Of a DNA stretch of 64,000 nt, positions 1-64,000 are shown piece after piece. The translations under genes were made by a program, and so were the position numbers. The stretch comes from Candidatus Pacebacteria bacterium CG2_30_36_39 (GTDB taxonomy: Bacteria > Patescibacteriota > Microgenomatia > UBA1400 > PJMF01): NCBI GenBank assembly GCA_001873435.1, contig MNZB01000003.1, forward strand, positions 6,427 to 70,426, read 5' to 3'. How positions within the stretch are numbered: the stretch's first letter is position 1; the number at the start of each line of letters is the position of its first letter. Under the pieces are notes generated by a model that saw only the letters and a list, made by a program, of their open reading frames with translations, was not told the origin of the DNA and ran no database searches.

Positions 1-2496
1 ATGGCAGGGGGTATTTACAACCACACCGAAATAGAAGAAAAATGGCAACAAGTGTGGGCCTCTTTGCGATTGTTTCAAGACACACAGCAATTGAAAGCTC
101 AACAAAAAGAGTTTTTGCTTTTTGCCTTTGCTTATCCTTCTGGATCTGGTTTACATGTCGGTCATGTAGAGTCTAAAACTGCTTTGGATATTAAAGCTCG
201 CTTTTCTCGCATGAATGGCAAAAATGTTTATTTTCCAGTTGGTTGGGATGCTTTTGGTTTACCGGCGGAGAATTATGCCATTAAAACAGGCATTCATCCC
301 GTGGAAACCACTAAAGCTGCCATTAATACTTTTAGACAGCAAATTCAAAGATTGGGCATTTCTTATGATTGGGCCAATGAAACAGCTACTAATCATCCAG
401 ATTACTATCGTTGGACACAATGGCTATTTTTACAGCTCTACAAGAAAGGCTTAGCTTATCAAGGACTAGGTATGGTCAACTGGTGTCCATCTTGTCAAAC
501 AGTCTTGGCTAATGAGCAGGTTGTTAATGGTAAGTGTGAAAGATGTGATTCCTTAGTTGAACAAAGAGATTTAAAACAGTGGTATTTCAAAATTACTGAA
601 TACAAAGATGAATTGTTGACTGGTCTTGATGATGTTGATTGGCCAGAGCCAACTAGGCAACAACAACGCAACTGGATTGGTAAAGCAAAAGGCTTGGCAA
701 TAGATTTTAGTTTAGAGGAAACTGGTCAAAAAATGACAGTTTGGACTAAATTTTGGGAAACTGTTTTTGGTGTGACTTTCGTAGTCATTGCTCCAGAGGC
801 TTTTAATAAGATGAATCTTTTGGAAAAAGTTTCCGTTGATAGACGAGCTGAAGTAGAGAAGTATCTGGAAACAGCCAAACATAAAACAGAAGAAGAACGT
901 CGGATTGGTGAAAAAGATAAAACTGGTGTGCTTACTGGATTAACAGTAATTAATCCAGTTAATGGTTCAAAAGTTCCTTTATTTATAGCTGATTATGTCC
1001 TAATGGGGGTGGGAACAGCGGTTGTTATGGGCGTTCCTGCTCATGATGAACGCGATTTTGCCTTTGCCAAAAAATATAATTTACCTATTAAGCAAGTCGT
1101 CACTTATACAGATCAAGCCTTAGATCAAGCTGTCAGGAATGGAGATCAGGCTGTTGAAGCACCAGGTTTATTGGTTAATTCTGGGGTTTTTGATGGCCAA
1201 GAAGCTTGGGGAGATGGCAAGCAAGCCATGGCAGATTGGATGATTAAGGAGGGTTTTGCTGATTGGCAAACTACTTATAAACTCAGAGATTGGTTAATTT
1301 CCAGACAACGCTATTGGGGAGCTCCTATTCCAGTGGTTTATGATCCAGAAGGACAACCACATCCAGTGAAGGAAGAACATCTTCCTTGGGTTTTACCTGT
1401 GGATGTAGATTTTAAACCAACTGGAGAGTCGCCACTTAAGTCATCTAAAGAATTTATTGAGCGCACCGAGAGGCTTTATGGAGTTGGTTGGCGTCCAGAA
1501 TTTGACACAATGGACACTTTTGTTGACTCTAGTTGGTATTTTTTAAGATATTGTGACTCAAGAAATAAGGAAAAATTTGCCGATGAACAAAAATTAGCCC
1601 ATTGGTTGCCGGTCGATCTTTATTTAATTGGTCCAGAACATATTGTGCTTCATCTTCTTTATTCTCGTTTCTTTACTAAGTTTTTGAGGGATGAGGGTTA
1701 CTTGAAGGTAGATGAACCCTTTGCCAAGATGAGACATCAAGGAATGATTCTTGGTCCTGATGGTAAGAAAATGAGCAAAAGCAAGGGAAATGTTATTAAT
1801 CCAGATGAAATAGTCGAGGAATTTGGTGCAGATACCCTCAGGGTGTATGAGATGTTTATGGGTCCACTAGAAACAGACAAGCCTTGGGATCCTAGAGCAG
1901 TAGCCGGTGTCTATCGTTTCTTACGTCGAGTTCATGGCTTGGTTTTAGATAATAAACAACAACTTCAGCATCATTTAGATCTAAAATCTTCCTTACCACT
2001 TCAACGCAAGCTTCACCAAACTATTCGTAAAGCAACTTTTAATATCCCGCAACTTAAATTCAACACTGTTATTTCAACCATGATGGAGCTTACTAATCTC
2101 TGGGAAGAAGAAAAGAAAACTGCTGGTTTCTTGAGTAATGAAGATTTATTGAGCTTTATTCTTTTATTGGCTCCGTTCGCACCATTTTTAACTGAAGAGC
2201 TATATTCTTTGTGTTTTTCAGGTCAAGAAAAGAACGATGAATATCGTGGAGTACATGTTCAATCATGGCCTATTTTTGATCCAGTTCTTGCCCAGGAAGA
2301 AAATGTCAATTTTGCTGTTCAGGTAAACGGAAAAATTAGAGCTCAGATGCAAGTAGAAGCTGGTCAAGCAGGAGAAAAAGATTTTGTCTTAAAAAAAGCC
2401 AAAGAGCTAGCTGAGGTGAAGCTTTGGCTTGAAGGAAAAGCCATTGTAAAAGAAATCTTTGTTCCAGGTAAGATTGTGAGTTTTGTTGTTAGATAA
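1..2496 (+). CDS. leuS: Leucyl-tRNA synthetase. The ORF begins at the window edge, so the true start may lie upstream.
   Basis: 831 aa. Class I HIGH motif (HVGH) and KMSKS motif. The N-terminus (EIEEKWQQVW) is typical of LeuS, and the ORF runs end to end. Confidence 0.9.
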   Translation: MAGGIYNHTEIEEKWQQVWASLRLFQDTQQLKAQQKEFLLFAFAYPSGSGLHVGHVESKTALDIKARFSRMNGKNVYFPVGWDAFGLPAENYAIKTGIHPVETTKAAINTFRQQIQRLGISYDWANETATNHPDYYRWTQWLFLQLYKKGLAYQGLGMVNWCPSCQTVLANEQVVNGKCERCDSLVEQRDLKQWYFKITEYKDELLTGLDDVDWPEPTRQQQRNWIGKAKGLAIDFSLEETGQKMTVWTKFWETVFGVTFVVIAPEAFNKMNLLEKVSVDRRAEVEKYLETAKHKTEEERRIGEKDKTGVLTGLTVINPVNGSKVPLFIADYVLMGVGTAVVMGVPAHDERDFAFAKKYNLPIKQVVTYTDQALDQAVRNGDQAVEAPGLLVNSGVFDGQEAWGDGKQAMADWMIKEGFADWQTTYKLRDWLISRQRYWGAPIPVVYDPEGQPHPVKEEHLPWVLPVDVDFKPTGESPLKSSKEFIERTERLYGVGWRPEFDTMDTFVDSSWYFLRYCDSRNKEKFADEQKLAHWLPVDLYLIGPEHIVLHLLYSRFFTKFLRDEGYLKVDEPFAKMRHQGMILGPDGKKMSKSKGNVINPDEIVEEFGADTLRVYEMFMGPLETDKPWDPRAVAGVYRFLRRVHGLVLDNKQQLQHHLDLKSSLPLQRKLHQTIRKATFNIPQLKFNTVISTMMELTNLWEEEKKTAGFLSNEDLLSFILLLAPFAPFLTEELYSLCFSGQEKNDEYRGVHVQSWPIFDPVLAQEENVNFAVQVNGKIRAQMQVEAGQAGEKDFVLKKAKELAEVKLWLEGKAIVKEIFVPGKIVSFVVR

Positions 2497-2520
2497 TAAA
2501 TTATAGTTTTGAAGTCAGAA

Positions 2521-2558
2521 ATCCCCTTTATGGTTAATTCATAAGGGGGATTTTTTTT
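2521..2558. terminator. Intrinsic terminator after leuS.
   Basis: 10-bp stem (tcccctttat / ataaggggga) with a 9-nt loop, followed by T8. Confidence 0.6.
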
Positions 2559-3189
2559 GCCAAATTTTATTTTTCCTAACTTGTTAGAGAAAATCTACCA
2601 TGGCCTTGAACTATTTTCTGGAGTTCTTGGTTTAATTGGCATTTGCTATGGTCTTAAGCTGATCTTGGTTGAAAGAGCGCAGGTGCCGTTGTGTTCTTTG
2701 GAATTATTACAGCAGCAACAAAGAGAACTTCGGCTTCAGCAGCCCAAAATAACGGTAGAAGTTAATGGTGCTGTCAATGAACCGGGAGTTTGGCAATTCG
2801 AACGAGGACAAAGGATAGGAGAGGCTCTGGAGAGAGCTGGAGGGATTAACAAAGATGCCAATGCTGGCTTTTTAGCCAAACAATTAAATTTGGCTAGTCA
2901 GCTTAAAGATGGAGACAAGATATACCTGCCTTTTATTGGAGAAGAGGAGAAGACAAGTGAAGAATTGTCTGCAAGCACCCCAATTGAAAAAAATATTAGT
3001 CAATCAAAAGAAAAAATATCGGTTAATTTGGCTTCTATTGATGATTTAAAAACCTTAAATGGAATTGGAGATTCAAGAGCTGAAGCAATTGTTGCCAATA
3101 GACCCTATGCACAATTGGGTGAGTTGGTTAGTAAAAAAGCTTTATCTCAAACATTGTTTGATGAGTTAGCTAATGAATTAACATTGTAA
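2557..3189 (+). CDS. comEA: ComEA-like competence protein with SLBB and helix-hairpin-helix DNA-binding domains.
   Basis: N-terminal TM helix, an SLBB-like segment (ITVEVNGAVNEPGVW) and a C-terminal HhH segment (LNGIGDSRAEAIVANRP). The annotated start is TTG, immediately after the terminator T-run, so the real start is uncertain. Confidence 0.65.
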   Translation: MPNFIFPNLLEKIYHGLELFSGVLGLIGICYGLKLILVERAQVPLCSLELLQQQQRELRLQQPKITVEVNGAVNEPGVWQFERGQRIGEALERAGGINKDANAGFLAKQLNLASQLKDGDKIYLPFIGEEEKTSEELSASTPIEKNISQSKEKISVNLASIDDLKTLNGIGDSRAEAIVANRPYAQLGELVSKKALSQTLFDELANELTL

Positions 3190-3274
3190 AAAAACTCAAT
3201 TTTGACACTAACTTATATACAGAAAAAAATATTTTTTTTAATATAAAACTATCCTAAATAAAAAATAATTACAA

Positions 3275-4651
3275 ATGCATCATAAAATACCCAAAGTCTG
3301 TATAGTTAAGAAAGAAAAAACTAGAGTACTTCTTAATAGTTTGATTGTCATAATACTATTAATAGTAATAGCAAATAGTGCAACAATACTAAAGATAACA
3401 AAAGCAATCCCAGTCAAAACCCAAAGACAAGTTGATAGTCATTTAATGAGTTTTACTCAAGTAGGACAGTGGATATACAGTGATATTGTTTGTACTATTC
3501 AAAAAAATGCTTATTTTATCAATAATTTTACTCAAGTAATCCAGGCTATAAGTGTTAAATTTAGCAGATGGATAATGTCATCTGCTACTGATATTTTGCA
3601 GAGAAAAAAGCTGATAAATAGCTCCAAAAAGCTATTTAAACTTGAGGTGTTTTTGCTTAAGTATCGGTTTTTTGAATATCGAAAATTACTTGAGAAATAC
3701 CAGGCTAGAGTCACTAATATAACGAAGTTATACCAAAACAAAGATTCTCTTTCTTTAGTAAAAGGCCTGGTTTTTGGTGAAAAAGACAACAAGGCTTTGT
3801 ATTATGCTGATTTTGAGCGAGCTGGAATGATTCATATTTTAGTAGCCTCTGGTTTTAATATCGTTTTAGTCATTAGCCTGGTGGGAATGTTTTTATCGCG
3901 CCTTCACCAGAGGAAAATGAAGCTTTTTATAATTATATCTATTATTTGTCTTTATTCTTGGTTTCTTGAGGGGAATCCGCCGATTTTGCGGGCTTGCCTG
4001 ATGTCAGGTCTGGTACTTATCTTAATAGAAGGTGGTAAGCGGATAAATACATGGCGTTTATTAATTTTATCTGCTTTAGTTCTCATATTTTTTTCTTTGG
4101 ATTACCTCAAGTCTTTGTCATTTTGGTTTTCTTTTTTGGCTACAGCAGGCTTAATTTTATTTAGGCAAACCTATGAATTGTTTTCTCCCTCCTCGAGTAA
4201 AAAATCTACTTCTAAATGGTATATGAGGCTAATCTTATTTTTTATTGAGGAATTTAAAAATTCTTTAGCTGCTCAATCACTAATTTTTCCTCTACTAGTG
4301 TTGTTTTTTCATCAAATTAACTGGCTGAGTTTTATTACTAATACCTTGTTTCTGTTTCCGATAGCCTGGTTTACTCAAGTAGGATTTGTGGTATTTGGTC
4401 TGGTGGCTTTGCTGAAAACAACTTATTTTTTGGTATTTTTAGCACCTTTTATCTTGATATATGATTCTTTATTGACATTTTATATGAATAGTATTGGTTC
4501 TTTGAATTTCTTATTTTTTCTAAGCCAACCAGTCTTTTCTAGAGAAAATACCTGGTGGTTACTGATGTGGCTTCTAGTATTTTCTTTATTTTTATTTATC
4601 AACCGAAATAAACACCACACTAAAAAGCTCTTTTTTCATGAAACTGTCTAA
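3275..4651 (+). CDS. comEC: ComEC/Rec2 N-terminal polytopic membrane portion (DUF4131 plus competence channel domain). It appears to be the 5' fragment of a frameshift-split comEC.
   Basis: 458-aa multi-TM protein with ComEC-like hydrophobic topology. It lies directly after comEA, and its stop overlaps the start of the MBL-domain ORF by 14 nt. Confidence 0.55.
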   Translation: MHHKIPKVCIVKKEKTRVLLNSLIVIILLIVIANSATILKITKAIPVKTQRQVDSHLMSFTQVGQWIYSDIVCTIQKNAYFINNFTQVIQAISVKFSRWIMSSATDILQRKKLINSSKKLFKLEVFLLKYRFFEYRKLLEKYQARVTNITKLYQNKDSLSLVKGLVFGEKDNKALYYADFERAGMIHILVASGFNIVLVISLVGMFLSRLHQRKMKLFIIISIICLYSWFLEGNPPILRACLMSGLVLILIEGGKRINTWRLLILSALVLIFFSLDYLKSLSFWFSFLATAGLILFRQTYELFSPSSSKKSTSKWYMRLILFFIEEFKNSLAAQSLIFPLLVLFFHQINWLSFITNTLFLFPIAWFTQVGFVVFGLVALLKTTYFLVFLAPFILIYDSLLTFYMNSIGSLNFLFFLSQPVFSRENTWWLLMWLLVFSLFLFINRNKHHTKKLFFHETV

Positions 4652-5504
4652 TAAAACCATTTTTTGTCTATTTCTATTTTTTGCTATTTTTTTATTTTTT
4701 CTAATTTTAAAATGGCCAGATAAATCAATTAAAATTACAATATGCGATGTTGGTCAAGGCGACTCTATCTTGATCCAGCAAGGCTTTTTTCAATTGCTAA
4801 TTGATAGCGGAAGAGATGATCGAGTGCTAGGTTGTTTGGGTAGTGTTCTGCCTTTTTGGGATCGAGTGATTGAGGTCGGTATTGTTACTCATTTTGACAC
4901 CGATCACATGGGGTACTTCGGAGAAATTATGGGTATGTTCCAATGGCAAGAACTTTATTTCCTCCAGCCTAGAAAAACCTCAGCTGAAATCAAGTCCCTA
5001 CTAGAGGTATTTAGTCAGGCTAATGAATTAGGAACTTACCTCAAAGAGCCGATTTTAGGCCAAACAATCGTTTTGCCCTCTGGAGCAAAGGTTACTTTAC
5101 TCGAGATAACTTCGATTAATCAATCTAAAACCTTGTCTGAAAATAATAGGTCGGTTGGGACACTGCTTGAATACGGTAAAACTAAATGGCTTTTTACCGG
5201 AGATGGAGAGGTAGATTGGGAAGAAAGTTTATTAGCTAAATCGATATTACCTCAAGTAGATGTGCTTAAAATTGCTCATCATGGAGCAGAAACAAGCTCA
5301 TCTTTGAAGTTTTTAGATAAACTACAACCAAAAATTGCCGTGATTAGCGTAGGAAAGAATAGTTATGGTCATCCGCAAGGCTCGGTTTTAGATTTATTGA
5401 TACAAACTGGATCATTGATTTTTCGTACCGATGAATCAGGGGACATAACTTTTTCTTCAGATGGTGAAAATATTTGGTTGGATAAATTATCAAAACGACC
5501 TTAG
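4638..5504 (+). CDS. comEC: ComEC C-terminal metallo-beta-lactamase (nuclease) domain. It appears to be the 3' fragment of the split comEC.
   Basis: TM helix followed by MBL motifs (HFDTDHMG, IAHHG). It is in the +1 frame relative to the upstream ComEC membrane ORF; changing the T6 run at 4631-4636 to T5 would fuse the two ORFs. Confidence 0.65.
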   Translation: MKLSNKTIFCLFLFFAIFLFFLILKWPDKSIKITICDVGQGDSILIQQGFFQLLIDSGRDDRVLGCLGSVLPFWDRVIEVGIVTHFDTDHMGYFGEIMGMFQWQELYFLQPRKTSAEIKSLLEVFSQANELGTYLKEPILGQTIVLPSGAKVTLLEITSINQSKTLSENNRSVGTLLEYGKTKWLFTGDGEVDWEESLLAKSILPQVDVLKIAHHGAETSSSLKFLDKLQPKIAVISVGKNSYGHPQGSVLDLLIQTGSLIFRTDESGDITFSSDGENIWLDKLSKRP

Positions 5505-5947
5505 TTTTTATAATTTACAGCAAATTAATCAAGTAAAAAATTGTTCAAAAATGAGTTTTATTTTTAACATTTTTTAGTCTTCTTAATCAGTGGTTTTTAT
5601 GTTGTAAAAAATAGATAAACACCAGTGAACATTTTGTAATTTTATTTATTAAAAAATTATTAATATTTGATCTTATTTTTTTAGTGAAACCGAAAAACAA
5701 CCGAACTAAGTAGGACTATTGTTTTATTTTTTGTAAATAGAGTGCTTAGTAAAATGATTTTTTTGTTTATTTATATATTTCGCTATATTGAACACAAAAT
5801 GACGTCTATATTTATTAAATAAACCGCAAAGTAGCAAAACGACAATGAATACAAATTATGTTCGAAATCGTTCGGCTAATGTTCGGAAACATAAAAACAT
5901 AAATTTGTACTTAGCTCAGTTAATTCAAAACATTTTTTTCGAGGAAA

Positions 5948-7294
5948 ATGATCAAAATTATCGATCATTTATTGTGTTACAATTGCCTCCATATGACTCC
6001 TAAATTAACCTATTTTTCAAAAAAACTACCAGTATTACTATTACCAATGGACGGAGTCGAATCACTCACAGTCATGGTCTTAACCAACACAGGCTCTCGC
6101 TATGAAGAAAGCAAACAATATGGCATTGCCCACTTCTTTGAACACATGGTTTTTAAGGGTACAAAAAAATATCCAACTGCTCAGGAACTAGCTGCAACCA
6201 TTGATGGTTTAGGTGCAGAGTTTAATGCTTTTACCAGCAACGAATACACCGGTTACTACGTCAAAGCAGCAGCCAAGCATGTCACAACTGCCTTGGATGT
6301 AGTTTCAGACATGTTGCTTCAGCCTAATCTTTCTCAGGAAGATATTGATAGAGAAAAGGGTGTGATTATTGAAGAAATGAATATGTATGCTGATACCCCA
6401 GCTCGTGATGTCGGTAATTTATTCAATCAAATGGCTTTCAAAGGCACTGGTTTGGGACATGATGTATTGGGTCTCAAGGAAACAGTGATGTCAATAACTA
6501 AGGCCGATTTTGAGGCTTTTCTTGCCCAATGGTATGGTTTGCCAAACATGGTGTTGGTTTTAGCTGGCAAAGCAGATGAGGTTAATAGCAAAGAAATTCA
6601 TAAGATTGTGGATGATTTTTTTCAAAAAATTCATGGTAAAAGAATTACTGAAAAAGCAGATATTAAAACCCATTTTTTTGATGGAAAACTTGCAGAACAA
6701 CGTTTAATAATTAAATACAAAGATACTCAGCAAGCTCATTTTATTTTGGGTTGGCAGGGTTTAAGGCGTGATGATGAACGTCGTTATGCTTTATCTGTTG
6801 CTTCTGCAATTATTGGTGGCAATATGAGTTCTAGATTGTTTAGTGAGATTAGAGAAAAAAGAGGTTTAAGTTATTATGTCCATTCAGATGTTGATCAATA
6901 CCATGAGACTGGAGTTTTTGGAGCTTCTGCCGGGGTTGATCCTGGTAGAGTGGAAGAAGCTATTTTGGTTGCCGCACAGGAATTTCATAGTTTGGCTAAT
7001 GCCAAAAAACCAGTGACTGAAATCGAGCTTAAGAGAGCTAAGGAGTTTCTCATTGGTAGTGCCGTTCTTGGGTTAGAAGATAGTAGTTCTGTGGCTCAAT
7101 TTTATGGCTTACGTCAGGTTTTATCTGGAGAAATCGAAACTTTAGAGGCGGTGATAGAGAAAATTCAGCAGGTAACTATTCAAGATGTTCAAGATGTTTT
7201 TAAATTGTTGATTAAGCCTGGTGAAATGCGCCTGGCTTTGATTGGTCCGTATAAGGATGAAGCTAAATTTGAGAAGTTGATTGAAGAGTTTTAA
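5948..7294 (+). CDS. M16 (pitrilysin/insulinase) family zinc peptidase.
   Basis: Inverted zinc motif HxxEH (HFFEHMVFKGT) and overall M16 architecture. An alternative start at 5993 (MTPKL) has an extended -10 (TGtTACAAT) only 12 nt upstream. Confidence 0.7.
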   Translation: MIKIIDHLLCYNCLHMTPKLTYFSKKLPVLLLPMDGVESLTVMVLTNTGSRYEESKQYGIAHFFEHMVFKGTKKYPTAQELAATIDGLGAEFNAFTSNEYTGYYVKAAAKHVTTALDVVSDMLLQPNLSQEDIDREKGVIIEEMNMYADTPARDVGNLFNQMAFKGTGLGHDVLGLKETVMSITKADFEAFLAQWYGLPNMVLVLAGKADEVNSKEIHKIVDDFFQKIHGKRITEKADIKTHFFDGKLAEQRLIIKYKDTQQAHFILGWQGLRRDDERRYALSVASAIIGGNMSSRLFSEIREKRGLSYYVHSDVDQYHETGVFGASAGVDPGRVEEAILVAAQEFHSLANAKKPVTEIELKRAKEFLIGSAVLGLEDSSSVAQFYGLRQVLSGEIETLEAVIEKIQQVTIQDVQDVFKLLIKPGEMRLALIGPYKDEAKFEKLIEEF

Positions 7295-7749
7295 TTTTTT
7301 AACTGTTTTTTTAGTTAGTTTATTTGCCCAATGGTTTGTTGGTGCTTTTTTTTGTGGTGTTTTTTGATTTTTTATTTCTGTTCTATTTTTATATATTAAA
7401 CAATATTAAAAAATAGTTTGATCGGTAATCAATGAAAATATGACCAGATGATAAGCGGTCTATATATTAACAAGTATATGTGAGTGCATCACACAAGAGA
7501 TATTATTAAATATATTGATACATTAAATTATATATATTTTTTTCTAATTATTACTACTTTTTTATTCTTTGTCTGGTTTTAATTATTTTAAAGAAAAAAT
7601 AGATGCTATTTGAAATATTAATATATATTAAAGTAACTTTTGATCATAGAAAAAAATACCTCAATGTTTTGTTTCACTGATTTTCGTCTAAGCCGAGAGG
7701 TGCTAAGATACAAGTCAAGAAATATTAGTATTAAAGAAAGGGAATTTTT

Positions 7750-8217
7750 ATGGCTTTTACTCGTACAGCCGTTTTAGTCAAACCAGATGGTTTGCAACGT
7801 GGCCTAATCGGTGAAATTATTAGTCGCTTTGAGCGCAAGGGCTTGAAACTAGTTGCTCTAAAAATGGTTAATATGACAGACGAAATGCTCTCTGAATGGT
7901 ATGCAGAGCACAAGGATAAATCATTTTTTGGTGATCTAAAGAGTTTCATGGGTTCTTTACCAATTGTTGCCATGGCTTGGGAAGGTATTGATGTAGTTCC
8001 AGTTGTGCGCAAATTAGTTGGCACCACCTTAGGAAGAGAAGCAGAAGCTGGTTCTATTCGTGGTGATTTTGGTATGAGCCAACAATATAACTTGATTCAT
8101 GCTTCATCTAGCGAATCCGATGCAGAACGTGAAATTGCCATCGTTTTCGAAAAAGATGAGGTTTTGGGATATAACAGTGCTCTTGATGGTGTTGTTTATG
8201 CCGATTACGAGCGTTAG
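7750..8217 (+). CDS. ndk: Nucleoside diphosphate kinase.
   Basis: 155 aa with the NDK active-site region NLIHASSSESDAEREIAIVF (His phospho-acceptor). An SD (aaagggaa) lies upstream. Confidence 0.85.
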   Translation: MAFTRTAVLVKPDGLQRGLIGEIISRFERKGLKLVALKMVNMTDEMLSEWYAEHKDKSFFGDLKSFMGSLPIVAMAWEGIDVVPVVRKLVGTTLGREAEAGSIRGDFGMSQQYNLIHASSSESDAEREIAIVFEKDEVLGYNSALDGVVYADYER

Positions 8218-8242
8218 CTTGATATTTTGTATTTTGAAATTA

Positions 8243-8272
8243 AAAAAGCCGGCTAGTTAGTCGGCTTTTTTT
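8243..8272. terminator. Palindromic hairpin element and bidirectional terminator (AAAAAAGCCGGCTAGTTAGTCGGCTTTTTTT).
   Basis: 8-9 bp GC-rich stem flanked by A6 and T7. A near-identical element recurs at 9152-9179. Confidence 0.5.
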
Positions 8273-8288
8273 GTGAGATAAATGTCTT

Positions 8289-9134
8289 GTGCTAGAAAAT
8301 GAAAATCACAATCAAGAGCAGGGAACAAAGAAAAAAATTAAAAATGAACTACTAAATAGACTTAGTAGCTTGTTTTTTGGTTCAAAAAATAAACGAGATG
8401 GTGGGGAGAATCCTAAGGCTGAGGAAAAAAAGATTGATCCAGAAATTATCCAATTCAACCAAGAACAGATTGTTTTGGCAGTGAATAAAATTTTAGAAAT
8501 AGCCAAGAAAAAACCTAAAAAGCTTGGTTTGGTGGCCCAAGTGGAGTTGAGTTTAAAAAATAGGGATGGAGAAGTTTTACCTAGCTTTATGCGTTATTTG
8601 GTTGCTGGTTCTACTGGTGGAATTTATTACCATGATGAAACCATGGCTTTCCGTTTTGAGTTATTCGCTCAAAAAGCTCCTGCTCCAGATAGTTTAACCT
8701 TTGTTCCTCAACCGAGTGATTTTGAACATTATAAAAAAGAAGGTGTTACTCCAGTTGCTTTTAGAGAAAACTATTTTGCTGATTTGGAAAGTGTTGATCC
8801 AGAAATTGATGGATTACCGTTAGTTGGCATGTCTTATACTGATTGGGAATTTCGTGGCTTGGGTATTGCCACTCAACTTTTCACTGAGGTAAATTCTGTT
8901 TTACCAGTTAAAGATTTTGTTAAAAGAACTAAAAGATTCTGGGAAGACTATGACTTACCAGAAGGTATTTCTAGCGTTACTTGTATTCTTACTGATGCAA
9001 CTTATCGCTATGGAAATAGTAAGGTGGGGTGGACCACTAGGCTTTTAGAAAAAATGGGCTTGGAAGAAGCAGATCGCTCAAAGTATCCTACTAGTGAAAA
9101 AACCAAGGCATATTTGCAAAGAATTTCTTTGTAA
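8289..9134 (+). CDS. Hypothetical protein, possibly a GNAT-fold acetyltransferase.
   Basis: 281 aa. A weak GNAT motif-A-like segment (EFRGLGIATQLF) is present. The gene is flanked on both sides by the same palindromic hairpin element. Confidence 0.35.
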   Translation: MLENENHNQEQGTKKKIKNELLNRLSSLFFGSKNKRDGGENPKAEEKKIDPEIIQFNQEQIVLAVNKILEIAKKKPKKLGLVAQVELSLKNRDGEVLPSFMRYLVAGSTGGIYYHDETMAFRFELFAQKAPAPDSLTFVPQPSDFEHYKKEGVTPVAFRENYFADLESVDPEIDGLPLVGMSYTDWEFRGLGIATQLFTEVNSVLPVKDFVKRTKRFWEDYDLPEGISSVTCILTDATYRYGNSKVGWTTRLLEKMGLEEADRSKYPTSEKTKAYLQRISL

Positions 9135-9151
9135 TAATTTCATTAACTTGT

Positions 9152-9179
9152 AAAAAAGCCGACTAGCTAGCCGGCTTTT
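9152..9179. terminator. Second copy of the palindromic hairpin element (AAAAAAGCCGACTAGCTAGCCGGCTTTT).
   Basis: Near reverse-complement of the element at 8243-8272, with a stem-loop and A/T flanks. Confidence 0.5.
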
Positions 9180-9198
9180 CAAAATTCTAATTATTCTT

Positions 9199-9441
9199 TT
9201 ATTCTTTAACTACAACCTGGTTCCCATCACTGTCGTGGGAAATATAGGTAGAATTATCTTCACCAGCTTCAACCAATTGAGTTGGGGTCATATCTTCAGT
9301 TTTTGTAATTTCTGGGTCGTTGTGAAATCTAAATCTTCTTTCCATAATTTCCTTTTGTGCTCCCACCGGGAATTGGACCTGGATCTGTCGCTTAGGAGGC
9401 AACTGTTCTATCCGTTGAACTATGGGAGCTAATTGCTCCAT
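9199..9441 (-). CDS. Hypothetical small protein (80 aa), possibly translated from a leaderless mRNA.
   Basis: Composition is protein-like, whereas the antisense ORF looks like junk. On the coding strand a TATAAT box lies 3 nt upstream of the ATG. Confidence 0.3.
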   Translation of the reverse strand: MEQLAPIVQRIEQLPPKRQIQVQFPVGAQKEIMERRFRFHNDPEITKTEDMTPTQLVEAGEDNSTYISHDSDGNQVVVKE

Positions 9442-9556
9442 GTATTATAGCAACGAAATAATGTTGTAATTATACCATTTGATATATTTTTAGATCTGAC
9501 TTCCTCTTGTGTCTGTTATAAAACTGCTTATACTGAAATAGATGGTGTAGTAGCAT

Positions 9557-10276
9557 TTGAGAGGAATTGATATGGAAGAAAACACTGCAAAAAGCAAATT
9601 TAATCTCAAGACTATCTTGAGGATTGTTGTAGTTTTGGGTCTTATGGGTTTTGCTGGCTGGTCATTTTTTCAATATCAAAAAGCTCAGGATAAAGTCACT
9701 GAACTTTCCAATCCAGATGCTCAAAAACAGGTAGCTGTTAAAGAAAAAGAGGAAATTTTAGCCAAAGTTGCTAAATTAATGGTTCTTCCAGAGGGTGAAG
9801 ATCCAACCGTAGCTACTGTGACTGACGCTGAAGTCCTATCTCAATATCAACCATTTTTTCGCAACGCTACTAACGGAGATAAAGTCATTCTTTATGTTCA
9901 ATCTGGCAAAAGCATCATTTATTCACCAGAGAAAAACATCATTGTTAATGTAGGAACAATTTCTGTCCAAGGAAATAATAATCAAAAACTAGACACACAA
10001 AACAAACTCAAGGTAGAAATTAGAGCTGGAGGAGCAAGTCAAGAAAGATTAACTACTTTAGTTGAACAATTGGGCCAGGTGGTTGAGATAGTAAATGTTA
10101 TTCCAGCTGTTCATGCAAATTATCAGGGTCCCACAATTGTTGCGATTACAAAAGATGAAGCCCGCTTACAACAAGCAAAGATTTTTGCATCTAACTTAGG
10201 AGTAAAGCTTTCAACTGAAATGCCAGCTGATGAGGCTCCATCCAATGCTGAGGTAGTAGTAATTGTTGGAAACTAA
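9557..10276 (+). CDS. Membrane-anchored protein with a C-terminal LytR_C-like domain.
   Basis: N-terminal TM helix. The C-terminal ~90 aa (LKVEIRAGGASQERLTTLVEQLGQVVEIVNV...AEVVVIVGN) follow the LytR_C pattern. Confidence 0.4.
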   Translation: MRGIDMEENTAKSKFNLKTILRIVVVLGLMGFAGWSFFQYQKAQDKVTELSNPDAQKQVAVKEKEEILAKVAKLMVLPEGEDPTVATVTDAEVLSQYQPFFRNATNGDKVILYVQSGKSIIYSPEKNIIVNVGTISVQGNNNQKLDTQNKLKVEIRAGGASQERLTTLVEQLGQVVEIVNVIPAVHANYQGPTIVAITKDEARLQQAKIFASNLGVKLSTEMPADEAPSNAEVVVIVGN

Positions 10277-10279
10277 GAT

Positions 10280-10645
10280 ATGGTTGATAAACTCCCTCTA
10301 CCCATTCGTGAAAGAGCAGCAACGCTTACTAGTGTCAAAGATTTATTGATGCTAGGAGAAGAGATTAATCAACTTCATGATTCATCCGATCATGCAGAAT
10401 TATTTGCAATGTATATGAAAGCCAGAGAAGCTGGTAATCGAGAGCGGGAAAAAGAACTAGAGATAGAACTAAGTACTTTGCTCAAGGGTATTACTGGAGA
10501 TTTGGATGCTGTTCATGCAAGAATTATCGAGCTAGTGCCAGACGTTGAGACTTTTGTTAGAGAAGCAAATAAGATTGGCGACGAAAAGCTTCATGCAAAA
10601 TTTACTTGGATGTGGCCTAGAATCATCAATTTACCAGTTAAATAA
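10280..10645 (+). CDS. Hypothetical protein (121 aa).
   Basis: Starts 4 nt after the upstream gene (operonic). No recognisable motif. Confidence 0.4.
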   Translation: MVDKLPLPIRERAATLTSVKDLLMLGEEINQLHDSSDHAELFAMYMKAREAGNREREKELEIELSTLLKGITGDLDAVHARIIELVPDVETFVREANKIGDEKLHAKFTWMWPRIINLPVK

Positions 10646-10653
10646 TTAAAAAA

Positions 10654-10947
10654 CTAACTACTTTTACCGTTAACCTTATCTCTTAAGGTTGATATTCTTT
10701 TTTCTACTAACTTCCCAGCTTGTTTTAAATATCCTTGCATAGGATTTTTTGTAGTCACCGCTGCTCGGTTTATTTGTTGATGTTTTTCAGTTAATTGATT
10801 AATTTGTTGTTTGGTTTGTAACTGCTCATTTTTCTTCACCAATTGATGCTGAGCAGTTAGGCGCTGCAATGGGGTTTGATAAGCCTTTTTTGTGCCAGAA
10901 GAAGCACTGTGGGCATTAATAATATTGTGATGTGGTATGGTTGCCAT
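10654..10947 (-). CDS. Hypothetical Q/K-rich small protein.
   Basis: 97-aa ORF immediately downstream of tRNA-Pro on the same strand. Confidence 0.3.
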   Translation of the reverse strand: MATIPHHNIINAHSASSGTKKAYQTPLQRLTAQHQLVKKNEQLQTKQQINQLTEKHQQINRAAVTTKNPMQGYLKQAGKLVEKRISTLRDKVNGKSS

Positions 10948-10983
10948 GGTTTAAGATATAGCTAATTAATAAAGTGGTTGCTA

Positions 10984-11058
10984 TGGTCGGGGAGGAGGGA
11001 GTTGAACCCTCTACCACTCGGTTCCGAACCGAGTATTCTACCGATGAACCACTCCCCG
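10984..11058 (-). tRNA. tRNA-Pro (anticodon CGG), with CCA encoded.
   Basis: Manual cloverleaf: 7-bp acceptor CGGGGAG/CTCCCCG, anticodon stem CTCGG/CCGAG with loop TTCGGAA, T-arm GAGGG-TTCAACT-CCCTC, discriminator A, then CCA. Confidence 0.8.
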
Positions 11059-11064
11059 AAGGAT

Positions 11065-12435
11065 TTATTTTAACTCTACAGCATAAAGATTCATCGGAGA
11101 ATCTGGGCTAAAGGAAGTTAAAATTAAGATTTTGCTGCCATCGGGCCATGGGTAGACAAAACTTTCTTCAAAAGGTCCTGAATAAACTACGGTATTATTT
11201 GTACCATCATATTCCATAATGTGAATTTGCTGGTCTTTGGCAAAAAGCACATGTTTTGAGTCTGGGAACCATTGCAGAGTATTGATTGCTAGAGAGGTGT
11301 GATAAGCCTGGAACAGCTTAGCTGTTTCAGCTGAGTTGGTTGCTTGTAAGGTTGTAAAAGCGCTAGGAGAAGTTTCAAGCGATTTAGCTGGGCCAAATAA
11401 GTCGGTAGAAAGTAGGAATTTAGAAACAGTTGATGGAGATCCAGATTCTACTCCAATTTGAAAGTTTCTATCTTCTTCACTGTCATAGACATAAATACCA
11501 CCAGGAACAAGATTGCGTTGTTCTTCTTGGGTGCTGCTGGAAGGAACTGGAGATATAATATCAGCAGGCAGAGTCGTTGCTATTGTTGCGGTATAGAGCA
11601 TGCGTTTTTTGTCTGGTGATAAATAAACATTTTTTGCTGATGAAGTTGCAATCTCAATCATTTCATCTGGATATTTTTTCAAAAACTCACGTTCTTTCTG
11701 ATAAATTTCTGATTCCCATTCTGCTAGGATTTGTTTTTGTTTCCAGGAGATATCGGTTTGGGCATCTAAGTCAATTCTTGCTCCAACCTCAATTAAAATT
11801 TCTTTACCATCGGTGCCAATCATTAACTCAGTGCTGTCTGGAGACCAAATGTAACTAGCTTCTTTAAGATTTAAAGCCTTTACATCTTCAGCAATTTGTT
11901 TTGGGGTTTTTTGTAAGGGAATAAAGTTGTTAGAAAGCTCAAGAAGATATAGACCATTTTTGTCTTTTGTTTGAGCTGTATTGGTATAAAAAACTACCTT
12001 TTGACCATCTGGAGAAGTACTCAAAATTGTAACTCCAGTTAGGGTGAGAGGGGAGAAGCTTGGTGCTGTAGGAAATAATTGGGCATTTGTTTGAGTAACC
12101 AATTCAGATCTAATTGCCAATTGTTTTTTCCAAGGAGAATAGCCTTCTTTACGGATTTCAACACTATAGTCTCCTGGCTTTAAATAGAGGGTATTATCAG
12201 TGGCTGTTAATAGTTCTCCATCAATATAAACTTCTGCTCCGCTAGGGAATGAGTTTGCATTTAAAAGACCAGTTTCTGGAGCAAATCCTTTTTGAGTAAA
12301 GCGATAATTGCCTTTGGCGTATTGAATTGCAATGCTAGTTCCCAAGAGAATAACAACGGCAGAAATTAAAGTATATAAAACCCCGAGGTTGACATTGTTA
12401 AAAAGTTTTTTGGGAGCAATGGAGTGAGGAGGCAT
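11065..12435 (-). CDS. Membrane-anchored PEGA-domain protein with TolB-like beta-propeller repeats.
   Basis: TM helix, a PEGA-like segment (GAEVYIDGELL...YSVEIRKEGYSPW) and repeated WSPD/SPD propeller-like motifs. The ORF could start at 12567, but that would overlap the divergent mreB-like start. The internal Met at 12435 (MPPHS) was chosen instead. Confidence 0.45.
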   Translation of the reverse strand: MPPHSIAPKKLFNNVNLGVLYTLISAVVILLGTSIAIQYAKGNYRFTQKGFAPETGLLNANSFPSGAEVYIDGELLTATDNTLYLKPGDYSVEIRKEGYSPWKKQLAIRSELVTQTNAQLFPTAPSFSPLTLTGVTILSTSPDGQKVVFYTNTAQTKDKNGLYLLELSNNFIPLQKTPKQIAEDVKALNLKEASYIWSPDSTELMIGTDGKEILIEVGARIDLDAQTDISWKQKQILAEWESEIYQKEREFLKKYPDEMIEIATSSAKNVYLSPDKKRMLYTATIATTLPADIISPVPSSSTQEEQRNLVPGGIYVYDSEEDRNFQIGVESGSPSTVSKFLLSTDLFGPAKSLETSPSAFTTLQATNSAETAKLFQAYHTSLAINTLQWFPDSKHVLFAKDQQIHIMEYDGTNNTVVYSGPFEESFVYPWPDGSKILILTSFSPDSPMNLYAVELK

Positions 12436-12484
12436 AATATTTTGATTGTTCTTATAATCAATAGACGGTATTATAACAGGAGCT

Positions 12485-13510
12485 ATGCTGCGATATCTGG
12501 ACAAATTAAGTGCAACTCTAGCCATTGATCTTGGAACCGAAACAGTTAGAGTTTGGGAAAAAGGCAAAGGTTTAATTGGCGAATACCCAAGTTATTTAGC
12601 TATTGATACCCAATCAAAAAGAATTCTCGCTCATGGAAAAGATGCTTACGATATGCGAGGAAGAGTGGCTGCTAACGTTACTTTATTAAGACCTTTTCAA
12701 AAAGCTCAACTATGGGATCGCAAAGTAGCTCAGGCATTTCTAAAAGTTGTTTTAAGAGATGCTTTAAAAAAGAGTCTTTTAAGTCCAACAATATTATTTA
12801 GTATTCCAGCAAGTTTAAAACCAGCTATTGAAGCAGAAACAGTAGAAATGGGTTATTCATTGGGAGCTAGAGAGGTTTTTACTGTTGTTCAGCCACTAGC
12901 TGCGGCTATTGGAGCTGGTATGCCAGTAGCTGATTCATCTGGGGGATTTATTATGCAGTTGGGAGCTGGTATTTATGAGGCTGGCGTAATTTCTCTTGGC
13001 ACTTTGGTTACCAGTGAACATTCATTTGAAGCTGGTGATGATTTTGAACAAGCCATGCAAAACTTTTTACAACAAAAATATCAGGTCACGATTAGTCATG
13101 AAACAGCAAAAATGTTGATTCATAAACTGGCAACTTTGCATGATGGACATCCTGGATCAGTGCTAATAACTGGTAAAGACGAAAAAACTACTGCTCCCAA
13201 AGAATTGCAGATTAATACAGAACATGTCCGTGATTTCATTGAGGAAAGAGCTCAGGTTATGGTGCAATTAGTCAAGAAATTGCTTAGTAAGGTTCCGGCA
13301 GAACTAACTGGAGATGTGGTTGATAAAGGTTTGTTGCTTGCTGGTGGTGGTGCTTTATTAACTGGTCTTGATAGCTATTTAGTACCGAAACTTGGTATTC
13401 CAGTTTCAATAGTTGATGATCCTGAGAGGGCGGTAGTGCGTGGAATGGGTACAATTCTTGATCATCTTGATGAATTTAAACGAAGTTTGGGCTATCGAGG
13501 TGAACAATAA
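12485..13510 (+). CDS. mreB: MreB-like actin-family protein (divergent).
   Basis: Phosphate-1 motif AIDLGTETVRV and adenosine motif LLLAGGGALLTGL are conserved. The C-terminal PVSIVDDPERAVVRGMG matches MreB. The phosphate-2 motif is altered (QLGAGIYEAG instead of DIGGGTT). Confidence 0.6.
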   Translation: MLRYLDKLSATLAIDLGTETVRVWEKGKGLIGEYPSYLAIDTQSKRILAHGKDAYDMRGRVAANVTLLRPFQKAQLWDRKVAQAFLKVVLRDALKKSLLSPTILFSIPASLKPAIEAETVEMGYSLGAREVFTVVQPLAAAIGAGMPVADSSGGFIMQLGAGIYEAGVISLGTLVTSEHSFEAGDDFEQAMQNFLQQKYQVTISHETAKMLIHKLATLHDGHPGSVLITGKDEKTTAPKELQINTEHVRDFIEERAQVMVQLVKKLLSKVPAELTGDVVDKGLLLAGGGALLTGLDSYLVPKLGIPVSIVDDPERAVVRGMGTILDHLDEFKRSLGYRGEQ

Positions 13511-13579
13511 AAGCCTGGCGGCTATTTACAAAAGATAAGATTTTTGAGAGTCTAGAGTTAGTTAAAGAAAGGCAATTTT

Positions 13580-13915
13580 ATGAATGACGAGATGAACACC
13601 AAACCAACTATGGAAAGTTTTGCAAGAGGATTGCAATTGGCAGTAACTGCAAAAGATGAAAATCCAGTTGAAAGAAAGCCTGGTGATGAAACCCCAATAA
13701 CTGTTACCGATATTACAGCTGAAGTTGATGGTGCATCAGCTGAACAATTGCAAAAATGGGCAGAAGAAATTAATGCAGCAGCTATGGCAAAGAATGTATC
13801 ACCTAAGGTTGTCTTAGCAGATGCTTTGGGTTTAGCCAGAGGCTTTGATAGCACTCCAGTTAGTGCTACAACCCTTAGAGCAGACAAACTGCCAGAACCA
13901 GTTGAACAAACTTAG
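13580..13915 (+). CDS. Hypothetical acidic small protein.
   Basis: 111 aa with an SD-like aaagaaagg upstream. It is preferred over the antisense ORF 13558-13887. Confidence 0.35.
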   Translation: MNDEMNTKPTMESFARGLQLAVTAKDENPVERKPGDETPITVTDITAEVDGASAEQLQKWAEEINAAAMAKNVSPKVVLADALGLARGFDSTPVSATTLRADKLPEPVEQT

Positions 13916-13935
13916 TTATAAATATTGGAAGGAAA

Positions 13936-14232
13936 GTGTTTATGGAAAATGGTGTATCAGGAGCTAAATTATTGGCTTTGCTAGAAGAACACGCAAAAGA
14001 AGTAGAAGTTTCTGGCGAGAAAAAAGGTGGCGACATTGGTCCAGAGGCTTTGGAGATTGTTTTATCTGACGCAGAAGAATTGGGTCCAGAAAAATTGCAG
14101 AGAATGGCAGATCTAATTAATTCAATGGCTAGAAAAGATGGTATGGCTGGTCAGCCATATTTAATGATGATTTTAAGATCAATTCAGCCAAAGGAAAAAA
14201 AGGTAGAAGAGCCCTACGACCCTTTTGCTTAA
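13936..14232 (+). CDS. Hypothetical acidic small protein.
   Basis: 98 aa with a good SD (ggaaggaaag). Confidence 0.35.
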   Translation: MFMENGVSGAKLLALLEEHAKEVEVSGEKKGGDIGPEALEIVLSDAEELGPEKLQRMADLINSMARKDGMAGQPYLMMILRSIQPKEKKVEEPYDPFA

Positions 14233-14236
14233 AAAT

Positions 14237-15694
14237 TTATAGCACAAGGTTTTTTACTGCTTCTTTAAATTGTTCACCTCTATCTTGGTAATCTTTAAAC
14301 ATACCAAAACTAGCGCTAGCTGGGCTAAGTATTATGGTGCCCTTATTTGTTGGTTGTTTTTGTAGATATTTTTCCATCAAGTACTGAGCTTTTCCTACAG
14401 CTTCTATCATGGATTCGGCAAACTCAATTTTTACTAATTCTTCTGATATTTCTTCTTCATTCAACAGTGGCTCTAGTTTTTTAAGTTCCATTTCCAATCT
14501 TTTACCGGTTGGTTGAAAAAGTATTAACCCAACCACATTTTTGTCTAAAATTGTTTTTGCCAATTCAACAAAATCTTGCTGTCTTTCATAGCCACCGGCA
14601 ATTAATACCACTGGTCCATTAAAACTTTCCAAGGCTTTAATGGCGGCATCTGGCATAGTTGAAAGCGAGTCGTCAAAATAGGAGGTATTCTTTCTTTCAA
14701 GCACAAATTCTAGGCGATGAGGAAGTGACTTAAAACTTTCCAAACTATTTCTAATTTGTTCAGCAGAAAGATTAAAGATAGTTCCTACAATAATTGCTGG
14801 CATAGCATTTAGAACATTGTGCTCGCCACGTAACGGTAGTTTATTAATGGGTAAAATCTCTTCGGTTCTTTGCAACTGATCCTTGCGTAAAATAATGCCA
14901 TTGCGAACGAAAACAACAGCGTCAGGGCCTTCTGTGGTGGAAAAACGCAGATGTTTGCCAGCACTAAGTTGGGCAATCATTGACGAACCTTTAAATTCTG
15001 GATTAAAAATTACAAAATCATTAGCTGATTGAAATTGAGTGATTGGCATTTTTGCTTGTTGGTAACTAGTGGTATCAGCATAATAATCCAGGTGCTCACT
15101 AGTGACGTTTTGCACTACTGCAATATGTGGGCTAATAGTCAAAGTTTCTAATTGGTGACTCGATAGTTCGCAAACCACTAAAGAATCTGAGTTTATTTCT
15201 GGTAAAAGATCTAAAGCTGGTTGGCCAATATTACCGACTAGTTGTGTATTTAAATCATTTGTTTGTAAAACATGATGGATGAGTGCTGAGGTGGTACTTT
15301 TACCTTTGGTGCCAGTGATGCCGATAGTTATTCCTGAGCATAATTCAAAAAAAAGTTGTAGATGAGAAGTAAGTTTACCCCCACTTCTAATAGCTTCGGC
15401 AATTTCTGGAGTAGTTTGAGGTATACCAGGACTCTTAAAAATTAATTTATAAGCACTAAGTTTTGATAAATGATCTGGACCAAAGTGAAGTGATAAATTT
15501 TTGTCATTATTTAATATTTCTTGTTGTTGAGCAGAGAATTTTTCTAATGGTTTGCGATCAGCTAGTCCTAGTTGTAAGTTTGGAAATTTTTTTCTTAAAA
15601 AAAGATAGGTTGACCAACCTTCGCGACCCATTCCAAGGATTATTGTTGGAGTAGTTTCTATTACTTTGAGAAGGCTAGAATCTTTGGTGTTCAT
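14237..15694 (-). CDS. murD: UDP-N-acetylmuramoyl-L-alanine--glutamate ligase (MurD family).
   Basis: Mur ligase ATP-binding loop GITGTKGKSTTSALIHHVL with N-terminal MurD-like Rossmann region. It is translationally coupled to the upstream ORF by an ATGA overlap. Confidence 0.75.
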   Translation of the reverse strand: MNTKDSSLLKVIETTPTIILGMGREGWSTYLFLRKKFPNLQLGLADRKPLEKFSAQQQEILNNDKNLSLHFGPDHLSKLSAYKLIFKSPGIPQTTPEIAEAIRSGGKLTSHLQLFFELCSGITIGITGTKGKSTTSALIHHVLQTNDLNTQLVGNIGQPALDLLPEINSDSLVVCELSSHQLETLTISPHIAVVQNVTSEHLDYYADTTSYQQAKMPITQFQSANDFVIFNPEFKGSSMIAQLSAGKHLRFSTTEGPDAVVFVRNGIILRKDQLQRTEEILPINKLPLRGEHNVLNAMPAIIVGTIFNLSAEQIRNSLESFKSLPHRLEFVLERKNTSYFDDSLSTMPDAAIKALESFNGPVVLIAGGYERQQDFVELAKTILDKNVVGLILFQPTGKRLEMELKKLEPLLNEEEISEELVKIEFAESMIEAVGKAQYLMEKYLQKQPTNKGTIILSPASASFGMFKDYQDRGEQFKEAVKNLVL

Positions 15695-17130
15695 GTTAAA
15701 TCCTTACTATCTTCACAGAGTTGTTGGGCTGCAGTTTGGATAATTTTAGTTAATTTTTCATTTAGGTTATGTTGATTATTCCAGAAGCATAGTAGTTGTT
15801 TGGCAGTTTTTTCTAAGTCAGGTATATTTTGTAGGTTATCTTTCCAAACTTTATCTAGAACTATTGGCAATTTTTGGTTTGGGTGGAGTTTTTGGAATTT
15901 TTTAATGCTCAAGAAGAAAGCAGCCTGAGTTTCTTCATGGGTACCAACACACTCAAAAGGTTTATTTGCATCACGTCCCATTAGAGCATTGGCTTCTTTT
16001 ACCATGCTTTCTTTTGCAAATAAATTTTCTGGGAAGATTGGTCCTATTAGTTCTTGTTCAGTTAAAAAAGGGTAGAGAACGGTGAAAACAAAAAGACATT
16101 TTGGACATTCACAGCACCAAATATTTTGTTGTTGTCCTCGATTGCAGCTACGAAAAGTAGCGTGAAATTGTTTTGCTTGGGCAAATAATCCGGCGATTTG
16201 TAATTCTGTTAATGGTCTCAAGATAGAAAGGTATTCAGGGTTATTGTTTTCTGGCTTATTTATAAATTCAGAGACATATTTTCTAAATTTATTTTCAAAA
16301 TCAAAAGTTTTGGAGTATTGATGATTAACGATTGTGCCTTTATATGGCACATTACCTTCATTGGCGGAGAATTCATTGGCAACCAAAATTTGGTTATGAC
16401 CAGCTAAGAAAGCTAATAGACTAGATTCAAAAGCCAATCTGGCGCTAAAGGGAGTATGGCCATTGAGATAACCAGCTTTGTTTAGAGCAAATAACTGGGG
16501 ATCAAAAATTCTTTCAATGGTAAAAACTTTTTTAGCTAGGCTTTTACTTGCCAAGTTTTGTGCTGCTGGTGATTGGGGGAAGCTGAGGAGAATGTCGTAA
16601 GTTAATCCTGCTTCATCTAGCAGGTTGAGTAGTAAGCCTGAATCTTTGCCTCCGCCCACAGGAATCAAATATGAGGAAGAGTTTGTTTCCTTGGGAAGAA
16701 GCTCTTTTTTATCAGGAATATTTTTGATTTCCGTTTTGTTTATAAATTTTACAAAATTTGTTGGTCTAAAGTCGATTTGATTGGTGTAAAAAAACTCTCC
16801 CATGCTATCGATTAAAACTTCTTGCCACCAAGAGCATTGATCTGGATTTAGTTCTCCAGCTTGGATGATTATTTCTGGTGAAGCTGCTGTTTTCCAATAG
16901 CTGAAAAGCTCGATTAAGCCAAGGTGAAAGATCCAATTTTCTAGTTGTTGGAGATCGATTTGTGCAAGTTGTTTTTGAGTGAGAGGTGAAAAAATGATTT
17001 TTGGTTGAAAGACTATGTCTGGTTCCAAGAGAAAATCAAAAACAACCCTCAATGAGTCATCTTCAATTTTCCAGTTATAACCTCGGTAAACAAAGCGAGG
17101 GTGTTTTTTTCTCAAGGCAGCAACTGTCAT
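15691..17130 (-). CDS. PP-loop (adenine-nucleotide alpha-hydrolase-like) protein with a Cys cluster; a candidate MurL-type ATP-dependent epimerase.
   Basis: SGGxDS-like PP-loop (PVGGGKDSGLLLNLL) and a QueC-like Cys cluster (SCNRG...WCCECPKC). It has a 4-nt overlap with murD. The MurL assignment is inference. Confidence 0.45.
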   Translation of the reverse strand: MTVAALRKKHPRFVYRGYNWKIEDDSLRVVFDFLLEPDIVFQPKIIFSPLTQKQLAQIDLQQLENWIFHLGLIELFSYWKTAASPEIIIQAGELNPDQCSWWQEVLIDSMGEFFYTNQIDFRPTNFVKFINKTEIKNIPDKKELLPKETNSSSYLIPVGGGKDSGLLLNLLDEAGLTYDILLSFPQSPAAQNLASKSLAKKVFTIERIFDPQLFALNKAGYLNGHTPFSARLAFESSLLAFLAGHNQILVANEFSANEGNVPYKGTIVNHQYSKTFDFENKFRKYVSEFINKPENNNPEYLSILRPLTELQIAGLFAQAKQFHATFRSCNRGQQQNIWCCECPKCLFVFTVLYPFLTEQELIGPIFPENLFAKESMVKEANALMGRDANKPFECVGTHEETQAAFFLSIKKFQKLHPNQKLPIVLDKVWKDNLQNIPDLEKTAKQLLCFWNNQHNLNEKLTKIIQTAAQQLCEDSKDLT

Positions 17131-17209
17131 AATTCCATTATACCCAAGATCTATTAAATAGTCTGTTGGTATGAAGGAAGTTATTTCGTTTAAAAACTAG
17201 GTTTTTATG

Positions 17210-17382
17210 TTCGGGTGAGGTTGTTTTGAGCATATATATTTTACCAAATAGAAAAAATGATAAATATTTCTATTAAACACGAGTAAATATTTACTCTTAA
17301 AGTTAAAAAAGGAAAATTTTTTATTAATCAAATAATTAGCATTTGTTTTAATTTCGGGTCAATGATTTTCGGGTGAGGTTGT
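17210..17382. repeat. Two exact copies of TTCGGGTGAGGTTGT (17210-17224 and 17368-17382), plus a third TTTCGGGT at 17353, in a divergent promoter region.
   Basis: Direct reading of the intergenic sequence between the PP-loop/murD operon and the tagA-like gene. Confidence 0.6.
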
Positions 17383-17493
17383 GGTGCTAAAAAAAATAAC
17401 GAATAAAAGACGAAGTATGAAAAAGTATGAACTTTCAACAAAGTTGTGGATTGGGAAAACTCATTGGAGTTGATACAATAGGTATAAGAGGGT

Positions 17494-18342
17494 ATGAGTT
17501 TTCGGACTCTCTTCAGTTTCAAAAAGTTTAAAATGAGTCAACAAAAACCAAAAAAGACAGATGAAACAGTCCTTTTACTAGGTAGAAGCCTTTTTAGCAA
17601 TGATATTGATAGTCTGCTAAATACCATCAAGCAAAAAATTATAAGGCCTAAAGAAACTCTGGTGGTCTATACTCCAAATCCTGAGCAAATAGTTTTGGCT
17701 CAAAAAGATAATAAATTTTCTCAAGTATTAAATAAAGGTGATATTTTAATTCCAGATGGAGTTGGAGTTGTGCTTGCTAGCAAAATTCTTAGTCTATGGC
17801 ATAACAAACCAGCGGTAAAAACAAGAATAGCTGGCGTTGATCTGGTGAAAAAGCTCTTGGGTTTAGCTGGAGAAAATAACTGGAAGGTTTTATTACTAGG
17901 TGGTAAGGGTTATGACAAAGGTTTGCATCATGTCTGGAATAGTGGAATTGCAAAAGAAACCAAGCTTTCATTAATCTGGGAGTCTGGCTATGAAGATATC
18001 TCTCAGCCATCCAAAGAAGAAGAGAGTGATATCCAGTCACTAATAAAGAAAACTAAACCAGATGTGGTTTTTGTGGCTTTTGGCGCTCCCTGGCAGGAAT
18101 TGTGGTTGGATGAGCATCGTGAGTTACTTAGTAATTCAGGTGTTAAATTGGGGATGGCTGTTGGTGGTTCTTTTGATATGTTATTTGGCAAAATTAAACG
18201 CGCTCCATTATTTATGCGGGCCATGGGTTTGGAATGGTTGTATAGATTAATTCAAGAGCCGTGGCGTTGGCGTCGTCAGTTGCAACTATTTGTTTTTATG
18301 GGTTTGGTTTTACGTGAAATTATTAAGCCAAAAACCAAATAG
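17494..18342 (+). CDS. WecB/TagA/CpsF-family glycosyltransferase (N-acetylmannosaminyltransferase-like).
   Basis: Family-typical segments VVYTPNPEQIVLA, ILIPDGVGVV and FVAFGAPWQELW. Confidence 0.7.
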   Translation: MSFRTLFSFKKFKMSQQKPKKTDETVLLLGRSLFSNDIDSLLNTIKQKIIRPKETLVVYTPNPEQIVLAQKDNKFSQVLNKGDILIPDGVGVVLASKILSLWHNKPAVKTRIAGVDLVKKLLGLAGENNWKVLLLGGKGYDKGLHHVWNSGIAKETKLSLIWESGYEDISQPSKEEESDIQSLIKKTKPDVVFVAFGAPWQELWLDEHRELLSNSGVKLGMAVGGSFDMLFGKIKRAPLFMRAMGLEWLYRLIQEPWRWRRQLQLFVFMGLVLREIIKPKTK

Positions 18343-18438
18343 GTGATTATATTTTTTATCGATAAATGATCTATTGCTATATATTAAAGTAGATTGCTTT
18401 ATATTAATGTATAGTCAAAGTCATGATATTTTCCAAAT

Positions 18439-18462
18439 AAAAACCCCGCCTTGCGACGGGGT
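18439..18462. terminator. Intrinsic terminator serving the minus-strand HTH gene.
   Basis: ccccg/cgggg stem with an A-run on the plus strand, giving a T-run on the minus strand. Confidence 0.5.
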
Positions 18463-18489
18463 ATATTTATATTTTAAATTGTGAAAAAG

Positions 18490-18765
18490 CTACTCTTCTT
18501 CGTTTTCAGTTGGGTTGACACCTAAAAGCCAAAGTACAGCTTCCTTTTTGTATCTACGATCTCCGCGAGAGTTAATGCGGATAGCTGGAAGTTTGCCACG
18601 TTTACCCCAACGCTTGATGGTTAAAGGTGAAACTCTCAATAAATCTGCTACCTCACGCACTGTTAGGAGGTCTGGTAGATTATTGATGTCGAGCTTGGCA
18701 GCATCATTGGCTCGGCCAGTTTTTTTGTCTTCCATTTCGGAAACGATGGCAGCTGTATCAGTCAT
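18490..18765 (-). CDS. Excisionase/AlpA-family helix-turn-helix DNA-binding protein.
   Basis: HTH_17-like segment LTVREVADLLRVSPLTIKRWGKRGKLPAIRI in a 91-aa protein. Confidence 0.55.
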   Translation of the reverse strand: MTDTAAIVSEMEDKKTGRANDAAKLDINNLPDLLTVREVADLLRVSPLTIKRWGKRGKLPAIRINSRGDRRYKKEAVLWLLGVNPTENEEE

Positions 18766-18946
18766 TTAGAGTCCTTTCAAAATTGTTTTTTTATACCATC
18801 ATCCGCGGTGAGCAAGTGATGCAATATAAATCAAAGATTATTGAATCTATATACCAAGGTAACAGAGTAAACGTAACTAGGTCAATAGTGAGTTTGAGCT
18901 AGTAAGTACTAAACAAGTTTTCCCAGCATGACATATAATTTTAACT

Positions 18947-19273
18947 ATGATTGAAACCTACAGGAGAATTAAAACTGCTTTGGTTGAGATTTCTAAAAAA
19001 GCGGCTGAGGCCGGTGAGACAGCGGAGAGGGATTTCTTGGAAAGATATATTTTTTCCAGAAATGCTCCCAAAAATAGTCTGGAGTATAAATTAATTGGGG
19101 AGCTTGCTGAGGCTAAGAGGGTCTTTGATTCAACTTCCGGTCTAAGGTTAAAAGAAAAACGTCTAGCGAAGGCAAGTCTAGACGCTGCTACGGCAAGTGT
19201 ATTTGAAGCACATCAAGAATTTATTAAGAGAGGTGAAAAGTACATTGCTCTTGATGGTAAAGTTATTGAGTAG
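18947..19273 (+). CDS. Hypothetical protein (108 aa).
   Basis: A TATAAT box lies ~10 nt upstream of the ATG. A shared bidirectional terminator follows. Confidence 0.4.
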   Translation: MIETYRRIKTALVEISKKAAEAGETAERDFLERYIFSRNAPKNSLEYKLIGELAEAKRVFDSTSGLRLKEKRLAKASLDAATASVFEAHQEFIKRGEKYIALDGKVIE

Positions 19274-19295
19274 CTCAATTTTTATTTGTTAAACC

Positions 19296-19325
19296 AAAAA
19301 CCCCGCCATAAAGGCGGGGTTTTTA
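19296..19325. terminator. Bidirectional intrinsic terminator, downstream of rplL on the minus strand.
   Basis: ccccgcc-ataaa-ggcgggg hairpin with flanking A5 and T5. Confidence 0.6.
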
Positions 19326-19348
19326 TTGCTTTTATCAGCGTAATTAAA

Positions 19349-19753
19349 TTATTTTAATTCAACTACACAACCAGCTTCTTCCAAGGTTTTCTTGGCAGCT
19401 TCAGCATCTTCTTTCTTGGCACCTTCCAAAACAGTTTTTGGAGCGGATTCTACGAAAGTTTTTGCTTCACCTAAACCAAGTTCTGGCTTAAGAGTACGGA
19501 CGGCTTTGATGGCACCAATTTTATTGGAACCAGCGTCTTTTAAGACGACATCAAATTCATCTTTAACTTCAGCAACAGCAGCTGCACCAGCAGCGGCAGG
19601 CATAGCACCCATCATCATAGGAGCGGCTGCACTTACACCGAATGTATCTTCTAATGCGGTAACGAGTTCAGAAACTTCCATGAGGGAGAGTTCTTTAACA
19701 GCGTCAACGAGTTTCTGCACTTTAGCAGAGAGTTGTTTTGTGTCTTCAGACAT
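19349..19753 (-). CDS. rplL: Ribosomal protein L7/L12.
   Basis: 134 aa with an Ala-rich flexible hinge and a C-terminal KIGAIKAVR...GLGEAK...EAG domain. Confidence 0.9.
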
Positions 19754-19785
19754 ATTTTTCCTTTATATTACTTTTTTACTTATTA

Positions 19786-20298
19786 CTAAGCGGTCTCCAA
19801 TTGTTTTTGAAGAGCGCGAAGAGCATAGACTAGATCTCTTGGGCCAGCCTTGAGTACGTTCACTAGACCATAAGCAGGTCCTTTGAGACGAATCACCAAA
19901 GTGGTCATTAATTCTTGTTTGCCAGGTAGTTTGCTGAGTGATTCAACTTCCTCAATGGAAAGAACCTTATCTCCCATGACACCCTGTTTGATCACCAATT
20001 TATCGGTGTCTTTGTGGAACTTGAAGAGAGCCTTCAAAGCAGCCACAGGGTCTTCAAAAGAGAAGACTACAGCATTCATACCAGTCAAGGAATCAGTAAC
20101 TTTACCTTTTCCTACAGCGAGGTCGATCAGGGTGTTTTTGGTGACATACATTTCACCACCTGCTTCTGTCAAGGCAGAGCGAAGCTCAACTTGATCATTA
20201 ACAGTAGTACCCTGGTATTCAACTACAACTGCTGACTGTGCCTGAGCAAACTTGTCTTGCAAGATCTTTACTTGCTCCAAGTTATGTTGATTTGGCAT
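19786..20298 (-). CDS. rplJ: Ribosomal protein L10.
   Basis: L10 family sequence beginning at the internal Met ([17 protein letters not shown]...). The longer ORF reaching 20370 lacks homology. Order is rplJ then rplL. Confidence 0.85.
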
Positions 20299-20515
20299 AC
20301 AACGAATACCTTTATACTTAATTAATACCTTTAAAGTGCCGTTTCGCAAAGGCTTGTGGGAAATGTACAATGAGGGGAAAGAGAAAAACTAAAAAGCAAA
20401 ATTGTAATTCGTTTTTAAGTAGCTCTCCTCGGTGTGGCATTTCACCAGAATTTCTTCTGGACACACTGTCTTTGGAAACAGAAAGAAAATTATATCACGA
20501 AAAGGACAAACTGCA

Positions 20516-22483
20516 ATGTTCCAAAACAAGCATAGTAATTCGATATTGAATCGAGTTTTTGGATTTTTTTCTAGCCTTTTAATCTCATTATTATTTTTTG
20601 GTCAGATCCAGCCTGTCTTTGCGGAAGAAACCAAAGAATATTCTATTCAAGGAACTGATATTCAGGCAGAAGTCAGTCCAAGTGGTTCAATGGATGTAAT
20701 CGAGCAGCGAGTTTATAGTTTTACTGGAGATTATAGATTTGCTTATCAACGCATAGAGAAAAATCCAGATCAAAAAACAGCACCAGGCAGAGTAGAGCCA
20801 TATCAAATTAGAATCAAAGGTATTTGTGAAAAAGATTATTGCTACCGATTTGTTTACCCATCAGAGGTAAACATGACTGACCGTCGAGCAAATACACCAG
20901 GAACATATACAGTTATTCAAGATAATAATGAAGTTTATGTCCAATGGCATTTCAAAGCTATTAATGAAGCCAAGATTTTTACTATTCAATATGTTGTTGA
21001 TAATGCAGTCACCTTACATAGTGATATAGCAGAGATATATTGGCAATTTATTGGTAATAAATGGGAAGTACCTCAGAAATATGTGACGGTTAATGTTAAC
21101 TTGCCATATGGAATAAATGATAAAGATATTGTTGCTTGGGGGCATGGAGAATTAAAGGGTCAAGTTAGTATTCCAAATGCTCAAACAGTTAAATTTGCGG
21201 TTGATAAGGTTCGAAGTGGCAAGATGTTAGAAGCACGCATCTTGGTACCCAAAATGAGCTTTTATGATGGAGCACAAGGCCATTTTTCCAAAGCACAAAT
21301 AGAAGAGCAGGAGTCCAGTTTTATAGCAGAGACCAAAAAATGGTTAGATAGAAATTCTATTTTTGTAAACTTACAAAAGTTTTTAGTAGCTCTGGCCTGG
21401 ATTTTTGGAGCTCAAATATTATTTCGATATTTGTTTTTTGAGTATCAAAGAATACCAAAGGCCAATCAGGCAGATCGGGTTTGGGAGCCACCAAGTAATT
21501 TAGAACCGGCAATTGTTGAGTTATTGGTTAGGCGCACTCGTTCTCTTTCAACAAAATCTTTTACAGCTACTGCTTTATCTTTAGTACAACAAAAGTTTGT
21601 CAAAATTATTCGCAGTGATGATAAGAAAGGTTTTTTCGTCAAAAAATATGAATATGGCTTTGTTAAGGCAAAAGAACCAAAAAAACTAACGGTATTGCAG
21701 CAGGATGTTTATGATTATCTTTTTGATAAAGCAGCTAAAAAAGAAGATATTTTATGGTTCAAAGATTTAATTAAATATAATAAGGCTCATCCATCTGGAG
21801 CACATAATTTCTTTAAGAGTTTAGAAAAATCGGCTTTCCACCAGGGAGAAAAATTGGATTTAATAGCCAAGCCAGTTAAAGGTGGCATATTTAAAAAAAT
21901 AGCACCGTTGTTAATTGTTTATTTGTTATCAATTGGTAGCATAGTTTTTCAAGTTCTATGGATAGGTGATGAATATTTTCAACCAGATGCCTTGTTGATA
22001 GCAGTTACTGGCTTATTCATTCCAATCATGTTGAGTTTTATAGCAATTATGAAATCGATCACAGGTTTTCGTTATACCGATAAGGGTCTATTGGAAACTG
22101 CTCAGTGGCGAGCTTTTAAAAAACACATGAATGATTATCGTAAAACCAAGGAATATCCAATTGACTCAGTAATTTTATGGGAGAAATATCTTGTGTATGG
22201 CACTCTTTTGGGAGTATCAGCTAAGGCATTAGCTCAGTTGCCTGTTAATTTTGATTTAAATGATCCGGCAGTAACAGGATATTGGGTGGGCTATAGTCAT
22301 GGTGGTGGTTCCACGGATTTTACAAATTCATTTAGTGGAGTTTCCGATTCTTTGTCATCGGTTTTACATTCATTTTCTACTAGTTCCACTCAGAGTTTCG
22401 GAGCTAGTGGAGCCGGGTCTTCTGGTGGATTCTCTGGCGGAGGCGGCGGTGGAGGTGGCGGCGGAGGTGGTGGAGCAGGTTAA
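20516..22483 (+). CDS. DUF2207-like membrane protein with a Gly/Ser-rich C-terminal tail.
   Basis: Signal/TM at the N-terminus, a large extracytoplasmic domain, then TM helices and a GGGGGGGGGGG tail typical of DUF2207 proteins. Start placed at Met29 of the ORF. Confidence 0.5.
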   Translation: MFQNKHSNSILNRVFGFFSSLLISLLFFGQIQPVFAEETKEYSIQGTDIQAEVSPSGSMDVIEQRVYSFTGDYRFAYQRIEKNPDQKTAPGRVEPYQIRIKGICEKDYCYRFVYPSEVNMTDRRANTPGTYTVIQDNNEVYVQWHFKAINEAKIFTIQYVVDNAVTLHSDIAEIYWQFIGNKWEVPQKYVTVNVNLPYGINDKDIVAWGHGELKGQVSIPNAQTVKFAVDKVRSGKMLEARILVPKMSFYDGAQGHFSKAQIEEQESSFIAETKKWLDRNSIFVNLQKFLVALAWIFGAQILFRYLFFEYQRIPKANQADRVWEPPSNLEPAIVELLVRRTRSLSTKSFTATALSLVQQKFVKIIRSDDKKGFFVKKYEYGFVKAKEPKKLTVLQQDVYDYLFDKAAKKEDILWFKDLIKYNKAHPSGAHNFFKSLEKSAFHQGEKLDLIAKPVKGGIFKKIAPLLIVYLLSIGSIVFQVLWIGDEYFQPDALLIAVTGLFIPIMLSFIAIMKSITGFRYTDKGLLETAQWRAFKKHMNDYRKTKEYPIDSVILWEKYLVYGTLLGVSAKALAQLPVNFDLNDPAVTGYWVGYSHGGGSTDFTNSFSGVSDSLSSVLHSFSTSSTQSFGASGAGSSGGFSGGGGGGGGGGGGGAG

Positions 22484-22532
22484 TTTTTTTATTAGTGTTA
22501 AAATATCTCTTTTATTAAAATAATTAATCAAA

Positions 22533-23192
22533 ATGGCAGAACTTTGGCAGAAAATACCAGAAAAATATCGTAATTCAGTAGAGTTTAGTTTGAAGAGGAC
22601 TAGCACATTGGGTAGGCGAATGTATTCACGTTTTCAGGAGCTTTTTGGTTATAAAAAACAAGAAAAAGAACCTGGTCCTGAATTTGAAATCAAAATTAAT
22701 CAGTGGACAGTGAGAGTTTGGAAAGATCGTTATGAAATAGTTAATCTTGATGAAGACGGAGAGACTCGGAGTTTTTATTTATTGAAAAGTGGTAAGTATG
22801 GTCAGCCATTAATAGAAGCAGAACCAGACAGAGCATTTGAAGCTCCAAAAGAAGTAATTTATGTTAATGCCAAAGGTGAAAAAGTAGATCCACCTAAAGA
22901 AAAGATTTCTGGAATAATTTGTCAAGAAGAAGATGGTTCAGTTGCTCATCGTTTCAGTTTGTCTAATAAAAAAGCTCCCAAATTTAAACCAACTGAAGAC
23001 GGGATAGAAATAGAAGTGGCACAAGGAGAAGGGGAGAATACAACAATTGAACGTTGGTATTTGACTGTGCTTTTTGATAAAGATGGTAATAGAATTCAAA
23101 ACCATGATGGTTACTATGGGAGAGTTAAGCCTTCGGTTGTAAAAATACTAGAACTACAAGATCTGAATTTTGTTAAATTAGCTGGTGAATAA
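22533..23192 (+). CDS. Hypothetical protein (219 aa).
   Basis: Intact ORF with no recognisable motif. Confidence 0.4.
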   Translation: MAELWQKIPEKYRNSVEFSLKRTSTLGRRMYSRFQELFGYKKQEKEPGPEFEIKINQWTVRVWKDRYEIVNLDEDGETRSFYLLKSGKYGQPLIEAEPDRAFEAPKEVIYVNAKGEKVDPPKEKISGIICQEEDGSVAHRFSLSNKKAPKFKPTEDGIEIEVAQGEGENTTIERWYLTVLFDKDGNRIQNHDGYYGRVKPSVVKILELQDLNFVKLAGE

Positions 23193-23201
23193 TAATTTTT
23201 T

Positions 23202-23230
23202 TTGCATTTTAAATAAAAAGATCTATAATA
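23202..23230 (+). promoter_or_regulatory. Sigma70-like promoter TTGCAT-N17-TATAAT driving the thrS leader.
   Basis: TTGCAT at 23202-23207 and TATAAT at 23225-23230 with an exact 17-nt spacer. The ATG of the leader ORF lies 9 nt downstream of the -10 box. Confidence 0.5.
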
Positions 23231-23238
23231 CCAACCAG

Positions 23239-23283
23239 ATGAAATCTTTAATTGTAATTACCACCAACACTACTACTCTCTAA
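23239..23283 (+). CDS. Putative thrS leader peptide MKSLIVITTNTTTL: 14 codons, 5 of them Thr (ACC ACC AAC ACT ACT ACT).
   Basis: ATG sits almost at the predicted transcription start (leaderless). The stop TAA is followed directly by an AGGGG segment that can pair with the terminator 5' arm. Confidence 0.45.
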   Translation: MKSLIVITTNTTTL

Positions 23284-23318
23284 TGAGGGGTGGCTGTGTA
23301 TGGTTGTAATCACATAAC

Positions 23319-23341
23319 GCCCCTTGAAAGAGGGGTTTTTT
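23319..23341 (+). terminator. Attenuator terminator hairpin (CCCCT-TGAAAG-AGGGG followed by T6), 46 nt upstream of the thrS ATG.
   Basis: Hairpin plus T-tract located inside a 5' UTR. The alternative pairing of 23286-23290 (AGGGG) with 23320-23324 (CCCCT) would preclude terminator formation. Confidence 0.55.
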
Positions 23342-23386
23342 CGTATCAAAAACCAAGTACAATAGAAAATACTTAAAGAGGAACTT

Positions 23387-25210
23387 ATGGCAGAAAAAAA
23401 CAAATCATTTAATCAATTATGGAACATTCGTCATACCGCTGAACATGTCTTAACTTTGGCAATGCAACAACTATATGGCAAAGACAAGATTATTATGGCT
23501 ATGGGCCCTGCTACTGAAGAAGGTTTTTATTTTGACTTTGATGCTCCAGCAGATTTTAAAATCAGTGAGATTGATTTTCCTAAAATTGAAAAACAAATGA
23601 AAAAGATCATTCAACTAAACTTTTTCATGCAACGAGTGGAGATATCGGTAGAAACAGCTAGAAAACTATTTGCTGACAATCCATATAAACAAGAGTGGTT
23701 GAATGAAATAGAAGGAGAAAAAGCTCCAGTTACTGTTTATTTAACTGGTGCCAAAGATCAAGTAGATGCCGATGAAGAATCATTAAAAGCTGGTAAATAT
23801 GAAGGTTTGAAATCTGCTTTTGTAGATTTATGTAGTGGCCCACATGCAGAGAGAGTAGGGGAAATAAAAGCTTTTAAATTATTAAGTGTTGCTGGTGCCT
23901 ATTGGCGAGGTGATGAGAAAAATAAGATGCTAACTCGTGTTTATGGCACAGCATTTACTTCACAAATAGAATTAGATGAATATGTTAATAGAATAGAAGA
24001 AGCCAAAAAAAGAGATCATCGTAAGTTGGGCAAAACTTTGGATCTCTTTACTTTTTCTGAGTTAGTTGGTCCTGGCTTGCCTTTGTGGACACCCAAAGGT
24101 ACTCAGCTAAGAGTATTACTAGATGATTTTGTTTGGGCGTTACGTAAAGCTAAAGGTTACGCAAAGGTTGAAATTCCTCATATTACTAAGAAAGATCTTT
24201 ATCAAACCAGTGGTCATTGGGATAAATTTGGTGATGAATTGTTTCGCATGGTAACTCGTGAAGGTCATGAGTTTGTAATGAAACCAATGAACTGTCCTCA
24301 TCACACTCAAATCTTTGCTCGCAAGCAAATGAGCTATCGTGAAATGCCACAGCGCTATGCTAATACCACAATGGTTTACCGTGATGAACAAACCGGAGAA
24401 TTGAACGGTTTATCTCGTGTAAGAGCTATTACTCAGGATGATTCTCATGTATTTTGCCGTCAAACTCAGGTTCAGGATGAGGCAAATGCTGTTTGGGATA
24501 TAGTTGAAAAGTTTTACGGTGCTTTTGGATTTGAGTTACAAGTTCGTTTATCACTTCATAATCCTGCTGCTCCAGAAAAATATTTGGGTGGAACTGAAAG
24601 ATGGTTAGCTGCAGAGGAGACCTTACGTGAGCTAGCTCGTTTTAGAGGTGTTAAAGCAACTGAAGCAGCGGGTGAAGCAGCTTTTTATGGTCCCAAAATT
24701 GATTTTATGGCATTTGATTCATTGGGTCGTGAGTGGCAAGTAGCTACTATTCAGCTTGATTTTAATATGCCGGAGCGTTTTGATCTTTCTTGTGTGAATG
24801 AACAAGGAGAAAAAGAGCGGATTGTAATGTTGCATGTTGCAATCATGGGTTCAATAGAACGTTTCTTATCAATTTTAATTGAACATTATGGCGGAGCATT
24901 TCCATTTTGGTTAGCTCCAGAGCAGGTAAGAATTTTACCTATCGCAGATCGACATTTTGAGTTTGCTCAAGACTTACAAGAGAAGCTTAAAGAACTCAAT
25001 ATTCGTGTTGAAATTGATCTGAGAAGCGAGCGCTTGCCAGCAAAAATTAGAGCTGCCCAATTAGAAAAAGTACCTCACATGATTGTGATTGGTGACCAGG
25101 AATTAGAAGCAAAACAGGTTAATGTTCGCTCACGTGACGGCGAACAACAGAGTTTATCGGTTGAAAAATACTTAGAGCAAGTTGTTGAATTGGCAAAAAC
25201 AAAGAAATAA
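23387..25210 (+). CDS. thrS: Threonyl-tRNA synthetase, lacking the N-terminal TGS domain.
   Basis: 607 aa with an N2 editing-like domain (HTAEHVL), class II catalytic core and an anticodon-binding C-terminus. The SD is aagagga. Confidence 0.9.
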   Translation: MAEKNKSFNQLWNIRHTAEHVLTLAMQQLYGKDKIIMAMGPATEEGFYFDFDAPADFKISEIDFPKIEKQMKKIIQLNFFMQRVEISVETARKLFADNPYKQEWLNEIEGEKAPVTVYLTGAKDQVDADEESLKAGKYEGLKSAFVDLCSGPHAERVGEIKAFKLLSVAGAYWRGDEKNKMLTRVYGTAFTSQIELDEYVNRIEEAKKRDHRKLGKTLDLFTFSELVGPGLPLWTPKGTQLRVLLDDFVWALRKAKGYAKVEIPHITKKDLYQTSGHWDKFGDELFRMVTREGHEFVMKPMNCPHHTQIFARKQMSYREMPQRYANTTMVYRDEQTGELNGLSRVRAITQDDSHVFCRQTQVQDEANAVWDIVEKFYGAFGFELQVRLSLHNPAAPEKYLGGTERWLAAEETLRELARFRGVKATEAAGEAAFYGPKIDFMAFDSLGREWQVATIQLDFNMPERFDLSCVNEQGEKERIVMLHVAIMGSIERFLSILIEHYGGAFPFWLAPEQVRILPIADRHFEFAQDLQEKLKELNIRVEIDLRSERLPAKIRAAQLEKVPHMIVIGDQELEAKQVNVRSRDGEQQSLSVEKYLEQVVELAKTKK

Positions 25211-25213
25211 AAG

Positions 25214-26467
25214 CTATTCGTGTCGATTAAATTCTTTGGCAACTTCTGCTTCAGTGATTTTGTCTTTTTGCAGTGCAAGACTACCAAGAATTGCTTTATC
25301 CAAGGTAAATGGTGAGAGCAAGGAAATTACTTCCAGGGTAAAAATTGATAGTTCAAAAGCACTTGGAATTTGGTTGGTGATGAAAAAAGCACCCAAACCA
25401 ACCAAAGTAGCAGTGAACAACGAGTCTTTAAACATTTCTTTTTGAGTTTTGTCAATTATTTTGATATCGATGCCCATTTTTTCAGCAAGATTTCCCTTGC
25501 GAATAATTCTAGGTACACTGTGCCACATCATTGTTATGAAGGTAGCAATAGCAGTCAGCGTGTTGAAGGTAGTATTTTGAACACTTACATCTCCACTAAA
25601 AATTCCCAACTTCCAGCCTATGGGAAAATGTTTTACTAAAAACCAGGCTATTAGCATGAAAAGTAATAAGTATCCGGTGGCGTAACGACTCAGAATATTT
25701 GGTTCGATATTTTCAATAGTAACTGTTGGTGTTGGTAAAGATTCAGTGTTTTCTTCTGTTTTTTTTGCTTCTTCATCAATTTTAGCTTTTAGTTCTTCTT
25801 CTGCTTTTTTATTTTCATTGGCTCGTTTGAAAATAATAATTAGTAGTTGTAAAACTATGAGTACAATCCAAGTTGGTAGGAGGACTTTCCAGCCAAAGTC
25901 AATAGTTTTGGTGACAGCTGGATAAGGAATTTTGAACCAAGTATCCAATAGTGGGTAATCTGGATACTTAACCCATTTGTATAAGTGCTCTGGATTAAGT
26001 GGTTTGCTGTAAAAATCAGTTAAAAACAATCTTCCCAATGAGATAAATGAAACTAGTTGCATCACAAAATCTACGGCATAAAATAAAAAGGTGGTGTTTC
26101 CCTGGCGAAAACGTTTTTTTAAAATAAATGCTTGTTGCGTTTCAGATTTTATTTTTTCAACATTATGTTGAAACTCTTGAATGTTGTTTGATTTAACTAC
26201 TCTAATAATACGAAAGGGGATCATAAGAATGGTTTGGAAAAGTCCCAGCATTATCACTGAGATCCACATGCGATTTGTAAAAGAATAGAAGAAAAATAGA
26301 AAACTGGCATAAAATTGATTCAAAATACCAGTGAAAAAAGCATAAATTAGAAAAATTATGGCTAAGGCTGAGGCAATCGTGCCTAGGTCTGGAATTCTGA
26401 CAAAACTACTAACTTTGCTCTCTTGAGAAATTGCAGTATTGCCATTTTTTTCAGAAACACTATTCAT
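25214..26467 (-). CDS. Polytopic membrane protein, tentatively a divergent YidC/Oxa1-family insertase.
   Basis: TM helix with Arg (ILMIPFRIIRVV), K/Q-rich loops, a hydrophobic hairpin and a F..DFY..PLNP segment resembling the YidC F..W..DLS..DP region, plus a charged coiled-coil insert. Weak. Confidence 0.3.
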   Translation of the reverse strand: MNSVSEKNGNTAISQESKVSSFVRIPDLGTIASALAIIFLIYAFFTGILNQFYASFLFFFYSFTNRMWISVIMLGLFQTILMIPFRIIRVVKSNNIQEFQHNVEKIKSETQQAFILKKRFRQGNTTFLFYAVDFVMQLVSFISLGRLFLTDFYSKPLNPEHLYKWVKYPDYPLLDTWFKIPYPAVTKTIDFGWKVLLPTWIVLIVLQLLIIIFKRANENKKAEEELKAKIDEEAKKTEENTESLPTPTVTIENIEPNILSRYATGYLLLFMLIAWFLVKHFPIGWKLGIFSGDVSVQNTTFNTLTAIATFITMMWHSVPRIIRKGNLAEKMGIDIKIIDKTQKEMFKDSLFTATLVGLGAFFITNQIPSAFELSIFTLEVISLLSPFTLDKAILGSLALQKDKITEAEVAKEFNRHE

Positions 26468-26503
26468 AAACGCCTGTCATTGTATCGTGTCTGGACTGGA
26501 CTG

Positions 26504-27382
26504 TCACTTTGTAAGCACTAGTAGTGCTAATCCAGCAACTATTATTCCAACTCCCAGTAGTTTTTTGAAATTTAACTCATCTTTAAAGATTAATCCAGAT
26601 AAAATCGCGACCGCTGCAATTGAGGCGGCGTTAATGGCATTTATATAACCTACATTTGGAGTAGTTTGGTAAGCAAGCTGCATAAAATAGTTGAATCCTG
26701 CTCCGCTAATACCGATTCCTAGCAGGGTTAAAATTTGTTGTTTACTGATTTTGAGTGGGATTTTTTCTTTAATGATTTCAGTACTAATAATGATGGAAAC
26801 TATGATCATGGAAAAAACTAATCTACTCAAGATATTTACTCCTAAATCAAGTAGGTATTTTGAAGTCAGAGCCAGCATTCCCCAGCAAAAAAAAGCACCA
26901 ATTGCCAAAAATAGCCACTTAGTTTGGGTTTTATTTGTCTCTATTTTTTTATTAGTTGCTTTCTTTTCAATCATGATTAAGCCAGAACCGGCGATGATTA
27001 GACCAATAGCTAACATTGCTTTAACTGTTAAAACATCTTGGAACAAAAACACCGAGGCAATGCTGGTAAAAACCACATAGCTCTTTGAGATTACTAAGCT
27101 AAAACCAGGATTGGGTGCCAGCTCAATGCTTTTTAAAGAAAAGACATTGCCTAGATAGGAAAAGAATATCGACATTATGAAAATGATTAGCAATTGAAAT
27201 GGGGTTACTGCAAAGTTAGTATGTTGAAAAATACCAATAATCAAAAAAATAACTGCTGGAATTATGAACATGGATAGATTTTTTAAAGGAGTGGCAGTTT
27301 TTTGTGTTCCAGCTAACCTAACTAGTAGGTAAGAGGCAACTGAGAAACTAAACATTAATAAGCTAGCTAGGATCCATGACAT
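26504..27382 (-). CDS. EamA/DMT-superfamily transporter.
   Basis: Ten hydrophobic segments in two repeated halves, typical EamA pattern. Confidence 0.55.
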   Translation of the reverse strand: MSWILASLLMFSFSVASYLLVRLAGTQKTATPLKNLSMFIIPAVIFLIIGIFQHTNFAVTPFQLLIIFIMSIFFSYLGNVFSLKSIELAPNPGFSLVISKSYVVFTSIASVFLFQDVLTVKAMLAIGLIIAGSGLIMIEKKATNKKIETNKTQTKWLFLAIGAFFCWGMLALTSKYLLDLGVNILSRLVFSMIIVSIIISTEIIKEKIPLKISKQQILTLLGIGISGAGFNYFMQLAYQTTPNVGYINAINAASIAAVAILSGLIFKDELNFKKLLGVGIIVAGLALLVLTK

Positions 27383-27385
27383 AGT

Positions 27386-27919
27386 TTACTTTGGGGAAAT
27401 GGCGAAAAAAGTTCTTTCTTGATTAATACCGATTTGTTTAAAACCAAATTTTTCATAAATATGTTGCGGGATGGAATTATTTATTCTAGTGCTTAACCAT
27501 ACTGTTTTATTGGGATTTTTTTGCCAAAAATCAGCGAAGCAAGTTTTCATAAAAGGAATAGAAAGTCCTTCTCCTCTGGCATTTTTATAAATACGAATGG
27601 CAAAGGTCCAACGACAATCTGGATAATCATTTATAAATTGATCTGGTATTGTCAGCGGTTCAAACCAGATTATCCCAGCCAAAATGTGATCATTTGTCTT
27701 GTGCAAAGTGTAAAATTTTTTATTATTTTTTTGTAACCAACTTTGAGCAGTTTCTTTGTTTTCAAATCTATGAGCATCTGAAGTTTGTTCTGCAACTATA
27801 GAGTCTGTTTTGGCAAAAACTATTATTTGAGCAAAATCTTCATCACTCAGTCCTTCTGAGATTTGATAATTGAGGTTGTTTTTACTTGTTATCATTGGGA
27901 GGCTTGGGTATTCTGTCAT
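27386..27919 (-). CDS. GNAT-family N-acetyltransferase.
   Basis: Motif-A-like IRIYKNARGEGLSIPFM in a 177-aa protein. Confidence 0.5.
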   Translation of the reverse strand: MTEYPSLPMITSKNNLNYQISEGLSDEDFAQIIVFAKTDSIVAEQTSDAHRFENKETAQSWLQKNNKKFYTLHKTNDHILAGIIWFEPLTIPDQFINDYPDCRWTFAIRIYKNARGEGLSIPFMKTCFADFWQKNPNKTVWLSTRINNSIPQHIYEKFGFKQIGINQERTFFAISPK

Positions 27920-27980
27920 GGTGACTTCATTGTACTGGTAGTTATTTTTGAAGCAAGGGAAATAAATAGTTTCTTAAACT

Positions 27981-28010
27981 AAAAAGCCCCAAATTACTTT
28001 GGGGCTTTTA
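27981..28010. terminator. Bidirectional terminator downstream of rplA.
   Basis: 9-bp stem agccccaaa/tttggggct with loop TTAC and flanking A/T runs. Confidence 0.6.
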
Positions 28011-28032
28011 AATTTCTGATTAATAAAAATTT

Positions 28033-28731
28033 TTAGGTAGTTTCAATTTCAACTTTAACACCTGGACTCATGGAGGCTGAAAGAGCCATACGGACCACTT
28101 TGCCTTTAAGAGCTTTGAGTAAAGCTTCAACATTTTCTACGATTTTTTTACTGTCTAAAGAGACTTTGCCTACATTAACATGCATTAATGGGGCTTTGCG
28201 CTCAGCTTTAATCATTTGTTTGCCGGCAGAAAGTTCTTTAACAGCTCTTTCTGGATTTGGGGTTAAGGTGCCGTTTTTTGGATTTGGCATTAAGCCTTTT
28301 GGACCCAAGACGCGAGCAAATTTGGCTAGTTTTGGCATGAATTGAGGTGAACTTACCAAAATATCAAAGTCAATGGTACCAGCTTCAATGTCAGCTAAAA
28401 CTTTATCATCAACGATAACAACTTTTTTGGTTTTACCTGCTTGATGGGGCATAATTACTTCTACAGTAATACCTTCTTCTTTAACAGCTAACTCGGCTGT
28501 GATGGTGCCATCAAATGATGTGTAAGAAAGTTTTTTAACTAGTTCAACAGCAGCTAGCAAATCGTATTTTTTAGTTTTATCAACTTTTGATTTGACTGCA
28601 GCATATTTTTTGCTGTGAACACGAACTTTGACTTTCTTAGCTTCTTTTTCTGCCTCAGCTTCAGGAGCTTCAACGATTTTGACGTTGATTTCTTGACTGG
28701 ACATATCGACGTTGTGATTTGTGCTACCCAT
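28033..28731 (-). CDS. rplA: Ribosomal protein L1.
   Basis: 232-aa L1 family sequence placed directly after rplK. Confidence 0.9.
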   Translation of the reverse strand: MGSTNHNVDMSSQEINVKIVEAPEAEAEKEAKKVKVRVHSKKYAAVKSKVDKTKKYDLLAAVELVKKLSYTSFDGTITAELAVKEEGITVEVIMPHQAGKTKKVVIVDDKVLADIEAGTIDFDILVSSPQFMPKLAKFARVLGPKGLMPNPKNGTLTPNPERAVKELSAGKQMIKAERKAPLMHVNVGKVSLDSKKIVENVEALLKALKGKVVRMALSASMSPGVKVEIETT

Positions 28732-28735
28732 GAGA

Positions 28736-29161
28736 TTATTCCTTTACCTGTATTCCCATACTACGAGCTGTGCCAGTTACGCTGTTGATAGCGCTATCTA
28801 GACTATTAGTGTTCAAGTCTGGGAGTTTTTCTTGAGCAATTTCTTTAACTTGAGCCATTGTTAGAGTTCCAGCAGAAACTCTACTTGGAGTGCCACTGCC
28901 TAATTTTAGGTTTAAAGCTTTTTTGATCATGTTAGAAACTGGGGGGAGTTTCAAAACAAAAGTAAATGATTTGTCTTGGTAGACTGTGATTTCAGCAGGA
29001 ATAACTTGTCCACGTTTGTCTTTGGTGGCGTCATTATATTGCTTTAAGAAATCCATCATATTAATACCAGTTTGACCAAGAGCTGGTCCAACGGGAGGGG
29101 CTGGAGTTGCACTGCCAGCTTGGAGGTTTAGTTTGAGAATTTGTTTTACTTTTTTTGCCAT
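28736..29161 (-). CDS. rplK: Ribosomal protein L11.
   Basis: 141 aa with the conserved PPVGPALGQ.GIN motif. Confidence 0.9.
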   Translation of the reverse strand: MAKKVKQILKLNLQAGSATPAPPVGPALGQTGINMMDFLKQYNDATKDKRGQVIPAEITVYQDKSFTFVLKLPPVSNMIKKALNLKLGSGTPSRVSAGTLTMAQVKEIAQEKLPDLNTNSLDSAINSVTGTARSMGIQVKE

Positions 29162-29217
29162 ATATTCCTTAAATTTCTGCTTGAGTTATTTCAGACTCGC
29201 TATTTTAACACACCAGT

Positions 29218-29850
29218 CTAGACTTTCTGAACTTGTAAGAAGTCCATTTCTACTGGAGTCTCGCGACCAAAAATATTAATTAACACTTTGACTTGACCTT
29301 TTCCTTCATCAATAGAATCGACTGTGCCTAGGAAGTCAGCAAATGGGCCATCAGTAATTTTAACAGCTTCTCCCTCAACAAAGTCAGCTTTGAATTGAGG
29401 TTCTGCTTGATCCATATATTTTTGAATTGCTTCAACTTCATGACGTGGTAGAGGAGTTGGTTTGCTACTCATGCCAACAAAGCCAGTTACACCTTGAGTG
29501 GTGCGAACTGCCAACCAAGCATCATCAGTCATTTCCATTTGAACCAACATGTATCCTGGGAAGATTTTTTCTCTCACAGTTTTGCGTTGACCACGACGGA
29601 TTTGAATTTTTTCTTGACTTGGAATTAAAACAGTTAGAACTTTATTGGTTAAGTGAAGGGTTTGAGCACGTTGTTTTAAGGCTTCAGCAACTTTTTTCTC
29701 ATGACCAGAATAGGCGTGAACTACATACCAACGAGCTTTTTTGTTTTCTTCTGCAGAAATGATTACAAGGTTTGGTGAATCAACCTGAACTTCTTGTTGT
29801 TCTGGAGGAGCAATTACTTGATCAGCTGGTTGTTTTGTGTTGTCAGTCAT
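29218..29850 (-). CDS. nusG: Transcription termination/antitermination factor NusG.
   Basis: NGN domain (KWYVVHAYSGHEKKV) and C-terminal KOW domain, positioned between secE and rplK. Confidence 0.85.
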   Translation of the reverse strand: MTDNTKQPADQVIAPPEQQEVQVDSPNLVIISAEENKKARWYVVHAYSGHEKKVAEALKQRAQTLHLTNKVLTVLIPSQEKIQIRRGQRKTVREKIFPGYMLVQMEMTDDAWLAVRTTQGVTGFVGMSSKPTPLPRHEVEAIQKYMDQAEPQFKADFVEGEAVKITDGPFADFLGTVDSIDEGKGQVKVLINIFGRETPVEMDFLQVQKV

Positions 29851-29856
29851 ATTTTT

Positions 29857-30039
29857 TTACCTTAGTACAATACTCATAAGTCTGGCAAAGACATAGTCTA
29901 AGCCACCTATATAGAGAGCTGCGGCAGCAGTTATACCAATTACCAAGAGAGTAAGCTCATAGGTTTTTTGCTTGGTAGGCCAAGAAACTTTCTTGAGTTC
30001 TTGGATCACTTCCCGGAAGTATTGGAGAAGTCTCTGCAT
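29857..30039 (-). CDS. secE: Preprotein translocase subunit SecE.
   Basis: 60 aa with a single TM helix and a KVSWPTK motif, directly upstream of nusG. Confidence 0.7.
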   Translation of the reverse strand: MQRLLQYFREVIQELKKVSWPTKQKTYELTLLVIGITAAAALYIGGLDYVFARLMSIVLR

Positions 30040-30265
30040 AGACAGAGTATTCTATCAGAAAATATTAAATCTTTCAGAGGGAGTTTTTCAGGTTTTTCGA
30101 GGGAAGGTTAAAAATGATGATGTTGGCTATTTGCTCTCTCTGGAATTGAAATGTAGTATACTGCGTGTATTCTTTTTTAAATAAAAGAATTTTTCTTGGT
30201 TGATTTTTAAAAATATCATCTGAGAAATATAGTATTAAATCATGACAATCTAATAAGGAAAAATC

Positions 30266-31180
30266 ATGCTTTCACCAGATAAAAAAGTGCGCAAGGCTAT
30301 TATCACTGATGCTGGTTTTGCTAGTCGCTATTTGCCCATTACTAAGACTGTGCCCAAAGCAATGTTGCCATTGGGTAATCGTCCAATTATGCAGTTCGTG
30401 ATAGAGGAATGTGTTGAAGCCGGTATTGAGGAAATTATCATCGTAGCTACCCCAGAAGGTAAGCCTATTTATGAGGATTATTTCAATAATAATGTTAATC
30501 GTATTCGCAAACAGCTTTCTGCCCAAGGAAAAGATGAGCGTTATGCTTCTGTGCAAGAGGTTTTAGATTTTCCAAAAATTACAGTAATTACTCAAGATCC
30601 AAGCTTGCCTTATGGCAATGGTTCTCCTATTGCTTCAGCCAAGCCATTTGTTGAGGGTGAGGTAGCATTTTTGGCAATGTATAGTGATGATGTAGTTTTT
30701 GGTCGTCCTGGTTCAGCTAAGACTTTAGTTGATACTTATGAAAAGTATTCTGATGCTAGTGCCGTAATTATTGTTGAGGATTTGCCACGAGAAGAAATTT
30801 CTAAATATGCTTCTGTTTCTTTGAAAGCAGGTAAATATTCTGATAAAGGAGAAAATGTATTGGTAGATATAGTTGAAAAGCCAAAGGCTGAGGAAGCACC
30901 AACTACTTTGGCTTCATATGGTAGATATTTATTGACTCCAGAAATCTTTGAGTATCTGAATGCTGGCAATACTGGTAAAGATGGCGAGCTTTGGACTGCT
31001 GACGCCATTGGTCGCTTGTGTAAAGAGGGTGGTAAAAAAGTTTTGGTGGCTAAAAGCAATACCAAATGGATGACCACTGGTGATCCAGAAAATTATTTTA
31101 AAGCTCATCTCAAATATGTTTTAGAGTATGAGGATTATGGTAAAAAGGTAGCTGGGTGGTTGCAAGAACTCACTAAATAG
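30266..31180 (+). CDS. galU: UTP--glucose-1-phosphate uridylyltransferase.
   Basis: N-terminal KAIITDAGFASRYLPITKTVPKAMLP...IMQFVIEE nucleotidyltransferase signature in a 304-aa protein. Confidence 0.7.
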   Translation: MLSPDKKVRKAIITDAGFASRYLPITKTVPKAMLPLGNRPIMQFVIEECVEAGIEEIIIVATPEGKPIYEDYFNNNVNRIRKQLSAQGKDERYASVQEVLDFPKITVITQDPSLPYGNGSPIASAKPFVEGEVAFLAMYSDDVVFGRPGSAKTLVDTYEKYSDASAVIIVEDLPREEISKYASVSLKAGKYSDKGENVLVDIVEKPKAEEAPTTLASYGRYLLTPEIFEYLNAGNTGKDGELWTADAIGRLCKEGGKKVLVAKSNTKWMTTGDPENYFKAHLKYVLEYEDYGKKVAGWLQELTK

Positions 31181-31208
31181 GGTCATAATTAGATAATAAG
31201 TAGAAATC

Positions 31209-31258
31209 AAAAAGGCCAGTCCAACACCAATCGGTGAAGGGCTGGTTTTTTCTTTTTT
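31209..31258 (+). terminator. Probable terminator after galU.
   Basis: Imperfect hairpin ggccagtcc...gggctgg followed by a T-run. Confidence 0.4.
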
Positions 31259-31593
31259 ACTCGAGAATACCGCTTGTTGTCACTATGTTTTTATAGTATC
31301 TTAAACATAGATCTTTAACAGTCATGCGGGAGGGGTTAGAACATTAAAATTTCTCAACAGCTTGTTTTAGGGCTCATGAGAAGTATTGCAATCTCGTGGG
31401 GTTGCGATCGCTCTGCCCACCTTGGAATTTCCGGGGAAAACAGTTCTGCCCCTCGCGCGTGGCTGTTAATACAAACAACTGATTGTTTATTTCAAGTTTC
31501 CAGTTCTTACTTGTGGGTTTGTTATTTATTCTTATAATATGTGAATTCTGTATTGCTTCTTTTTGAGGTACAATACATGACGTTAAGATTGAT

Positions 31594-31666
31594 GCCTTTG
31601 TAGCTCAGGTGGCAGAGCGCAGTCTTGGTAAGACTGAGGTCTCGGGTTCGAACCCCGACAAAGGCT
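31594..31666 (+). tRNA. tRNA-Thr (anticodon GGU).
   Basis: Acceptor GCCTTTG/CAAAGGC, anticodon stem CAGTC/GACTG with loop TTGGTAA, T-arm GGTTCGAACCC. CCA is not encoded. Confidence 0.8.
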
Positions 31667-31702
31667 CATGGTTTAGCTCTTTAATTTTGTTGTTGTATAA
31701 AA

Positions 31703-31785
31703 GCCAAGGTACTGAAGTGGTCAAACAGGGCAGTCTGTAAAACTGCTGGCATACGCCTTCGTAGGTTCGAATCCTTCCCTTGGCA
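31703..31785 (+). tRNA. tRNA-Tyr (anticodon GUA).
   Basis: Acceptor GCCAAGG/CCTTGGC, anticodon loop CTGTAAA, long variable arm, T-loop TTCGAAT. Confidence 0.8.
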
Positions 31786-31794
31786 CTTTTTTGT

Positions 31795-31867
31795 GCCAAC
31801 TTAGCTCAGTTGGTAGAGCAACGGTTTTGTAAACCGTAGGTCGTGGGTTCAAGTCCCACAGTTGGCT
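31795..31867 (+). tRNA. tRNA-Thr (anticodon UGU).
   Basis: Acceptor GCCAACT/AGTTGGC, D-arm TAGCTCAGTTGGTAGAGC, anticodon loop TTTGTAA, T-arm GTGGGTTCAAGTCCCAC. Confidence 0.8.
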
Positions 31868-31894
31868 CAGTGACTTAAAATTTACTTTCTAAAA

Positions 31895-31914
31895 GCGCGG
31901 CAGACCGCGTTTTT
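31895..31914 (+). terminator. Terminator after the tRNA operon.
   Basis: cgcgg-caga-ccgcg hairpin followed by T5. Confidence 0.45.
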
Positions 31915-31973
31915 GCAAAAATAACTAAGAATAGGTGTGATATAATACCTGCCTATTATATTGAGGAGACTAT

Positions 31974-32177
31974 ATGGCAAAGAAGAAAAAAGGACCACGT
32001 CAGATCGCAGGTTTACAATGTACAGTTTGTAAACATTTTGGTTACGTGACCGAATATAACAAGAATAATGACATCTTGATGAAACAAACTGAAGGAAAGA
32101 GTACTTTTCCAATCAGTAAGTATTGTAATGTTTGTAAAAAACACACTGAACACAAGATGATGAAGAAATTAAAATAA
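31974..32177 (+). CDS. rpmG: Ribosomal protein L33.
   Basis: 67 aa with two CxxC pairs (CTVCKH...CNVCKKHTEHK), Lys-rich. An extended -10 (TGaTATAAT) and an SD (gaggag) lie upstream. Confidence 0.8.
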   Translation: MAKKKKGPRQIAGLQCTVCKHFGYVTEYNKNNDILMKQTEGKSTFPISKYCNVCKKHTEHKMMKKLK

Positions 32178-32200
32178 TTTTTTCTTTAAAATTGACAAGA

Positions 32201-32227
32201 AAAACCCCACCATTACGGTGGGGTTTT
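32201..32227. terminator. Bidirectional terminator.
   Basis: ccccacc-attac-ggtgggg hairpin with flanking A4 and T4. Confidence 0.55.
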
Positions 32228-32243
32228 AAGTTTCTCTAACTAT

Positions 32244-33635
32244 TTATCTAGATAATTTTATTACTGCTTTTAAGATATTTATTGCTCCAACTCTAAATAA
32301 CTTATCCTGTTTTTCAATGGTTCTAGCCATGTGTTGAGCATTTTGCAACCAAGATGTTTTTGTTGGAGCGGAGTGAGTAATAGAATCTAGTTGTTTGACT
32401 ATCTCATTCAAATCAGCTTCTTGTGATATTTCGTGTTTTTCAAATTTTAAACGAATATTATGTTCCCATTCTCCCCATTCAGCTAAGGTTAACAGAGCCG
32501 CACCACTAGCAATAGCGTCGTATGCCATATCACCAGAAGGTTTGCTAATAAACAAATCAGCCCATGGGAAGCCATAGGCAATTAAAAGTTCATTAGCATC
32601 GATGATTTGTGGATGATAAATAACACTTATTTTTGTATTGATTCTTTTATGAACCTCTTTTTTCAGAGTAAGGGCTTTGCCAATTTCAAATTGTGCTGGG
32701 TCGATAGGGTTGATCTCGGTGTATGAGATATCAGCTTTTCTTGCCTTTTCAATGACTAGATCCTTAATATCAGTATGAGTCCCAGCATAGACCATTAGTT
32801 CAAAACGGGCCTGTGGGCCTTGCATTTCTGGTAATAGTTTATCGATGATCTTGGCTATTTCTGGCTTATTAGTTCCTAGTCCTCCAGTGGTTAGACATAT
32901 TTTTAGAGAACGATTAGAGTTCCATGGAGCTTTGTGGTTTCTGGCTTCTAAAACGCGGGGATCAATAGGTGGTCCAGTGACAATTACTCTGTCTGGATCA
33001 ACGTTTTTACCTAGTTTTTCAGCTTTTTCTAAAAATTCTTTTTTAGTGTTTTCATCAAAAACCCCGTAGAAAGCATGAATTTTATCGCATTGAGCTAAGT
33101 AGTCTTCTCTTACATGAGGATCAGTTACCATCTGGAAAACTGTTTTTCCTTCAGCCAACATGATGTTTCCAGCTGCAATGTGGAAAGATAAGATTGGTTT
33201 TTTAATGTTTTCAGTAAGCTTGATTAGCGGAGGAGTGATGCTTTCCAAGATGGGTAGTTTTTGACGACCAAATTTATCTACAATATCTTTGAGACTTTTT
33301 AGCATGGGATAGCGAGCTAAGATTTTACCAATTGTGTCTGTAAAAACGATACTACCCCATTTTTTTCCAGCAACGTAGTTTGTGGGGTCTACTAACCAGG
33401 CTTCTTGTGGGTCTAGTTTGTTTTTCCAGGCTTCGGCAGCTACTCCAATAGCCATAGAGTAGTGGGCCCTAGAAAGAACGATGTCTTGTAATAAATCGTT
33501 CTCTGGTAAGTGGTGTAGGCCTTTAAGATCTTCTTTGTATGTTCCAGAGACGGTGATAATTGGGACTTTTGTAGTTTTTAGATATTTAGCATCAAGCTTT
33601 TTAGTCTGACGCAGGGATGGGGTGAGACTGGGCAT
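32244..33635 (-). CDS. GT-B fold glycosyltransferase (MGDG-synthase/UgtP-like, GT28-like).
   Basis: C-terminal ADLFISKPSGDMAYDAIASGAALLTL resembles the GT-B nucleotide-sugar binding region. 463 aa. Confidence 0.4.
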   Translation of the reverse strand: MPSLTPSLRQTKKLDAKYLKTTKVPIITVSGTYKEDLKGLHHLPENDLLQDIVLSRAHYSMAIGVAAEAWKNKLDPQEAWLVDPTNYVAGKKWGSIVFTDTIGKILARYPMLKSLKDIVDKFGRQKLPILESITPPLIKLTENIKKPILSFHIAAGNIMLAEGKTVFQMVTDPHVREDYLAQCDKIHAFYGVFDENTKKEFLEKAEKLGKNVDPDRVIVTGPPIDPRVLEARNHKAPWNSNRSLKICLTTGGLGTNKPEIAKIIDKLLPEMQGPQARFELMVYAGTHTDIKDLVIEKARKADISYTEINPIDPAQFEIGKALTLKKEVHKRINTKISVIYHPQIIDANELLIAYGFPWADLFISKPSGDMAYDAIASGAALLTLAEWGEWEHNIRLKFEKHEISQEADLNEIVKQLDSITHSAPTKTSWLQNAQHMARTIEKQDKLFRVGAINILKAVIKLSR

Positions 33636-33713
33636 GTATTTAGCCTAGATGTTTTCTAGATGGACGACAAGTGGAAGTTTTATTATGATTTTACGGTATA
33701 ATTGCACTCTATT

Positions 33714-33784
33714 AGGGCCATAATGTAATGGTAGCATGAGGGTCTCCAAAACCCTTCGTCAAGGTTCAAGTCCTTGTGGCCCTG
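33714..33784 (+). tRNA. tRNA-Trp (anticodon CCA).
   Basis: Acceptor AGGGCCA/TGGCCCT, D-stem ATGT/GCAT, anticodon stem AGGGT/ACCCT with loop CTCCAAA, T-arm CAAGG-TTCAAGT-CCTTG, discriminator G. Confidence 0.8.
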
Positions 33785-33828
33785 CAAATTTCTATGTTTT
33801 TAATTTTCATTTATTTAAAAATTAAACA

Positions 33829-34068
33829 ATGCGATACAACGTCAAAATTAAATATAATTTAGTCTCTGACCCAGAAGGATCTCTAAGAAGGGAATTTAAT
33901 TGTTTAACACCTTCTGTTATTGGTGCGTTTAATGCGCAAGAACATGCGGTAGATGTTTTAAATGAGGAGTTGGGTACTACTATTTCTGACCTTAGAGAAG
34001 ATATGGGGATTGAAATAGAACCAGCATCAACCATCGAGGGCGCTCAAAGTGGTGGGAAAGAAACGTAA
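33829..34068 (+). CDS. Hypothetical small protein (79 aa).
   Basis: ORF only; a competing antisense ORF exists. Confidence 0.2.
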   Translation: MRYNVKIKYNLVSDPEGSLRREFNCLTPSVIGAFNAQEHAVDVLNEELGTTISDLREDMGIEIEPASTIEGAQSGGKET

Positions 34069-34239
34069 TATTTTTACCCTGGTAAAGAAGTTAGTTTTTT
34101 TAACTCTTTTTCTAAATTTTCTTTAAGTGCGACTTGTTCTTCTTCATCAAGAGAAGGATAGAGATCTGCCCAAAAAAACAGTTCGTCGCGATCATCTCCC
34201 AGAGCTATTAATTGTTCTACTAGAGTTTTAATTGATTGA

Positions 34240-34773
34240 TCATTGTTCATTATTTTTATCTTTTTTAAACCAAAGACCCTTGCTTTTTTCTATCCACTTT
34301 AGCGTTACATCTATACCAGCTCTAAGTTTGGGATTAGTTTCTTCATTTTTTTCCATTGCCTTTTGAAGAACTGGAATTGCTAGATCAGGACCATACATTG
34401 CAAGCCAGGCCAACCATGAAGCAGTATATAGACCGCCAGCAACTGGCCTAAGTTGTTCACTGAATACAGTTGGATAAGTTATGAGACCAGTTGTGACAAT
34501 AACAATATTCATAATGCGACCAAGAGGAGTTAATTCTTGATTTCCGACTGTAGTTTTACCCCTTAGTGCTTCTAAAGATAGGGTAAGATATGAACCTATC
34601 GAGGCATTAAAAACAGCCATAGCAGCACGTTGTAACTGTTTATTTTCTGCCCATTTTTTAGCTATTTTTTTAAATAAATCTAGCCGCTCTTCTTGAGATT
34701 GTTCTATCTCTTTTTTTCTTATGGCTTCTGTTTCATGTGATGGAACTTCTTCCATAGGTAAATTTTCATCCAT
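34240..34773 (-). CDS. Hypothetical protein with a hydrophobic core.
   Basis: 177-aa ORF with a charged N-terminus and central hydrophobic segments. Confidence 0.35.
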   Translation of the reverse strand: MDENLPMEEVPSHETEAIRKKEIEQSQEERLDLFKKIAKKWAENKQLQRAAMAVFNASIGSYLTLSLEALRGKTTVGNQELTPLGRIMNIVIVTTGLITYPTVFSEQLRPVAGGLYTASWLAWLAMYGPDLAIPVLQKAMEKNEETNPKLRAGIDVTLKWIEKSKGLWFKKDKNNEQ

Positions 34774-34831
34774 AACTTCAGTTTAACAAAATGGGTGATT
34801 AATTGGATAGTAAGTTATAGAATGAACAGAG

Positions 34832-35251
34832 ATGAATGATTTAGTATTCAATTCACTAATTCCAGAATTATCAGTATCTAGCTTTAAAAACAGCTTAGAT
34901 TTTTACTGCAATATCTTAGGATTTAAAATAGAATATCAACGCAAAGCAGATAAATTTGCCCTCATTTCACTAGAAGGTTCTCAGCTAATGATTGAAGAAA
35001 TTAATAATCATTGGCAAGTTGGTGAAATGCAAAAACCATTTGGTAGAGGAGTTAACTTTCAAATTGAAGTTAAAAAAATTCAGCCACTCTTAGCTTCATT
35101 GGCAAAAAACAACCTCAAACTCTTTAAAGAAACAATGGAAAACTGGTATCGTCAGGATGATAAATTATTGGGTAATAAAGAATTTCTTATTCAAGATCCA
35201 GATGGCTATTTATTAAGATTCAGTGAAGATTTGGGTAAAAAAAATCTTTAG
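34832..35251 (+). CDS. VOC (glyoxalase/bleomycin-resistance) family protein.
   Basis: 139 aa with a C-terminal LIQDPDGYLLRF typical of VOC-fold proteins. Confidence 0.5.
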   Translation: MNDLVFNSLIPELSVSSFKNSLDFYCNILGFKIEYQRKADKFALISLEGSQLMIEEINNHWQVGEMQKPFGRGVNFQIEVKKIQPLLASLAKNNLKLFKETMENWYRQDDKLLGNKEFLIQDPDGYLLRFSEDLGKKNL

Positions 35252-35289
35252 AGCTATAATATTGTGGAACAAATAAAAAGGAATAACTT

Positions 35290-35511
35290 ATGAATGAAAC
35301 ATTAAACTCAGCAGCAGCTTGTTTACAGGCAGCAGAAGAAGCCAGTTGTGATGAGCTTGCAGACATAATGAGAGCAGTTAATAACTTAGGCCTTGGATAT
35401 GAATCAGCCTCGGCTCTTTTGCAAAACGTTCTAACTGCACATGCAATTGGAGATCATTGCGACAGCGAAGATGCTCATGCTGAAGTTCGTTCTATTTATT
35501 TGAAAATATAA
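35290..35511 (+). CDS. Hypothetical small acidic protein.
   Basis: 73-aa ORF with an SD (aaaaggaa). Confidence 0.3.
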   Translation: MNETLNSAAACLQAAEEASCDELADIMRAVNNLGLGYESASALLQNVLTAHAIGDHCDSEDAHAEVRSIYLKI

Positions 35512-35541
35512 TTAATTTTAACAGTCATATATACTGTTTGA

Positions 35542-36423
35542 ATGTGGTTTGTTTTTGCGCTAATCTCAGCCCTTGTCTATTCGTTTAGAAGTATCTTAGA
35601 AAAATGGTCATTAAAAAAAGTTAACCCTTATATTCTAGCCTTTTCTGTTCGTTTTTTTGCTTTACCACTATTCACCTTGCCATATTTATTTGGCATTGCC
35701 AAATTACCAATATTAACTGAAGTGAGCTCCAGTTTTTGGTGGTCTGTAATTTTAGTTTCACTAATTATGACTCCAGTAGAAATGATTTTTTTCTATAAGG
35801 CACTAAAAACAGAAGAAGTGAGCTATGTAGCACCACTCCTGGGACTAAGCCCTTTAATAACAGCTTTCTTTGGCGCTCTTTTCTTTAAAGAATATCCTAG
35901 CCCAATGGGCATTATCGGAATGATCATCATTATTATTGCTCTATATTTACTCAACACTCAAAAACAACAAAAAAACATTTTGGAACCACTCAAACATTTG
36001 TTTAATAATAAAGCCTTTAGATACATCATTATTATGATGTCATCTTATTCATTAGGAATTTTAATTGACAAACTAGCAATTACCTCAGCAGACATCTTTT
36101 TCTATTCATTAATAAACTACAGCTTTGTTTCTATAGTATTGTTTTTAATTGCTTTAATTAAAGCTCCTAAGGAACTAGGAGAAGTACGAGCTAATATTTT
36201 ACCTTTTGGAATAATTGGTGCGGTTGTTGCCAGTTATACATGGCTAAGGTTTTTGGCTTTAGAAAGAGGTAACGCTGGTTATGTCTCGGCTGTTTTGTCA
36301 TCTAGTGTGCTTTTTTCCACGATTATTGGGGCAGTATTATTTAAAGAAAAAAACCTAACTAAAAAGTTTTTTATTGGAATTCTAATCTTAATTGGTTTGG
36401 CTATGATCAAGTTATCAAACTGA
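35542..36423 (+). CDS. EamA/DMT-superfamily transporter.
   Basis: 293 aa with ten TM segments in two EamA halves. Confidence 0.6.
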   Translation: MWFVFALISALVYSFRSILEKWSLKKVNPYILAFSVRFFALPLFTLPYLFGIAKLPILTEVSSSFWWSVILVSLIMTPVEMIFFYKALKTEEVSYVAPLLGLSPLITAFFGALFFKEYPSPMGIIGMIIIIIALYLLNTQKQQKNILEPLKHLFNNKAFRYIIIMMSSYSLGILIDKLAITSADIFFYSLINYSFVSIVLFLIALIKAPKELGEVRANILPFGIIGAVVASYTWLRFLALERGNAGYVSAVLSSSVLFSTIIGAVLFKEKNLTKKFFIGILILIGLAMIKLSN

Positions 36424-36666
36424 GGGAAAAACTCCCATAGCGGCAAGCTCTGTTAAGAACATATGTTTAAAAGCCATTAAAAAAGTCAACAAATCAGTTG
36501 ACTCTGTTAGGCGTAGAACCTCTGCTAAAATCTGTTGATCTGAAAAACTAGTGAAAGGCTCTCTTTTTTCTTTATAGAGATTCCTTTGTTCTTCAGAAAG
36601 AGTTATTTTGGCAAACCTTGCCATTCCATCTGCTTGCGAACCCATACTGTCGTATATTGGACTCAT
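36415..36666 (-). CDS. Hypothetical small protein.
   Basis: 83-aa ORF only. Confidence 0.25.
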   Translation of the reverse strand: MSPIYDSMGSQADGMARFAKITLSEEQRNLYKEKREPFTSFSDQQILAEVLRLTESTDLLTFLMAFKHMFLTELAAMGVFPSV

Positions 36667-36746
36667 ACTATTAATAGTAACAGATTATTGATCTTTTTTG
36701 ATATTGTATAATTGCTTTATTAAAATAACTATTAATGAGGACTACT

Positions 36747-36908
36747 ATGGGAGAAGAAACCTATCAAGCCATTGAAAGCACTAGAGCAATTTTGGGTGAA
36801 AAATGGAAAGAATATTGGTTAAAAGTTTTAAAACCAGAAGTAATTACTGCTTATTTAATCTGGACAGGCGAAGAAAAAGCCGAAGAACCAACTACCAAAG
36901 AAGAATAA
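36747..36908 (+). CDS. Unannotated small ORF (53 aa, MGEETYQAIESTRAILGEKWKEYWLKVLKPEVITAYLIWTGEEKAEEPTTKEE).
   Basis: Strong SD GAGGA 6 nt upstream of the ATG. It ends 18 nt before the HAD gene. Below the length cut-off of the ORF track. Confidence 0.3.
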   Translation: MGEETYQAIESTRAILGEKWKEYWLKVLKPEVITAYLIWTGEEKAEEPTTKEE

Positions 36909-36926
36909 TTTTAGTTCAGGTATTTT

Positions 36927-37631
36927 ATGACAATAGAACTAGCTAACAAAAAAATCGAAGCTATAGTTCTTGATTTTGATGGTACTTTTTATTCTGCCAA
37001 CAAAGAATTGGAAGCTAAAATTTGGGGAGAAGCTAGAAAAAAACTAATCACCAAAATCTTAGAATTTGAAGGTATAACTAGTTTTACTCCAGAGTATTTC
37101 AACCAAAGACTAGAAGAATTTATTCAAGAAGCTCAGTTAAATGGATGGAGAGTTTCATTCAAAAAATTTGGCGGTACAGATGAAGGATTTGATGAAGTAA
37201 TTTCATCTGTCTCGGTAGCTGAATTCCTTGATTTTGATCAACAATTGGTTGATTTGTTAACAGAGCTAATGTCACATGTTCCTGTTTATATTTTTACTGG
37301 TTCTCATCGCAAGAGATGCTGGGATGCACTAGATGTATTAGTAGGAGATTTAATAAATAGGTTTGAAAACAGCATTTTAGCTGCTGATGACATGGAATTT
37401 GGTCGGAAACCAGTTCTAGCTGCATATCAAGAAATGGTTGATAGGTTTGCTTTAAATCCAGAAACTACTATTTTTGTGGATGATCAGCTGGTGGAAGTAA
37501 ACAGTGCTGCAGAACTTGGTATTATGACTTTTTTAATTCATGAAACAACCAATGGGGAAGAAGCAATTGGCTCTCATATTCTAATCAATTCATTAAAAAA
37601 ACTCTTAGATCATTTGGTTATTAAAGAATAG
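36927..37631 (+). CDS. HAD-superfamily hydrolase.
   Basis: Motif I VLDFDGTFY (DxDGT) with downstream HAD motifs (FTGSHRKR, VDDQ). Confidence 0.6.
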   Translation: MTIELANKKIEAIVLDFDGTFYSANKELEAKIWGEARKKLITKILEFEGITSFTPEYFNQRLEEFIQEAQLNGWRVSFKKFGGTDEGFDEVISSVSVAEFLDFDQQLVDLLTELMSHVPVYIFTGSHRKRCWDALDVLVGDLINRFENSILAADDMEFGRKPVLAAYQEMVDRFALNPETTIFVDDQLVEVNSAAELGIMTFLIHETTNGEEAIGSHILINSLKKLLDHLVIKE

Positions 37632-37732
37632 CTGCTAATTTATTATCCTATAACATTGACTATTTTTCTAATTTCTCATATAATACTTGATGTTCACCAT
37701 ATCTAAACTGTGGCTTAGCGCCTCAGAATCTA

Positions 37733-37918
37733 TTGGTGGGCAGGAGAGTGTCATCAATGTCACCTGAAGAAGTAAGAAAAGCGATTGTTGATCAGAACTT
37801 GGGCGAGGGAGATCCTTGTCCGGGTCGTTGCGGAGGAACTCTGCATGTAATTGAGGATGATGGAACTAAATACATCCAGTGTTCTCAACACTCTGATCAC
37901 TATGCTGTTGCTGGTTAA
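37733..37918 (+). CDS. Small Cys/His-containing protein (possible zinc ribbon).
   Basis: CPGRCGG...CSQHSDH in 61 aa, followed by a terminator hairpin agcccagg-gttt-ccttgggct and a T-run. Confidence 0.3.
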   Translation: MVGRRVSSMSPEEVRKAIVDQNLGEGDPCPGRCGGTLHVIEDDGTKYIQCSQHSDHYAVAG

Positions 37919-38041
37919 CAGCACCTACTTCAAGCAAAAGCCCAGGGTTTCCTTGGGCTTTTTTCATTTCTCGTCCCACAACATCTGACTAAATTCTGCT
38001 ACTATATTAGTAGTAATAAATCCTTTTGGGAAATTGTTAGT

Positions 38042-39346
38042 ATGACAGAGCAAAGCACTAATCAAGTAAATGCCTCGCCATTGCAATCAACTAGCTCTGC
38101 GCCAGTAGAGTTAGAACCTCAAGCAAAAACGAGTTTTTTAGCAAAAATCATTGGAAAATGGAAAATTATTGTCGGTGGCATTCTAGGCATCGCTTTATTA
38201 GCTGTAACTAGCTATTTTGTTTATGCTAATTTTTTTATTTCTCCAAAACACCTGCTTGGAGAAGCTATGGAAAAGTTTGATGTTGATTCAATCAAAATTG
38301 GTTTTCAAGCCTCTGATGATACTTCGGATGTTTCAGGAACAATGATTGCTCATGAAAAAGGGCTTTCTAAAATTGATGCAAACCTAAGCATGTTAGAAGA
38401 AGGTGTGCGTCATGAATTTAATTTTAATTTCTTAATTGATGAGGAAAATGTTTATTTTAAGATGAATTACTCATTGATGGAATTAATTTTAATGCAGGCA
38501 GACCAAGTAGTTCCAGGAATTTCTTCAACAAATACCTTTACTTTGTTAAAACCAGTTTTAACTGGAAAATCATGGCTCCACGCCGCTGTTCCTCCAGTTG
38601 CTGATACAACCAGCGATGATAAAGCAGAGGAATATGCTGAAGAATGGGAGAAGTTTGGTGATGAATTGGGTGAAGCGATAATAATCAAAGATTATAAACG
38701 CAACCAGAAAGTAGACGGAGTTACATATAAAGTTATTTCTTTGGGAGTGGATAAAGTAAAATTGCTAACAGCAATTGATTCTCTCAAAGATCTTGATTTG
38801 GAAGTCAGCGTTTCAGATATTAATACTCTAAAGAAATCTGTTGAAGACATGGGTGAGCTTAAAGAAACATTGGCTGTAGTCTATATCGATAAAAAAGGCT
38901 ACATAAGAATGGCTGATCTTTATGCTCCACAAGGATCTAGTGAGTCAATTCAGGATGCAATTGATCAAGAAGCAGCTGCTAGTTCTCCTCTTTTAGCCCA
39001 GTTTTCTCAAATGACTTCTTTCTTCCAACCAGATAAGAAAGCCAAAGCTGGAGAATCAGTGAAGTTTATGACAATGACATTTGATGACTACGGAACAGCA
39101 GAAGAGCTTTCTGCTCCTTCTAATAGCGTTGAGTGGGATGAGGTGATGTTATATGCACAATCAGAGCTAATGCCAATTTTTTATCAATATATGATGATGC
39201 AACAGGCTCCTGGAGCCGGTGGGGTAGAACTTCCTACTTATCCACCACAATATCCAGGAAATTCATCGGGTGGTGTGCCATCGTATCCAATAATCGAGAG
39301 CCCTGATTATGGTAGTACTATGCCAGGTCAAGCAGCTCCATATTAA
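38042..39346 (+). CDS. Hypothetical membrane-anchored secreted protein with a Pro/Tyr-rich C-terminus.
   Basis: N-terminal TM anchor and a 434-aa extracytoplasmic region. C-terminal PTYPPQYPG...PSYP. Confidence 0.45.
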   Translation: MTEQSTNQVNASPLQSTSSAPVELEPQAKTSFLAKIIGKWKIIVGGILGIALLAVTSYFVYANFFISPKHLLGEAMEKFDVDSIKIGFQASDDTSDVSGTMIAHEKGLSKIDANLSMLEEGVRHEFNFNFLIDEENVYFKMNYSLMELILMQADQVVPGISSTNTFTLLKPVLTGKSWLHAAVPPVADTTSDDKAEEYAEEWEKFGDELGEAIIIKDYKRNQKVDGVTYKVISLGVDKVKLLTAIDSLKDLDLEVSVSDINTLKKSVEDMGELKETLAVVYIDKKGYIRMADLYAPQGSSESIQDAIDQEAAASSPLLAQFSQMTSFFQPDKKAKAGESVKFMTMTFDDYGTAEELSAPSNSVEWDEVMLYAQSELMPIFYQYMMMQQAPGAGGVELPTYPPQYPGNSSGGVPSYPIIESPDYGSTMPGQAAPY

Positions 39347-39364
39347 GATAATTTAAAAGTAATT

Positions 39365-39393
39365 AAAAGACCCTCAAAAGAGGGTCTTTTTTT
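39365..39393. terminator. Bidirectional terminator.
   Basis: gaccctc-aaaa-gagggtc hairpin followed by T7. Confidence 0.6.
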
Positions 39394-39398
39394 ATTTA

Positions 39399-40130
39399 TT
39401 AATTTATTTCCGCTCGATAGCCAATACCCCAAACAGTTTTAAAAAGCTTTAATCCATATGGCTTTTCAATCTTTCTTCGTAAACTTGAAAAGTGAGTTTC
39501 AAGCGCATTGGAACAAGGAGTTTCACCATTTGGCCAAACATTTTGATAGAGAATTTCTCGTGGCACGGTGGTATTAATTTTTATTAATAAGTATTCTAGT
39601 AATTGCGTCTCTTTATTGTTCAAATATATCTCTTTATCTTTATATAAAGCTTTTTTCATAATAAAGCAAAAAGTAAAATTTTGGTAGAAAAATGGTTGTT
39701 TTTGCCACTTAATATTCGGTAATTCTTTGGCAAATAAGTTAATTTTACACTCTAATTCCGCAGTACATACTTTTCCCGAAAGACAATCTTTGACTCCAAC
39801 AGATAAGTAATAGGCACGGTCTTTAGAGCTAGCTTTTTGTAAGTAAAGCAAAATTGGCGTATTAATACTTTTTTGTACCAAAGTTTGACTATATTTTTTT
39901 AATAAAATAGAAGACTTACCAGCTAAAATTAGATAAATTTGATATTTTCCAGGAATAACCACAGTAATATTGTTGCTAGAAAACATAAACAAACTATAGG
40001 AATAGCTAGCAAAAAGTTTTTTTTGAAAAACTTTAGAACTATTAAAAAATGATTTTTCAGCGAGCACACAAAGTTCCATTTCTTGACTAAAATAGCTACA
40101 TTTTTTTATTGATAGATGAGCCGTTCTCAC
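39399..40130 (-). CDS. OmpR/PhoB-type winged-helix regulator with a degenerate (pseudo) receiver domain.
   Basis: C-terminal trans_reg_C-like QLLEYLLIKINTTVPREILYQNVWP...LRRKIEKPYG...TVWGIGYR. The N-terminal region lacks the DD...D phospho-acceptor pattern but keeps a K..RA...GV.D.L.. alpha4-like segment. Confidence 0.5.
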   Translation of the reverse strand: MRTAHLSIKKCSYFSQEMELCVLAEKSFFNSSKVFQKKLFASYSYSLFMFSSNNITVVIPGKYQIYLILAGKSSILLKKYSQTLVQKSINTPILLYLQKASSKDRAYYLSVGVKDCLSGKVCTAELECKINLFAKELPNIKWQKQPFFYQNFTFCFIMKKALYKDKEIYLNNKETQLLEYLLIKINTTVPREILYQNVWPNGETPCSNALETHFSSLRRKIEKPYGLKLFKTVWGIGYRAEIN

Positions 40131-40163
40131 TCATTGTTGATTTTTTTGCTATATTAGATACAG

Positions 40164-41537
40164 ATGCCCAACCAATCGACCAAATTGCCGAATCCTCCTA
40201 GTTTGATTCGTACCCTTGGCCCTTCTTTCATTCTCTTAGGCCTAGCCTTGGGTAGTGGCGAGTTAATCTTATGGCCTTATTTATCTGCCAAATATGGATT
40301 GGGTTTATTGTGGGGTGGACTGCTTGGTATTACTTTTCAATTTGTTTTAAACACTGAAACTATGCGTTACGCATTGGCTTGGGGAGAAAGTGTTTTTGTT
40401 GGTTTTAGAAAAATGTCTCGTTTAATACCAGCCTGGTTTATTATCTCAACTTTTATTCCTTGGTCTCTACCAGGATTTTCTTCTGCATCTGCCCAAATCT
40501 TAACTAGATTCTTTCCTTTTTTAAATGAAAAAATAGTCGCTATTATTTTATTACTATCAGTTGGAGTAATTCTAAGCACCGGCAAGAGTTTGTACAAAAC
40601 CATTGAGCAAGTTCAAAAACTGATTATTTATCTTAGCTTACCTTTTATCTTTACTTTAACCTTTTTCTTTTCTTCAACAGTGGAATGGAAAGAATTAGCA
40701 TGGGGATTAATTGGCAGAGGTGATGGCTGGTGGTTTTTTCCAGCTGGATTATCATTAACAGCTTTTCTTGGTGCTTTTGCATATTCCGGAGCTGGGGGAA
40801 ATTTAAATTTAGCTCAATCTTATTACATCAAGGAAAAAGGCTTTGGTATGGGTAGATACTCAGCAAAAATCAAGTCGTTATTTACCAAAGGCTCTGAAAA
40901 AATACCTCTAAATGGACAAACATTTATTGATTCTCCAAGCAATCGCAAGCTTTGGCATAAATGGTGGACTTTAATAAATACAGAACATTTTTTAGTTTTT
41001 TGGTTATTGGGTTTCTTAACAATTGCAGTCATGGCTGTTTTATCAAAATCACTTGTTTATGGAGCAGACGTAGGAGAAGGTTTGGCCTTTTTATATGCCC
41101 AAGCTAGTGCTATTACAACTCGTTCTTTTGCTTTTTTTGGTACTAGTTTCTTGTTTATTGCTGCTCTAATGCTATTTTCCACTCATCTTGGAATTCTAGA
41201 GTCCTCATCTCGCATTGTTTCAGAGAATATTTATTTATTTTTTAATCGTGGCCATAAATTTAAAGCTAATCTATCTCTAGGTTTTTATGTAGCACTCTGG
41301 TTGCAGATTTTTCTAGGAATTATAATTTATTCAATAGGTTGGCAAGAACCAAGGTTTCTCTTAACGCTTTCAGCAACTCTAAATGCTGGCGCAATGATGG
41401 TTGCTTTTCCATTGGTATATTTACTAAACAAAAAACACTTGCCAGCTCATTATCAACCTAGCTGGTGGCGTAAAGTTTTATTGCTATTAGCAACGATATT
41501 TTTTATTGGTTTTATGGCAATTACATTGCTGAAGTAG
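40164..41537 (+). CDS. Nramp-family-like transporter (divergent).
   Basis: 11-12 TM helices. The N-terminal LGPSFILLGLALGSGELILW aligns with the Nramp LGPG...DPGN region, but DPGN is replaced by GSGE. Confidence 0.45.
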   Translation: MPNQSTKLPNPPSLIRTLGPSFILLGLALGSGELILWPYLSAKYGLGLLWGGLLGITFQFVLNTETMRYALAWGESVFVGFRKMSRLIPAWFIISTFIPWSLPGFSSASAQILTRFFPFLNEKIVAIILLLSVGVILSTGKSLYKTIEQVQKLIIYLSLPFIFTLTFFFSSTVEWKELAWGLIGRGDGWWFFPAGLSLTAFLGAFAYSGAGGNLNLAQSYYIKEKGFGMGRYSAKIKSLFTKGSEKIPLNGQTFIDSPSNRKLWHKWWTLINTEHFLVFWLLGFLTIAVMAVLSKSLVYGADVGEGLAFLYAQASAITTRSFAFFGTSFLFIAALMLFSTHLGILESSSRIVSENIYLFFNRGHKFKANLSLGFYVALWLQIFLGIIIYSIGWQEPRFLLTLSATLNAGAMMVAFPLVYLLNKKHLPAHYQPSWWRKVLLLLATIFFIGFMAITLLK

Positions 41538-41572
41538 TGCATTTTTAGATACTTTGATATATAATCACTCGT

Positions 41573-42424
41573 TTGAATATGGTATCTATCGAAAACGGCA
41601 ACCAATCCGGCATTGGCGTTTTTACAGAAACAAAGAAATTTATTGCAAGTCTTGGTGGTAGTGTTATTTTTGAGAAATCTCAGGAAAATTTAACTAAACA
41701 ATCTAACTTTCTTGTATTTAAAGTTTTAGAGTTTTTTAAAGCGCTAAATTTTAGGAGTTCTAAAGAAAAAGAGACTCCAAACTTTTTGCGCCTAGACCAT
41801 GCTTTTGTTGGTGGCCTAATTGAATTATTTCGTTCATTAAATGAACAAGACTTTATTTCAGCTGTAGTTGTTGGCGGTGGCACATTAGCTCGCTTAAGAA
41901 TTGAAGATGCTCAAAGTTTTGGTGAAGGTAATGGAGATAATAAACAATTGGATTATGTTGGCATTGCTGTCAGTGAAACTAATGCTGTAGAGCTCTTGGC
42001 AATTTTACTTCGCCAAAATATTGCCGCTAAAAGACTTTTACAAGAAAAAGAAGAATTAATCCCAGGAAATGTTTATCTTCGTGGGGGAATAGAACCGGGT
42101 CATACTACCGATTTTGTAGCTGTTACAAAAGCAGTGGAGTCTGGAGCCTCAGTGGTGGTAAACATCAGCAATACGCCTGGCTTGTATCCGCTTGCCGAAG
42201 ATGGTTCACTAGATAGTAGTAAGATTATTGGTGAAATGAGCTTAGCTGATTACTTAGAAAAATTTGCAGTAGAACATAGGCCTGGTGTAAATACACCATT
42301 TGATGCTAAGGCAGCAGAATTGGCTATGGAAAATAATATTACAGTTATTCTTGTTGGCAATGATGTTGAAAATCTAAAGAAATTAGTTGTTGGCGAAGAT
42401 TTTGTCGGTACAATTCTTAATTAA
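41573..42424 (+). CDS. Amino-acid-kinase family protein, UMP kinase (PyrH)-like.
   Basis: VVVGGGTLARL, DYVGIAVSETNAVELLAIL and PGHTTDFVAVTKAVESGASVVV match the PyrH/carbamate-kinase fold. Confidence 0.45.
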   Translation: MNMVSIENGNQSGIGVFTETKKFIASLGGSVIFEKSQENLTKQSNFLVFKVLEFFKALNFRSSKEKETPNFLRLDHAFVGGLIELFRSLNEQDFISAVVVGGGTLARLRIEDAQSFGEGNGDNKQLDYVGIAVSETNAVELLAILLRQNIAAKRLLQEKEELIPGNVYLRGGIEPGHTTDFVAVTKAVESGASVVVNISNTPGLYPLAEDGSLDSSKIIGEMSLADYLEKFAVEHRPGVNTPFDAKAAELAMENNITVILVGNDVENLKKLVVGEDFVGTILN

Positions 42425-42426
42425 AA

Positions 42427-43065
42427 TTAAATTAACCATTTCAAGACGATATTCATAATTGGTGTTAGCAACTGTGATGCTGGGGAAACTCCATTCCAAG
42501 GTAAGATTAAAAATAACAAAATGAAATTGCCATATTGAGTCATTACAGATTCATATTCTGCTGCCGTATCTTTGGGTAGAAAAGCAGTAATAATTTTACT
42601 GCCATCTAGTGGATAAACTGGAATAAGGTTAAATGCAGCGAGAGCAATATTGATAATTAGAATTTGTAGAATTGAATATTGCAGCCAATAAAATGGTATT
42701 ACCTCCATTTTTAAGACAAAAGACAAAATAGCAGCAACAGCAATATTCGATAGAGGACCCGCTATGGCGATAATAGCGGTATCTTTAACAGGATTCTTGA
42801 GATTATAAGGATCAAATGGGGCAGGCTTACCCCAACCAAAACGAGTGAATAACATAGCCAAAACTCCCAATGGATCTAGATGAACCCTTGGGTCAAGAGT
42901 TAGACGTCCTTGGGCTCTGGGAGTGGGATCTCCAAGCTTGTCAGTTATCCAACAGTGAGCAAATTCATGAATGGTAATTGAAAGCAATAACCCTCCAAAA
43001 ATTACAACAAATACCAATGGAGAAGAGAATAATAACGAAATCATTGGTTTATTATACTCGAACAT
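42427..43065 (-). CDS. M50-family (site-2 protease-like) membrane zinc metalloprotease.
   Basis: HEFAHCW HExxH motif inside a TM region, with downstream LDP..G and a polytopic layout. Confidence 0.55.
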   Translation of the reverse strand: MFEYNKPMISLLFSSPLVFVVIFGGLLLSITIHEFAHCWITDKLGDPTPRAQGRLTLDPRVHLDPLGVLAMLFTRFGWGKPAPFDPYNLKNPVKDTAIIAIAGPLSNIAVAAILSFVLKMEVIPFYWLQYSILQILIINIALAAFNLIPVYPLDGSKIITAFLPKDTAAEYESVMTQYGNFILLFLILPWNGVSPASQLLTPIMNIVLKWLI

Positions 43066-43149
43066 TTAAAGTTGTTTTGGCTAGCATAAATTGCTTCTGA
43101 TATAGTGTTTGCTCATTTGCCAAAGAAATGTTACAATCACCCCCTGACT

Positions 43150-43368
43150 ATGAAAAGATTTTCGTTCAAATTTCCAGTAGTGTCACACATCGGAAACCTT
43201 GTGTCTCACGCCAAGAACCGCACTAAACGTGGTTTTAAGTACAACTTACACACCGTAACTGTTAACGTTGATGGTGAAAAGAAACGCTTTCGCGTGCCAA
43301 CAAAGGTTCTACGCATGCTTAAGAAATCTGGAGTGACTACTCACTACAAAAAAGAAGTTGCTGAATAA
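43150..43368 (+). CDS. rpmB: Ribosomal protein L28.
   Basis: GN.VSHA.N.TKR.F..NL signature. Start taken at the internal Met (MKRFSFKF); the upstream part of the ORF is probably non-coding. Confidence 0.6.
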   Translation: MKRFSFKFPVVSHIGNLVSHAKNRTKRGFKYNLHTVTVNVDGEKKRFRVPTKVLRMLKKSGVTTHYKKEVAE

Positions 43369-43402
43369 ATAGCAATTTTAAAAAAGAAAAAATAAACGCC
43401 AT

Positions 43403-44293
43403 CTAAATAATGATGGCGTTTTTAGTTTCATTCCAACCAGCAACCTCTTTGCCCTCAATTTGCACCAATTCTAATTGAAGGTATTTTCTTTCATCTAATT
43501 TACACTTATGAATAATCAATCTCTTATCACCCTTGCTTGTTGGCACAATAGTCCATAGTTTGGGCCAGGGAGAATAAGCTCTAGAAGCTCTTTCTAGCTC
43601 TTGGGCTAGTATTCCCTCATCCATAGCTTGCTGAATCATGTTCCAGGGCCTAAAAGCCTGTTCTTTAGTAATTTTTTGGGCAGTTGGCGTAGGTGATTCC
43701 ATCGGTTGTGGTATGGCTATTAAATTACCAGTAATAAACTCAGTTAATAAATCCCCCAAATTAGCACAAATTAGTCTAAAACTTGTTTGATAGTATTCTG
43801 TTTGAGTCCAATCAACACCAACCTTAAAAGGTAGTTGTTTGAGAATTGGACCTTCGTCCATTTTTTCATTCATTATCATTAGAGTTACTCCAGAATCAGT
43901 TTCACCACTTAGTAAAACACTAGGACCTGGGGTACTACCTCGCCAACTAGGCAACATTGATGGGTGAATATTGAGAGGAGCAATTTTTGGTAAAGCTAAT
44001 AACCATTTTGGAACCAATAAACCAAAATCTACTACTAATAATAAATCTGGTTTTGATTGGGATTCTAGCTCAGATTTAATAACAGAATCTAGTTTATTGG
44101 GGATTAAGGTAACGCTAACTTTATTCTCCAAAGCAAATTGATGTAGAGGATTGTTAGTTAAGATTTGTTTACGACCAATTTTTTTTGGAGCTGGAGTAAT
44201 TATTTTGGTTAGTAAAAAACGCTTGTCTATCAACAAGGTTTGAGCAACCTGTTTTGTTCTTTCAGTCGAGCCAGCTAACCAAATAGTGTACAT
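43403..44293 (-). CDS. fmt: Methionyl-tRNA formyltransferase.
   Basis: Formyltransferase core VDFGLLVPKWLL...LNIHPSMLPSWRG and a C-terminal domain, downstream of def. Confidence 0.8.
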   Translation of the reverse strand: MYTIWLAGSTERTKQVAQTLLIDKRFLLTKIITPAPKKIGRKQILTNNPLHQFALENKVSVTLIPNKLDSVIKSELESQSKPDLLLVVDFGLLVPKWLLALPKIAPLNIHPSMLPSWRGSTPGPSVLLSGETDSGVTLMIMNEKMDEGPILKQLPFKVGVDWTQTEYYQTSFRLICANLGDLLTEFITGNLIAIPQPMESPTPTAQKITKEQAFRPWNMIQQAMDEGILAQELERASRAYSPWPKLWTIVPTSKGDKRLIIHKCKLDERKYLQLELVQIEGKEVAGWNETKNAIII

Positions 44294-44315
44294 AGTTCTT
44301 ATTTTCTTTGTAGCT

Positions 44316-44879
44316 TTAGAAAAGCTCTAAAGCACCACGATCAGTCAATTCGACCAATTCATTTTTCTTTTCAACATAAACTGGCAAATCATATTCTAGA
44401 GAGTAATCAGTAAATAAAATTCCATCCAAATGATCAATTTCATGTTGAATAACTCTGGCGTGAAAACCATCAAAACGACTTTTTTTATCTACAAACTCAC
44501 CATCATAAATTGCTTGGTATTCTAATTCTACCCACTCCCAACGAGGCACTGGTCCATATAACCCTGGCATGGAAAGACAACCTTCTAAGCGAGGATTTTC
44601 TGGATCTGGACCAAAAGTATAGTCGTTACTATGTTTTTTAATAATTGGATTGATGAATTCTTGAGGAATAGCTTTGGGATTTTGGTCATCAATTAGAGTT
44701 AAAAATACTCGATTTAACACATCCACTTGTGGAGCAGCAAGACCTACACCTTTGGGGTTTTCTGTATTTGACAAAATACCCTTCATTTCTGAAAGGAATT
44801 TAATAAATTCTGGTGTTATTTTTTGCACTCTCTCTGCTTTATCTCGCAAAGTGGGGTGCGGAATTGTAATAATCTTCAT
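44316..44879 (-). CDS. def: Peptide deformylase.
   Basis: Motifs GVGLAAPQV, EGCLS and HEIDHLDG. Confidence 0.85.
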   Translation of the reverse strand: MKIITIPHPTLRDKAERVQKITPEFIKFLSEMKGILSNTENPKGVGLAAPQVDVLNRVFLTLIDDQNPKAIPQEFINPIIKKHSNDYTFGPDPENPRLEGCLSMPGLYGPVPRWEWVELEYQAIYDGEFVDKKSRFDGFHARVIQHEIDHLDGILFTDYSLEYDLPVYVEKKNELVELTDRGALELF

Positions 44880-45544
44880 GGTTCAATAACAATTTGATAA
44901 TGTGATAATTCTACCAGATATGTCGAGATTTTTTCTGAAGAAATGTTAGTAATATCTACATTGGCGTTTTGTTGTAAGTTTTTTTCCAAGATAACTCCAA
45001 ATTTTTGATTTAGAACAAAAAGATTCTCATCTGCCCAAGACTTAGATCGATGCTTATATCTGCTTTGAATATCAACAAGCCGATCTTGTAGTGAAGAAAT
45101 TCCTGTTGGTATGACCCTTAGATCTGCATATTCACAAATTTGTTCCTCCCACGAAGCTTGGGTTGATTGTTCTAAATTTGTTGCATCCATAGATTTAACG
45201 AGCTTGATAATTTTTTTATTTACTCCTATTTCTTTTACCATGGTAACTGTGGCTTTATGAGCATTTTTTCCATATTTAGTCTTAATTTCAACCTGTTTTC
45301 GTAACCAAAATTTATCAAGCAGGGCTTTATCTAAAACCACTGCATTTTCAGATAAATCAAACTTAATTAAATTGCCAAGATCGTGTAGCAATAGCGCTGA
45401 AATAATATTATTTTTATTAATTTCTGGACCAATCCACGCATCGCAAATATATTTACCAACAGCAGCTACCAAATACATATGATTACGCAAACCGGGTGGA
45501 ATAAAGTATTGATCGTATATTTGATTAATTGTTTGTTTTTTCAT
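44876..45544 (-). CDS. HD-domain phosphohydrolase-like protein.
   Basis: ALLLHDLGN HD motif. Start set to the internal Met to avoid a 35-nt overlap with the upstream gene. Confidence 0.4.
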   Translation of the reverse strand: MKKQTINQIYDQYFIPPGLRNHMYLVAAVGKYICDAWIGPEINKNNIISALLLHDLGNLIKFDLSENAVVLDKALLDKFWLRKQVEIKTKYGKNAHKATVTMVKEIGVNKKIIKLVKSMDATNLEQSTQASWEEQICEYADLRVIPTGISSLQDRLVDIQSRYKHRSKSWADENLFVLNQKFGVILEKNLQQNANVDITNISSEKISTYLVELSHYQIVIEP

Positions 45545-45548
45545 GTTT

Positions 45549-47639
45549 TTATTTATTATCGATGGCACTTGCTGTAGCTTCAACTTGAACGTATTTATCT
45601 TTGTAAACAGGGTCGTTTACGGAAAGATGATTGATAATAAATTGTAATTGTTCTAGTGATTTATCTGGTTGTTTATTTTGTGCATATAAATCAGCCAGCT
45701 CCTCTCTCGCTTTTAAATAATTTGGTTTTAACTGTACACATTTTTCTAAAGAAGCTTGAGCCTCTGGTATTTTATTTATTTCTTTTTGAACAACTCCTAG
45801 GTTGTAGTACAACTTTGCATCATTTGGAGATAAATCTATAGCTGATAAAAGAGTATGTTCAGCATCGACATAATAACTAGGATCGCTTTGTGCTAAAACC
45901 AAGAAAACCCTAGTTCTGGTTTTATAAAAATTAAGATGTCTAGGATTTAATAGCAACGCTTTGTTCGAACTCTGAATAGCTGCGGTAGCCAACTCTTTAC
46001 TAAATTGATCTTGTTTTAGGACATTATATTGAAAAGATAAGACGCTATAAATATTAGCAAACTCATCATAATAAAGAGCTTCATTGGGAGCTAGCTTAAT
46101 AGCCTTTTGTAATGACTGAGCTGCTTCTGTATAACGAGATTCTTTTTGTTGTTCCTCGCTTTTCTTATACCAGCGATCTGCTTGCCAAACTTTTGTAATA
46201 GAAATCATGACGTAGATAGCAGCTAGAGCAACTATTACAGAAAGAAGATGCTGCCACCAAGATAATTTGTTTTTTATTTTTGTTTCAACAATCTCAGTAT
46301 CTCTCAAGGCAATGACTGGCAAAGTAAAAAGAAGTAGGTTAGTGGCAACAATGGAAAAACCAAAGAAATGAACAATCGAAATTCCAATCAAACTTAGGAA
46401 AACCATCCAACTTGAATTAAAAACAGAAGCATATTGTTGGCCTTTTTTCCATAATAACCAACAGGTGATCAAAAGCCAAGCTAGATATGTAGAAAAACCC
46501 AGAATACCAGTTTCAGCCAGATAATTTAAAAATTCATTGTGAACCTTGTTGTATAAAAAATCCCATTCTGAAACTAAATTATGAAGAGCTGGTCTGTCTT
46601 GATAAAAACTATATGCAAAAGTAGCTGGACCAGAGCCAGTGAGTGGATAACGTTGCCAAACAAAAAAAGCACCTTGCCAGACTAAAGTTCTAATGGAAAA
46701 AGAATCAGTGCCTTGGGACAGGTCAAGGTTATTTAATTGCCTCATGGTTCTCTGATGGAGAAGAGAACTACTCAAGACAACTAATACTATAGCAGAAGTA
46801 AATAGAGAGAGCAAAAATAGGCGATGGTTAGCTATCTTTTTAATTACCCTTATCTTATTTACGGCTAATAAAAATCCAAAAACTAAAATCATTCCCAACA
46901 ATGCCATTATTCCAGATCTAGAATGAGTAAACCATAAAACAGTAATACTTAAGCCAGCTACTGTTGACCAAATCCAACGAAGTTTTTTCTCATAGCGAGA
47001 ACGTAAAAAGAATACCAATGGCAATGCTCCAATAATGTAGCTTGCTAGCCAATTTGGTTGGCCAAAAGTACCAAAAACCCTAGCTTGTACATCTTGTTTC
47101 CAGCAGCCAGTATCAAAAGTCTGACGCAAAAGATAACAACTAGGAGAAAAACCAAAATGTTCTGGCAGGGCATAAAGACTTACTAACAGCAAAGCTAGGA
47201 CATTAGTAAGGAAAATGGCATAAATCTTTTTCTTTGGTAATAGATTCCAGAGTCCAAGCGCCAAAACAACGTAGGCTAGGGTAGAGAAAAAACCTCCATT
47301 AAGCCTACTATAGTATCCAAGCCAAGAAGTTCTCCAATGAATAGAAAATAAAGTTGAAATTCCTTGACTTCCTAAAAAAGATAATAAAAGAGTAATAAAA
47401 ACATGGTTTTTCCAAACTATTTTTCTAGTTAAAAATGCCTGAATTAACCATAGAGCTCCAATTAATGTAGCAGCAACATAAACAACGAGCATTTTATTGA
47501 ATTCAAATAGCTCGCTATTACCCCAAAAAAAGAATAAAGGGGTAATGAGAAACACTCCATGATAGATAAAGCTTATCCAAGAAAGCAAAGACATTGTGAG
47601 CCTATTGTAAGACGAGATTAGTACTTTGGTGAGGACCAC
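45549..47639 (-). CDS. O-antigen ligase (Wzy_C)-like polytopic membrane protein fused to C-terminal TPR repeats.
   Basis: About 12 TM helices with a large periplasmic loop, followed by ~250 aa of TPR-like repeats (AIKLAPNEALYY, LLLNPRHLNFY, AIDLSPNDAKLYYNLG). Confidence 0.5.
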   Translation of the reverse strand: MVLTKVLISSYNRLTMSLLSWISFIYHGVFLITPLFFFWGNSELFEFNKMLVVYVAATLIGALWLIQAFLTRKIVWKNHVFITLLLSFLGSQGISTLFSIHWRTSWLGYYSRLNGGFFSTLAYVVLALGLWNLLPKKKIYAIFLTNVLALLLVSLYALPEHFGFSPSCYLLRQTFDTGCWKQDVQARVFGTFGQPNWLASYIIGALPLVFFLRSRYEKKLRWIWSTVAGLSITVLWFTHSRSGIMALLGMILVFGFLLAVNKIRVIKKIANHRLFLLSLFTSAIVLVVLSSSLLHQRTMRQLNNLDLSQGTDSFSIRTLVWQGAFFVWQRYPLTGSGPATFAYSFYQDRPALHNLVSEWDFLYNKVHNEFLNYLAETGILGFSTYLAWLLITCWLLWKKGQQYASVFNSSWMVFLSLIGISIVHFFGFSIVATNLLLFTLPVIALRDTEIVETKIKNKLSWWQHLLSVIVALAAIYVMISITKVWQADRWYKKSEEQQKESRYTEAAQSLQKAIKLAPNEALYYDEFANIYSVLSFQYNVLKQDQFSKELATAAIQSSNKALLLNPRHLNFYKTRTRVFLVLAQSDPSYYVDAEHTLLSAIDLSPNDAKLYYNLGVVQKEINKIPEAQASLEKCVQLKPNYLKAREELADLYAQNKQPDKSLEQLQFIINHLSVNDPVYKDKYVQVEATASAIDNK

Positions 47640-47697
47640 ATTTTCTGCTATATTAGAGATACCTAAATAGGTAAGCTAATATAATATCGAGAAAACT

Positions 47698-48648
47698 ATG
47701 ACAGATCCTGCCCTTCAACCTAGTCGTTCATCTTACGTTGATTCTTATGTTCCACCTCAAGTAGGTGTAGCAAACAATCAAGTTATTCCTCCAGCTACAT
47801 CAACCAGTACTAGTTCAAGTAGCGATGATGCTCTAAAAAAACTTGAAGAATTGGTTGCGGACTATGAATCAAATAAGGACGAATTAAAAGATATTCAACT
47901 TGCAGAAATTGAGGATTTGCAAAAAAAGACAAACAATGGAGTTTCCACTAAAGTCAGTCATGATATGAATGGTGAGGAAAATGATCCTTTGGCAGAATTG
48001 GAAAAAGCTTTGGGCGAGTACGAAAAGAAGTACCAGGAAAAAATTAAAGCCAATGAACAAGACATTGCTGAAAATCCTGGTCAAAAAACCAAAGTTAGTG
48101 CCCAAGCTTTTGACAAAGCCATGGATCAAATGATGGCAGCTCAAGTAGCAGTCGATCAACCACCAACTGTTCAAAAAACTGATTCAGTTGCCACTAGCGA
48201 TGAAAATAGCGGAGAAGGCATTGATGAACAGAATATTTTTGAACTACTCGGAGTAGTTGATGCTACGGAAGCAGAAAAAGAATCATTTTTAGATGAATTA
48301 CAGCAAGCCTTGTGGGAAGACTTTTTGGATAAAGATTTGTCTTCATTGGTATCAGAGAAGGAAATGGCTGAAATTACAGAAATAAAGAATACGGCTAATT
48401 TGAGTGAAGATGACAAGCAAAGCAAGATTATTGAAAAGATTGAACAATCAGTACCAGATATTGAAGAAATAATGATGGAAAAAGCTCTTGAACTCAAGGA
48501 AGATATGGTTTGGGAAAGAGTTAAAGGTATCCAGGAGCAAATGGGTAAAACTGGTGGTGACATGAGAAAATTAGAGGCAGTAGAGGAATATTTTAGACAA
48601 AACCGCTGGAAAACTGGAAGTAAGATCCTAAATAGCCTCAGTTATTAG
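47698..48648 (+). CDS. Hypothetical highly acidic, low-complexity/coiled-coil protein.
   Basis: 316-aa D/E/K-rich protein with an S/T-rich N-terminus. Confidence 0.4.
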   Translation: MTDPALQPSRSSYVDSYVPPQVGVANNQVIPPATSTSTSSSSDDALKKLEELVADYESNKDELKDIQLAEIEDLQKKTNNGVSTKVSHDMNGEENDPLAELEKALGEYEKKYQEKIKANEQDIAENPGQKTKVSAQAFDKAMDQMMAAQVAVDQPPTVQKTDSVATSDENSGEGIDEQNIFELLGVVDATEAEKESFLDELQQALWEDFLDKDLSSLVSEKEMAEITEIKNTANLSEDDKQSKIIEKIEQSVPDIEEIMMEKALELKEDMVWERVKGIQEQMGKTGGDMRKLEAVEEYFRQNRWKTGSKILNSLSY

Positions 48649-48681
48649 TTTTGAGTATAGACTGGTTTTTCTCTCTTAGAT

Positions 48682-49569
48682 TTGCTAGGCTCTGGATGCA
48701 TGAGAAATTCGAATTTTTCTCGATTATCATTGGATTTTTTACATCAAGATCAAGTACTTTTTTGGCTTGAAGGTCGTTTTCTGCTGATGGTTGCTGGCAA
48801 GAAGAGAAAGCAATTGCTTTTAAAAGCTGACTCAGGCATTGCTGATGGTTTAATCGCTAATGAAGAAGCAGCTGTTAAGACAATTAGTGCTTTTTGTCAT
48901 GAAAATGAAATTAGATTCCAGAATTTATTTAAAATTCATCAAGCAATAATTTTTATTCCTACTAATAGCTCTCCAGTGGAGCAGTCTCTGATAAAAAGAG
49001 TTTTCAGTCAGGTTGGTTTTCGCCAAATTGAATTGAGACTTTATGCTACAGCCTTTAGAGCTTTTTTGGCTAAACAAGCATTTGAAAGGGGAATTTTTGT
49101 ATATATTGGCCAAGAAATTAGTGAAATAGGTGTTTTTTCCGATCGTGATCAACAAAGCTTTTCTATATATTTCTCTATTAAAGAAGCAATGGAAATAGTT
49201 ACTCATTTTTTTAGAGAAAAACATTTATTTGAAATATCGCCGGTTGTTGCCAATCAAGTATATGAAGAAATTGGTAAACATGGAGAAAAATTCTCCTTAA
49301 CTATAAGAGGGAGAGAAAGTAGAAGTAGGGAAATTGCCACGCACTCATTTTCTTTTAAAGAAATAGAGCCATTACATCAAGTTCTTAAGCGAAAAGTAGA
49401 AAAGGAATTGTTGAGTGTGATTGGAGATAAGTTATTTCGTGAGATTCAGCCAGATAAATGGGTAATTTTGGGTGATAATTTTTGGTTTAATAATTTGAAG
49501 TCACAAGCTGATAAAGCTTTGCAACTACAAACTGCTTTTGATTTAATGCAGGGAGTGGAATGGCTATGA
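48682..49569 (+). CDS. Degenerate MreB/actin-fold paralog directly upstream of mreC.
   Basis: Region-by-region similarity to MreB (KADSGIADGLIANEEAAV vs RGGVIADFEVTE; IFIPTNSSPVEQSLIKRVF...IELRLYATAFRAF vs VICVPVGITEVERRAV...FLIEEPMAAAIGA). Phosphate-1, phosphate-2 and adenosine motifs are all non-canonical. Confidence 0.35.
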   Translation: MLGSGCMRNSNFSRLSLDFLHQDQVLFWLEGRFLLMVAGKKRKQLLLKADSGIADGLIANEEAAVKTISAFCHENEIRFQNLFKIHQAIIFIPTNSSPVEQSLIKRVFSQVGFRQIELRLYATAFRAFLAKQAFERGIFVYIGQEISEIGVFSDRDQQSFSIYFSIKEAMEIVTHFFREKHLFEISPVVANQVYEEIGKHGEKFSLTIRGRESRSREIATHSFSFKEIEPLHQVLKRKVEKELLSVIGDKLFREIQPDKWVILGDNFWFNNLKSQADKALQLQTAFDLMQGVEWL

Positions 49570-50339
49570 CAAACAAATCACTTGATTTTTTTCGTTGGGA
49601 TCAAGTTTTGTTGATCGGTATTAGTGTGCTTTTGCTTGAAAGTGTTGGCTGGCTATTACCAGTTCAAAATTTAACATATGGATATGTTGTAAAACCAATG
49701 AAGCATTGGTGGGTGCAACAAAGTACCAAAGTTACTTCAACAGTTGGCCTTGTCTCGAAACTTTTTAATGCTGCTGCTCATATCCAAGATTTAGAATCTA
49801 GATTAGCAGACGCAGCTGCTTCATTAACTGAACTAGATTCATTGAAAACAGAAAATAAGGAACTTAGGTATTTATTGGAAAACACCGATCGTCCGCAGGG
49901 AAGAACTCTAATTACTAGACCGGTTGTTGCTTTTGCAAAACCAGCTGTCGCTGGAGGTTTAGATCTTCAACTAGAAAAAAATTCTTTAATTTTAAGTAGA
50001 GAAACTCTTTTGGGTCAAATTAGTGAAGTCGGTAATTTTGAATCACAAGTTACTCTTTTATATGAGAAAGAAGCCACTCCAATTTTGGCGGAAACTGACA
50101 CTGGAGTTCAAGGAATAGTTAGGGGAGACGGAAGAAAATTGTTATTTACTGAGGTAGCCAGAACAGCCAATTTAATAGTTGGTCAAAGAGTTATTACTGT
50201 TGGGCAACCTCAGGTAGAACAAGGAATTTTAATAGGTAAAATTGTTGCGATTGAGAATAATATGACAGCCTCTGTTCAAACGGCTGTTATTGAACAATAT
50301 GTTTCTTTTTATGAGAGCCCAGTGGTGGAGGTGAGATGA
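49560..50339 (+). CDS. mreC: Rod shape-determining protein MreC.
   Basis: N-terminal TM, a coiled coil (LESRLADAAASLTELDSLKTENKELRYLLE) and a C-terminal beta domain. Followed by mreD and PBP2. Confidence 0.65.
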   Translation: MAMTNKSLDFFRWDQVLLIGISVLLLESVGWLLPVQNLTYGYVVKPMKHWWVQQSTKVTSTVGLVSKLFNAAAHIQDLESRLADAAASLTELDSLKTENKELRYLLENTDRPQGRTLITRPVVAFAKPAVAGGLDLQLEKNSLILSRETLLGQISEVGNFESQVTLLYEKEATPILAETDTGVQGIVRGDGRKLLFTEVARTANLIVGQRVITVGQPQVEQGILIGKIVAIENNMTASVQTAVIEQYVSFYESPVVEVR

Positions 50340-50797
50340 AGAAATTTATTAATCTCAATCAAGATGATACTTTAACCCTATTTCAAAATTTTGTTTACTT
50401 CTTAATTTTATTGGTACTTCTTTCATTTGAAGCGAGCTTTGGCTTACCTTGGTTAAGTATTTATTTTTTTTATCAAGTTGCCATGAGACTAAATATCATT
50501 GGTTTTTGGACACTACTGCTTAGCTTTAGTTTATTGATATCCATTGCTTATCCACTTTCTATCTTTGTAAGTTTTGGTTTATTGATTATTTTATGGTGGG
50601 CAAAACAATATTTTTCTAGAACCAAATGGTTTGGTTTATATATTTTAATCATAACTGCGATGGCGTGGTTGGGTACAAATTTACAACTTTGGTTGGTAAT
50701 TTGGCAAAGTATTTTGAGCTTAATATTCCTTTTCATTCATCTTAGGGGAGTAATTTGGTGGCCAAGAACATGGAAAAACAACGAAAAAATTTATTAA
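50336..50797 (+). CDS. mreD: Rod shape-determining protein MreD (small polytopic membrane protein).
   Basis: 153 aa with 4-5 TM helices, 4-nt overlap with mreC, positioned between mreC and PBP2. Confidence 0.5.
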   Translation: MKKFINLNQDDTLTLFQNFVYFLILLVLLSFEASFGLPWLSIYFFYQVAMRLNIIGFWTLLLSFSLLISIAYPLSIFVSFGLLIILWWAKQYFSRTKWFGLYILIITAMAWLGTNLQLWLVIWQSILSLIFLFIHLRGVIWWPRTWKNNEKIY

Positions 50798-52632
50798 TAT
50801 TGATTTTTTTTAGTTTAATTAGCATGGCATTAGCTTTGTTAATAGCTAGGGCTGTTGATTTACAAGCTTTTCAAGGAGAGTTTTTTGCTAATATTTCCCA
50901 GAGAAACAGAAAATTTAGAGTAGAACTGCCGGCAGAAAGAGGAATCATCTCAGATCGTTTTGGAGATCCATTGGTGATTAATCAAAGATCATATTTTAAA
51001 GTTTTAGATCCTACAGCTCTTTATTCAAAACAGGAAGCATTGAGTAAGGAGCAAGCACTAGCTTTGGAAATCGAGGATCCTTTTCAAGTTAATTATGTTT
51101 TACAGCGCGTCTATTTGAGGCCTTTTTCCTTGGCGCATTCTCTAGGTTATGTCTCAGGTGTAACAGCTGATGATTTAGAAGAAAACCATCAATTAGAAAT
51201 GAGCGATGTTTTGGGCAGAGTTGGTTTGGAAGCATTTTTTGATGAATCTTTGCGTGGAACCGTGGGTTATAGAGAGTTTGAAATTAATGCCTTAGGAGAA
51301 AAGAGAAGTGAGGCTTTTAGAGTTGAGCCAAAACTTGGAAGAAGTGTTCAATCTTCATTGGATCCATATCTTTCTACAGTTGCTTGGAAAGCTATGGGAA
51401 ATAAAACTGGAGCTGTAGTTATTTTGGATGCAGATACTGGTAAAATTTTAAGTTTAATTAGTACTCCTTCTTTCAATAATAATTTATTTACTCCAACCTA
51501 CCAGCCAGATGAAAAACAACTAAAAACTGCAGAATTAAATACTGCTTTAGCTGATGAAAAAAAACTCTTTTTTAATCGAGCCATTAGCGGTCTTTATGCT
51601 CCTGGTTCAATTTTCAAGTTGGTTACGGCCATAGCTGGTTTGGAAGCGAATGCTTTTACTACCGAAACAACAGTTGATGATCAAGGAGTTCTTGATGTTG
51701 GTGAGTATCGTTATGCTAACTGGTATTACACCCAATATGGCAGAACTGAGGGTCTAATTTCATTGGTTAGAGCAATTGCTCGCAGTAATGATACTTATTT
51801 TTATAAAGCTGCCGAATTAGTTGGTGTTGATGCTTTGGCCCAGCAAGCTGAAGAGCTTGGTTTCGGTAAAAAAACAGGGGTTGAATTACCAGGGGAGAAG
51901 TCTGGTTTAGTACCCAATCCTACTTGGAAGGAAAAAAACATTGGCGAGCGATGGTTTTTGGGTAATACTTTTCATATGGGTATTGGCCAAGGAGATTTGT
52001 TGGTTACACCTCTACAGCAAGCTCAATTAGTTCAGGTCTTTGGTAATGGTGGAAAATTATGTAAGCCAAGTTTAATAGAAAATAATGGTCAATCAACTTG
52101 TAGCAGCATCGGTGTGAAAGACGAAAATTTAGCAGCTGTACAAGAAGGAATGATTCAGGCTTGTTCTCCAGGTGGGGTAGCTTTTCCATTTTTCCCTTGG
52201 AACCAACAGCATCTAGCTCAGTTATCTGCTGAAACTGTTTCTCCACAGCAACAAATTAATAATGGAGTAATAGCTTGTAAAACTGGGACTGCTGAGTTTG
52301 GAGCTGCTGACCAACGTGGTTATCGCAAAACTCATGCTTGGTTTGGAATGACTGTTGGCGGAGTAAAGAAGATGCTTGAGGAACAAACAAAAGTTTTGGG
52401 AGAAAATACCGCGCTTCAATCTCCAACAATTGATGAAAATTCTGAAGCAGAGCGAGATTTATCTGTTGAAAAAGCTAAATGGCTAGTTCTTTTGAAGAAA
52501 AACTCTTTTCCTAATACCATAGCGATTGTTGTTTTGGTTGAGAGTGATGAAGTTCAACCCTACCAAGAAGGTTCTAGAGATGCTGCTCCTGTCGCACTTG
52601 AAATTTGGAACTGGATGATGGGTTTAGAGTAA
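50755..52632 (+). CDS. mrdA: Penicillin-binding protein 2 (class B transpeptidase).
   Basis: SxxK (SIFK), SxN (SND) and KTG (KTGTA) motifs with an N-terminal TM and dimerisation domain. Confidence 0.8.
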   Translation: MVAKNMEKQRKNLLILIFFSLISMALALLIARAVDLQAFQGEFFANISQRNRKFRVELPAERGIISDRFGDPLVINQRSYFKVLDPTALYSKQEALSKEQALALEIEDPFQVNYVLQRVYLRPFSLAHSLGYVSGVTADDLEENHQLEMSDVLGRVGLEAFFDESLRGTVGYREFEINALGEKRSEAFRVEPKLGRSVQSSLDPYLSTVAWKAMGNKTGAVVILDADTGKILSLISTPSFNNNLFTPTYQPDEKQLKTAELNTALADEKKLFFNRAISGLYAPGSIFKLVTAIAGLEANAFTTETTVDDQGVLDVGEYRYANWYYTQYGRTEGLISLVRAIARSNDTYFYKAAELVGVDALAQQAEELGFGKKTGVELPGEKSGLVPNPTWKEKNIGERWFLGNTFHMGIGQGDLLVTPLQQAQLVQVFGNGGKLCKPSLIENNGQSTCSSIGVKDENLAAVQEGMIQACSPGGVAFPFFPWNQQHLAQLSAETVSPQQQINNGVIACKTGTAEFGAADQRGYRKTHAWFGMTVGGVKKMLEEQTKVLGENTALQSPTIDENSEAERDLSVEKAKWLVLLKKNSFPNTIAIVVLVESDEVQPYQEGSRDAAPVALEIWNWMMGLE

Positions 52633-52667
52633 GCTATTTTTCATTTTTCTCACTTACAATTTGAGTT

Positions 52668-53546
52668 ATGAATTTTTCTCGCGAGTTTATGATTGCTCTT
52701 TATGCTTTGAATGGGGTTGGAGTAAAAACATACCAAAAAATACTTAAAACCCTAAATATACTCGAAGCGACTGAGTCTGACTTTTGGGTCAATAAAGGAG
52801 ATATCTGGGGGAAAATACCGCTTAATAAAAATATAGAAAAATCAATCTATTTTTTTAAAAAAGAATATACAAGTTATTCATATTCTCAATTTTTATTATC
52901 AAAAGAGATTCGGGTAGTATTTACCAAAGACCAAGAATATCCAAAACTACTAAAGCAAATCGATTTTCCACCGCCAATAATTTATGTCAAAGGAGCATTT
53001 CTTAATTTAAATCAGCCATTAGCCATAGTTGGCACCAGGCATCCCACTAAATATGGAATCAAAGTTCTTGAAGAATTAGTACCTAGCTTAGCCAAAACAA
53101 GAACGATTGTATCTGGTTTTATGTATGGAACAGATATCTTGGCTCAAGAAATTGTCTTAAAAGTCTCTGGTTATACCGTTGGTGTCCTTGGTTTTGGCTT
53201 TGATGCAATGTATCCAGCATCTTTTAAGCAAAAATTTACTGATTTTATAGCAAATGGAGCTAGTTTTATTTCTCCATTTGCTCCCAACATTCAGCCAAGA
53301 CCAGGCAATTTTCCAGCGCGAAATCTAATAGTGGCTGGAATGTCAGAGGGAGTGTGCGTAATCGAAGCCGCCTCGCAGAGTGGCAGTTTGATTACAGCCA
53401 GGTTGGCTGGTGAGTTGGGTAGAGATGTGTGGGCAGTTTCTGGTTCTATTTTTAATAAATTCTCACGGGGAACCCAAGATTTAATTAATCAGGGTGCAAA
53501 AATGATTTGTCGTCCAGAAGACATTAATAATGAGTTCATGCTTTAG
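52668..53546 (+). CDS. dprA: DNA processing protein DprA/Smf.
   Basis: Rossmann-like DprA core IVGTRHPTKYG...SGFMYGTD...LIVAGMSEGVCVIEAASQSGSLITARLAGELGRDVWAV, adjacent to topA. Confidence 0.8.
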   Translation: MNFSREFMIALYALNGVGVKTYQKILKTLNILEATESDFWVNKGDIWGKIPLNKNIEKSIYFFKKEYTSYSYSQFLLSKEIRVVFTKDQEYPKLLKQIDFPPPIIYVKGAFLNLNQPLAIVGTRHPTKYGIKVLEELVPSLAKTRTIVSGFMYGTDILAQEIVLKVSGYTVGVLGFGFDAMYPASFKQKFTDFIANGASFISPFAPNIQPRPGNFPARNLIVAGMSEGVCVIEAASQSGSLITARLAGELGRDVWAVSGSIFNKFSRGTQDLINQGAKMICRPEDINNEFML

Positions 53547-53624
53547 GTCAACTTTGAATAAAATATCAAAATCCTGCCTTGTGAATAGGCAAGAATTGAT
53601 CGATAGTGTATAGTCGTTGAGTGT

Positions 53625-55805
53625 ATGGCGAGTAAAAAAATGAAGCTAGTTATTGTTGAATCACCTACAAAAGCCCGTAAATTACGTGGCTATTTAGGTA
53701 GTGATTATATAGTTGAAGCTTCAGTTGGTCACATCCGTGATTTACCAACCAAATCCCTGGGAATTAACATCGAAAAAGATTTTGAACCAGAATACGAAGT
53801 TAGCCCTGGTAAGAAAAAAGTTTTAGCTCAGTTAAAAAAAGCAGCCAAAGAATCAGATACTGTTTATCTCGCTATGGATCCTGATCGTGAGGGCGAAGCT
53901 ATTGCTTGGCATGTTAAGCATTTGTTAGATGATAATAAGGGTAGTTTAAAGTTTGTTCGCTCAACATTTCATCAAATTACTAAAACAGCTGTTATGGATG
54001 CCATTAATCATCCTAGTGAAATTATTTTAGATCTAGTTGATGCCCAGCAAGCTCGTAGAGTAGTTGATCGTTTGGTGGGATATAAAGTTTCACCAGTGCT
54101 TTGGAAAAAAGTAAGACGTGGCTTATCTGCTGGAAGAGTTCAATCCGTTGCCTTGAGATTAATCGTAGAAAGAGAACGAGAAATAGAGGCATTTAAGGCA
54201 GAAGAATATTGGGAAGTTAATGTTGGTTTAAATACAGAAGATAAAAAAATAACTATTTTTGAAGATGGTAAGCCAAAAGAAGATTTGGTTGAAACAGTAT
54301 TTTTATCTCAGGTAACAAAGTGGGGAAGTAAAAAGTTTGAGCCAAAACAAGAAGCAGACATTACTCCTGTTGTTGATTTTTTAAAAATTGCCTCATATCA
54401 AGTTACTGATGTAGAACAAAAGCAACGTACTCGTCAAAGCTTGCCTCCATTTACTACTTCAACCTTACAACAAGCAGCGGCTAATAAATTTGGTTATTCT
54501 GCCAAGCAAACAATGGCTTTAGCTCAACAATTATATGAAGAAGGCTTGATTACTTATCATCGTACCGACTCAGTAAATTTGGCAACTGAAGCAATTGCTG
54601 CGGCTAGATCAGTAATTTCTTCTAAATATGGTGATAAATATTTACCGAGCCAACCACGTTTATTTGCCACTAAATCAAAAAATGCTCAAGAAGCTCATGA
54701 GGCTATTCGTCCTACTGATGCTGATTTGTCAGCAGACCTAGCAATTCAAAAAATTAAAGGTCTCCAACCACAACAAGAAAAACTCTATGACCTCATTTGG
54801 AAACGCTTTATTGCCTCACAAATGGAATCTGCTATTTATCAGCAAACCAAAGCTACTATTGAAGCTAGGAAAGATAGTCAAATTGCCGAATTACAAGCAA
54901 ACGGTTCAGTTAAAGAGTTCGATGGTTGGATGATTCTATTTAGTGGCAATGGTGATACTTTGCTACCTTTATTGACTAAAGGTCAAGAAATCTATGAATC
55001 AGATTTATTTGCTGCTCAAAAATTCACTCAACCTCCAGCTAGATATAACGATGCTTCTTTAATTAAAGAATTAGAAAAACGTGGTATTGGTCGTCCTAGT
55101 ACTTACGCTAGTATTATTTCGGTTATTGTTGATCGTTCATATGTTGAACGCAAAGAGAAAAGATTTTTTGCTGCCCAAATTGGTAAAGTGGTAAGTGATT
55201 TCCTAGTAGAACATTTTCCAGAGATCATGAGCTATGATTTCACTGCGGAAATGGAAGAAGATTTGGATCGCATTGCTCGCGGAGAGAAGGAATGGAAAAA
55301 AGTAGTTAAAAATTTCTTTACTCCTTTATCAAAGAAGATTGGTGATGTGGAAAAAACTGCAGACAGAGCTGAAATTCCAGTTGTAAAGACAGGCATCGCC
55401 TGTCCTACCTGTGGTGAAACAGAGCATGGGGAGATAGTAATACGCGATGGTCGCTTTGGAAAATTTAAGAGTTGCAGTCGTTTTCCTGAATGCAAATTTA
55501 CTGAAAACATTGTTGAAAAATTAGAGGGACAGCTTTGTCCTTTGTGTCAAAAAGGCGACATTGTGATTAAGCCAAGTAGATGGGGCAAACCTTTTTTTGG
55601 TTGTGGTAGTTATCCTGAATGTAACTGGGCTAGTTGGACTAAACCAGCCCCAGATCTTAAGATTTCTGAGAGTGAGTGGAAAGAGCAGCAAGCAGCTAGG
55701 GCTGAACGTAAAAAAGCTCGTGATGAAGCCAATGAAGCAAAAGCTAAACCAAAAAAAGCAACAAAATCAAGTAAAAAGAAATCTACTCGTACTAAGAAAA
55801 AATAA
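53625..55805 (+). CDS. topA: DNA topoisomerase I.
   Basis: TOPRIM (LVIVESPTKARKL, DPDREGEAIAWH), topo IA core, two C-terminal C4 zinc ribbons and a Lys-rich tail. Confidence 0.9.
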   Translation: MASKKMKLVIVESPTKARKLRGYLGSDYIVEASVGHIRDLPTKSLGINIEKDFEPEYEVSPGKKKVLAQLKKAAKESDTVYLAMDPDREGEAIAWHVKHLLDDNKGSLKFVRSTFHQITKTAVMDAINHPSEIILDLVDAQQARRVVDRLVGYKVSPVLWKKVRRGLSAGRVQSVALRLIVEREREIEAFKAEEYWEVNVGLNTEDKKITIFEDGKPKEDLVETVFLSQVTKWGSKKFEPKQEADITPVVDFLKIASYQVTDVEQKQRTRQSLPPFTTSTLQQAAANKFGYSAKQTMALAQQLYEEGLITYHRTDSVNLATEAIAAARSVISSKYGDKYLPSQPRLFATKSKNAQEAHEAIRPTDADLSADLAIQKIKGLQPQQEKLYDLIWKRFIASQMESAIYQQTKATIEARKDSQIAELQANGSVKEFDGWMILFSGNGDTLLPLLTKGQEIYESDLFAAQKFTQPPARYNDASLIKELEKRGIGRPSTYASIISVIVDRSYVERKEKRFFAAQIGKVVSDFLVEHFPEIMSYDFTAEMEEDLDRIARGEKEWKKVVKNFFTPLSKKIGDVEKTADRAEIPVVKTGIACPTCGETEHGEIVIRDGRFGKFKSCSRFPECKFTENIVEKLEGQLCPLCQKGDIVIKPSRWGKPFFGCGSYPECNWASWTKPAPDLKISESEWKEQQAARAERKKARDEANEAKAKPKKATKSSKKKSTRTKKK

Positions 55806-55816
55806 TTTTCATTGCT

Positions 55817-56401
55817 ATGCAGATTATGCTCTTTGGAGGAGCTTTTGATCCTCCACACCTCGGCCATCAATACATTACCAAAAATATTTTGGATCAAAAC
55901 ATTGCTGATCAAGTTTGGTATGTACCTGCCAAAAATCATCCTTTTGCCAAAAACATGAGTCCAGCTAAAGATCGTCTGGCTATGTTGCAGTTTTTAGTTG
56001 CTCAAGACTCTAGAACTCGCATTGAGACTTATGAACTGGATAAAGAAGGGGTGAGTTATTCTTATCAAACTCTTAAAGCTTTATCTGCTAAGTATCCAGA
56101 ACATGAATTTTCTTGGTTAATTGGTTCAGACAATCTAGCCAAATTTCATCTTTGGGGCGATGGAAATGGAGGAGATTATAGAATTATGCTTGGAAAATAT
56201 AAGTTTTATGTTTATCCACGCAAGAACTTTTCCTTTTCACCTCTTTATGACAATATGTTTCCCTTAAAAAACATGCAAGAAATCGAGATTTCATCTACTT
56301 TGATTAGAAATCAGTGCTTGAATGATTCAACAATAGATAAACTAGTTGATCCAGCAGTGGTTGAATATATTAAAAATAACCAGTTATACCAAAAGGAGTA
56401 G
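55817..56401 (+). CDS. nadD: Nicotinate-nucleotide adenylyltransferase.
   Basis: LFGGAFDPPHLGH (HxGH nucleotidyltransferase motif) and NadD-like length. Confidence 0.8.
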   Translation: MQIMLFGGAFDPPHLGHQYITKNILDQNIADQVWYVPAKNHPFAKNMSPAKDRLAMLQFLVAQDSRTRIETYELDKEGVSYSYQTLKALSAKYPEHEFSWLIGSDNLAKFHLWGDGNGGDYRIMLGKYKFYVYPRKNFSFSPLYDNMFPLKNMQEIEISSTLIRNQCLNDSTIDKLVDPAVVEYIKNNQLYQKE

Positions 56402-56403
56402 TT

Positions 56404-56715
56404 ATGGCTGCAGCAAAGTACAAACAGTATTTTACCCAAATGGAAGAACAGAATAAGGAAATATTTGCTGATTTTTTTCGTGTTCACCAGTTGTTTGAAT
56501 TGGATGGAACTAAATATGAAGAAGAATTCCACAAAACTGGTCAGAGAGTAGTTGATGTAATTCGTGATTGGGATCGAAGACTTTGTTCAGCTATGGGCAG
56601 AGGTGCTTTTAGCCAATATTCACAGACTTTATCTGAAAAATTTTGGGATGAAGCTCGTAAGACATTTCCCTTAATTGATCGAGTGGGGGTGAGAGTTAAG
56701 AAAAAAGTCGTATAA
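56404..56715 (+). CDS. Hypothetical protein (103 aa).
   Basis: ORF between nadD and nadE with tight spacing. Confidence 0.35.
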   Translation: MAAAKYKQYFTQMEEQNKEIFADFFRVHQLFELDGTKYEEEFHKTGQRVVDVIRDWDRRLCSAMGRGAFSQYSQTLSEKFWDEARKTFPLIDRVGVRVKKKVV

Positions 56716-56725
56716 TATCTAGGTC

Positions 56726-57505
56726 ATGAACGTTTCTAACTCAAAACAACTAATTGATTCAGCAATAGATTTTTTAAAAGAAGTTTTTCAAAAAACCAAT
56801 AAAACAAAAGTGGTTATTGCAGTATCTGGTGGTATTGATAGTGCTGTTTCTTTGACTTTAGCCACTAAAGCTTTGGGACCAACAAATGTTTTTCCTATAT
56901 TTTTACCTTTTGCCAAACAGGATATGAGTGATGCTAAATTGATAGCAGAATGGAATCATATCCCTCATGAGAATTGGCAAGAAATTCAAATTGAACCAGT
57001 GGTTGATGTATTAACTCACTCAACTGATTTGCAGGAGCTAAATCAAACAGAAGCAGTTCGCTTGGGTAATATTAAAGCCAGAGTAAGAATGTTATTTGTT
57101 TATGATTTGGCCAAAAAACTTAATGCTTTAGTATGTGGAACTGAAAACAAATCAGAAAAATACTTGGGTTATTTCACTCGCTTTGGTGATGAGGCCTCTG
57201 ATATTGAGCCAATTGCCCATTTATATAAAACAGAAGTAAGGGCAGCTGCTAAATCATTAAATATGCCAGCTATATTTTGGGAAAAAGCACCCAGCGCTGG
57301 TTTATGGCAAGATCAAACTGATGAACAAGAGCTAGGTTTTACTTATGAAATTGCTGATTTAGTAATGGAACAGTTTCTTGATCAAAAGAAAACTATCGGC
57401 GAAATTAATTTACCTGGAATCGACCAATCAGTAATTCAAAAAGTTATTGATCGAATTAATAACATGAGCTTCAAATTACAGGTTCCATATTGTTTGAGCA
57501 AATAG
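56726..57505 (+). CDS. nadE: NH3-dependent NAD+ synthetase.
   Basis: PP-loop VVIAVSGGIDSAV and the NadE fold. Confidence 0.8.
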   Translation: MNVSNSKQLIDSAIDFLKEVFQKTNKTKVVIAVSGGIDSAVSLTLATKALGPTNVFPIFLPFAKQDMSDAKLIAEWNHIPHENWQEIQIEPVVDVLTHSTDLQELNQTEAVRLGNIKARVRMLFVYDLAKKLNALVCGTENKSEKYLGYFTRFGDEASDIEPIAHLYKTEVRAAAKSLNMPAIFWEKAPSAGLWQDQTDEQELGFTYEIADLVMEQFLDQKKTIGEINLPGIDQSVIQKVIDRINNMSFKLQVPYCLSK

Positions 57506-57529
57506 AACTACTAGACTTTTTTCATAGTT

Positions 57530-58441
57530 TTGACTACATTGACAGATATGTTTCGTTATCTTCCAGTTGAAAAACGTATTCCAGACAATCAGTATAAAAA
57601 CTTGTTAAAACAAATCATTAAAGAAGGTGTACGCACCGAATCCCAACAAGGAGTTGATGCTTTAACTTTAATTGGTCCAAATCCTTTGCATTTTAAGCTT
57701 GAGAATGGTTTTCCTATTATTACTGAAAGAAAAATTAGTGAAAAAATTTGGCAACAAGCGATTGGAGAAATCATTGGCTTCGTTAACGGTGCTCGTACGC
57801 AACAAGAACTAGAAAGTTATGGTTGTAATTGGTGGAAGTATTGGGTAACTGATGCTAAGTGCCAAAAAAGAGGTCTTGAACCAGGAGACATGGGTCCAGG
57901 AAGTTATGGCGCTGCATTTCATGATTTTCCGACTGCTGAAGGCCCAACTTATAATCAGTTTCAGAATATTATTGAGCAAATCAAAGAGAAACCACATTTG
58001 AGAACTCACTTTATTAGTCCTTGGGTACCTCAATATACAATTCGTGGCAAAGGCAAACAACAAAAAGTAGTTGTTTGTCCGTGTCATGGTTGGATTCATA
58101 TTCGTATTATTAACAACAAACTTACTCTACATATGTATCAACGTAGTAGTGACACTCCAATAGGTTTGCCAGCCAATTTGGCTCAATATGCTGCTCTAAC
58201 CTTCATGATTGCTGAAGCCACTGGTTATGAACCATATGAATATGTGCATAGTTTTTCAGATGCTCATATTTATGTTGATCAAATTCCAGCAGTTGAAGAA
58301 TTGTTGGCTAGAGAAGATAAAGTCTTACCAACTATGAAGATGAAAAAGAAAAAAGATTTTTTTGCTCATAGAGTAGAAGATTTTACTTTATCAGATTACG
58401 AACCACATCCCGGGATTTGGAATATTCCCGTAGCTATCTAG
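57530..58441 (+). CDS. thyA: Thymidylate synthase (ThyA family).
   Basis: GFPIITERK, catalytic PCH (VVCPCHGW), LHMYQRSSDTPIGLPANLAQYAAL and C-terminal DYEPHPGIWNIPVAI match ThyA. Confidence 0.65.
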   Translation: MTTLTDMFRYLPVEKRIPDNQYKNLLKQIIKEGVRTESQQGVDALTLIGPNPLHFKLENGFPIITERKISEKIWQQAIGEIIGFVNGARTQQELESYGCNWWKYWVTDAKCQKRGLEPGDMGPGSYGAAFHDFPTAEGPTYNQFQNIIEQIKEKPHLRTHFISPWVPQYTIRGKGKQQKVVVCPCHGWIHIRIINNKLTLHMYQRSSDTPIGLPANLAQYAALTFMIAEATGYEPYEYVHSFSDAHIYVDQIPAVEELLAREDKVLPTMKMKKKKDFFAHRVEDFTLSDYEPHPGIWNIPVAI

Positions 58442-58932
58442 TGTTTAGAAATTTTTTTATGTCAGCTCAATCAAATAAATACCAGGGTGCAACCAGTTTT
58501 GTAGATATTGATAATTCTAGAGAAGCAGAGCAGGTTGAGGTAATGGAACAGATTATTGAAGAGGGAATCTGTCCTTTTTGTATGGAGAACTTTAAAAAAT
58601 ATCATCAAGAAACTATTCTAAAAGAAACAGAACATTGGATTTTAACTCCCAATCGTTGGCCCTATGAAAATACTAAATTGCATTTCTTAGCTATTTTGAA
58701 AACTCATGCAGAAAATCTCCAAGAAATTCCCAAGGGAGCTGGTGATGAATTATTTGAATTGCTTGCTTGGTTGGAGTCAGAAAAACAAATTCCTGGTGGT
58801 GGTTTTGCCATGCGTTTTGGTGATACGAACTATTCTGCTGGGACTATAAAACACATTCATGCTCAGTTTTTAGTGCCAGACATTGATAGTCCTGATTTTA
58901 AACCAGTGAGGTTTAAGATAGGTAAGGGTTAA
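58417..58932 (+). CDS. HIT-superfamily-like protein.
   Basis: CPFC zinc-like motif near the N-terminus and a histidine-triad-like KHIHAQF. Confidence 0.4.
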   Translation: MEYSRSYLVFRNFFMSAQSNKYQGATSFVDIDNSREAEQVEVMEQIIEEGICPFCMENFKKYHQETILKETEHWILTPNRWPYENTKLHFLAILKTHAENLQEIPKGAGDELFELLAWLESEKQIPGGGFAMRFGDTNYSAGTIKHIHAQFLVPDIDSPDFKPVRFKIGKG

Positions 58933-59247
58933 GTTTTACATTTTGATATATTTGTATATAATTTCTTTTTGTGCCTGAAAAGCTTCCCCTCTATGTTCAT
59001 GCCCATGAAACAGGAAAATCTCTAACAGAGTTGATGTTTTGGGTTGAGTTTCAGCTCGGTAAATTTTTGTTATTAGTATTGGGAGAAGAAGAGAGCGGAT
59101 TGTTGCCCATGGTTCTAATTTCAACTGGATCAAGCCTTGTTACTGAATTTCTTCAAATGCCTCAAACGATTGTTGCCGAATTGGCTACCCAAGATGAGTT
59201 ACCTTCACATTTGGCAGATTTTGTAGAAAAAATTAGGACCTCTGAAA

Positions 59248-60105
59248 TTAAATAGAGATTTTCTCAATTTCAACATCATTATCTTTTAAGATTTTTTCAC
59301 CATCCAAAACACTATAGCCATCGATAAAATAAACTTTTTTAATACCGCTATAGGCAATTTGTTTGGCACAAACGGGGCAGGGAAATGTAGTGACGAATAA
59401 TTCGGCTTTATCTAGAGAAATGCCTTGTTTCGCAGCTTTCGCAATTAAAATAGCTTCGGCATGAATGGCTGTTGAGACCTTGAGATACTCACCCTTATGA
59501 AAATTTGCCCTAGGATCTCCTTCATAGACAGTTTCATATTCTGTCGGCACGTGATGGTTGTGGCTAGATAAAACGACTTTATTATTTTTAATAGCTACGG
59601 CTCCAACTTGTCTCCACCAGTCATCGCTTCGGGTTTTCTCATTTTCTAAAAGATTTGAAATAGTTTGTAATATTTTATTACTCAATTTTCCAGAATAATT
59701 TGCTAAATCATTTTCTTTTAATGAAGATTTAAGATCCCATCTTAAGAAGGTAGAGTCAAAAACTACTTGATTTTTGGCAAAATACTTTTGGGTTAAATGA
59801 TGACTGATGTCTTCATCGGAAAACATTAAATCACCATTAAAACTTTGTAATTCATTTAAGTTTTGTGGAGTTAAGATTTTTATGGAATCAAAAATCTTTA
59901 AAGTTTCTAAAAAAAGCTTTATTTCCTCTGGAGAAATCGCTCTAATATCTTTTTGCAACGAACGTAATTCATAGGCCAATTCTTTACCTATCAACCACAA
60001 TTCTTTAATTTCTGAGTGTTTAGCAAAAAACTTAAGATAGCCAGTATGAACAACTGGTATATAGCTAACTAAAACAGCCTTATTTTGTTTCACCTCTGAG
60101 TTCAC
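59248..60105 (-). CDS. dCMP/cytidine deaminase-fold protein with a ~130-aa N-terminal extension.
   Basis: Zinc-binding HAEAILIAKAA...PCPVCAKQIAYSGIKKVYF (H(A)E and PCxxC motifs). The N-terminal domain is unassigned. Confidence 0.6.
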   Translation of the reverse strand: MNSEVKQNKAVLVSYIPVVHTGYLKFFAKHSEIKELWLIGKELAYELRSLQKDIRAISPEEIKLFLETLKIFDSIKILTPQNLNELQSFNGDLMFSDEDISHHLTQKYFAKNQVVFDSTFLRWDLKSSLKENDLANYSGKLSNKILQTISNLLENEKTRSDDWWRQVGAVAIKNNKVVLSSHNHHVPTEYETVYEGDPRANFHKGEYLKVSTAIHAEAILIAKAAKQGISLDKAELFVTTFPCPVCAKQIAYSGIKKVYFIDGYSVLDGEKILKDNDVEIEKISI

Positions 60106-60655
60106 TCAAAACCTCCTCGATAGTTTTAATAAGTTTATTAGTTAAAACAGACTCAATTTTTTGAGCAGCCCCAAGTTGTAAGAGACGAATTTTAGCGCTA
60201 GTAGAAGTAGTTGCCATGGGTTCTAGGACAATAATTTTGCCACAAAATTCTTTAAGGTCCTCTAATTGTTCTGGGGAATAAGTTTCCTTGGTGGCAATTA
60301 GGACATCTGGGCGAATTATTTTAATTAATTCCCATTTTGGGGCAGCTAGTTTCTTTAAAACTACCAGATCAACCGAGGAAAGGTAGGTCAACATTTCCAA
60401 ACGTTCTTCTTCTGGAACAATCGGTCTGTCGTTGCCTTTGCGTTTTTTGATTTTGGTGTCACTATCAATACCGACGATCAAGATATCGCCATAGGTTTTG
60501 GCTTCTTTGCAGTAGCGAGCATGGCCTATATGAAGCATGTCAAAGGAGCCTTGGGTTAAAACAATTTTTTTCTTGTCTTGACGTTGTTTGGTGACATACT
60601 CATCTACCTTGGAGTAGTCTTTGACAATTTTATGGCCATTTTGATTTTTCGTCAT
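60080..60655 (-). CDS. Cytidylyltransferase-like nucleotidyltransferase (RfaE domain II / TagD family).
   Basis: GSFDMLHIGH HxGH motif, ILIVGIDSDTKIKKRKGNDRP and a C-terminal STS motif align with HldE-II/TagD. 26-nt overlap with the downstream deaminase gene. Confidence 0.55.
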   Translation of the reverse strand: MTKNQNGHKIVKDYSKVDEYVTKQRQDKKKIVLTQGSFDMLHIGHARYCKEAKTYGDILIVGIDSDTKIKKRKGNDRPIVPEEERLEMLTYLSSVDLVVLKKLAAPKWELIKIIRPDVLIATKETYSPEQLEDLKEFCGKIIVLEPMATTSTSAKIRLLQLGAAQKIESVLTNKLIKTIEEVLSELRGETK

Positions 60656-60721
60656 GAATGTTTTGATTGTAACGCACTCCGAATTATTTTACAGACAGAG
60701 TGAGGTACAATTCTAAGTTAA

Positions 60722-61474
60722 ATGAAAGTCACTGCAATAAAAACTAAAGTTATTCAGCCTGGTGAAGATTTATTTAAATTTTTACATGAACATATTTCTA
60801 TTTTAGAAGAAAGATCGATAGTAGTAATTACTTCTAAAATCTTGAGTTTTGCCCAGAATAGATTTGCTCCAGCTATTGAAAAAACTAGAGAAGAAAAACA
60901 TGATTTAGTGCGAAGAGAAACTGATTTGTATTTAGATCCAAGTAAATCTAAATATGACATCATGATTACAATCAAGAATTCTTTATTGGCTGTTAATGCT
61001 GGTATTGATGAATCAAATTCTCCAGGTCAATATATTTTGTGGCCTGAAAATCTTCAAGAATTCACTAATCAAATTTGGCAGTTTTTACGCGAAACGTACA
61101 AAGTTAAAGATCTTGGTGTGATAATTACGGATAGCAAAACTATGCCGTTGCGTTGGGGAGTGACTGGTACTGCTGTATCTTATTGTGGTTTTAATCCACT
61201 GATTGATAAACGAGGTTTGACAGATATTTTTGGTCGGGAAATGAAGATGACTCAAATTCAAATTGCTGAAGCCATAGCTATTGCTGCGGTATTTGAAATG
61301 GGTGAGTCTAATGAACAACGTCCTCTGGCTATTGTAAATGATTTTCAACAAGCAATTGAGTTTCAAGATAGAGTTCCTGATGAGGAAGAAATTAAGGCTT
61401 TAAGCATAGATCCTGAGGATGATGTTTATGCTCCTCTTTTATTAAGTGTTCCTTGGAAAAAAGGGGGTAAATAG
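60722..61474 (+). CDS. CofE-like (F420-0:gamma-glutamyl ligase family) protein.
   Basis: VVITSKILSFAQNR, AVNAGIDESN, ITDSKTMPLRWGVTGTAVSYCG and AIAIAAVFEMGES match the CofE-fold family. Confidence 0.5.
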   Translation: MKVTAIKTKVIQPGEDLFKFLHEHISILEERSIVVITSKILSFAQNRFAPAIEKTREEKHDLVRRETDLYLDPSKSKYDIMITIKNSLLAVNAGIDESNSPGQYILWPENLQEFTNQIWQFLRETYKVKDLGVIITDSKTMPLRWGVTGTAVSYCGFNPLIDKRGLTDIFGREMKMTQIQIAEAIAIAAVFEMGESNEQRPLAIVNDFQQAIEFQDRVPDEEEIKALSIDPEDDVYAPLLLSVPWKKGGK

Positions 61475-62034
61475 TGCATGTTTTTTTAATTGCTGCAATA
61501 AGTGCTGATGGATTTCTAGGTCAAGATGAAACCCACAATTCTATGGAGTGGACCAGTGAAGAAGATAGTCAATGGTTTTGGCAAAGAACCGAGCAGGCAG
61601 GGGCCATTGTCATGGGTCGCAAGACTTTTGGAGCAACACGTAGACCTTATACTCCCTTACCAAAGCGCAAGAATTATGTTTTAACTAGCGATCCAGTTCC
61701 ATGGCAAGTCAAAAGTGAATATCCATTGTCTAGATTGGAATATACCAATTTATCTCCAAAAGAATTAGTTAAGTTTGCTGAAAAAGAGAGTACTGAGCTT
61801 GGTTTTTCTGAGTTGGCGGTTTGTGGTGGCAGTAGTGTTTATTCCCAGTTTTTACTTGCTGATCTGCTAGATACTTTATATCTTACTAGAGAGAATAATG
61901 TTAAATTGGGTGAGGGTATTCCTTTATTTGCTGCCATATCATTGGCAGAAGCTTTAAAAAAATATCAACTTATTCAAGAAACTGCACTCAATGATCATGG
62001 TACTGTAATGCAGGAATGGGGAAGAAAAAAATAA
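61474..62034 (+). CDS. folA: Dihydrofolate reductase.
   Basis: LIAAISADGFLG...IVMGRKTF...PLPKRKNYVLTS matches the DHFR signature. The start overlaps the stop of the CofE-like gene. Confidence 0.65.
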   Translation: MHVFLIAAISADGFLGQDETHNSMEWTSEEDSQWFWQRTEQAGAIVMGRKTFGATRRPYTPLPKRKNYVLTSDPVPWQVKSEYPLSRLEYTNLSPKELVKFAEKESTELGFSELAVCGGSSVYSQFLLADLLDTLYLTRENNVKLGEGIPLFAAISLAEALKKYQLIQETALNDHGTVMQEWGRKK

Positions 62035-62465
62035 CTATGAAAATAATTATTAAAAGATTCGATACTAGCTTGCCAATGCCAGAATACAAAACTAGTGGTG
62101 CGGCAGCTTTTGATTTATATGTTCGTGAAGAAACCACTATTCCTGCAAAAAAAGTAGTTTTAGTTCCATTGAATATTGCACTTCAACTACCAGAGAATCA
62201 CTGGGCCTTATTATCTGCTAGGAGTTCTTTGCACAAACAAGGTTTAATGTTAGCCAATGGTATTGGAGTGGGAGATTATGATTATCGAGGTGATGGTGAT
62301 GAGTATAAGGCTGCTTTGTGGAATTTTACGGATGAACCAGTTGTTTTGCAAAAAGGGGATAGAGTGGTTCAAATGATTGTTATGAGTAGAGAATCAGTTG
62401 AGTTTGAGGAAGTCAAAAAGTTTAATACTGATGATCGCGGTGGTTTTGGTAGTACTGGAAAGTAA
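62016..62465 (+). CDS. dut: dUTP diphosphatase.
   Basis: Dut motifs GIGVGDYDYRGDG and C-terminal RGGFGSTGK, 149 aa. Confidence 0.75.
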   Translation: MGKKKITMKIIIKRFDTSLPMPEYKTSGAAAFDLYVREETTIPAKKVVLVPLNIALQLPENHWALLSARSSLHKQGLMLANGIGVGDYDYRGDGDEYKAALWNFTDEPVVLQKGDRVVQMIVMSRESVEFEEVKKFNTDDRGGFGSTGK

Positions 62466-62473
62466 CCAGGATA

Positions 62474-63949
62474 TTATTGAATTCTAAAATTATATTTTAG
62501 ATAGATATCATCCAAAATTTTACCGCTTTGATTGATGATTTTCAGAATTGAAGTGTGATTTGGGCCTTGATGAATCATTTCTGTTGTTCCGAAAACAGAC
62601 AAAACTTTTGCTAATTCCACATCTGTATCATTAAAAACTAAATAGTTAATATCCTGATTTTTAATTATTTCAGTAATTTTATTTTCCAGATCTTTATTGT
62701 TATATTTCCAGCGTTCTGTAAAAAGAAAAACTTTATTTTTTTGGTAACCATTGTTGAAGAAAAAGAAGTAGTCAGTAAAGTTTTGATCTTCAAAAATTAG
62801 CAATCTAGGTTGTGGTAGTTTTTCATCTTTTGCCTGGATTTGTGAGGTTTTTTTCTTAAAACTATCATAGAAAACCCTGTTTTCTTTCAAGGTTGTTATT
62901 ACACTAAGATGAAAAGGAATAATCACTATTATTAAAGTTGTAGCTATGATTATTGGTATAATTTTTTGATATTTTTTGCTTTTTATTTGGGGGAAGATAA
63001 AGTCGCTAAACAAGAGAAAAATAGGTATTACAGATAACAAGTGGCGGTAGGGTAGTAACGATCCCTCAGCCCAACGAATATAGAGAATTTGTGCAATAAC
63101 TAAAGCTGAAAAATTGACAAGTAGTTTTGAGTGACTATTTTTGGTGAATATAAATTTACCCATTGCTGCCCAAAAAATTAAAAAAGTAGCTATACCAGCC
63201 AAGCCAAACCTTTCATTGGGCCAGATATTTTTGTATTTGAAAGAAGAAATCCAGTTTTTTTGTTCTTCTCCTGGTAAAACATAATTTGCATCAACATAAG
63301 ATGCTAAAGTATTCATACTTAGATTCAAAGTTTCTGAGGCTTTTTTTGAAAAAACAGGAGGATCAAAAAAGATAAAAGGAAGTCTTATGAGATGAGTAGC
63401 TATTTGTTTTGGAGAAAATATTGCTACTGTAATTTTTCTAAAGCCATTGCTTCCCAATGGAGAGCCAAAATGTTGCCAGTTATTAAAGACAGTATATGAG
63501 TAGCCTGAAATTAAAAATAAAAATATAAAAGTAACTATAATTTTTTTTGCTATAAACCAATAGTTTTTTAGTCCTTTGAGTACTAAAAATGGGAGCAATA
63601 AATATACTAAGGTATTAATCTTAATCATTACCAAAGTGAGGCTAGTGATGCCAATTAATAGGCTTAGGTTTTTTATTTCAAGTTTTTCTTTAGTAGTAAG
63701 TAAAGTAAAAATGTAATAAATATAGCTTAAGAGTGTTGTTGTAATCCAAAGTTCTTGAATCAATGATTTAGAGAAAAAGCTAAAAATATAAGGGGAGGTG
63801 ACAAATAACAAAGTAATCATTAATCTAAGCCTTCTTCTGTTGGAAATTGCTTTAAATGCTATTTGGAAAAATACGACGCCAAGAGGTAGAGATAGCCAAT
63901 AAAAGATTTGAGCAATTTTTTCATGAACATTAAAGATCAATGGCCACAT
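62474..63949 (-). CDS. GT-C fold membrane glycosyltransferase (ArnT/PMT-like). Possibly N-terminally truncated by the window edge.
   Basis: Twelve or more TM helices in 491 aa with a GT-C-like layout. The reading frame stays open upstream of the first Met to the end of the window. Confidence 0.4.
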   Translation of the reverse strand: MWPLIFNVHEKIAQIFYWLSLPLGVVFFQIAFKAISNRRRLRLMITLLFVTSPYIFSFFSKSLIQELWITTTLLSYIYYIFTLLTTKEKLEIKNLSLLIGITSLTLVMIKINTLVYLLLPFLVLKGLKNYWFIAKKIIVTFIFLFLISGYSYTVFNNWQHFGSPLGSNGFRKITVAIFSPKQIATHLIRLPFIFFDPPVFSKKASETLNLSMNTLASYVDANYVLPGEEQKNWISSFKYKNIWPNERFGLAGIATFLIFWAAMGKFIFTKNSHSKLLVNFSALVIAQILYIRWAEGSLLPYRHLLSVIPIFLLFSDFIFPQIKSKKYQKIIPIIIATTLIIVIIPFHLSVITTLKENRVFYDSFKKKTSQIQAKDEKLPQPRLLIFEDQNFTDYFFFFNNGYQKNKVFLFTERWKYNNKDLENKITEIIKNQDINYLVFNDTDVELAKVLSVFGTTEMIHQGPNHTSILKIINQSGKILDDIYLKYNFRIQ

Positions 63950-64000
63950 ATAAATTAGACCACTTCCATATAAGTAGACATTTTTTCGTTCATTTAAGGT

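Follow-up and report, generated by a model that had tools for sequence, protein, structure and literature searches.

A probable translationally coupled murL-murD2 gene pair in a bacterium of the Patescibacteria (CPR)

The gene pair and its surroundings

The stretch of DNA analyzed here (the window) comprises 64,000 nucleotides of the genome of Candidatus Pacebacteria bacterium CG2_30_36_39. Two open reading frames named in the initial annotation of this DNA are present in it at the positions given there, both on the minus strand, as are all features with coordinates below. The murL ORF (15691–17130) has an ATG start and codes for 479 aa; it was identified by MurL profile and structure-prediction evidence. 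The ORF of the MurD-type ligase (14237–15694), also with an ATG start, codes for 485 aa and was recognized by MurD domains and a MurD2 signature.

The ATGA overlap of the two genes reported earlier was confirmed directly in the sequence. At the junction, which reads ...TTAACATGAACA, the murD ATG (15694–15692) overlaps the murL TGA stop (15693–15691), giving a shared segment of 4 nt (15691–15694). This overlap most likely reflects translational coupling. An AAGGA element resembling a Shine-Dalgarno sequence (15701–15705), with a putative function, lies 6 nt 5′ of the murD ATG, within the 3′ end of murL. Automatic sorting of overlaps across other loci was too crude, TTGA and GTGA starts being doubtful, and ATGA is cited for the window only.

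The outer signals of the pair are more tentative. A TATAAT hexamer (17137–17142) located 6 nt 5′ of the murL ATG might conceivably be the −10 box of a bicistronic transcript with a short leader or none; a consensus promoter scan was not above chance against shuffled background. Directly 3′ of the murD stop, a terminator scan indicated a hairpin with a T-run (14207–14224), which we regard as tentative because terminator-like sites were no commoner than in shuffled sequence (3 found, 2.4 ± 1.6 expected).

A Pfam scan of about 55 ORFs of the 64-kb window detected no other Mur ligase, MraY, MurG, or FtsW, so within these 64 kb the earlier statement that murD is not part of a dcw cluster is correct. 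Neither murI (Asp_Glu_race) nor a D-amino-acid aminotransferase (Aminotran_4) was detected among the same ORFs, and no glutaminase or amidotransferase partner adjoins the pair. One neighbor, coding for a WecG/TagA-family glycosyltransferase, is transcribed divergently from the pair. PADLOC gave no match for either protein, and a defence role of QatC type was rejected for this reason.

MurL protein: family, conserved residues, and fold

The 479-aa ORF had been proposed as a candidate MurL-type enzyme, and this proposal is supported by MurL models, by the MurD2 signature of the neighboring ligase, and by linkage. In the HMM search against MurL families, which the initial annotation had named as a check, MurL was the only significant family: the protein matches NCBIfam NF041275 (MurL) with E = 4.3e-66 and 223 bits (aa 12–407, model positions 11–392 of 447). 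The Pfam domains MurL_N and MurL_epimerase_C are recorded for exactly this protein, an assignment taken from its record and not from a local Pfam scan. The identical protein is encoded in the MAG GCA_009992265.1 (contig JAACVW010000004.1).

The score of 223 bits does not reach the equivalog cutoff of NF041275 (700 bits), a model tuned to Xanthomonadales. Since all ten homologs tested from outside Xanthomonadales (Actinomycetota, Proteobacteria, Bacillota, Bacteroidota, Acidobacteriota, and CPR) score 135–260 bits against it, the cutoff splits lineages and not demonstrably functions. The window protein is 61% identical to the MurL/MurD fusion P0121, and it groups with MurD-linked or MurD-fused members of the family rather than with low-scoring paralogs.

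A best match to a QueC-like PP-loop family, considered earlier as the opposing case, did not occur. The match to Pfam QueC (PF06508) is weak (17.2 bits at a cutoff of 22 bits, E = 0.0037), and its alignment (aa 159–346 to model positions 7–200 of 210) brings the PP-loop and the Cys cluster into register. Despite its QueC-like fold and arrangement of motifs, the protein is not a QueC.

Both motifs claimed from the sequence, an SGGxDS-like PP-loop and a QueC-like Cys cluster, were found and are conserved at about 99–100% among homologs. The PP-loop VGGGKDSG (aa 158–165; 16636–16659), a variant of SGGxDS recognized by conservation and by a TtuA profile alignment, is the predicted binding loop for the ATP alpha-phosphate or PPi. 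Distant members of the MurL family carry the canonical SGGKDS, where the window protein has GGGKDS. The four-Cys cluster SC329N-x8-C339-x2-C342-x2-C345 (SCNRGQQQNIWCCECPKC, aa 328–345; 16096–16149) is defined by conservation and by the QueC register. QueC has a four-Cys Zn site, and by analogy the cluster most likely holds a structural Zn. The third motif, NKPFECVGTHEE (15931–15966), stands out by conservation; its invariant Cys394 and Glu400 are candidates for a catalytic acid/base or thioester residue.

Conservation is 99.7–100% for G160, G161, D163, C329, C339, C342, C345, and C394 in 370–381 aligned homologs and 98.9% for K162. The four-Cys cluster is invariant in 381 of 381 sequences, partly by construction, as 120 sequences came from loci scanned with the Cys-cluster motif itself, while the other 263 and the Cys394 column are independent of it. 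C394 is present in 378 of 378 sequences and E400 in 375 of 377. The PP-loop and Cys-cluster motifs are not chance features. All family-invariant residues (PP-loop GGKDS, H225, E253, NHQxxK, R305, the four Cys, and ECVGT), each conserved at 96–100% in 370–381 homologs, are found in the window protein.

The second level of comparison concerned the fold. The AlphaFold (AF2) model of the 479-aa protein has a pLDDT of 94.9 and a pTM of 0.93, and in it the PP-loop follows the strand E154–157. In a Foldseek search with this model the closest solved structures were PP-loop enzymes that adenylate a carboxylate or a nucleobase, namely QatC, TtuA, argininosuccinate synthase (ArgG), Cap9, and MnmA; the best matches belonged to the QueC-like proteins (9y01_B, probability 1.0; 9nto_B, TM-score 0.65, normalized to target length). 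The MurL family profile also aligns to the PP-loop of TtuA (E = 5.5e-5). The model, which is of high confidence, and the profile search together place the MurL core among the PP-loop, QueC-like ATP pyrophosphatases, and the earlier suggestion of such a relationship is borne out by structure prediction, Foldseek, and the TtuA match. A MurL structure was found neither by a PDB sequence search nor in our search of the literature. The predicted fold fits the published ATP-to-AMP chemistry of MurL; it offers a concrete structural basis for an epimerization that its discoverers called mechanistically unclear, and also points out residues for mutation.

The ligase signature and the breadth of the family

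The 485-aa ligase has the Pfam domains MurD-like_N, Mur_ligase_M, and Mur_ligase_C, and its TIGR01087 score of 316 bits exceeds the cutoff of 212 bits. It keeps the P-loop GTKGKST, H201 (equivalent of His183), and K215 (equivalent of the carbamylated Lys198), as well as the Glu-binding residues T346 (Thr321), S462 (Ser415), and Tyr469 (Phe422).

Does its pocket correspond to MurD or to MurD2? The residues were mapped through E. coli MurD numbering and the equivalences in PMC8788868, not by direct alignment to XOO_1320. Glu200 of the Glu200-His201 pair (15092–15097) lies at E. coli Asp182 and corresponds to Glu197 of Xanthomonas oryzae (Xoo) MurD2, a determinant of L-Glu specificity. In the motif DSLST (14657–14671), Leu344 occupies the place of E. 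coli Lys319. The motif GGYERQQD (14573–14596) has Arg371 at the site of E. coli Lys348; its MurD2 counterpart is Arg358. Double mutation at Xoo Glu197 and Arg358 switches MurD2 specificity from L- to D-Glu (PMC8788868). The comparison with MurD2, listed earlier as a further check, gave Glu at position 182, Arg at 348, and no Lys319. A preference of this ligase for L-Glu would come, judging from these alignments, from Glu200, Arg371, and loss of the Lys319 equivalent. K319T has been reported to let E. coli MurD accept L-Glu.

At the secondary MurD2 positions (E. coli Ala414/Leu416; Xoo Pro433/Phe435) the window ligase has Ala461 and Phe463, one match of two. Mutating the Xoo positions did not alter specificity (PMC8788868), and the linked MurDs vary there (A/S/P at the first position, Y/F at the second).

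The pattern of Glu, a residue other than Lys, and Arg recurs across at least 118 MurL-linked or MurL-fused MurDs from many phyla. Among those listed, Glu stands at position 182 in 107 of 117 and Arg at 348 in 110 of 111, while Lys at 319 occurs in none of 115. The PDB MurDs annotated as D-Glu ligases show the reverse, with Lys319 in four of four and Glu182 in none. The trio E182/non-K319/R348 would give a simple means of annotating MurD chirality from sequence.

How wide is the family to which the pair belongs? The published picture places the pathway in Xanthomonadales, a few Alphaproteobacteria, and rare actinomycetes, in "relatively few genera". This confinement to few lineages has led to its being viewed as a narrow-spectrum drug target. 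A scan of genome contigs with a high-GC Cys-cluster motif detected at least 117 MurL loci from other phyla, with no Xanthomonadales or Micromonosporaceae among the matches listed. Of the 102 assessable loci listed, 78 have murD directly downstream of murL and 8 have the two genes fused (86 together). MurL/MurD fusions make up 31 of the best 150 family representatives; one of them, P0121, matches the window pair in gene order and in its E/L/R/A/F signature and occurs in three separate MAGs. Fusions of MurB with MurL and of a Mur ligase with MurL also occur, and there are low-scoring MurL-like paralogs with no adjoining MurD (L039, L067, and L104).

The family comprises about 2,400 clusters at 50% identity. 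Such a pair is not unusual in databases: the family is large, and JGI and NCBI have already given the name MurL to some of its members. Its breadth is unreported in the papers that we found, and a literature search returned no report of MurL or MurD2 for Patescibacteria/CPR. These data are at odds with the picture of a narrow distribution, the same linkage and ligase signature being present in many phyla, including abundant gut commensals.

Proposed route, alternatives, and known systems

We consider it very probable that the overlapping CPR genes form a translationally coupled murL-murD2 operon, which would provide D-Glu for the stem peptide of peptidoglycan with no need for free D-glutamate. 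The pair is most likely a new member of the known MurD2/MurL pathway and not a new pathway. MurL epimerase activity has been demonstrated for the X. oryzae, Micromonospora, and Salinispora enzymes only (PMC8788868); the X. oryzae enzyme requires ATP and Mg2+, produces AMP, and works in the L-to-D direction only (PMC8788868, PMC5808125). For the window proteins, the epimerase and L-Glu ligase activities are predictions from sequence.

By this route the ligase would add L-Glu to the cell-wall precursor, and MurL would then flip it to D-Glu. Adenylation by MurL would make the alpha-proton acidic; invariant residues would take up this proton and return it on the opposite face, Cys394, His225, His270, Lys274, and Glu253 being the candidates for the catalytic base. 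The adenylate would be hydrolyzed after stereoinversion instead of being handed to an amine, and the epimerized product would enter the ordinary MurE/MurF pathway. If true, this explains how a small-genome CPR bacterium can make the essential D-Glu of its peptidoglycan with no glutamate racemase, and the name D-glutamate ligase, which automatic annotation has probably given to the ligase, would need correcting.

Three other explanations were weighed, of which an ordinary D-Glu-adding MurD is the least improbable, though still unlikely. It would be fed by murI or dat elsewhere in the genome, seen here through a 64-kb window, and the MurL homolog would adenylate the Glu alpha-carboxylate for amidation to iso-glutamine, as in MurT/GatD, or for another acyl transfer. 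In PP-loop/QueC-like enzymes, a nucleophile (ammonia or an amine, for instance) commonly receives the adenylate, QatC, Cap9, and ArgG are among the Foldseek neighbors, and the paralogs lacking an adjoining MurD fit such a role. Against it, the ligase has the L-Glu determinants and lacks Lys319, no glutaminase or amidotransferase gene is adjacent, the protein falls among the MurD-linked and MurD-fused members (61% identity to P0121), and the characterized family member is an epimerase. We think it less probable again that the product of the pair is a non-canonical stem peptide or a different UDP-sugar-peptide polymer, with the ligase adding a residue other than Glu and the MurL homolog epimerizing it. 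The poorly characterized cell walls of Patescibacteria and the neighboring WecG/TagA-family gene leave some room for this, but the latter is divergently transcribed, the Glu-binding residues of MurD are kept, and MurL-linked MurDs from ordinary peptidoglycan-bearing phyla show exactly this signature.

A tRNA- or nucleoside-modifying PP-loop enzyme of the QueC, TilS, TtuA, or MnmA type, next to murD by chance, is the most improbable of all. The weak QueC match and the similarity to TtuA and MnmA in structure and profile speak for it, but the QueC score is below the cutoff and the similarity is limited to the shared PP-loop core, whereas the MurL model matches across about 400 residues. No RNA-binding domain was detected in the protein, and MurL adjoins or is fused to MurD in most of the assessable loci listed, from several phyla. 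The MurL models, the MurD linkage, and the fusions effectively refute this identity.

Beyond the preferred murL-murD2 reading of the window, we give roughly even chances to a wider joint proposal: that MurD2/MurL is a major ancient D-Glu route, often in the form of a single MurL-MurD polypeptide, that MurL is a QueC-like PP-loop/Zn enzyme, and that the residue trio predicts chirality. Many Patescibacteria may then use this route as a rule, and it may also be frequent in gut and rumen Bacillota and Bacteroidales as well as in Acidobacteriota, Binatia, and other phyla; MurL may invert through an acyl-adenylate, with Cys394 possibly as base or thioester carrier.

The closest known system is the alternative D-Glu route of X. 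oryzae with MurL (XOO_1319) and MurD2 (XOO_1320) (Feng et al. 2017; PMC8788868, PMC5808125). The window pair shares with it MurL homology over about 400 residues, the position of murL beside a MurD-type ligase gene, Glu and Arg at both sites that mutagenesis has identified as determinants of L-Glu specificity, and a predicted PP-loop fold that fits the reported ATP-to-AMP chemistry. It differs in that its host belongs to the Patescibacteria and not to Xanthomonadales, Alphaproteobacteria, or rare actinomycetes; that MurL scores far below the Xanthomonadales-tuned cutoff; that the equivalent of Pro433 is Ala; and that its two genes share an ATGA overlap and exist as fusions in near relatives.

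QueC, QatC, and Cap9 are PP-loop ATP pyrophosphatases that adenylate a carboxylate. As in these enzymes, the PP-loop of MurL starts a Rossmann-like core, and a C-x(n)-C-x2-C-x2-C motif follows about 170 residues on. In contrast, the sequence similarity is below family thresholds, MurL has an additional domain, MurL_N, at its N-terminus and a helical region containing the invariant ECVGT at its C-terminus, and its substrate is UDP-muramyl dipeptide, where that of QueC is 7-carboxy-7-deazaguanine.

In the canonical MurDs of the PDB, position 182 is Asp or Thr and position 319 is Lys, whereas the window ligase has Glu and Leu. Unlike the canonical combination of MurD with MurI or a D-amino-acid aminotransferase, the murD of this pair is not in a dcw cluster within the window, and the MurD2/MurL route fixes chirality once ligation has taken place, spending one extra ATP on it. 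MurT/GatD, which amidates the alpha-carboxylate of stem-peptide D-Glu on lipid II, resembles MurL/MurD2 in its ATP-dependent action on the alpha-carboxylate of the second stem residue and in the pairing of a Mur-ligase-fold protein with a second enzyme. However, in that system the activator is the Mur-ligase-like protein itself, MurT, which proceeds by way of an acyl-phosphate and has a glutaminase as its partner; MurT/GatD has no PP-loop protein, and its result is amidation and not epimerization.

The murL-murD pair and its neighbourhood

ORF calling placed a murL-like gene (479 aa, 15691..17130) and a murD-type gene (485 aa, 14237..15694) together on the minus strand. Read directly, their junction is TTTAACATGAACA, where the murD ATG (15694-15692) and the murL TGA (15693-15691) overlap by 4 bases, and AAGGA lies 6 nt 5′ of the murD ATG. 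The 479-aa ORF, its ATGA overlap with the murD start, and the PP-loop and Cys cluster quoted in the initial annotation are all present, the loop as VGGGKDSG (MurL aa 158-165) and the cluster as SCNRGQQQNIWCCECPKC (aa 328-345). A perfect TATAAT (17137-17142, minus strand) stands 6 nt 5′ of the murL ATG (17130), in the 363-bp, 28% G+C intergenic region between murL and a divergent wecG-like gene, a position that hints at a transcript with no leader or a very short one. A consensus promoter scan of the window did not report this site, and its count of promoter-like sites was not above chance.

The sole NCBIfam match of the 479-aa protein was NF041275, MurL_Xanthmoales (E = 4.3e-66, 223 bits, aa 12-407), and for this exact sequence the precomputed annotation gives both PF26299 MurL_N and PF26298 MurL_epimerase_C. 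QueC, compared in a Pfam set without the newer MurL models, reached 17 bits, below its 22-bit cutoff. The HMM comparison proposed with the initial annotation thus favours MurL, and together with the MurL domains and the MurD2-like signature of the partner it makes the suggested MurL-type enzyme probable. The 223 bits fall far below the NF041275 equivalog cutoff of 700 bits; since ten homologs from six other phyla all scored 135-260 bits, this cutoff marks Xanthomonadales, not demonstrably function.

The window has about 35% G+C, and its closest relatives are Patescibacteria (CPR) assemblies. Synteny with one such MAG contig, L001, extends over about 20 kb, where the nucleotide sequences are 68-75% identical; in both, the genes run L10/L12, a small HTH protein, WecG, MurL, MurD, two small ORFs, MreB, and a PEGA protein. 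In the 64 kb, a scan with Pfam models covering about 55 ORFs detected no second Mur ligase and no MraY, MurG or FtsW, so murD lies outside any dcw cluster within this window, as had been claimed. The same scan detected no glutamate racemase (murI) and no class-IV aminotransferase (dat).

Several other genes of the window deserve mention. A bona fide MreB (264 bits, 12485-13510, plus strand) lies close to murD, and a cluster at 48682-52632 (plus strand) encodes a divergent MreB-like protein (35 bits), MreC, a 153-aa ORF and a PBP2-type transpeptidase; two actin-like proteins of rod shape are therefore encoded in this CPR genome. The 91-aa HTH_17/MerR-like protein (18490-18765, minus strand) matches the PADLOC mad1 model (E = 6e-11), but it keeps the same syntenic position in the related loci L001, L123 and L126 and so looks like a resident regulator, not a defence gene. 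A DUF2207 membrane protein (20432-22483, plus strand) has a long Gly/Ser-rich C-terminal tail with 13 consecutive Gly. A CofE/F420-0:gamma-glutamyl ligase family gene (PF01996, 60722-61474, plus strand), unexpected in a CPR nucleotide/folate cluster, is followed directly by genes for DHFR and dUTPase and adjoins genes for thymidylate synthase and dCMP deaminase.

Residue signature of the ligase

The ligase has the three-domain architecture of MurD and scores above the TIGR01087 cutoff; hence sequence models do not separate MurD from MurD2. Which residues can do so? Asp182, Lys348, Ala414 and Leu416 of E. coli MurD correspond to Glu197, Arg358, Pro433 and Phe435 of X. oryzae MurD2; the MurD2 double mutation E197D/R358K moves specificity from L-Glu to D-Glu, and K319T in E. 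coli MurD makes L-Glu acceptable (PMC8788868). We mapped the window protein by MAFFT alignment to E. coli MurD residues 53-436, taken from the PDB alignment, with MurD2 equivalences from PMC8788868. The pocket comparison that the initial annotation had called for came out largely on the MurD2 side: Glu200 (Asp182 in E. coli), Arg371 (Lys348) and Phe463 (Leu416) are MurD2-like, Lys319 is lost (Leu344), and Ala461 (Ala414) is MurD-like. Catalytic and Glu-binding residues are retained (K132, H201, K215, T346, S462).

Four MurDs in the PDB carry a D-Glu ligase annotation; at positions 182/319/348 they have D/K/K (E. coli; 8dp2 and 7sy9; 7sir) or T/K/R (3lk7). Among the matches listed, 88 MurL-linked MurDs had Glu at 182 in 80/87, Lys at 319 in 0/85 (Ile 77, Leu 7, Ala 1) and Arg at 348 in 82/82; for 30 fusion MurD domains the counts were 27/30, 0/30 and 28/29. 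The pattern holds in each phylum, including Bacillota and Proteobacteria, for which the canonical MurDs in the PDB differ, and thus tracks MurL linkage, not phylogeny.

Distribution, linkage and fusions of MurL

The window MurL has matches in at least 7,952 clusters at 90% identity, and an exhaustive HMMER search gave 2,413 clusters at 50% identity, 1,042 of them with E <= 1e-30; some members already carry the epimerase name from JGI and NCBI. When GTDB species genomes were scanned once for the Cys-cluster motif in a high-GC form, at least 120 loci were returned. Among the matches listed, 117/120 encode a MurL homolog, and their taxa are Oscillospiraceae, Lachnospiraceae, Bacteroidales, Acidobacteriota, Binatia, Rokubacteria, Methylomirabilia, Omnitrophota, Saccharibacteria, other Patescibacteria, Bdellovibrionales, Proteobacteria, Actinomycetota and Chloroflexi-labelled MAGs. 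Contigs binned as Escherichia coli (L072, CAVIFG010000033.1), Faecalibacterium prausnitzii (L036) and Butyrivibrio crossotus (L108) all have murL-murD2; the first is probably mis-binned, its score resembling Oscillospiraceae loci.

Among the listed loci uncut by an 8-kb block edge (102), murD lies directly downstream of murL on the same strand in 78, is fused with it in one ORF in 8, and is missing from the locus in 16. The best 150 of the 2,413 representatives at 50% identity include 31 fusions (29 MurL-MurD, 2 MurD-MurL). The nearest among these 150, P0121 (996 aa, 61% identity), is not an assembly artefact, because it is identical in three NCBI MAGs, with WecG before it and MreB and PEGA after it, as around the window pair. 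Two further representatives join MurL to MurB (P0176, 791 aa; FAD_binding_4, MurB_C, MurL) and to a Mur ligase (P0148, 932 aa) whose N-terminal domain is PF01225 and not the MurD-like one. Both architectures strengthen the link between MurL and the making of peptidoglycan precursors in the cytoplasm.

In eight 8-kb loci no MurD was found, tblastn included: L012, L059, L063 and L090 (Bacteroidales), L008, L042 and L082 (Oscillospiraceae), and L037 (Terriglobia). Their MurL genes score high (420-596 bits), and other genomes of the same orders have murL and murD adjacent or fused; here the ligase that works with MurL presumably lies at another site, possibly within the dcw cluster. A set of MurL-like paralogs from Azoarcus, Saccharimonadales and Thermoanaerobaculia MAGs (L039:2972-4390, L067:2255-3541, L104:2959-4317, L119:1-1134) scores lower against the family HMM (184-243 bits). 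They have the loop NGGGKD[T/G/S], retain all Cys and ECVGT, and have no MurD downstream; in L039 a Mur_ligase_M/C gene lies directly upstream, and in L067 the neighbour is a divergent gene for a RimK-like ATP-grasp protein. These paralogs may form a sister subfamily paired with a different ligase.

Fold, proposed chemistry and relation to known systems

A PDB sequence search returned no MurL structure. A 66-sequence alignment yielded an AlphaFold2 model of very high confidence (mean pLDDT 94.9, pTM 0.93). Its top Foldseek PDB matches, with probability 1.0 and about 465 aligned columns, are chains 9y01_B and 9y02_B of QatC, which in the QatABCD system is the QueC-like subunit. Then follow TtuA, argininosuccinate synthase, Cap9 and MnmA, each a PP-loop ATP pyrophosphatase. 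Independently of structure, the GGKDS region of the family profile aligns with the TtuA PP-loop ILVAVSGGKDSAVT (E = 5.5e-5) and matches GMP synthase and MnmA more weakly; distant members have the canonical SGGKDS. The PP-loop and QueC-like features initially ascribed to the ORF were therefore read correctly. In 370-381 homologs G160, G161, K162, D163, H225, E253, N269, H270, Q271, K274, R305, C329, C339, C342, C345, C394 and E400, all present in the window MurL, are 96-100% conserved; invariance of C329/N330/W338/C339/C342/K344/C345 in the 120 scanned loci follows from their selection by the Cys motif, while C394 and the 263 proteins taken from databases are free of this selection.

Such a fold could also belong to an RNA-modifying enzyme of QueC, TilS or TtuA type, a reading effectively excluded by the MurL model match, both MurL Pfam domains, the murD linkage across loci and the fusions. 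It is possible that the adenylate is used otherwise, for example in amidation, beside a canonical D-Glu MurD; the MurD2-like ligase signature and the lack of an amidotransferase partner disfavour this. A non-Glu substrate for the pair is likewise disfavoured, as the ligase retains its Glu-binding residues. We also rejected a QatC-like defence role, given gene context and no PADLOC match for MurL or MurD.

What this analysis shows for the preferred MurD2-MurL reading is the homology and fold class, the conserved residues, the coupling and fusion of the genes, and the residue signature of the ligase. QueC binds a structural Zn with four Cys, and by analogy the four Cys of MurL would do the same. 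The MurD2 and MurL reactions, with ATP converted to AMP, come from the literature (PMC8788868, PMC5808125), and the PP-loop assignment offers a structural rationale for this chemistry. The window ligase would add L-Glu, the MurL PP-loop would adenylate the Glu alpha-carboxylate, and an invariant base would invert C-alpha; the most attractive candidate is Cys394 in the KPFECVGT motif, with His225, His270, Lys274 or Glu253 as alternatives. Hydrolysis of the adenylate would make the reaction irreversible.

Our literature search found no paper reporting the MurD2/MurL pathway in Patescibacteria, and the distribution given in published reviews is narrow, in conflict with the data here. Useful side results are the breadth of the family, the frequency of fusions, the three MurD residues that signal chirality, and the placing of MurL among PP-loop enzymes; they do not amount to a new kind of system. 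Over the full length of MurL, the nearest solved structure is that of anti-phage QatC and not of QueC itself, with modest TM-scores of 0.39-0.45, and QueC-like defence proteins may therefore have a counterpart of the MurL_N domain. The enzyme pair and its pathway are already known and the family is already modelled in databases.

Follow-up and report, generated by a model that had tools for sequence, protein, structure and literature searches.

A predicted leader-peptide attenuator with a leaderless start upstream of the threonyl-tRNA synthetase gene of Patescibacteria

How might a bacterium with a tiny genome match the supply of an aminoacyl-tRNA synthetase (aaRS) to the charging of its cognate tRNA? 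Members of the CPR/Patescibacteria comprise a large share of bacterial diversity, have tiny genomes and are usually unable to make most amino acids. To our knowledge, they are thought to have very little regulation, most of their lineages are without cultured models, and how they regulate their genes is almost unknown. The locus described here raises this question for threonine. It lies in a 64-kb stretch of a Candidatus Pacebacteria (CPR/Patescibacteria) genome, referred to as the window. Here thrS (23387-25210, forward strand, as are all leader features below) encodes a threonyl-tRNA synthetase (ThrRS) of 607 aa with the Pfam domains tRNA_SAD, tRNA-synt_2b and HGTP_anticodon, 100% identical to the ThrRS of Candidatus Pacebacteria bacterium CG10_big_fil_rev_8_21_14_0_10_36. 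The gene is monocistronic, and the next gene is on the opposite strand. The DNA between thrS and the gene upstream (22533-23192) contains a promoter, a short Thr-rich reading frame and a set of competing hairpins.

The promoter P1 (23201-23229) is of the sigma70 type, with a -10 box TATAAT (23224-23229) and a -35 box that can be read as TTTGCA (23201-23206) or as TTGCAT (23202-23207). The initial annotation had proposed the latter with a 17-nt spacer; both boxes are present, but the spacer counted from TTGCAT is 16 nt. Read as TTTGCA, P1 has a 17-nt spacer and 10 of 12 consensus matches, and it is the best promoter-like site in 22400-25600. The proposed 14-codon Thr-rich ORF is indeed found at the ATG at 23239, from which the frame MKSLIVITTNTTTL runs to a TAA at 23281-23283 (23239-23283 in total). 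This ATG stands 9 nt past the -10 box, the upper limit of the 6-9 nt observed in relatives, and a gap of this length predicts a leader transcript that is leaderless or has a 5' UTR of 1-3 nt. A Shine-Dalgarno (SD) sequence is absent from the leader ORF, which, judged by its sequence context, is evidently leaderless. We infer from this arrangement both transcription from P1 and translation of the ORF. Its regulatory codons, ACC ACC AAC ACT ACT ACT (23260-23277), specify Thr Thr Asn Thr Thr Thr, with ACC ACC at 23260-23265 and ACT ACT ACT at 23269-23277. All five Thr codons are decoded by tRNA-Thr(GGU), the gene for which lies at 31594-31667. An Asn interrupts the Thr run of this leader, and five Thr are fewer than most relatives have. 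Cognate codons are thus clustered in a short leader ORF upstream of thrS, as expected of an attenuator, and the ORF has a promoter and a putative leaderless start of its own.

The leader displays the full classical four-segment architecture, which is more than the initial annotation had described. Its 110 nt fold at -36.5 kcal/mol (z = -4.2), a stability reached by none of 200 shuffles, and the minimum free energy structure consists of a 1:2 hairpin and a terminator. Codons 5-14 of the leader ORF overlap segment 1 (23253-23280), which forms the 5' side of the 1:2 hairpin and pairs with segment 2, GAGGGGTGGCTGTGTATGGTTGTAATCACA (23285-23314). The resulting 62-nt hairpin (23253-23314, -23 to -24 kcal/mol) is the largest structure of the leader and had been missed before. 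In it, the Thr codons are paired with a G/U-rich segment 3' of the stop codon and the stop codon lies in the loop, so that the helix spans the regulatory codons and ties up segment 2 in the manner of a classical attenuator. Alternatively, segment 2 can pair through its first 8 nt, GAGGGGUG (23285-23292), with CGCCCCUU (23318-23325) of segment 3, and this antiterminator or 2:3 hairpin (23285-23325, z = -2.7) also contains an inner UGUG/CACA helix. It shares a strand with the intrinsic terminator or 3:4 hairpin (23319-23341), formed by GCCCCTT-GAAA-GAGGGGT (23319-23336) with a G+C-rich stem of 7 bp and followed by T6. Folding therefore bears out the earlier expectation of two mutually exclusive structures, predicted at -17.0 kcal/mol for the antiterminator and -11.2 kcal/mol for the terminator. 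The terminator had been placed correctly between the leader ORF and thrS, with its end at 23341; the gap to the thrS ATG at 23387 is 45 nt, not 46. The 7-mer GAGGGGT, reported to occur twice, does so at 23285 and 23330, and the 64 kb hold just one more copy (31330). All sequence features of the initial annotation were found within one base of where it had put them.

In silico and comparative evidence, namely the parts themselves, how they exclude each other and depend on ribosome position, and their conservation and covariation, leads us to propose that the leader is very probably a classical ribosome-mediated (leader-peptide) transcription attenuator, which would set thrS expression by the supply of charged tRNA-Thr. 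In the mechanism that we envisage, (i) transcription would start from P1 about 0-3 nt from the leader AUG, so that the 14-codon ORF would be translated as a leaderless message; (ii) with plentiful Thr-tRNA, the ribosome would reach the UAA (23281-23283) and its footprint would hide GAGGGGUG, and with this sequence covered segment 3 would pair with segment 4 and the terminator would halt RNA polymerase 45 nt before thrS; (iii) with scarce Thr-tRNA, the ribosome would stall when one of codons 7-12 (I-T-T-N-T-T) is in its A site, occupying segment 1 and leaving segment 2 free, so that the 2:3 hairpin (-17 kcal/mol) would form before segment 4 is made; (iv) once the 2:3 hairpin has formed, no terminator would arise and thrS would be transcribed, and the increase in ThrRS would restore charging. 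In the absence of translation, segment 1 with its Thr codons would pair with segment 2 and the terminator would form, which would make off the default state. The same terminator would also stop read-through from the upstream gene. Termination in vivo and a response to Thr are what this model predicts.

The dependence on ribosome position was simulated by masking the RNA under a ribosome and computing the partition function at equilibrium, a treatment that ignores the kinetics of folding and transcription. The terminator probability is 0.97 for the free RNA, 0.94-0.97 with the A site on codons 2-5, and 0.91-0.97 with the A site on codons 13, 14 or the stop codon. Only with the A site on codons 7-12 is the terminator lost (probability 0.00-0.01). 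In this equilibrium computation, segment 2 is thus hidden by a ribosome that has reached the stop codon and left free by one stalled on the Thr codons, which agrees with the earlier proposal of termination in the former case and antitermination in the latter. The switch is robust to footprint edges from +8 to +16 nt and was reproduced by none of 150 dinucleotide shuffles. Of 25 distinct orthologous leaders, about 20 switch in the same way in the simulation, each around its own Thr run.

Among 131 distinct thrS upstream regions of Patescibacteria that were compared, about one in four carries the same device in diverged sequence. In 22 of these 131 regions, a mini-ORF that starts with ATG has Thr at five or more of 7 codons, a density that no other amino acid attains in any of the regions; the covariance model R1 recovers further members with 3 Thr. 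Orthologous leader ORFs were found in about 30 relatives. They lack an SD, and in 26 of 28 leaders the end of the -10 box lies 6-9 nt from the ATG. Promoters equivalent to P1 occupy the same place in the relatives, many of them with a perfect TTGACA. Leaderless starts are common in the phylum, as 42 of 139 thrS genes have one themselves. Conservation of the Thr run follows a period of 3 nt, in which A and C carry 1-2 bits and the wobble base 0.25-0.7 bits, and the distance from stop codon to terminator ranges from 22 to 37 nt. The genes upstream differ across lineages while the attenuator stays with thrS; in one region (L115) a leader of this kind stands before an operon of threonine synthase and thrS (leader-thrC-thrS).

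Alignment of the relatives, as suggested in the initial annotation, showed mini-ORF and hairpins to be conserved and to co-vary among genomes whose ThrRS identity ranges from 85% down to 46%. All the computational and comparative checks that it had suggested, those that could have refuted it included, thus favoured its reading. In an alignment of 30 phylogenetically related sequences, built with a covariance model and fitted to the model structure, double changes occur in 27 of 32 pairs, and the covariation score is 0.261, against 0.124 in shuffles (0/500) and 0.07-0.10 in slid controls. The double changes include 17 of the 22 pairs of helix 1 (1:2), and the terminator stem (helix 3) has compensatory changes at all 7 of its pairs. 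The antiterminator hairpin is found in every one of the 29 orthologous leaders, with energies from -12 to -22 kcal/mol and a column covariation of 0.247 compared with 0.163 in shuffles (0/500). An alignment-free test gave a consistent picture: the 2:3 duplex of each leader with its own partner averages -14.28 kcal/mol, against -10.27 ± 0.44 kcal/mol for permuted pairings (0 of 10000 permutations). RNAalifold on a plain MAFFT alignment recovered the terminator in part only, because of indels, and per-sequence folds, the covariance-model alignment and the duplex permutation were used in its place.

Elsewhere in the 64-kb window, a scan for an amino-acid-run mini-ORF beside a terminator found nothing else convincing. 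Upstream of leuS in the same genome there is no Leu-run ORF and no terminator, hence no comparable leader. A layout of promoter, leaderless mini-ORF and terminator was also observed before shikimate-pathway genes (DAHP synthase, dehydroquinate synthase), where the leader peptides are aromatic-rich, for example ...FWFYFTS.

The mechanism proposed for thrS has well-known counterparts, with which the leader shares logic rather than sequence. At the gathering threshold, Rfam finds only tRNAs in the whole window. In a permissive scan of the leader, the best two matches among 4227 families were Phe_leader (RF01859; 20.1 bits, E = 0.38) and Thr_leader (RF00506; 19.9 bits, E = 0.14), both full-length and both far below their gathering score of 55. 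The pheST leader is the textbook case of a leader-peptide attenuator on an aaRS operon. Like our element, E. coli pheM-pheST combines a short ORF rich in cognate codons with alternative hairpins and an intrinsic terminator; it differs in amino acid, gene and phylum, and the pheM start is SD-led whereas the CPR leader ORF is leaderless. With a Phe_leader score so far under the threshold, homology to the pheM-pheST leader is not detectable. In E. coli thrL, a run of Thr codons likewise senses charged tRNA-Thr through 1:2, 2:3 and 3:4 pairing, but the target is biosynthetic thrABC, not thrS. thrL also has Ile codons and an SD, and at 19.9 bits the CPR element is not a member of its family.

The earlier view that a Thr leader peptide on thrS is unusual was overstated, since precedents include pheST and the Streptomyces genes trpS, leuS, thrS and alaS. 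In Streptomyces, candidate leader-peptide attenuators precede trpS and leuS (PMC1262725), and alaL-alaS, thrL-thrS, trpL2-trpS and leuL2-leuS leaders are described in S. lividans (PMC8079986). The S. lividans thrL transcript is leaderless and has only two Thr codons and, according to the authors, no clear Rho-independent terminator (PMC8079986). It thus resembles the CPR element in having a leader ORF with a leaderless start before thrS, a start that we predict for the CPR leader. In contrast to S. lividans thrL, the CPR leaders combine 5-7 Thr codons with a canonical terminator and the full set of three helices, and the Streptomyces aaRS leaders belong to an unrelated lineage without sequence similarity. 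In mycobacteria, leaderless polycysteine short ORFs are reported to act as Cys-responsive attenuators (bioRxiv 10.1101/834739). They too are leaderless cis sensors for the genes downstream, with a codon run for a single amino acid, and differ in amino acid and targets. The literature searched contained nothing relevant on leader-peptide attenuation in CPR/Patescibacteria. The mechanism is therefore a known one, and the family is apparently undescribed in CPR and absent from Rfam and from the literature searched.

A further conserved sequence lies downstream of the terminator. The element AAAACCAAGTACAAT (23349-23363) is found in all relatives of the Pacebacteria clade, where its distance to the thrS ATG varies, and includes TACAAT (23358-23363), a possible -10 box of a proximal promoter P2. 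It is kept in two regions that have lost the attenuator (L083 and L084), and in one subclade TGGAAC stands 16 nt upstream of it. One could therefore argue that the hairpin and T-tract are only the terminator of the upstream gene, the more so as there is no other terminator between its stop codon (23192) and the leader, that thrS is transcribed solely from a promoter at TACAAT, and that the Thr-rich mini-ORF is fortuitous. We regard this as very improbable, since mini-ORF, Thr run, promoter-ATG spacing and all three helices are conserved and co-vary behind different upstream genes, the enrichment is limited to Thr, and an antiterminator and a 1:2 hairpin would be superfluous for a plain terminator. 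Moreover, the putative P2 has no -35 match in this genome, where the -35 position falls in the terminator T-tract, and attenuator and P2 are compatible. TACAAT may belong to a second promoter, which would add basal thrS expression without abolishing the attenuator. Its conservation, together with the two regions without attenuator, suggests that thrS can be expressed without the attenuator, which may accordingly control only part of thrS transcription.

A switch that binds a protein or tRNA instead of responding to a ribosome is suggested by the repeats of the leader: GGU/UGU in segment 2, where NGU resembles Thr anticodons and might attract ThrRS, and ACN in segment 1, which might act in a divergent T-box-like manner. 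There are precedents for both, as E. coli ThrRS represses its own mRNA via mimics of the anticodon arm, and T-box riboswitches, the usual aaRS control in Firmicutes, read the tRNA anticodon with a codon-like triplet. Nevertheless, such a switch is just as improbable as a mere upstream-gene terminator. T-box RF00230 is absent among the matches to E = 10 in 23150-23420, and about 100 nt are too few for stem I plus antiterminator, in line with the initial annotation, which had dismissed a T-box because of the short leader and the absence of a clear T-box sequence. At the gathering score, no T-box was found in the window or in the loci of 19 relatives without the leader; a further upstream region (L036), T-box-like by eye, matches no Rfam family at E ≤ 1. 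Translation is indicated by the conserved ATG, an in-frame stop codon located in the loop of the hairpin, a constant spacing between -10 box and ATG, and a 3-nt periodicity in which the wobble positions are free. The RNA around the thrS SD, AAGAGG (23376-23381), is unstructured: the folding energy of 23342-23410 is -0.4 kcal/mol, and 192 of 200 shuffles are more stable, which rules out SD sequestration or a tRNA-like operator there, and no anticodon-arm-like hairpin of the E. coli ThrRS type lies beside the SD in this region. The same observation speaks against an output at the level of thrS translation or mRNA stability instead of transcription termination. In four relatives (L032, L034, L040 and L045), the Thr-run ORFs are leaderless like the others but no terminator can be recognised, which indicates that a different output exists in the wider family. 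In the window, however, the hairpin with T6 is a canonical intrinsic terminator, the SD lies 35 nt past it, and the terminator stem co-varies among relatives, so an output of this kind is less probable still. Least probable of all is a functional small peptide or RiPP precursor. The position of the ORF is conserved and Thr-rich peptides can be RiPP cores, but conservation of the peptide is confined to the Thr run, its N-terminal residues are free to vary and co-vary as RNA with segment 2, no modification enzyme is encoded nearby, and the element is tied to thrS or thrC-thrS.

Transcription attenuation by a translating ribosome would serve the same purpose as the T-box or the E. coli thrS operator, namely more aaRS when charging of the cognate tRNA is low, but unlike in those systems the sensor would be the ribosome itself. 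The conserved and co-varying Thr attenuator supports the view that these cells keep track of how far tRNA-Thr is charged and adapt their supply of synthetase to it, and that they rely on coupled transcription and translation with leaderless initiation. The outcome would be that of T-boxes or of autoregulation by ThrRS, reached through the oldest attenuation logic known. It is a tentative idea, plausible though short of probable, that leaderless leader-peptide attenuation is a general amino-acid sensor across Patescibacteria and not a single curiosity of thrS. If so, transcription and translation would be tightly coupled, starting with 70S initiation on a nascent 5' AUG, and one or more RNA families would be missing from Rfam. 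The element is self-contained within about 110 nt, and with covariance model R1 its family can be annotated in metagenomes. It is of value as a new family with good support, and for the view that it gives of regulation in an uncultivated radiation.

Re-reading of the sequence placed the thrS leader features within one base of the positions reported in the initial annotation. The promoter TTTGCA-17-TATAAT (23201-23229; the spacer is 16 nt if the -35 is read as TTGCAT) ends 9 nt before the ATG (23239) of the leader ORF MKSLIVITTNTTTL, whose TAA lies at 23281-23283. The GAGGGGT repeat occurs at 23285 and 23330, and the intrinsic terminator GCCCCTT-GAAA-GAGGGGT followed by T6 occupies 23319-23341. 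The monocistronic thrS (start 23387) encodes a 607-aa ThrRS with tRNA_SAD, class II core and anticodon-binding domains. Candidatus Pacebacteria bacterium CG10_big_fil_rev_8_21_14_0_10_36 has the same protein at 100% identity, so the window belongs to a CPR/Patescibacteria genome. All five leader Thr codons (ACC, ACU) are decoded by tRNA-Thr(GGU), whose gene begins at 31594 in a Thr(GGU)-Tyr(GUA)-Thr(UGU) cluster (31594-31868); tRNA-Trp lies at 33714. The window has a G+C content of 35.7%, and a Pfam search gave no match for the ORFs on either side of thrS (22533-23192, 25214-26467) or for those at 15691-17130, 38042-39346, 40164-41537 and 62474-63949.

The region 23236-23345 folds at -36.5 kcal/mol (RNAfold, z = -4.2), a stability reached by none of 200 shuffled sequences. 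Its minimum-energy fold contains the terminator, as had been described, together with a long hairpin absent from that description, in which segment 1 (23253-23280), spanning codons 5-14 and with them every Thr codon, forms a stem with segment 2 (23285-23314) at -23 to -24 kcal/mol, with the leader stop codon in the loop. The claimed competitor of the terminator is also predicted: GAGGGGUG (23285-23292) pairs with CGCCCCUU (23318-23325), supplemented by an inner UGUG/CACA helix, giving an antiterminator hairpin of -17.0 kcal/mol versus -11.2 kcal/mol for the terminator alone. Together, the three hairpins make up the complete 1:2 / 2:3 / 3:4 layout of classical attenuation.

The proposal that ribosome position sets the fold is borne out by an equilibrium, not kinetic, simulation, in which the RNA was forced unpaired from its 5' end to a point 12 nt beyond the A-site codon start, and the terminator stem's probability in the ensemble was computed. 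This probability was 0.97 for free RNA, 0.94-0.97 with the A site on codons 2-5 and 0.69 on codon 6, fell to 0.00-0.01 on codons 7-12 (I T T N T T), and returned to 0.91 on codon 13, 0.96 on codon 14 and 0.97 on the stop codon. Footprint edges of +8 to +16 nt moved the low-probability window by about one codon without abolishing it. When the terminator was kept and the upstream 80 nt were dinucleotide-shuffled, none of 150 sequences showed the switch, and only 3 of the 150 reached a terminator probability of 0.05 or less at any position. A switch like that of the window appeared in about 20 of 25 distinct leaders, centred on each leader's own Thr run.

One scan of GTDB genomes and one of metagenome contigs with the window ThrRS as query retrieved 160 loci with identities of 46-85%, every one of them Patescibacteria-like. 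Close relatives keep the device in diverged sequence (MIIDSFITITTTTTLS, MKLMCSITTTTTTIPS, MSVFFLTTTTTVITR, MLFHNATTSTTVTTR, MKLLHIVTTTTTTSP and, in Woesebacteria at 58% identity, MKVKSFVTTTTTTTFPV), and more distant relatives encode MNTRNCFTTTTTSCP (Roizmanbacteria), MSNCTTTTTTTNPQ and MSLIELVHIITTTTTER. An ATG mini-ORF with at least five Thr per seven codons precedes thrS in 22 of 131 distinct upstream regions, and no other amino acid reached this density in any of them. A covariance model built from 12 sequences (R1) scores the window at 82 bits and also recovers leaders that have no more than three Thr, MKLYVIRTTTCLL and MKKIARIETTTNPR among them; about one in four of the thrS genes sampled therefore carries the element. 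The stop codon lies 22-37 nt from the terminator in all leaders compared. Upstream genes differ among relatives, while the attenuator stays with thrS. At locus L115, a leader of this kind, MSKLLLVNCTTTTPT, stands before a threonine synthase gene that is followed by thrS, which ties the element to threonine.

Mini-ORF and hairpin are both kept in relatives, with co-varying helices. In a 30-sequence model-guided alignment, 72.5% of cells were paired (shuffles, 61.0%), double changes occurred in 27 of 32 pairs, and the covariation score was 0.261 versus 0.124 when shuffled (0/500) and 0.07-0.10 with partners slid, figures that lean in favour because the alignment had been fitted to this structure and its sequences share ancestry. 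The antiterminator, which was left out of the model, is supported by two independent tests: segment 2 folds onto the 5' arm of the terminator in 29 of 29 leaders (-12 to -22 kcal/mol), and each leader's own 2:3 pairing is stronger than swapped ones (-14.28 vs -10.27 ± 0.44 kcal/mol; 0/10000 permutations). An antiterminator column test gave 0.247 vs 0.163 (0/500).

Several features suggest that the leader ORF is translated. Across the six codons of the Thr run, conservation has a period of 3 nt, with A and C at 1-2 bits and the wobble base at 0.25-0.7 bits, and ACG is rare (5 of 158 leader Thr codons vs 20% in thrS genes). The N-terminus of the peptide shows no amino-acid conservation but covaries with segment 2 at the RNA level. 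All leader ORFs lack an SD; in 26 of 28, only 6-9 nt separate the ATG from the end of a -10 hexamer, often with a perfect TTGACA -35, so leaderless or nearly leaderless mRNAs are predicted. A near-consensus -10 (TATAAT) without an SD also ends 5-9 nt before the ATG of thrS itself in 42 of 139 distinct genes (~30%), the distances peaking sharply at 6-8 nt. Judged from sequence, these 42 thrS mRNAs would themselves be leaderless, and leaderless starts appear plainly to be used in Patescibacteria.

The thrS SD region is unstructured in the fold, so termination is the predicted output, not SD masking. No terminator was found between the upstream gene and the leader; on read-through RNA an untranslated leader would by default adopt 1:2 together with 3:4, and transcription of the upstream gene probably stops at this hairpin as well. 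A further influence on thrS may be AAAACCAAGTACAAT (23349-23363), located between terminator and SD. All relatives in the Pacebacteria clade conserve it, 11-56 nt away from the thrS ATG, and it probably serves as the -10 (TACAAT, 23358-23363) of a proximal second promoter for basal expression; one subclade has TGGAAC 16 nt upstream, and in the window the -35 position falls in the T-tract without a match. About 80 nt upstream of thrS (start 1501), two sisters of L004 (L083 and L084, 71% ThrRS identity) have lost promoter P1, leader ORF and terminator as one block, while retaining TGGAAC-N16-TACAAT and, on the flanks, the inverted repeat TAGTACTAC...GGTACTAT; their sequences read as a natural deletion of the attenuator. 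The second promoter could limit the attenuator's share of thrS control without contradicting attenuation.

Several loci vary this arrangement. Same-orientation genes separate leader and thrS in some lineages: threonine synthase (L115:100-1490), an unknown protein and a creatininase-family protein (L029:1141-2974), and a 155-aa unknown protein (L144:618-1211). In L032, L034, L040 and L045, leaderless Thr-run ORFs such as MKKLRIAFTTTTTTTP end in ACCCC-N-UAA-GGGG, so that the stop codon falls within the loop of a small hairpin; a recognisable terminator is absent before thrS in these four, and their output mechanism may differ. A second family of leaderless ORFs with terminators follows thrS-infC-rpmI-rplT in relatives (L029:5880, L041:5966, L053:5886, L105:4362, L128:2831), each with a TTGACA-N17-TAnnAT promoter whose end lies 6-8 nt upstream of the ATG. 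Their aromatic-rich peptides (...GFYFTFFAS..., ...NWFYFYFTS..., ...AYFWFYFTS..., ...WVFFYFTS, ...NFWFYFTT...) resemble E. coli pheM/pheL, and the gene directly downstream is that of DAHP synthase in L029 and apparently in L105, of dehydroquinate synthase in L041 and of a PfkB kinase in L053. The family has the look of a Phe/Tyr/Trp attenuator serving the CPR shikimate pathway. Another leader-like element, built like the thrS leaders (L053:2880-2779, minus strand; 33 bits with R1), encodes MIVKYAVNNSKKHLS, which is not Thr-rich. It lies upstream of genes for an M20 peptidase and an ATP-grasp protein, a locus that might be LysX/LysK-like or perhaps graspetide-type. The window's leuS begins exactly at position 1 (1-2496), and its 485-nt upstream region (L161:2516-3000, same genome) showed no Leu-run leader, terminator or Rfam-type element.

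The leader features observed before thrS are confirmed, and computation, from which all the evidence comes, makes it very probable that they act as a ribosome-mediated transcription attenuator. Mechanistically, this is classical attenuation as in E. coli thrL, pheM-pheST and hisL. The best two Rfam matches, Thr_leader and Phe_leader, reach 20 bits against gathering scores of 55, so the window leader is an analogue belonging to neither family. Among aaRS genes, Streptomyces trpS and leuS have predicted leader-peptide attenuators (PMC1262725), and such leaders were observed by RNA-seq for S. lividans alaS, thrS, trpS and leuS (PMC8079986); S. lividans thrL is leaderless, but it carries two Thr codons and lacks a clear terminator (PMC8079986). 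In the literature searched, we found nothing on leader-peptide attenuators in CPR/Patescibacteria. The thrS element is a well-conserved new instance of an already known attenuator type, and its main value lies in what it says about regulation and leaderless transcription-coupled translation in an uncultivated radiation.
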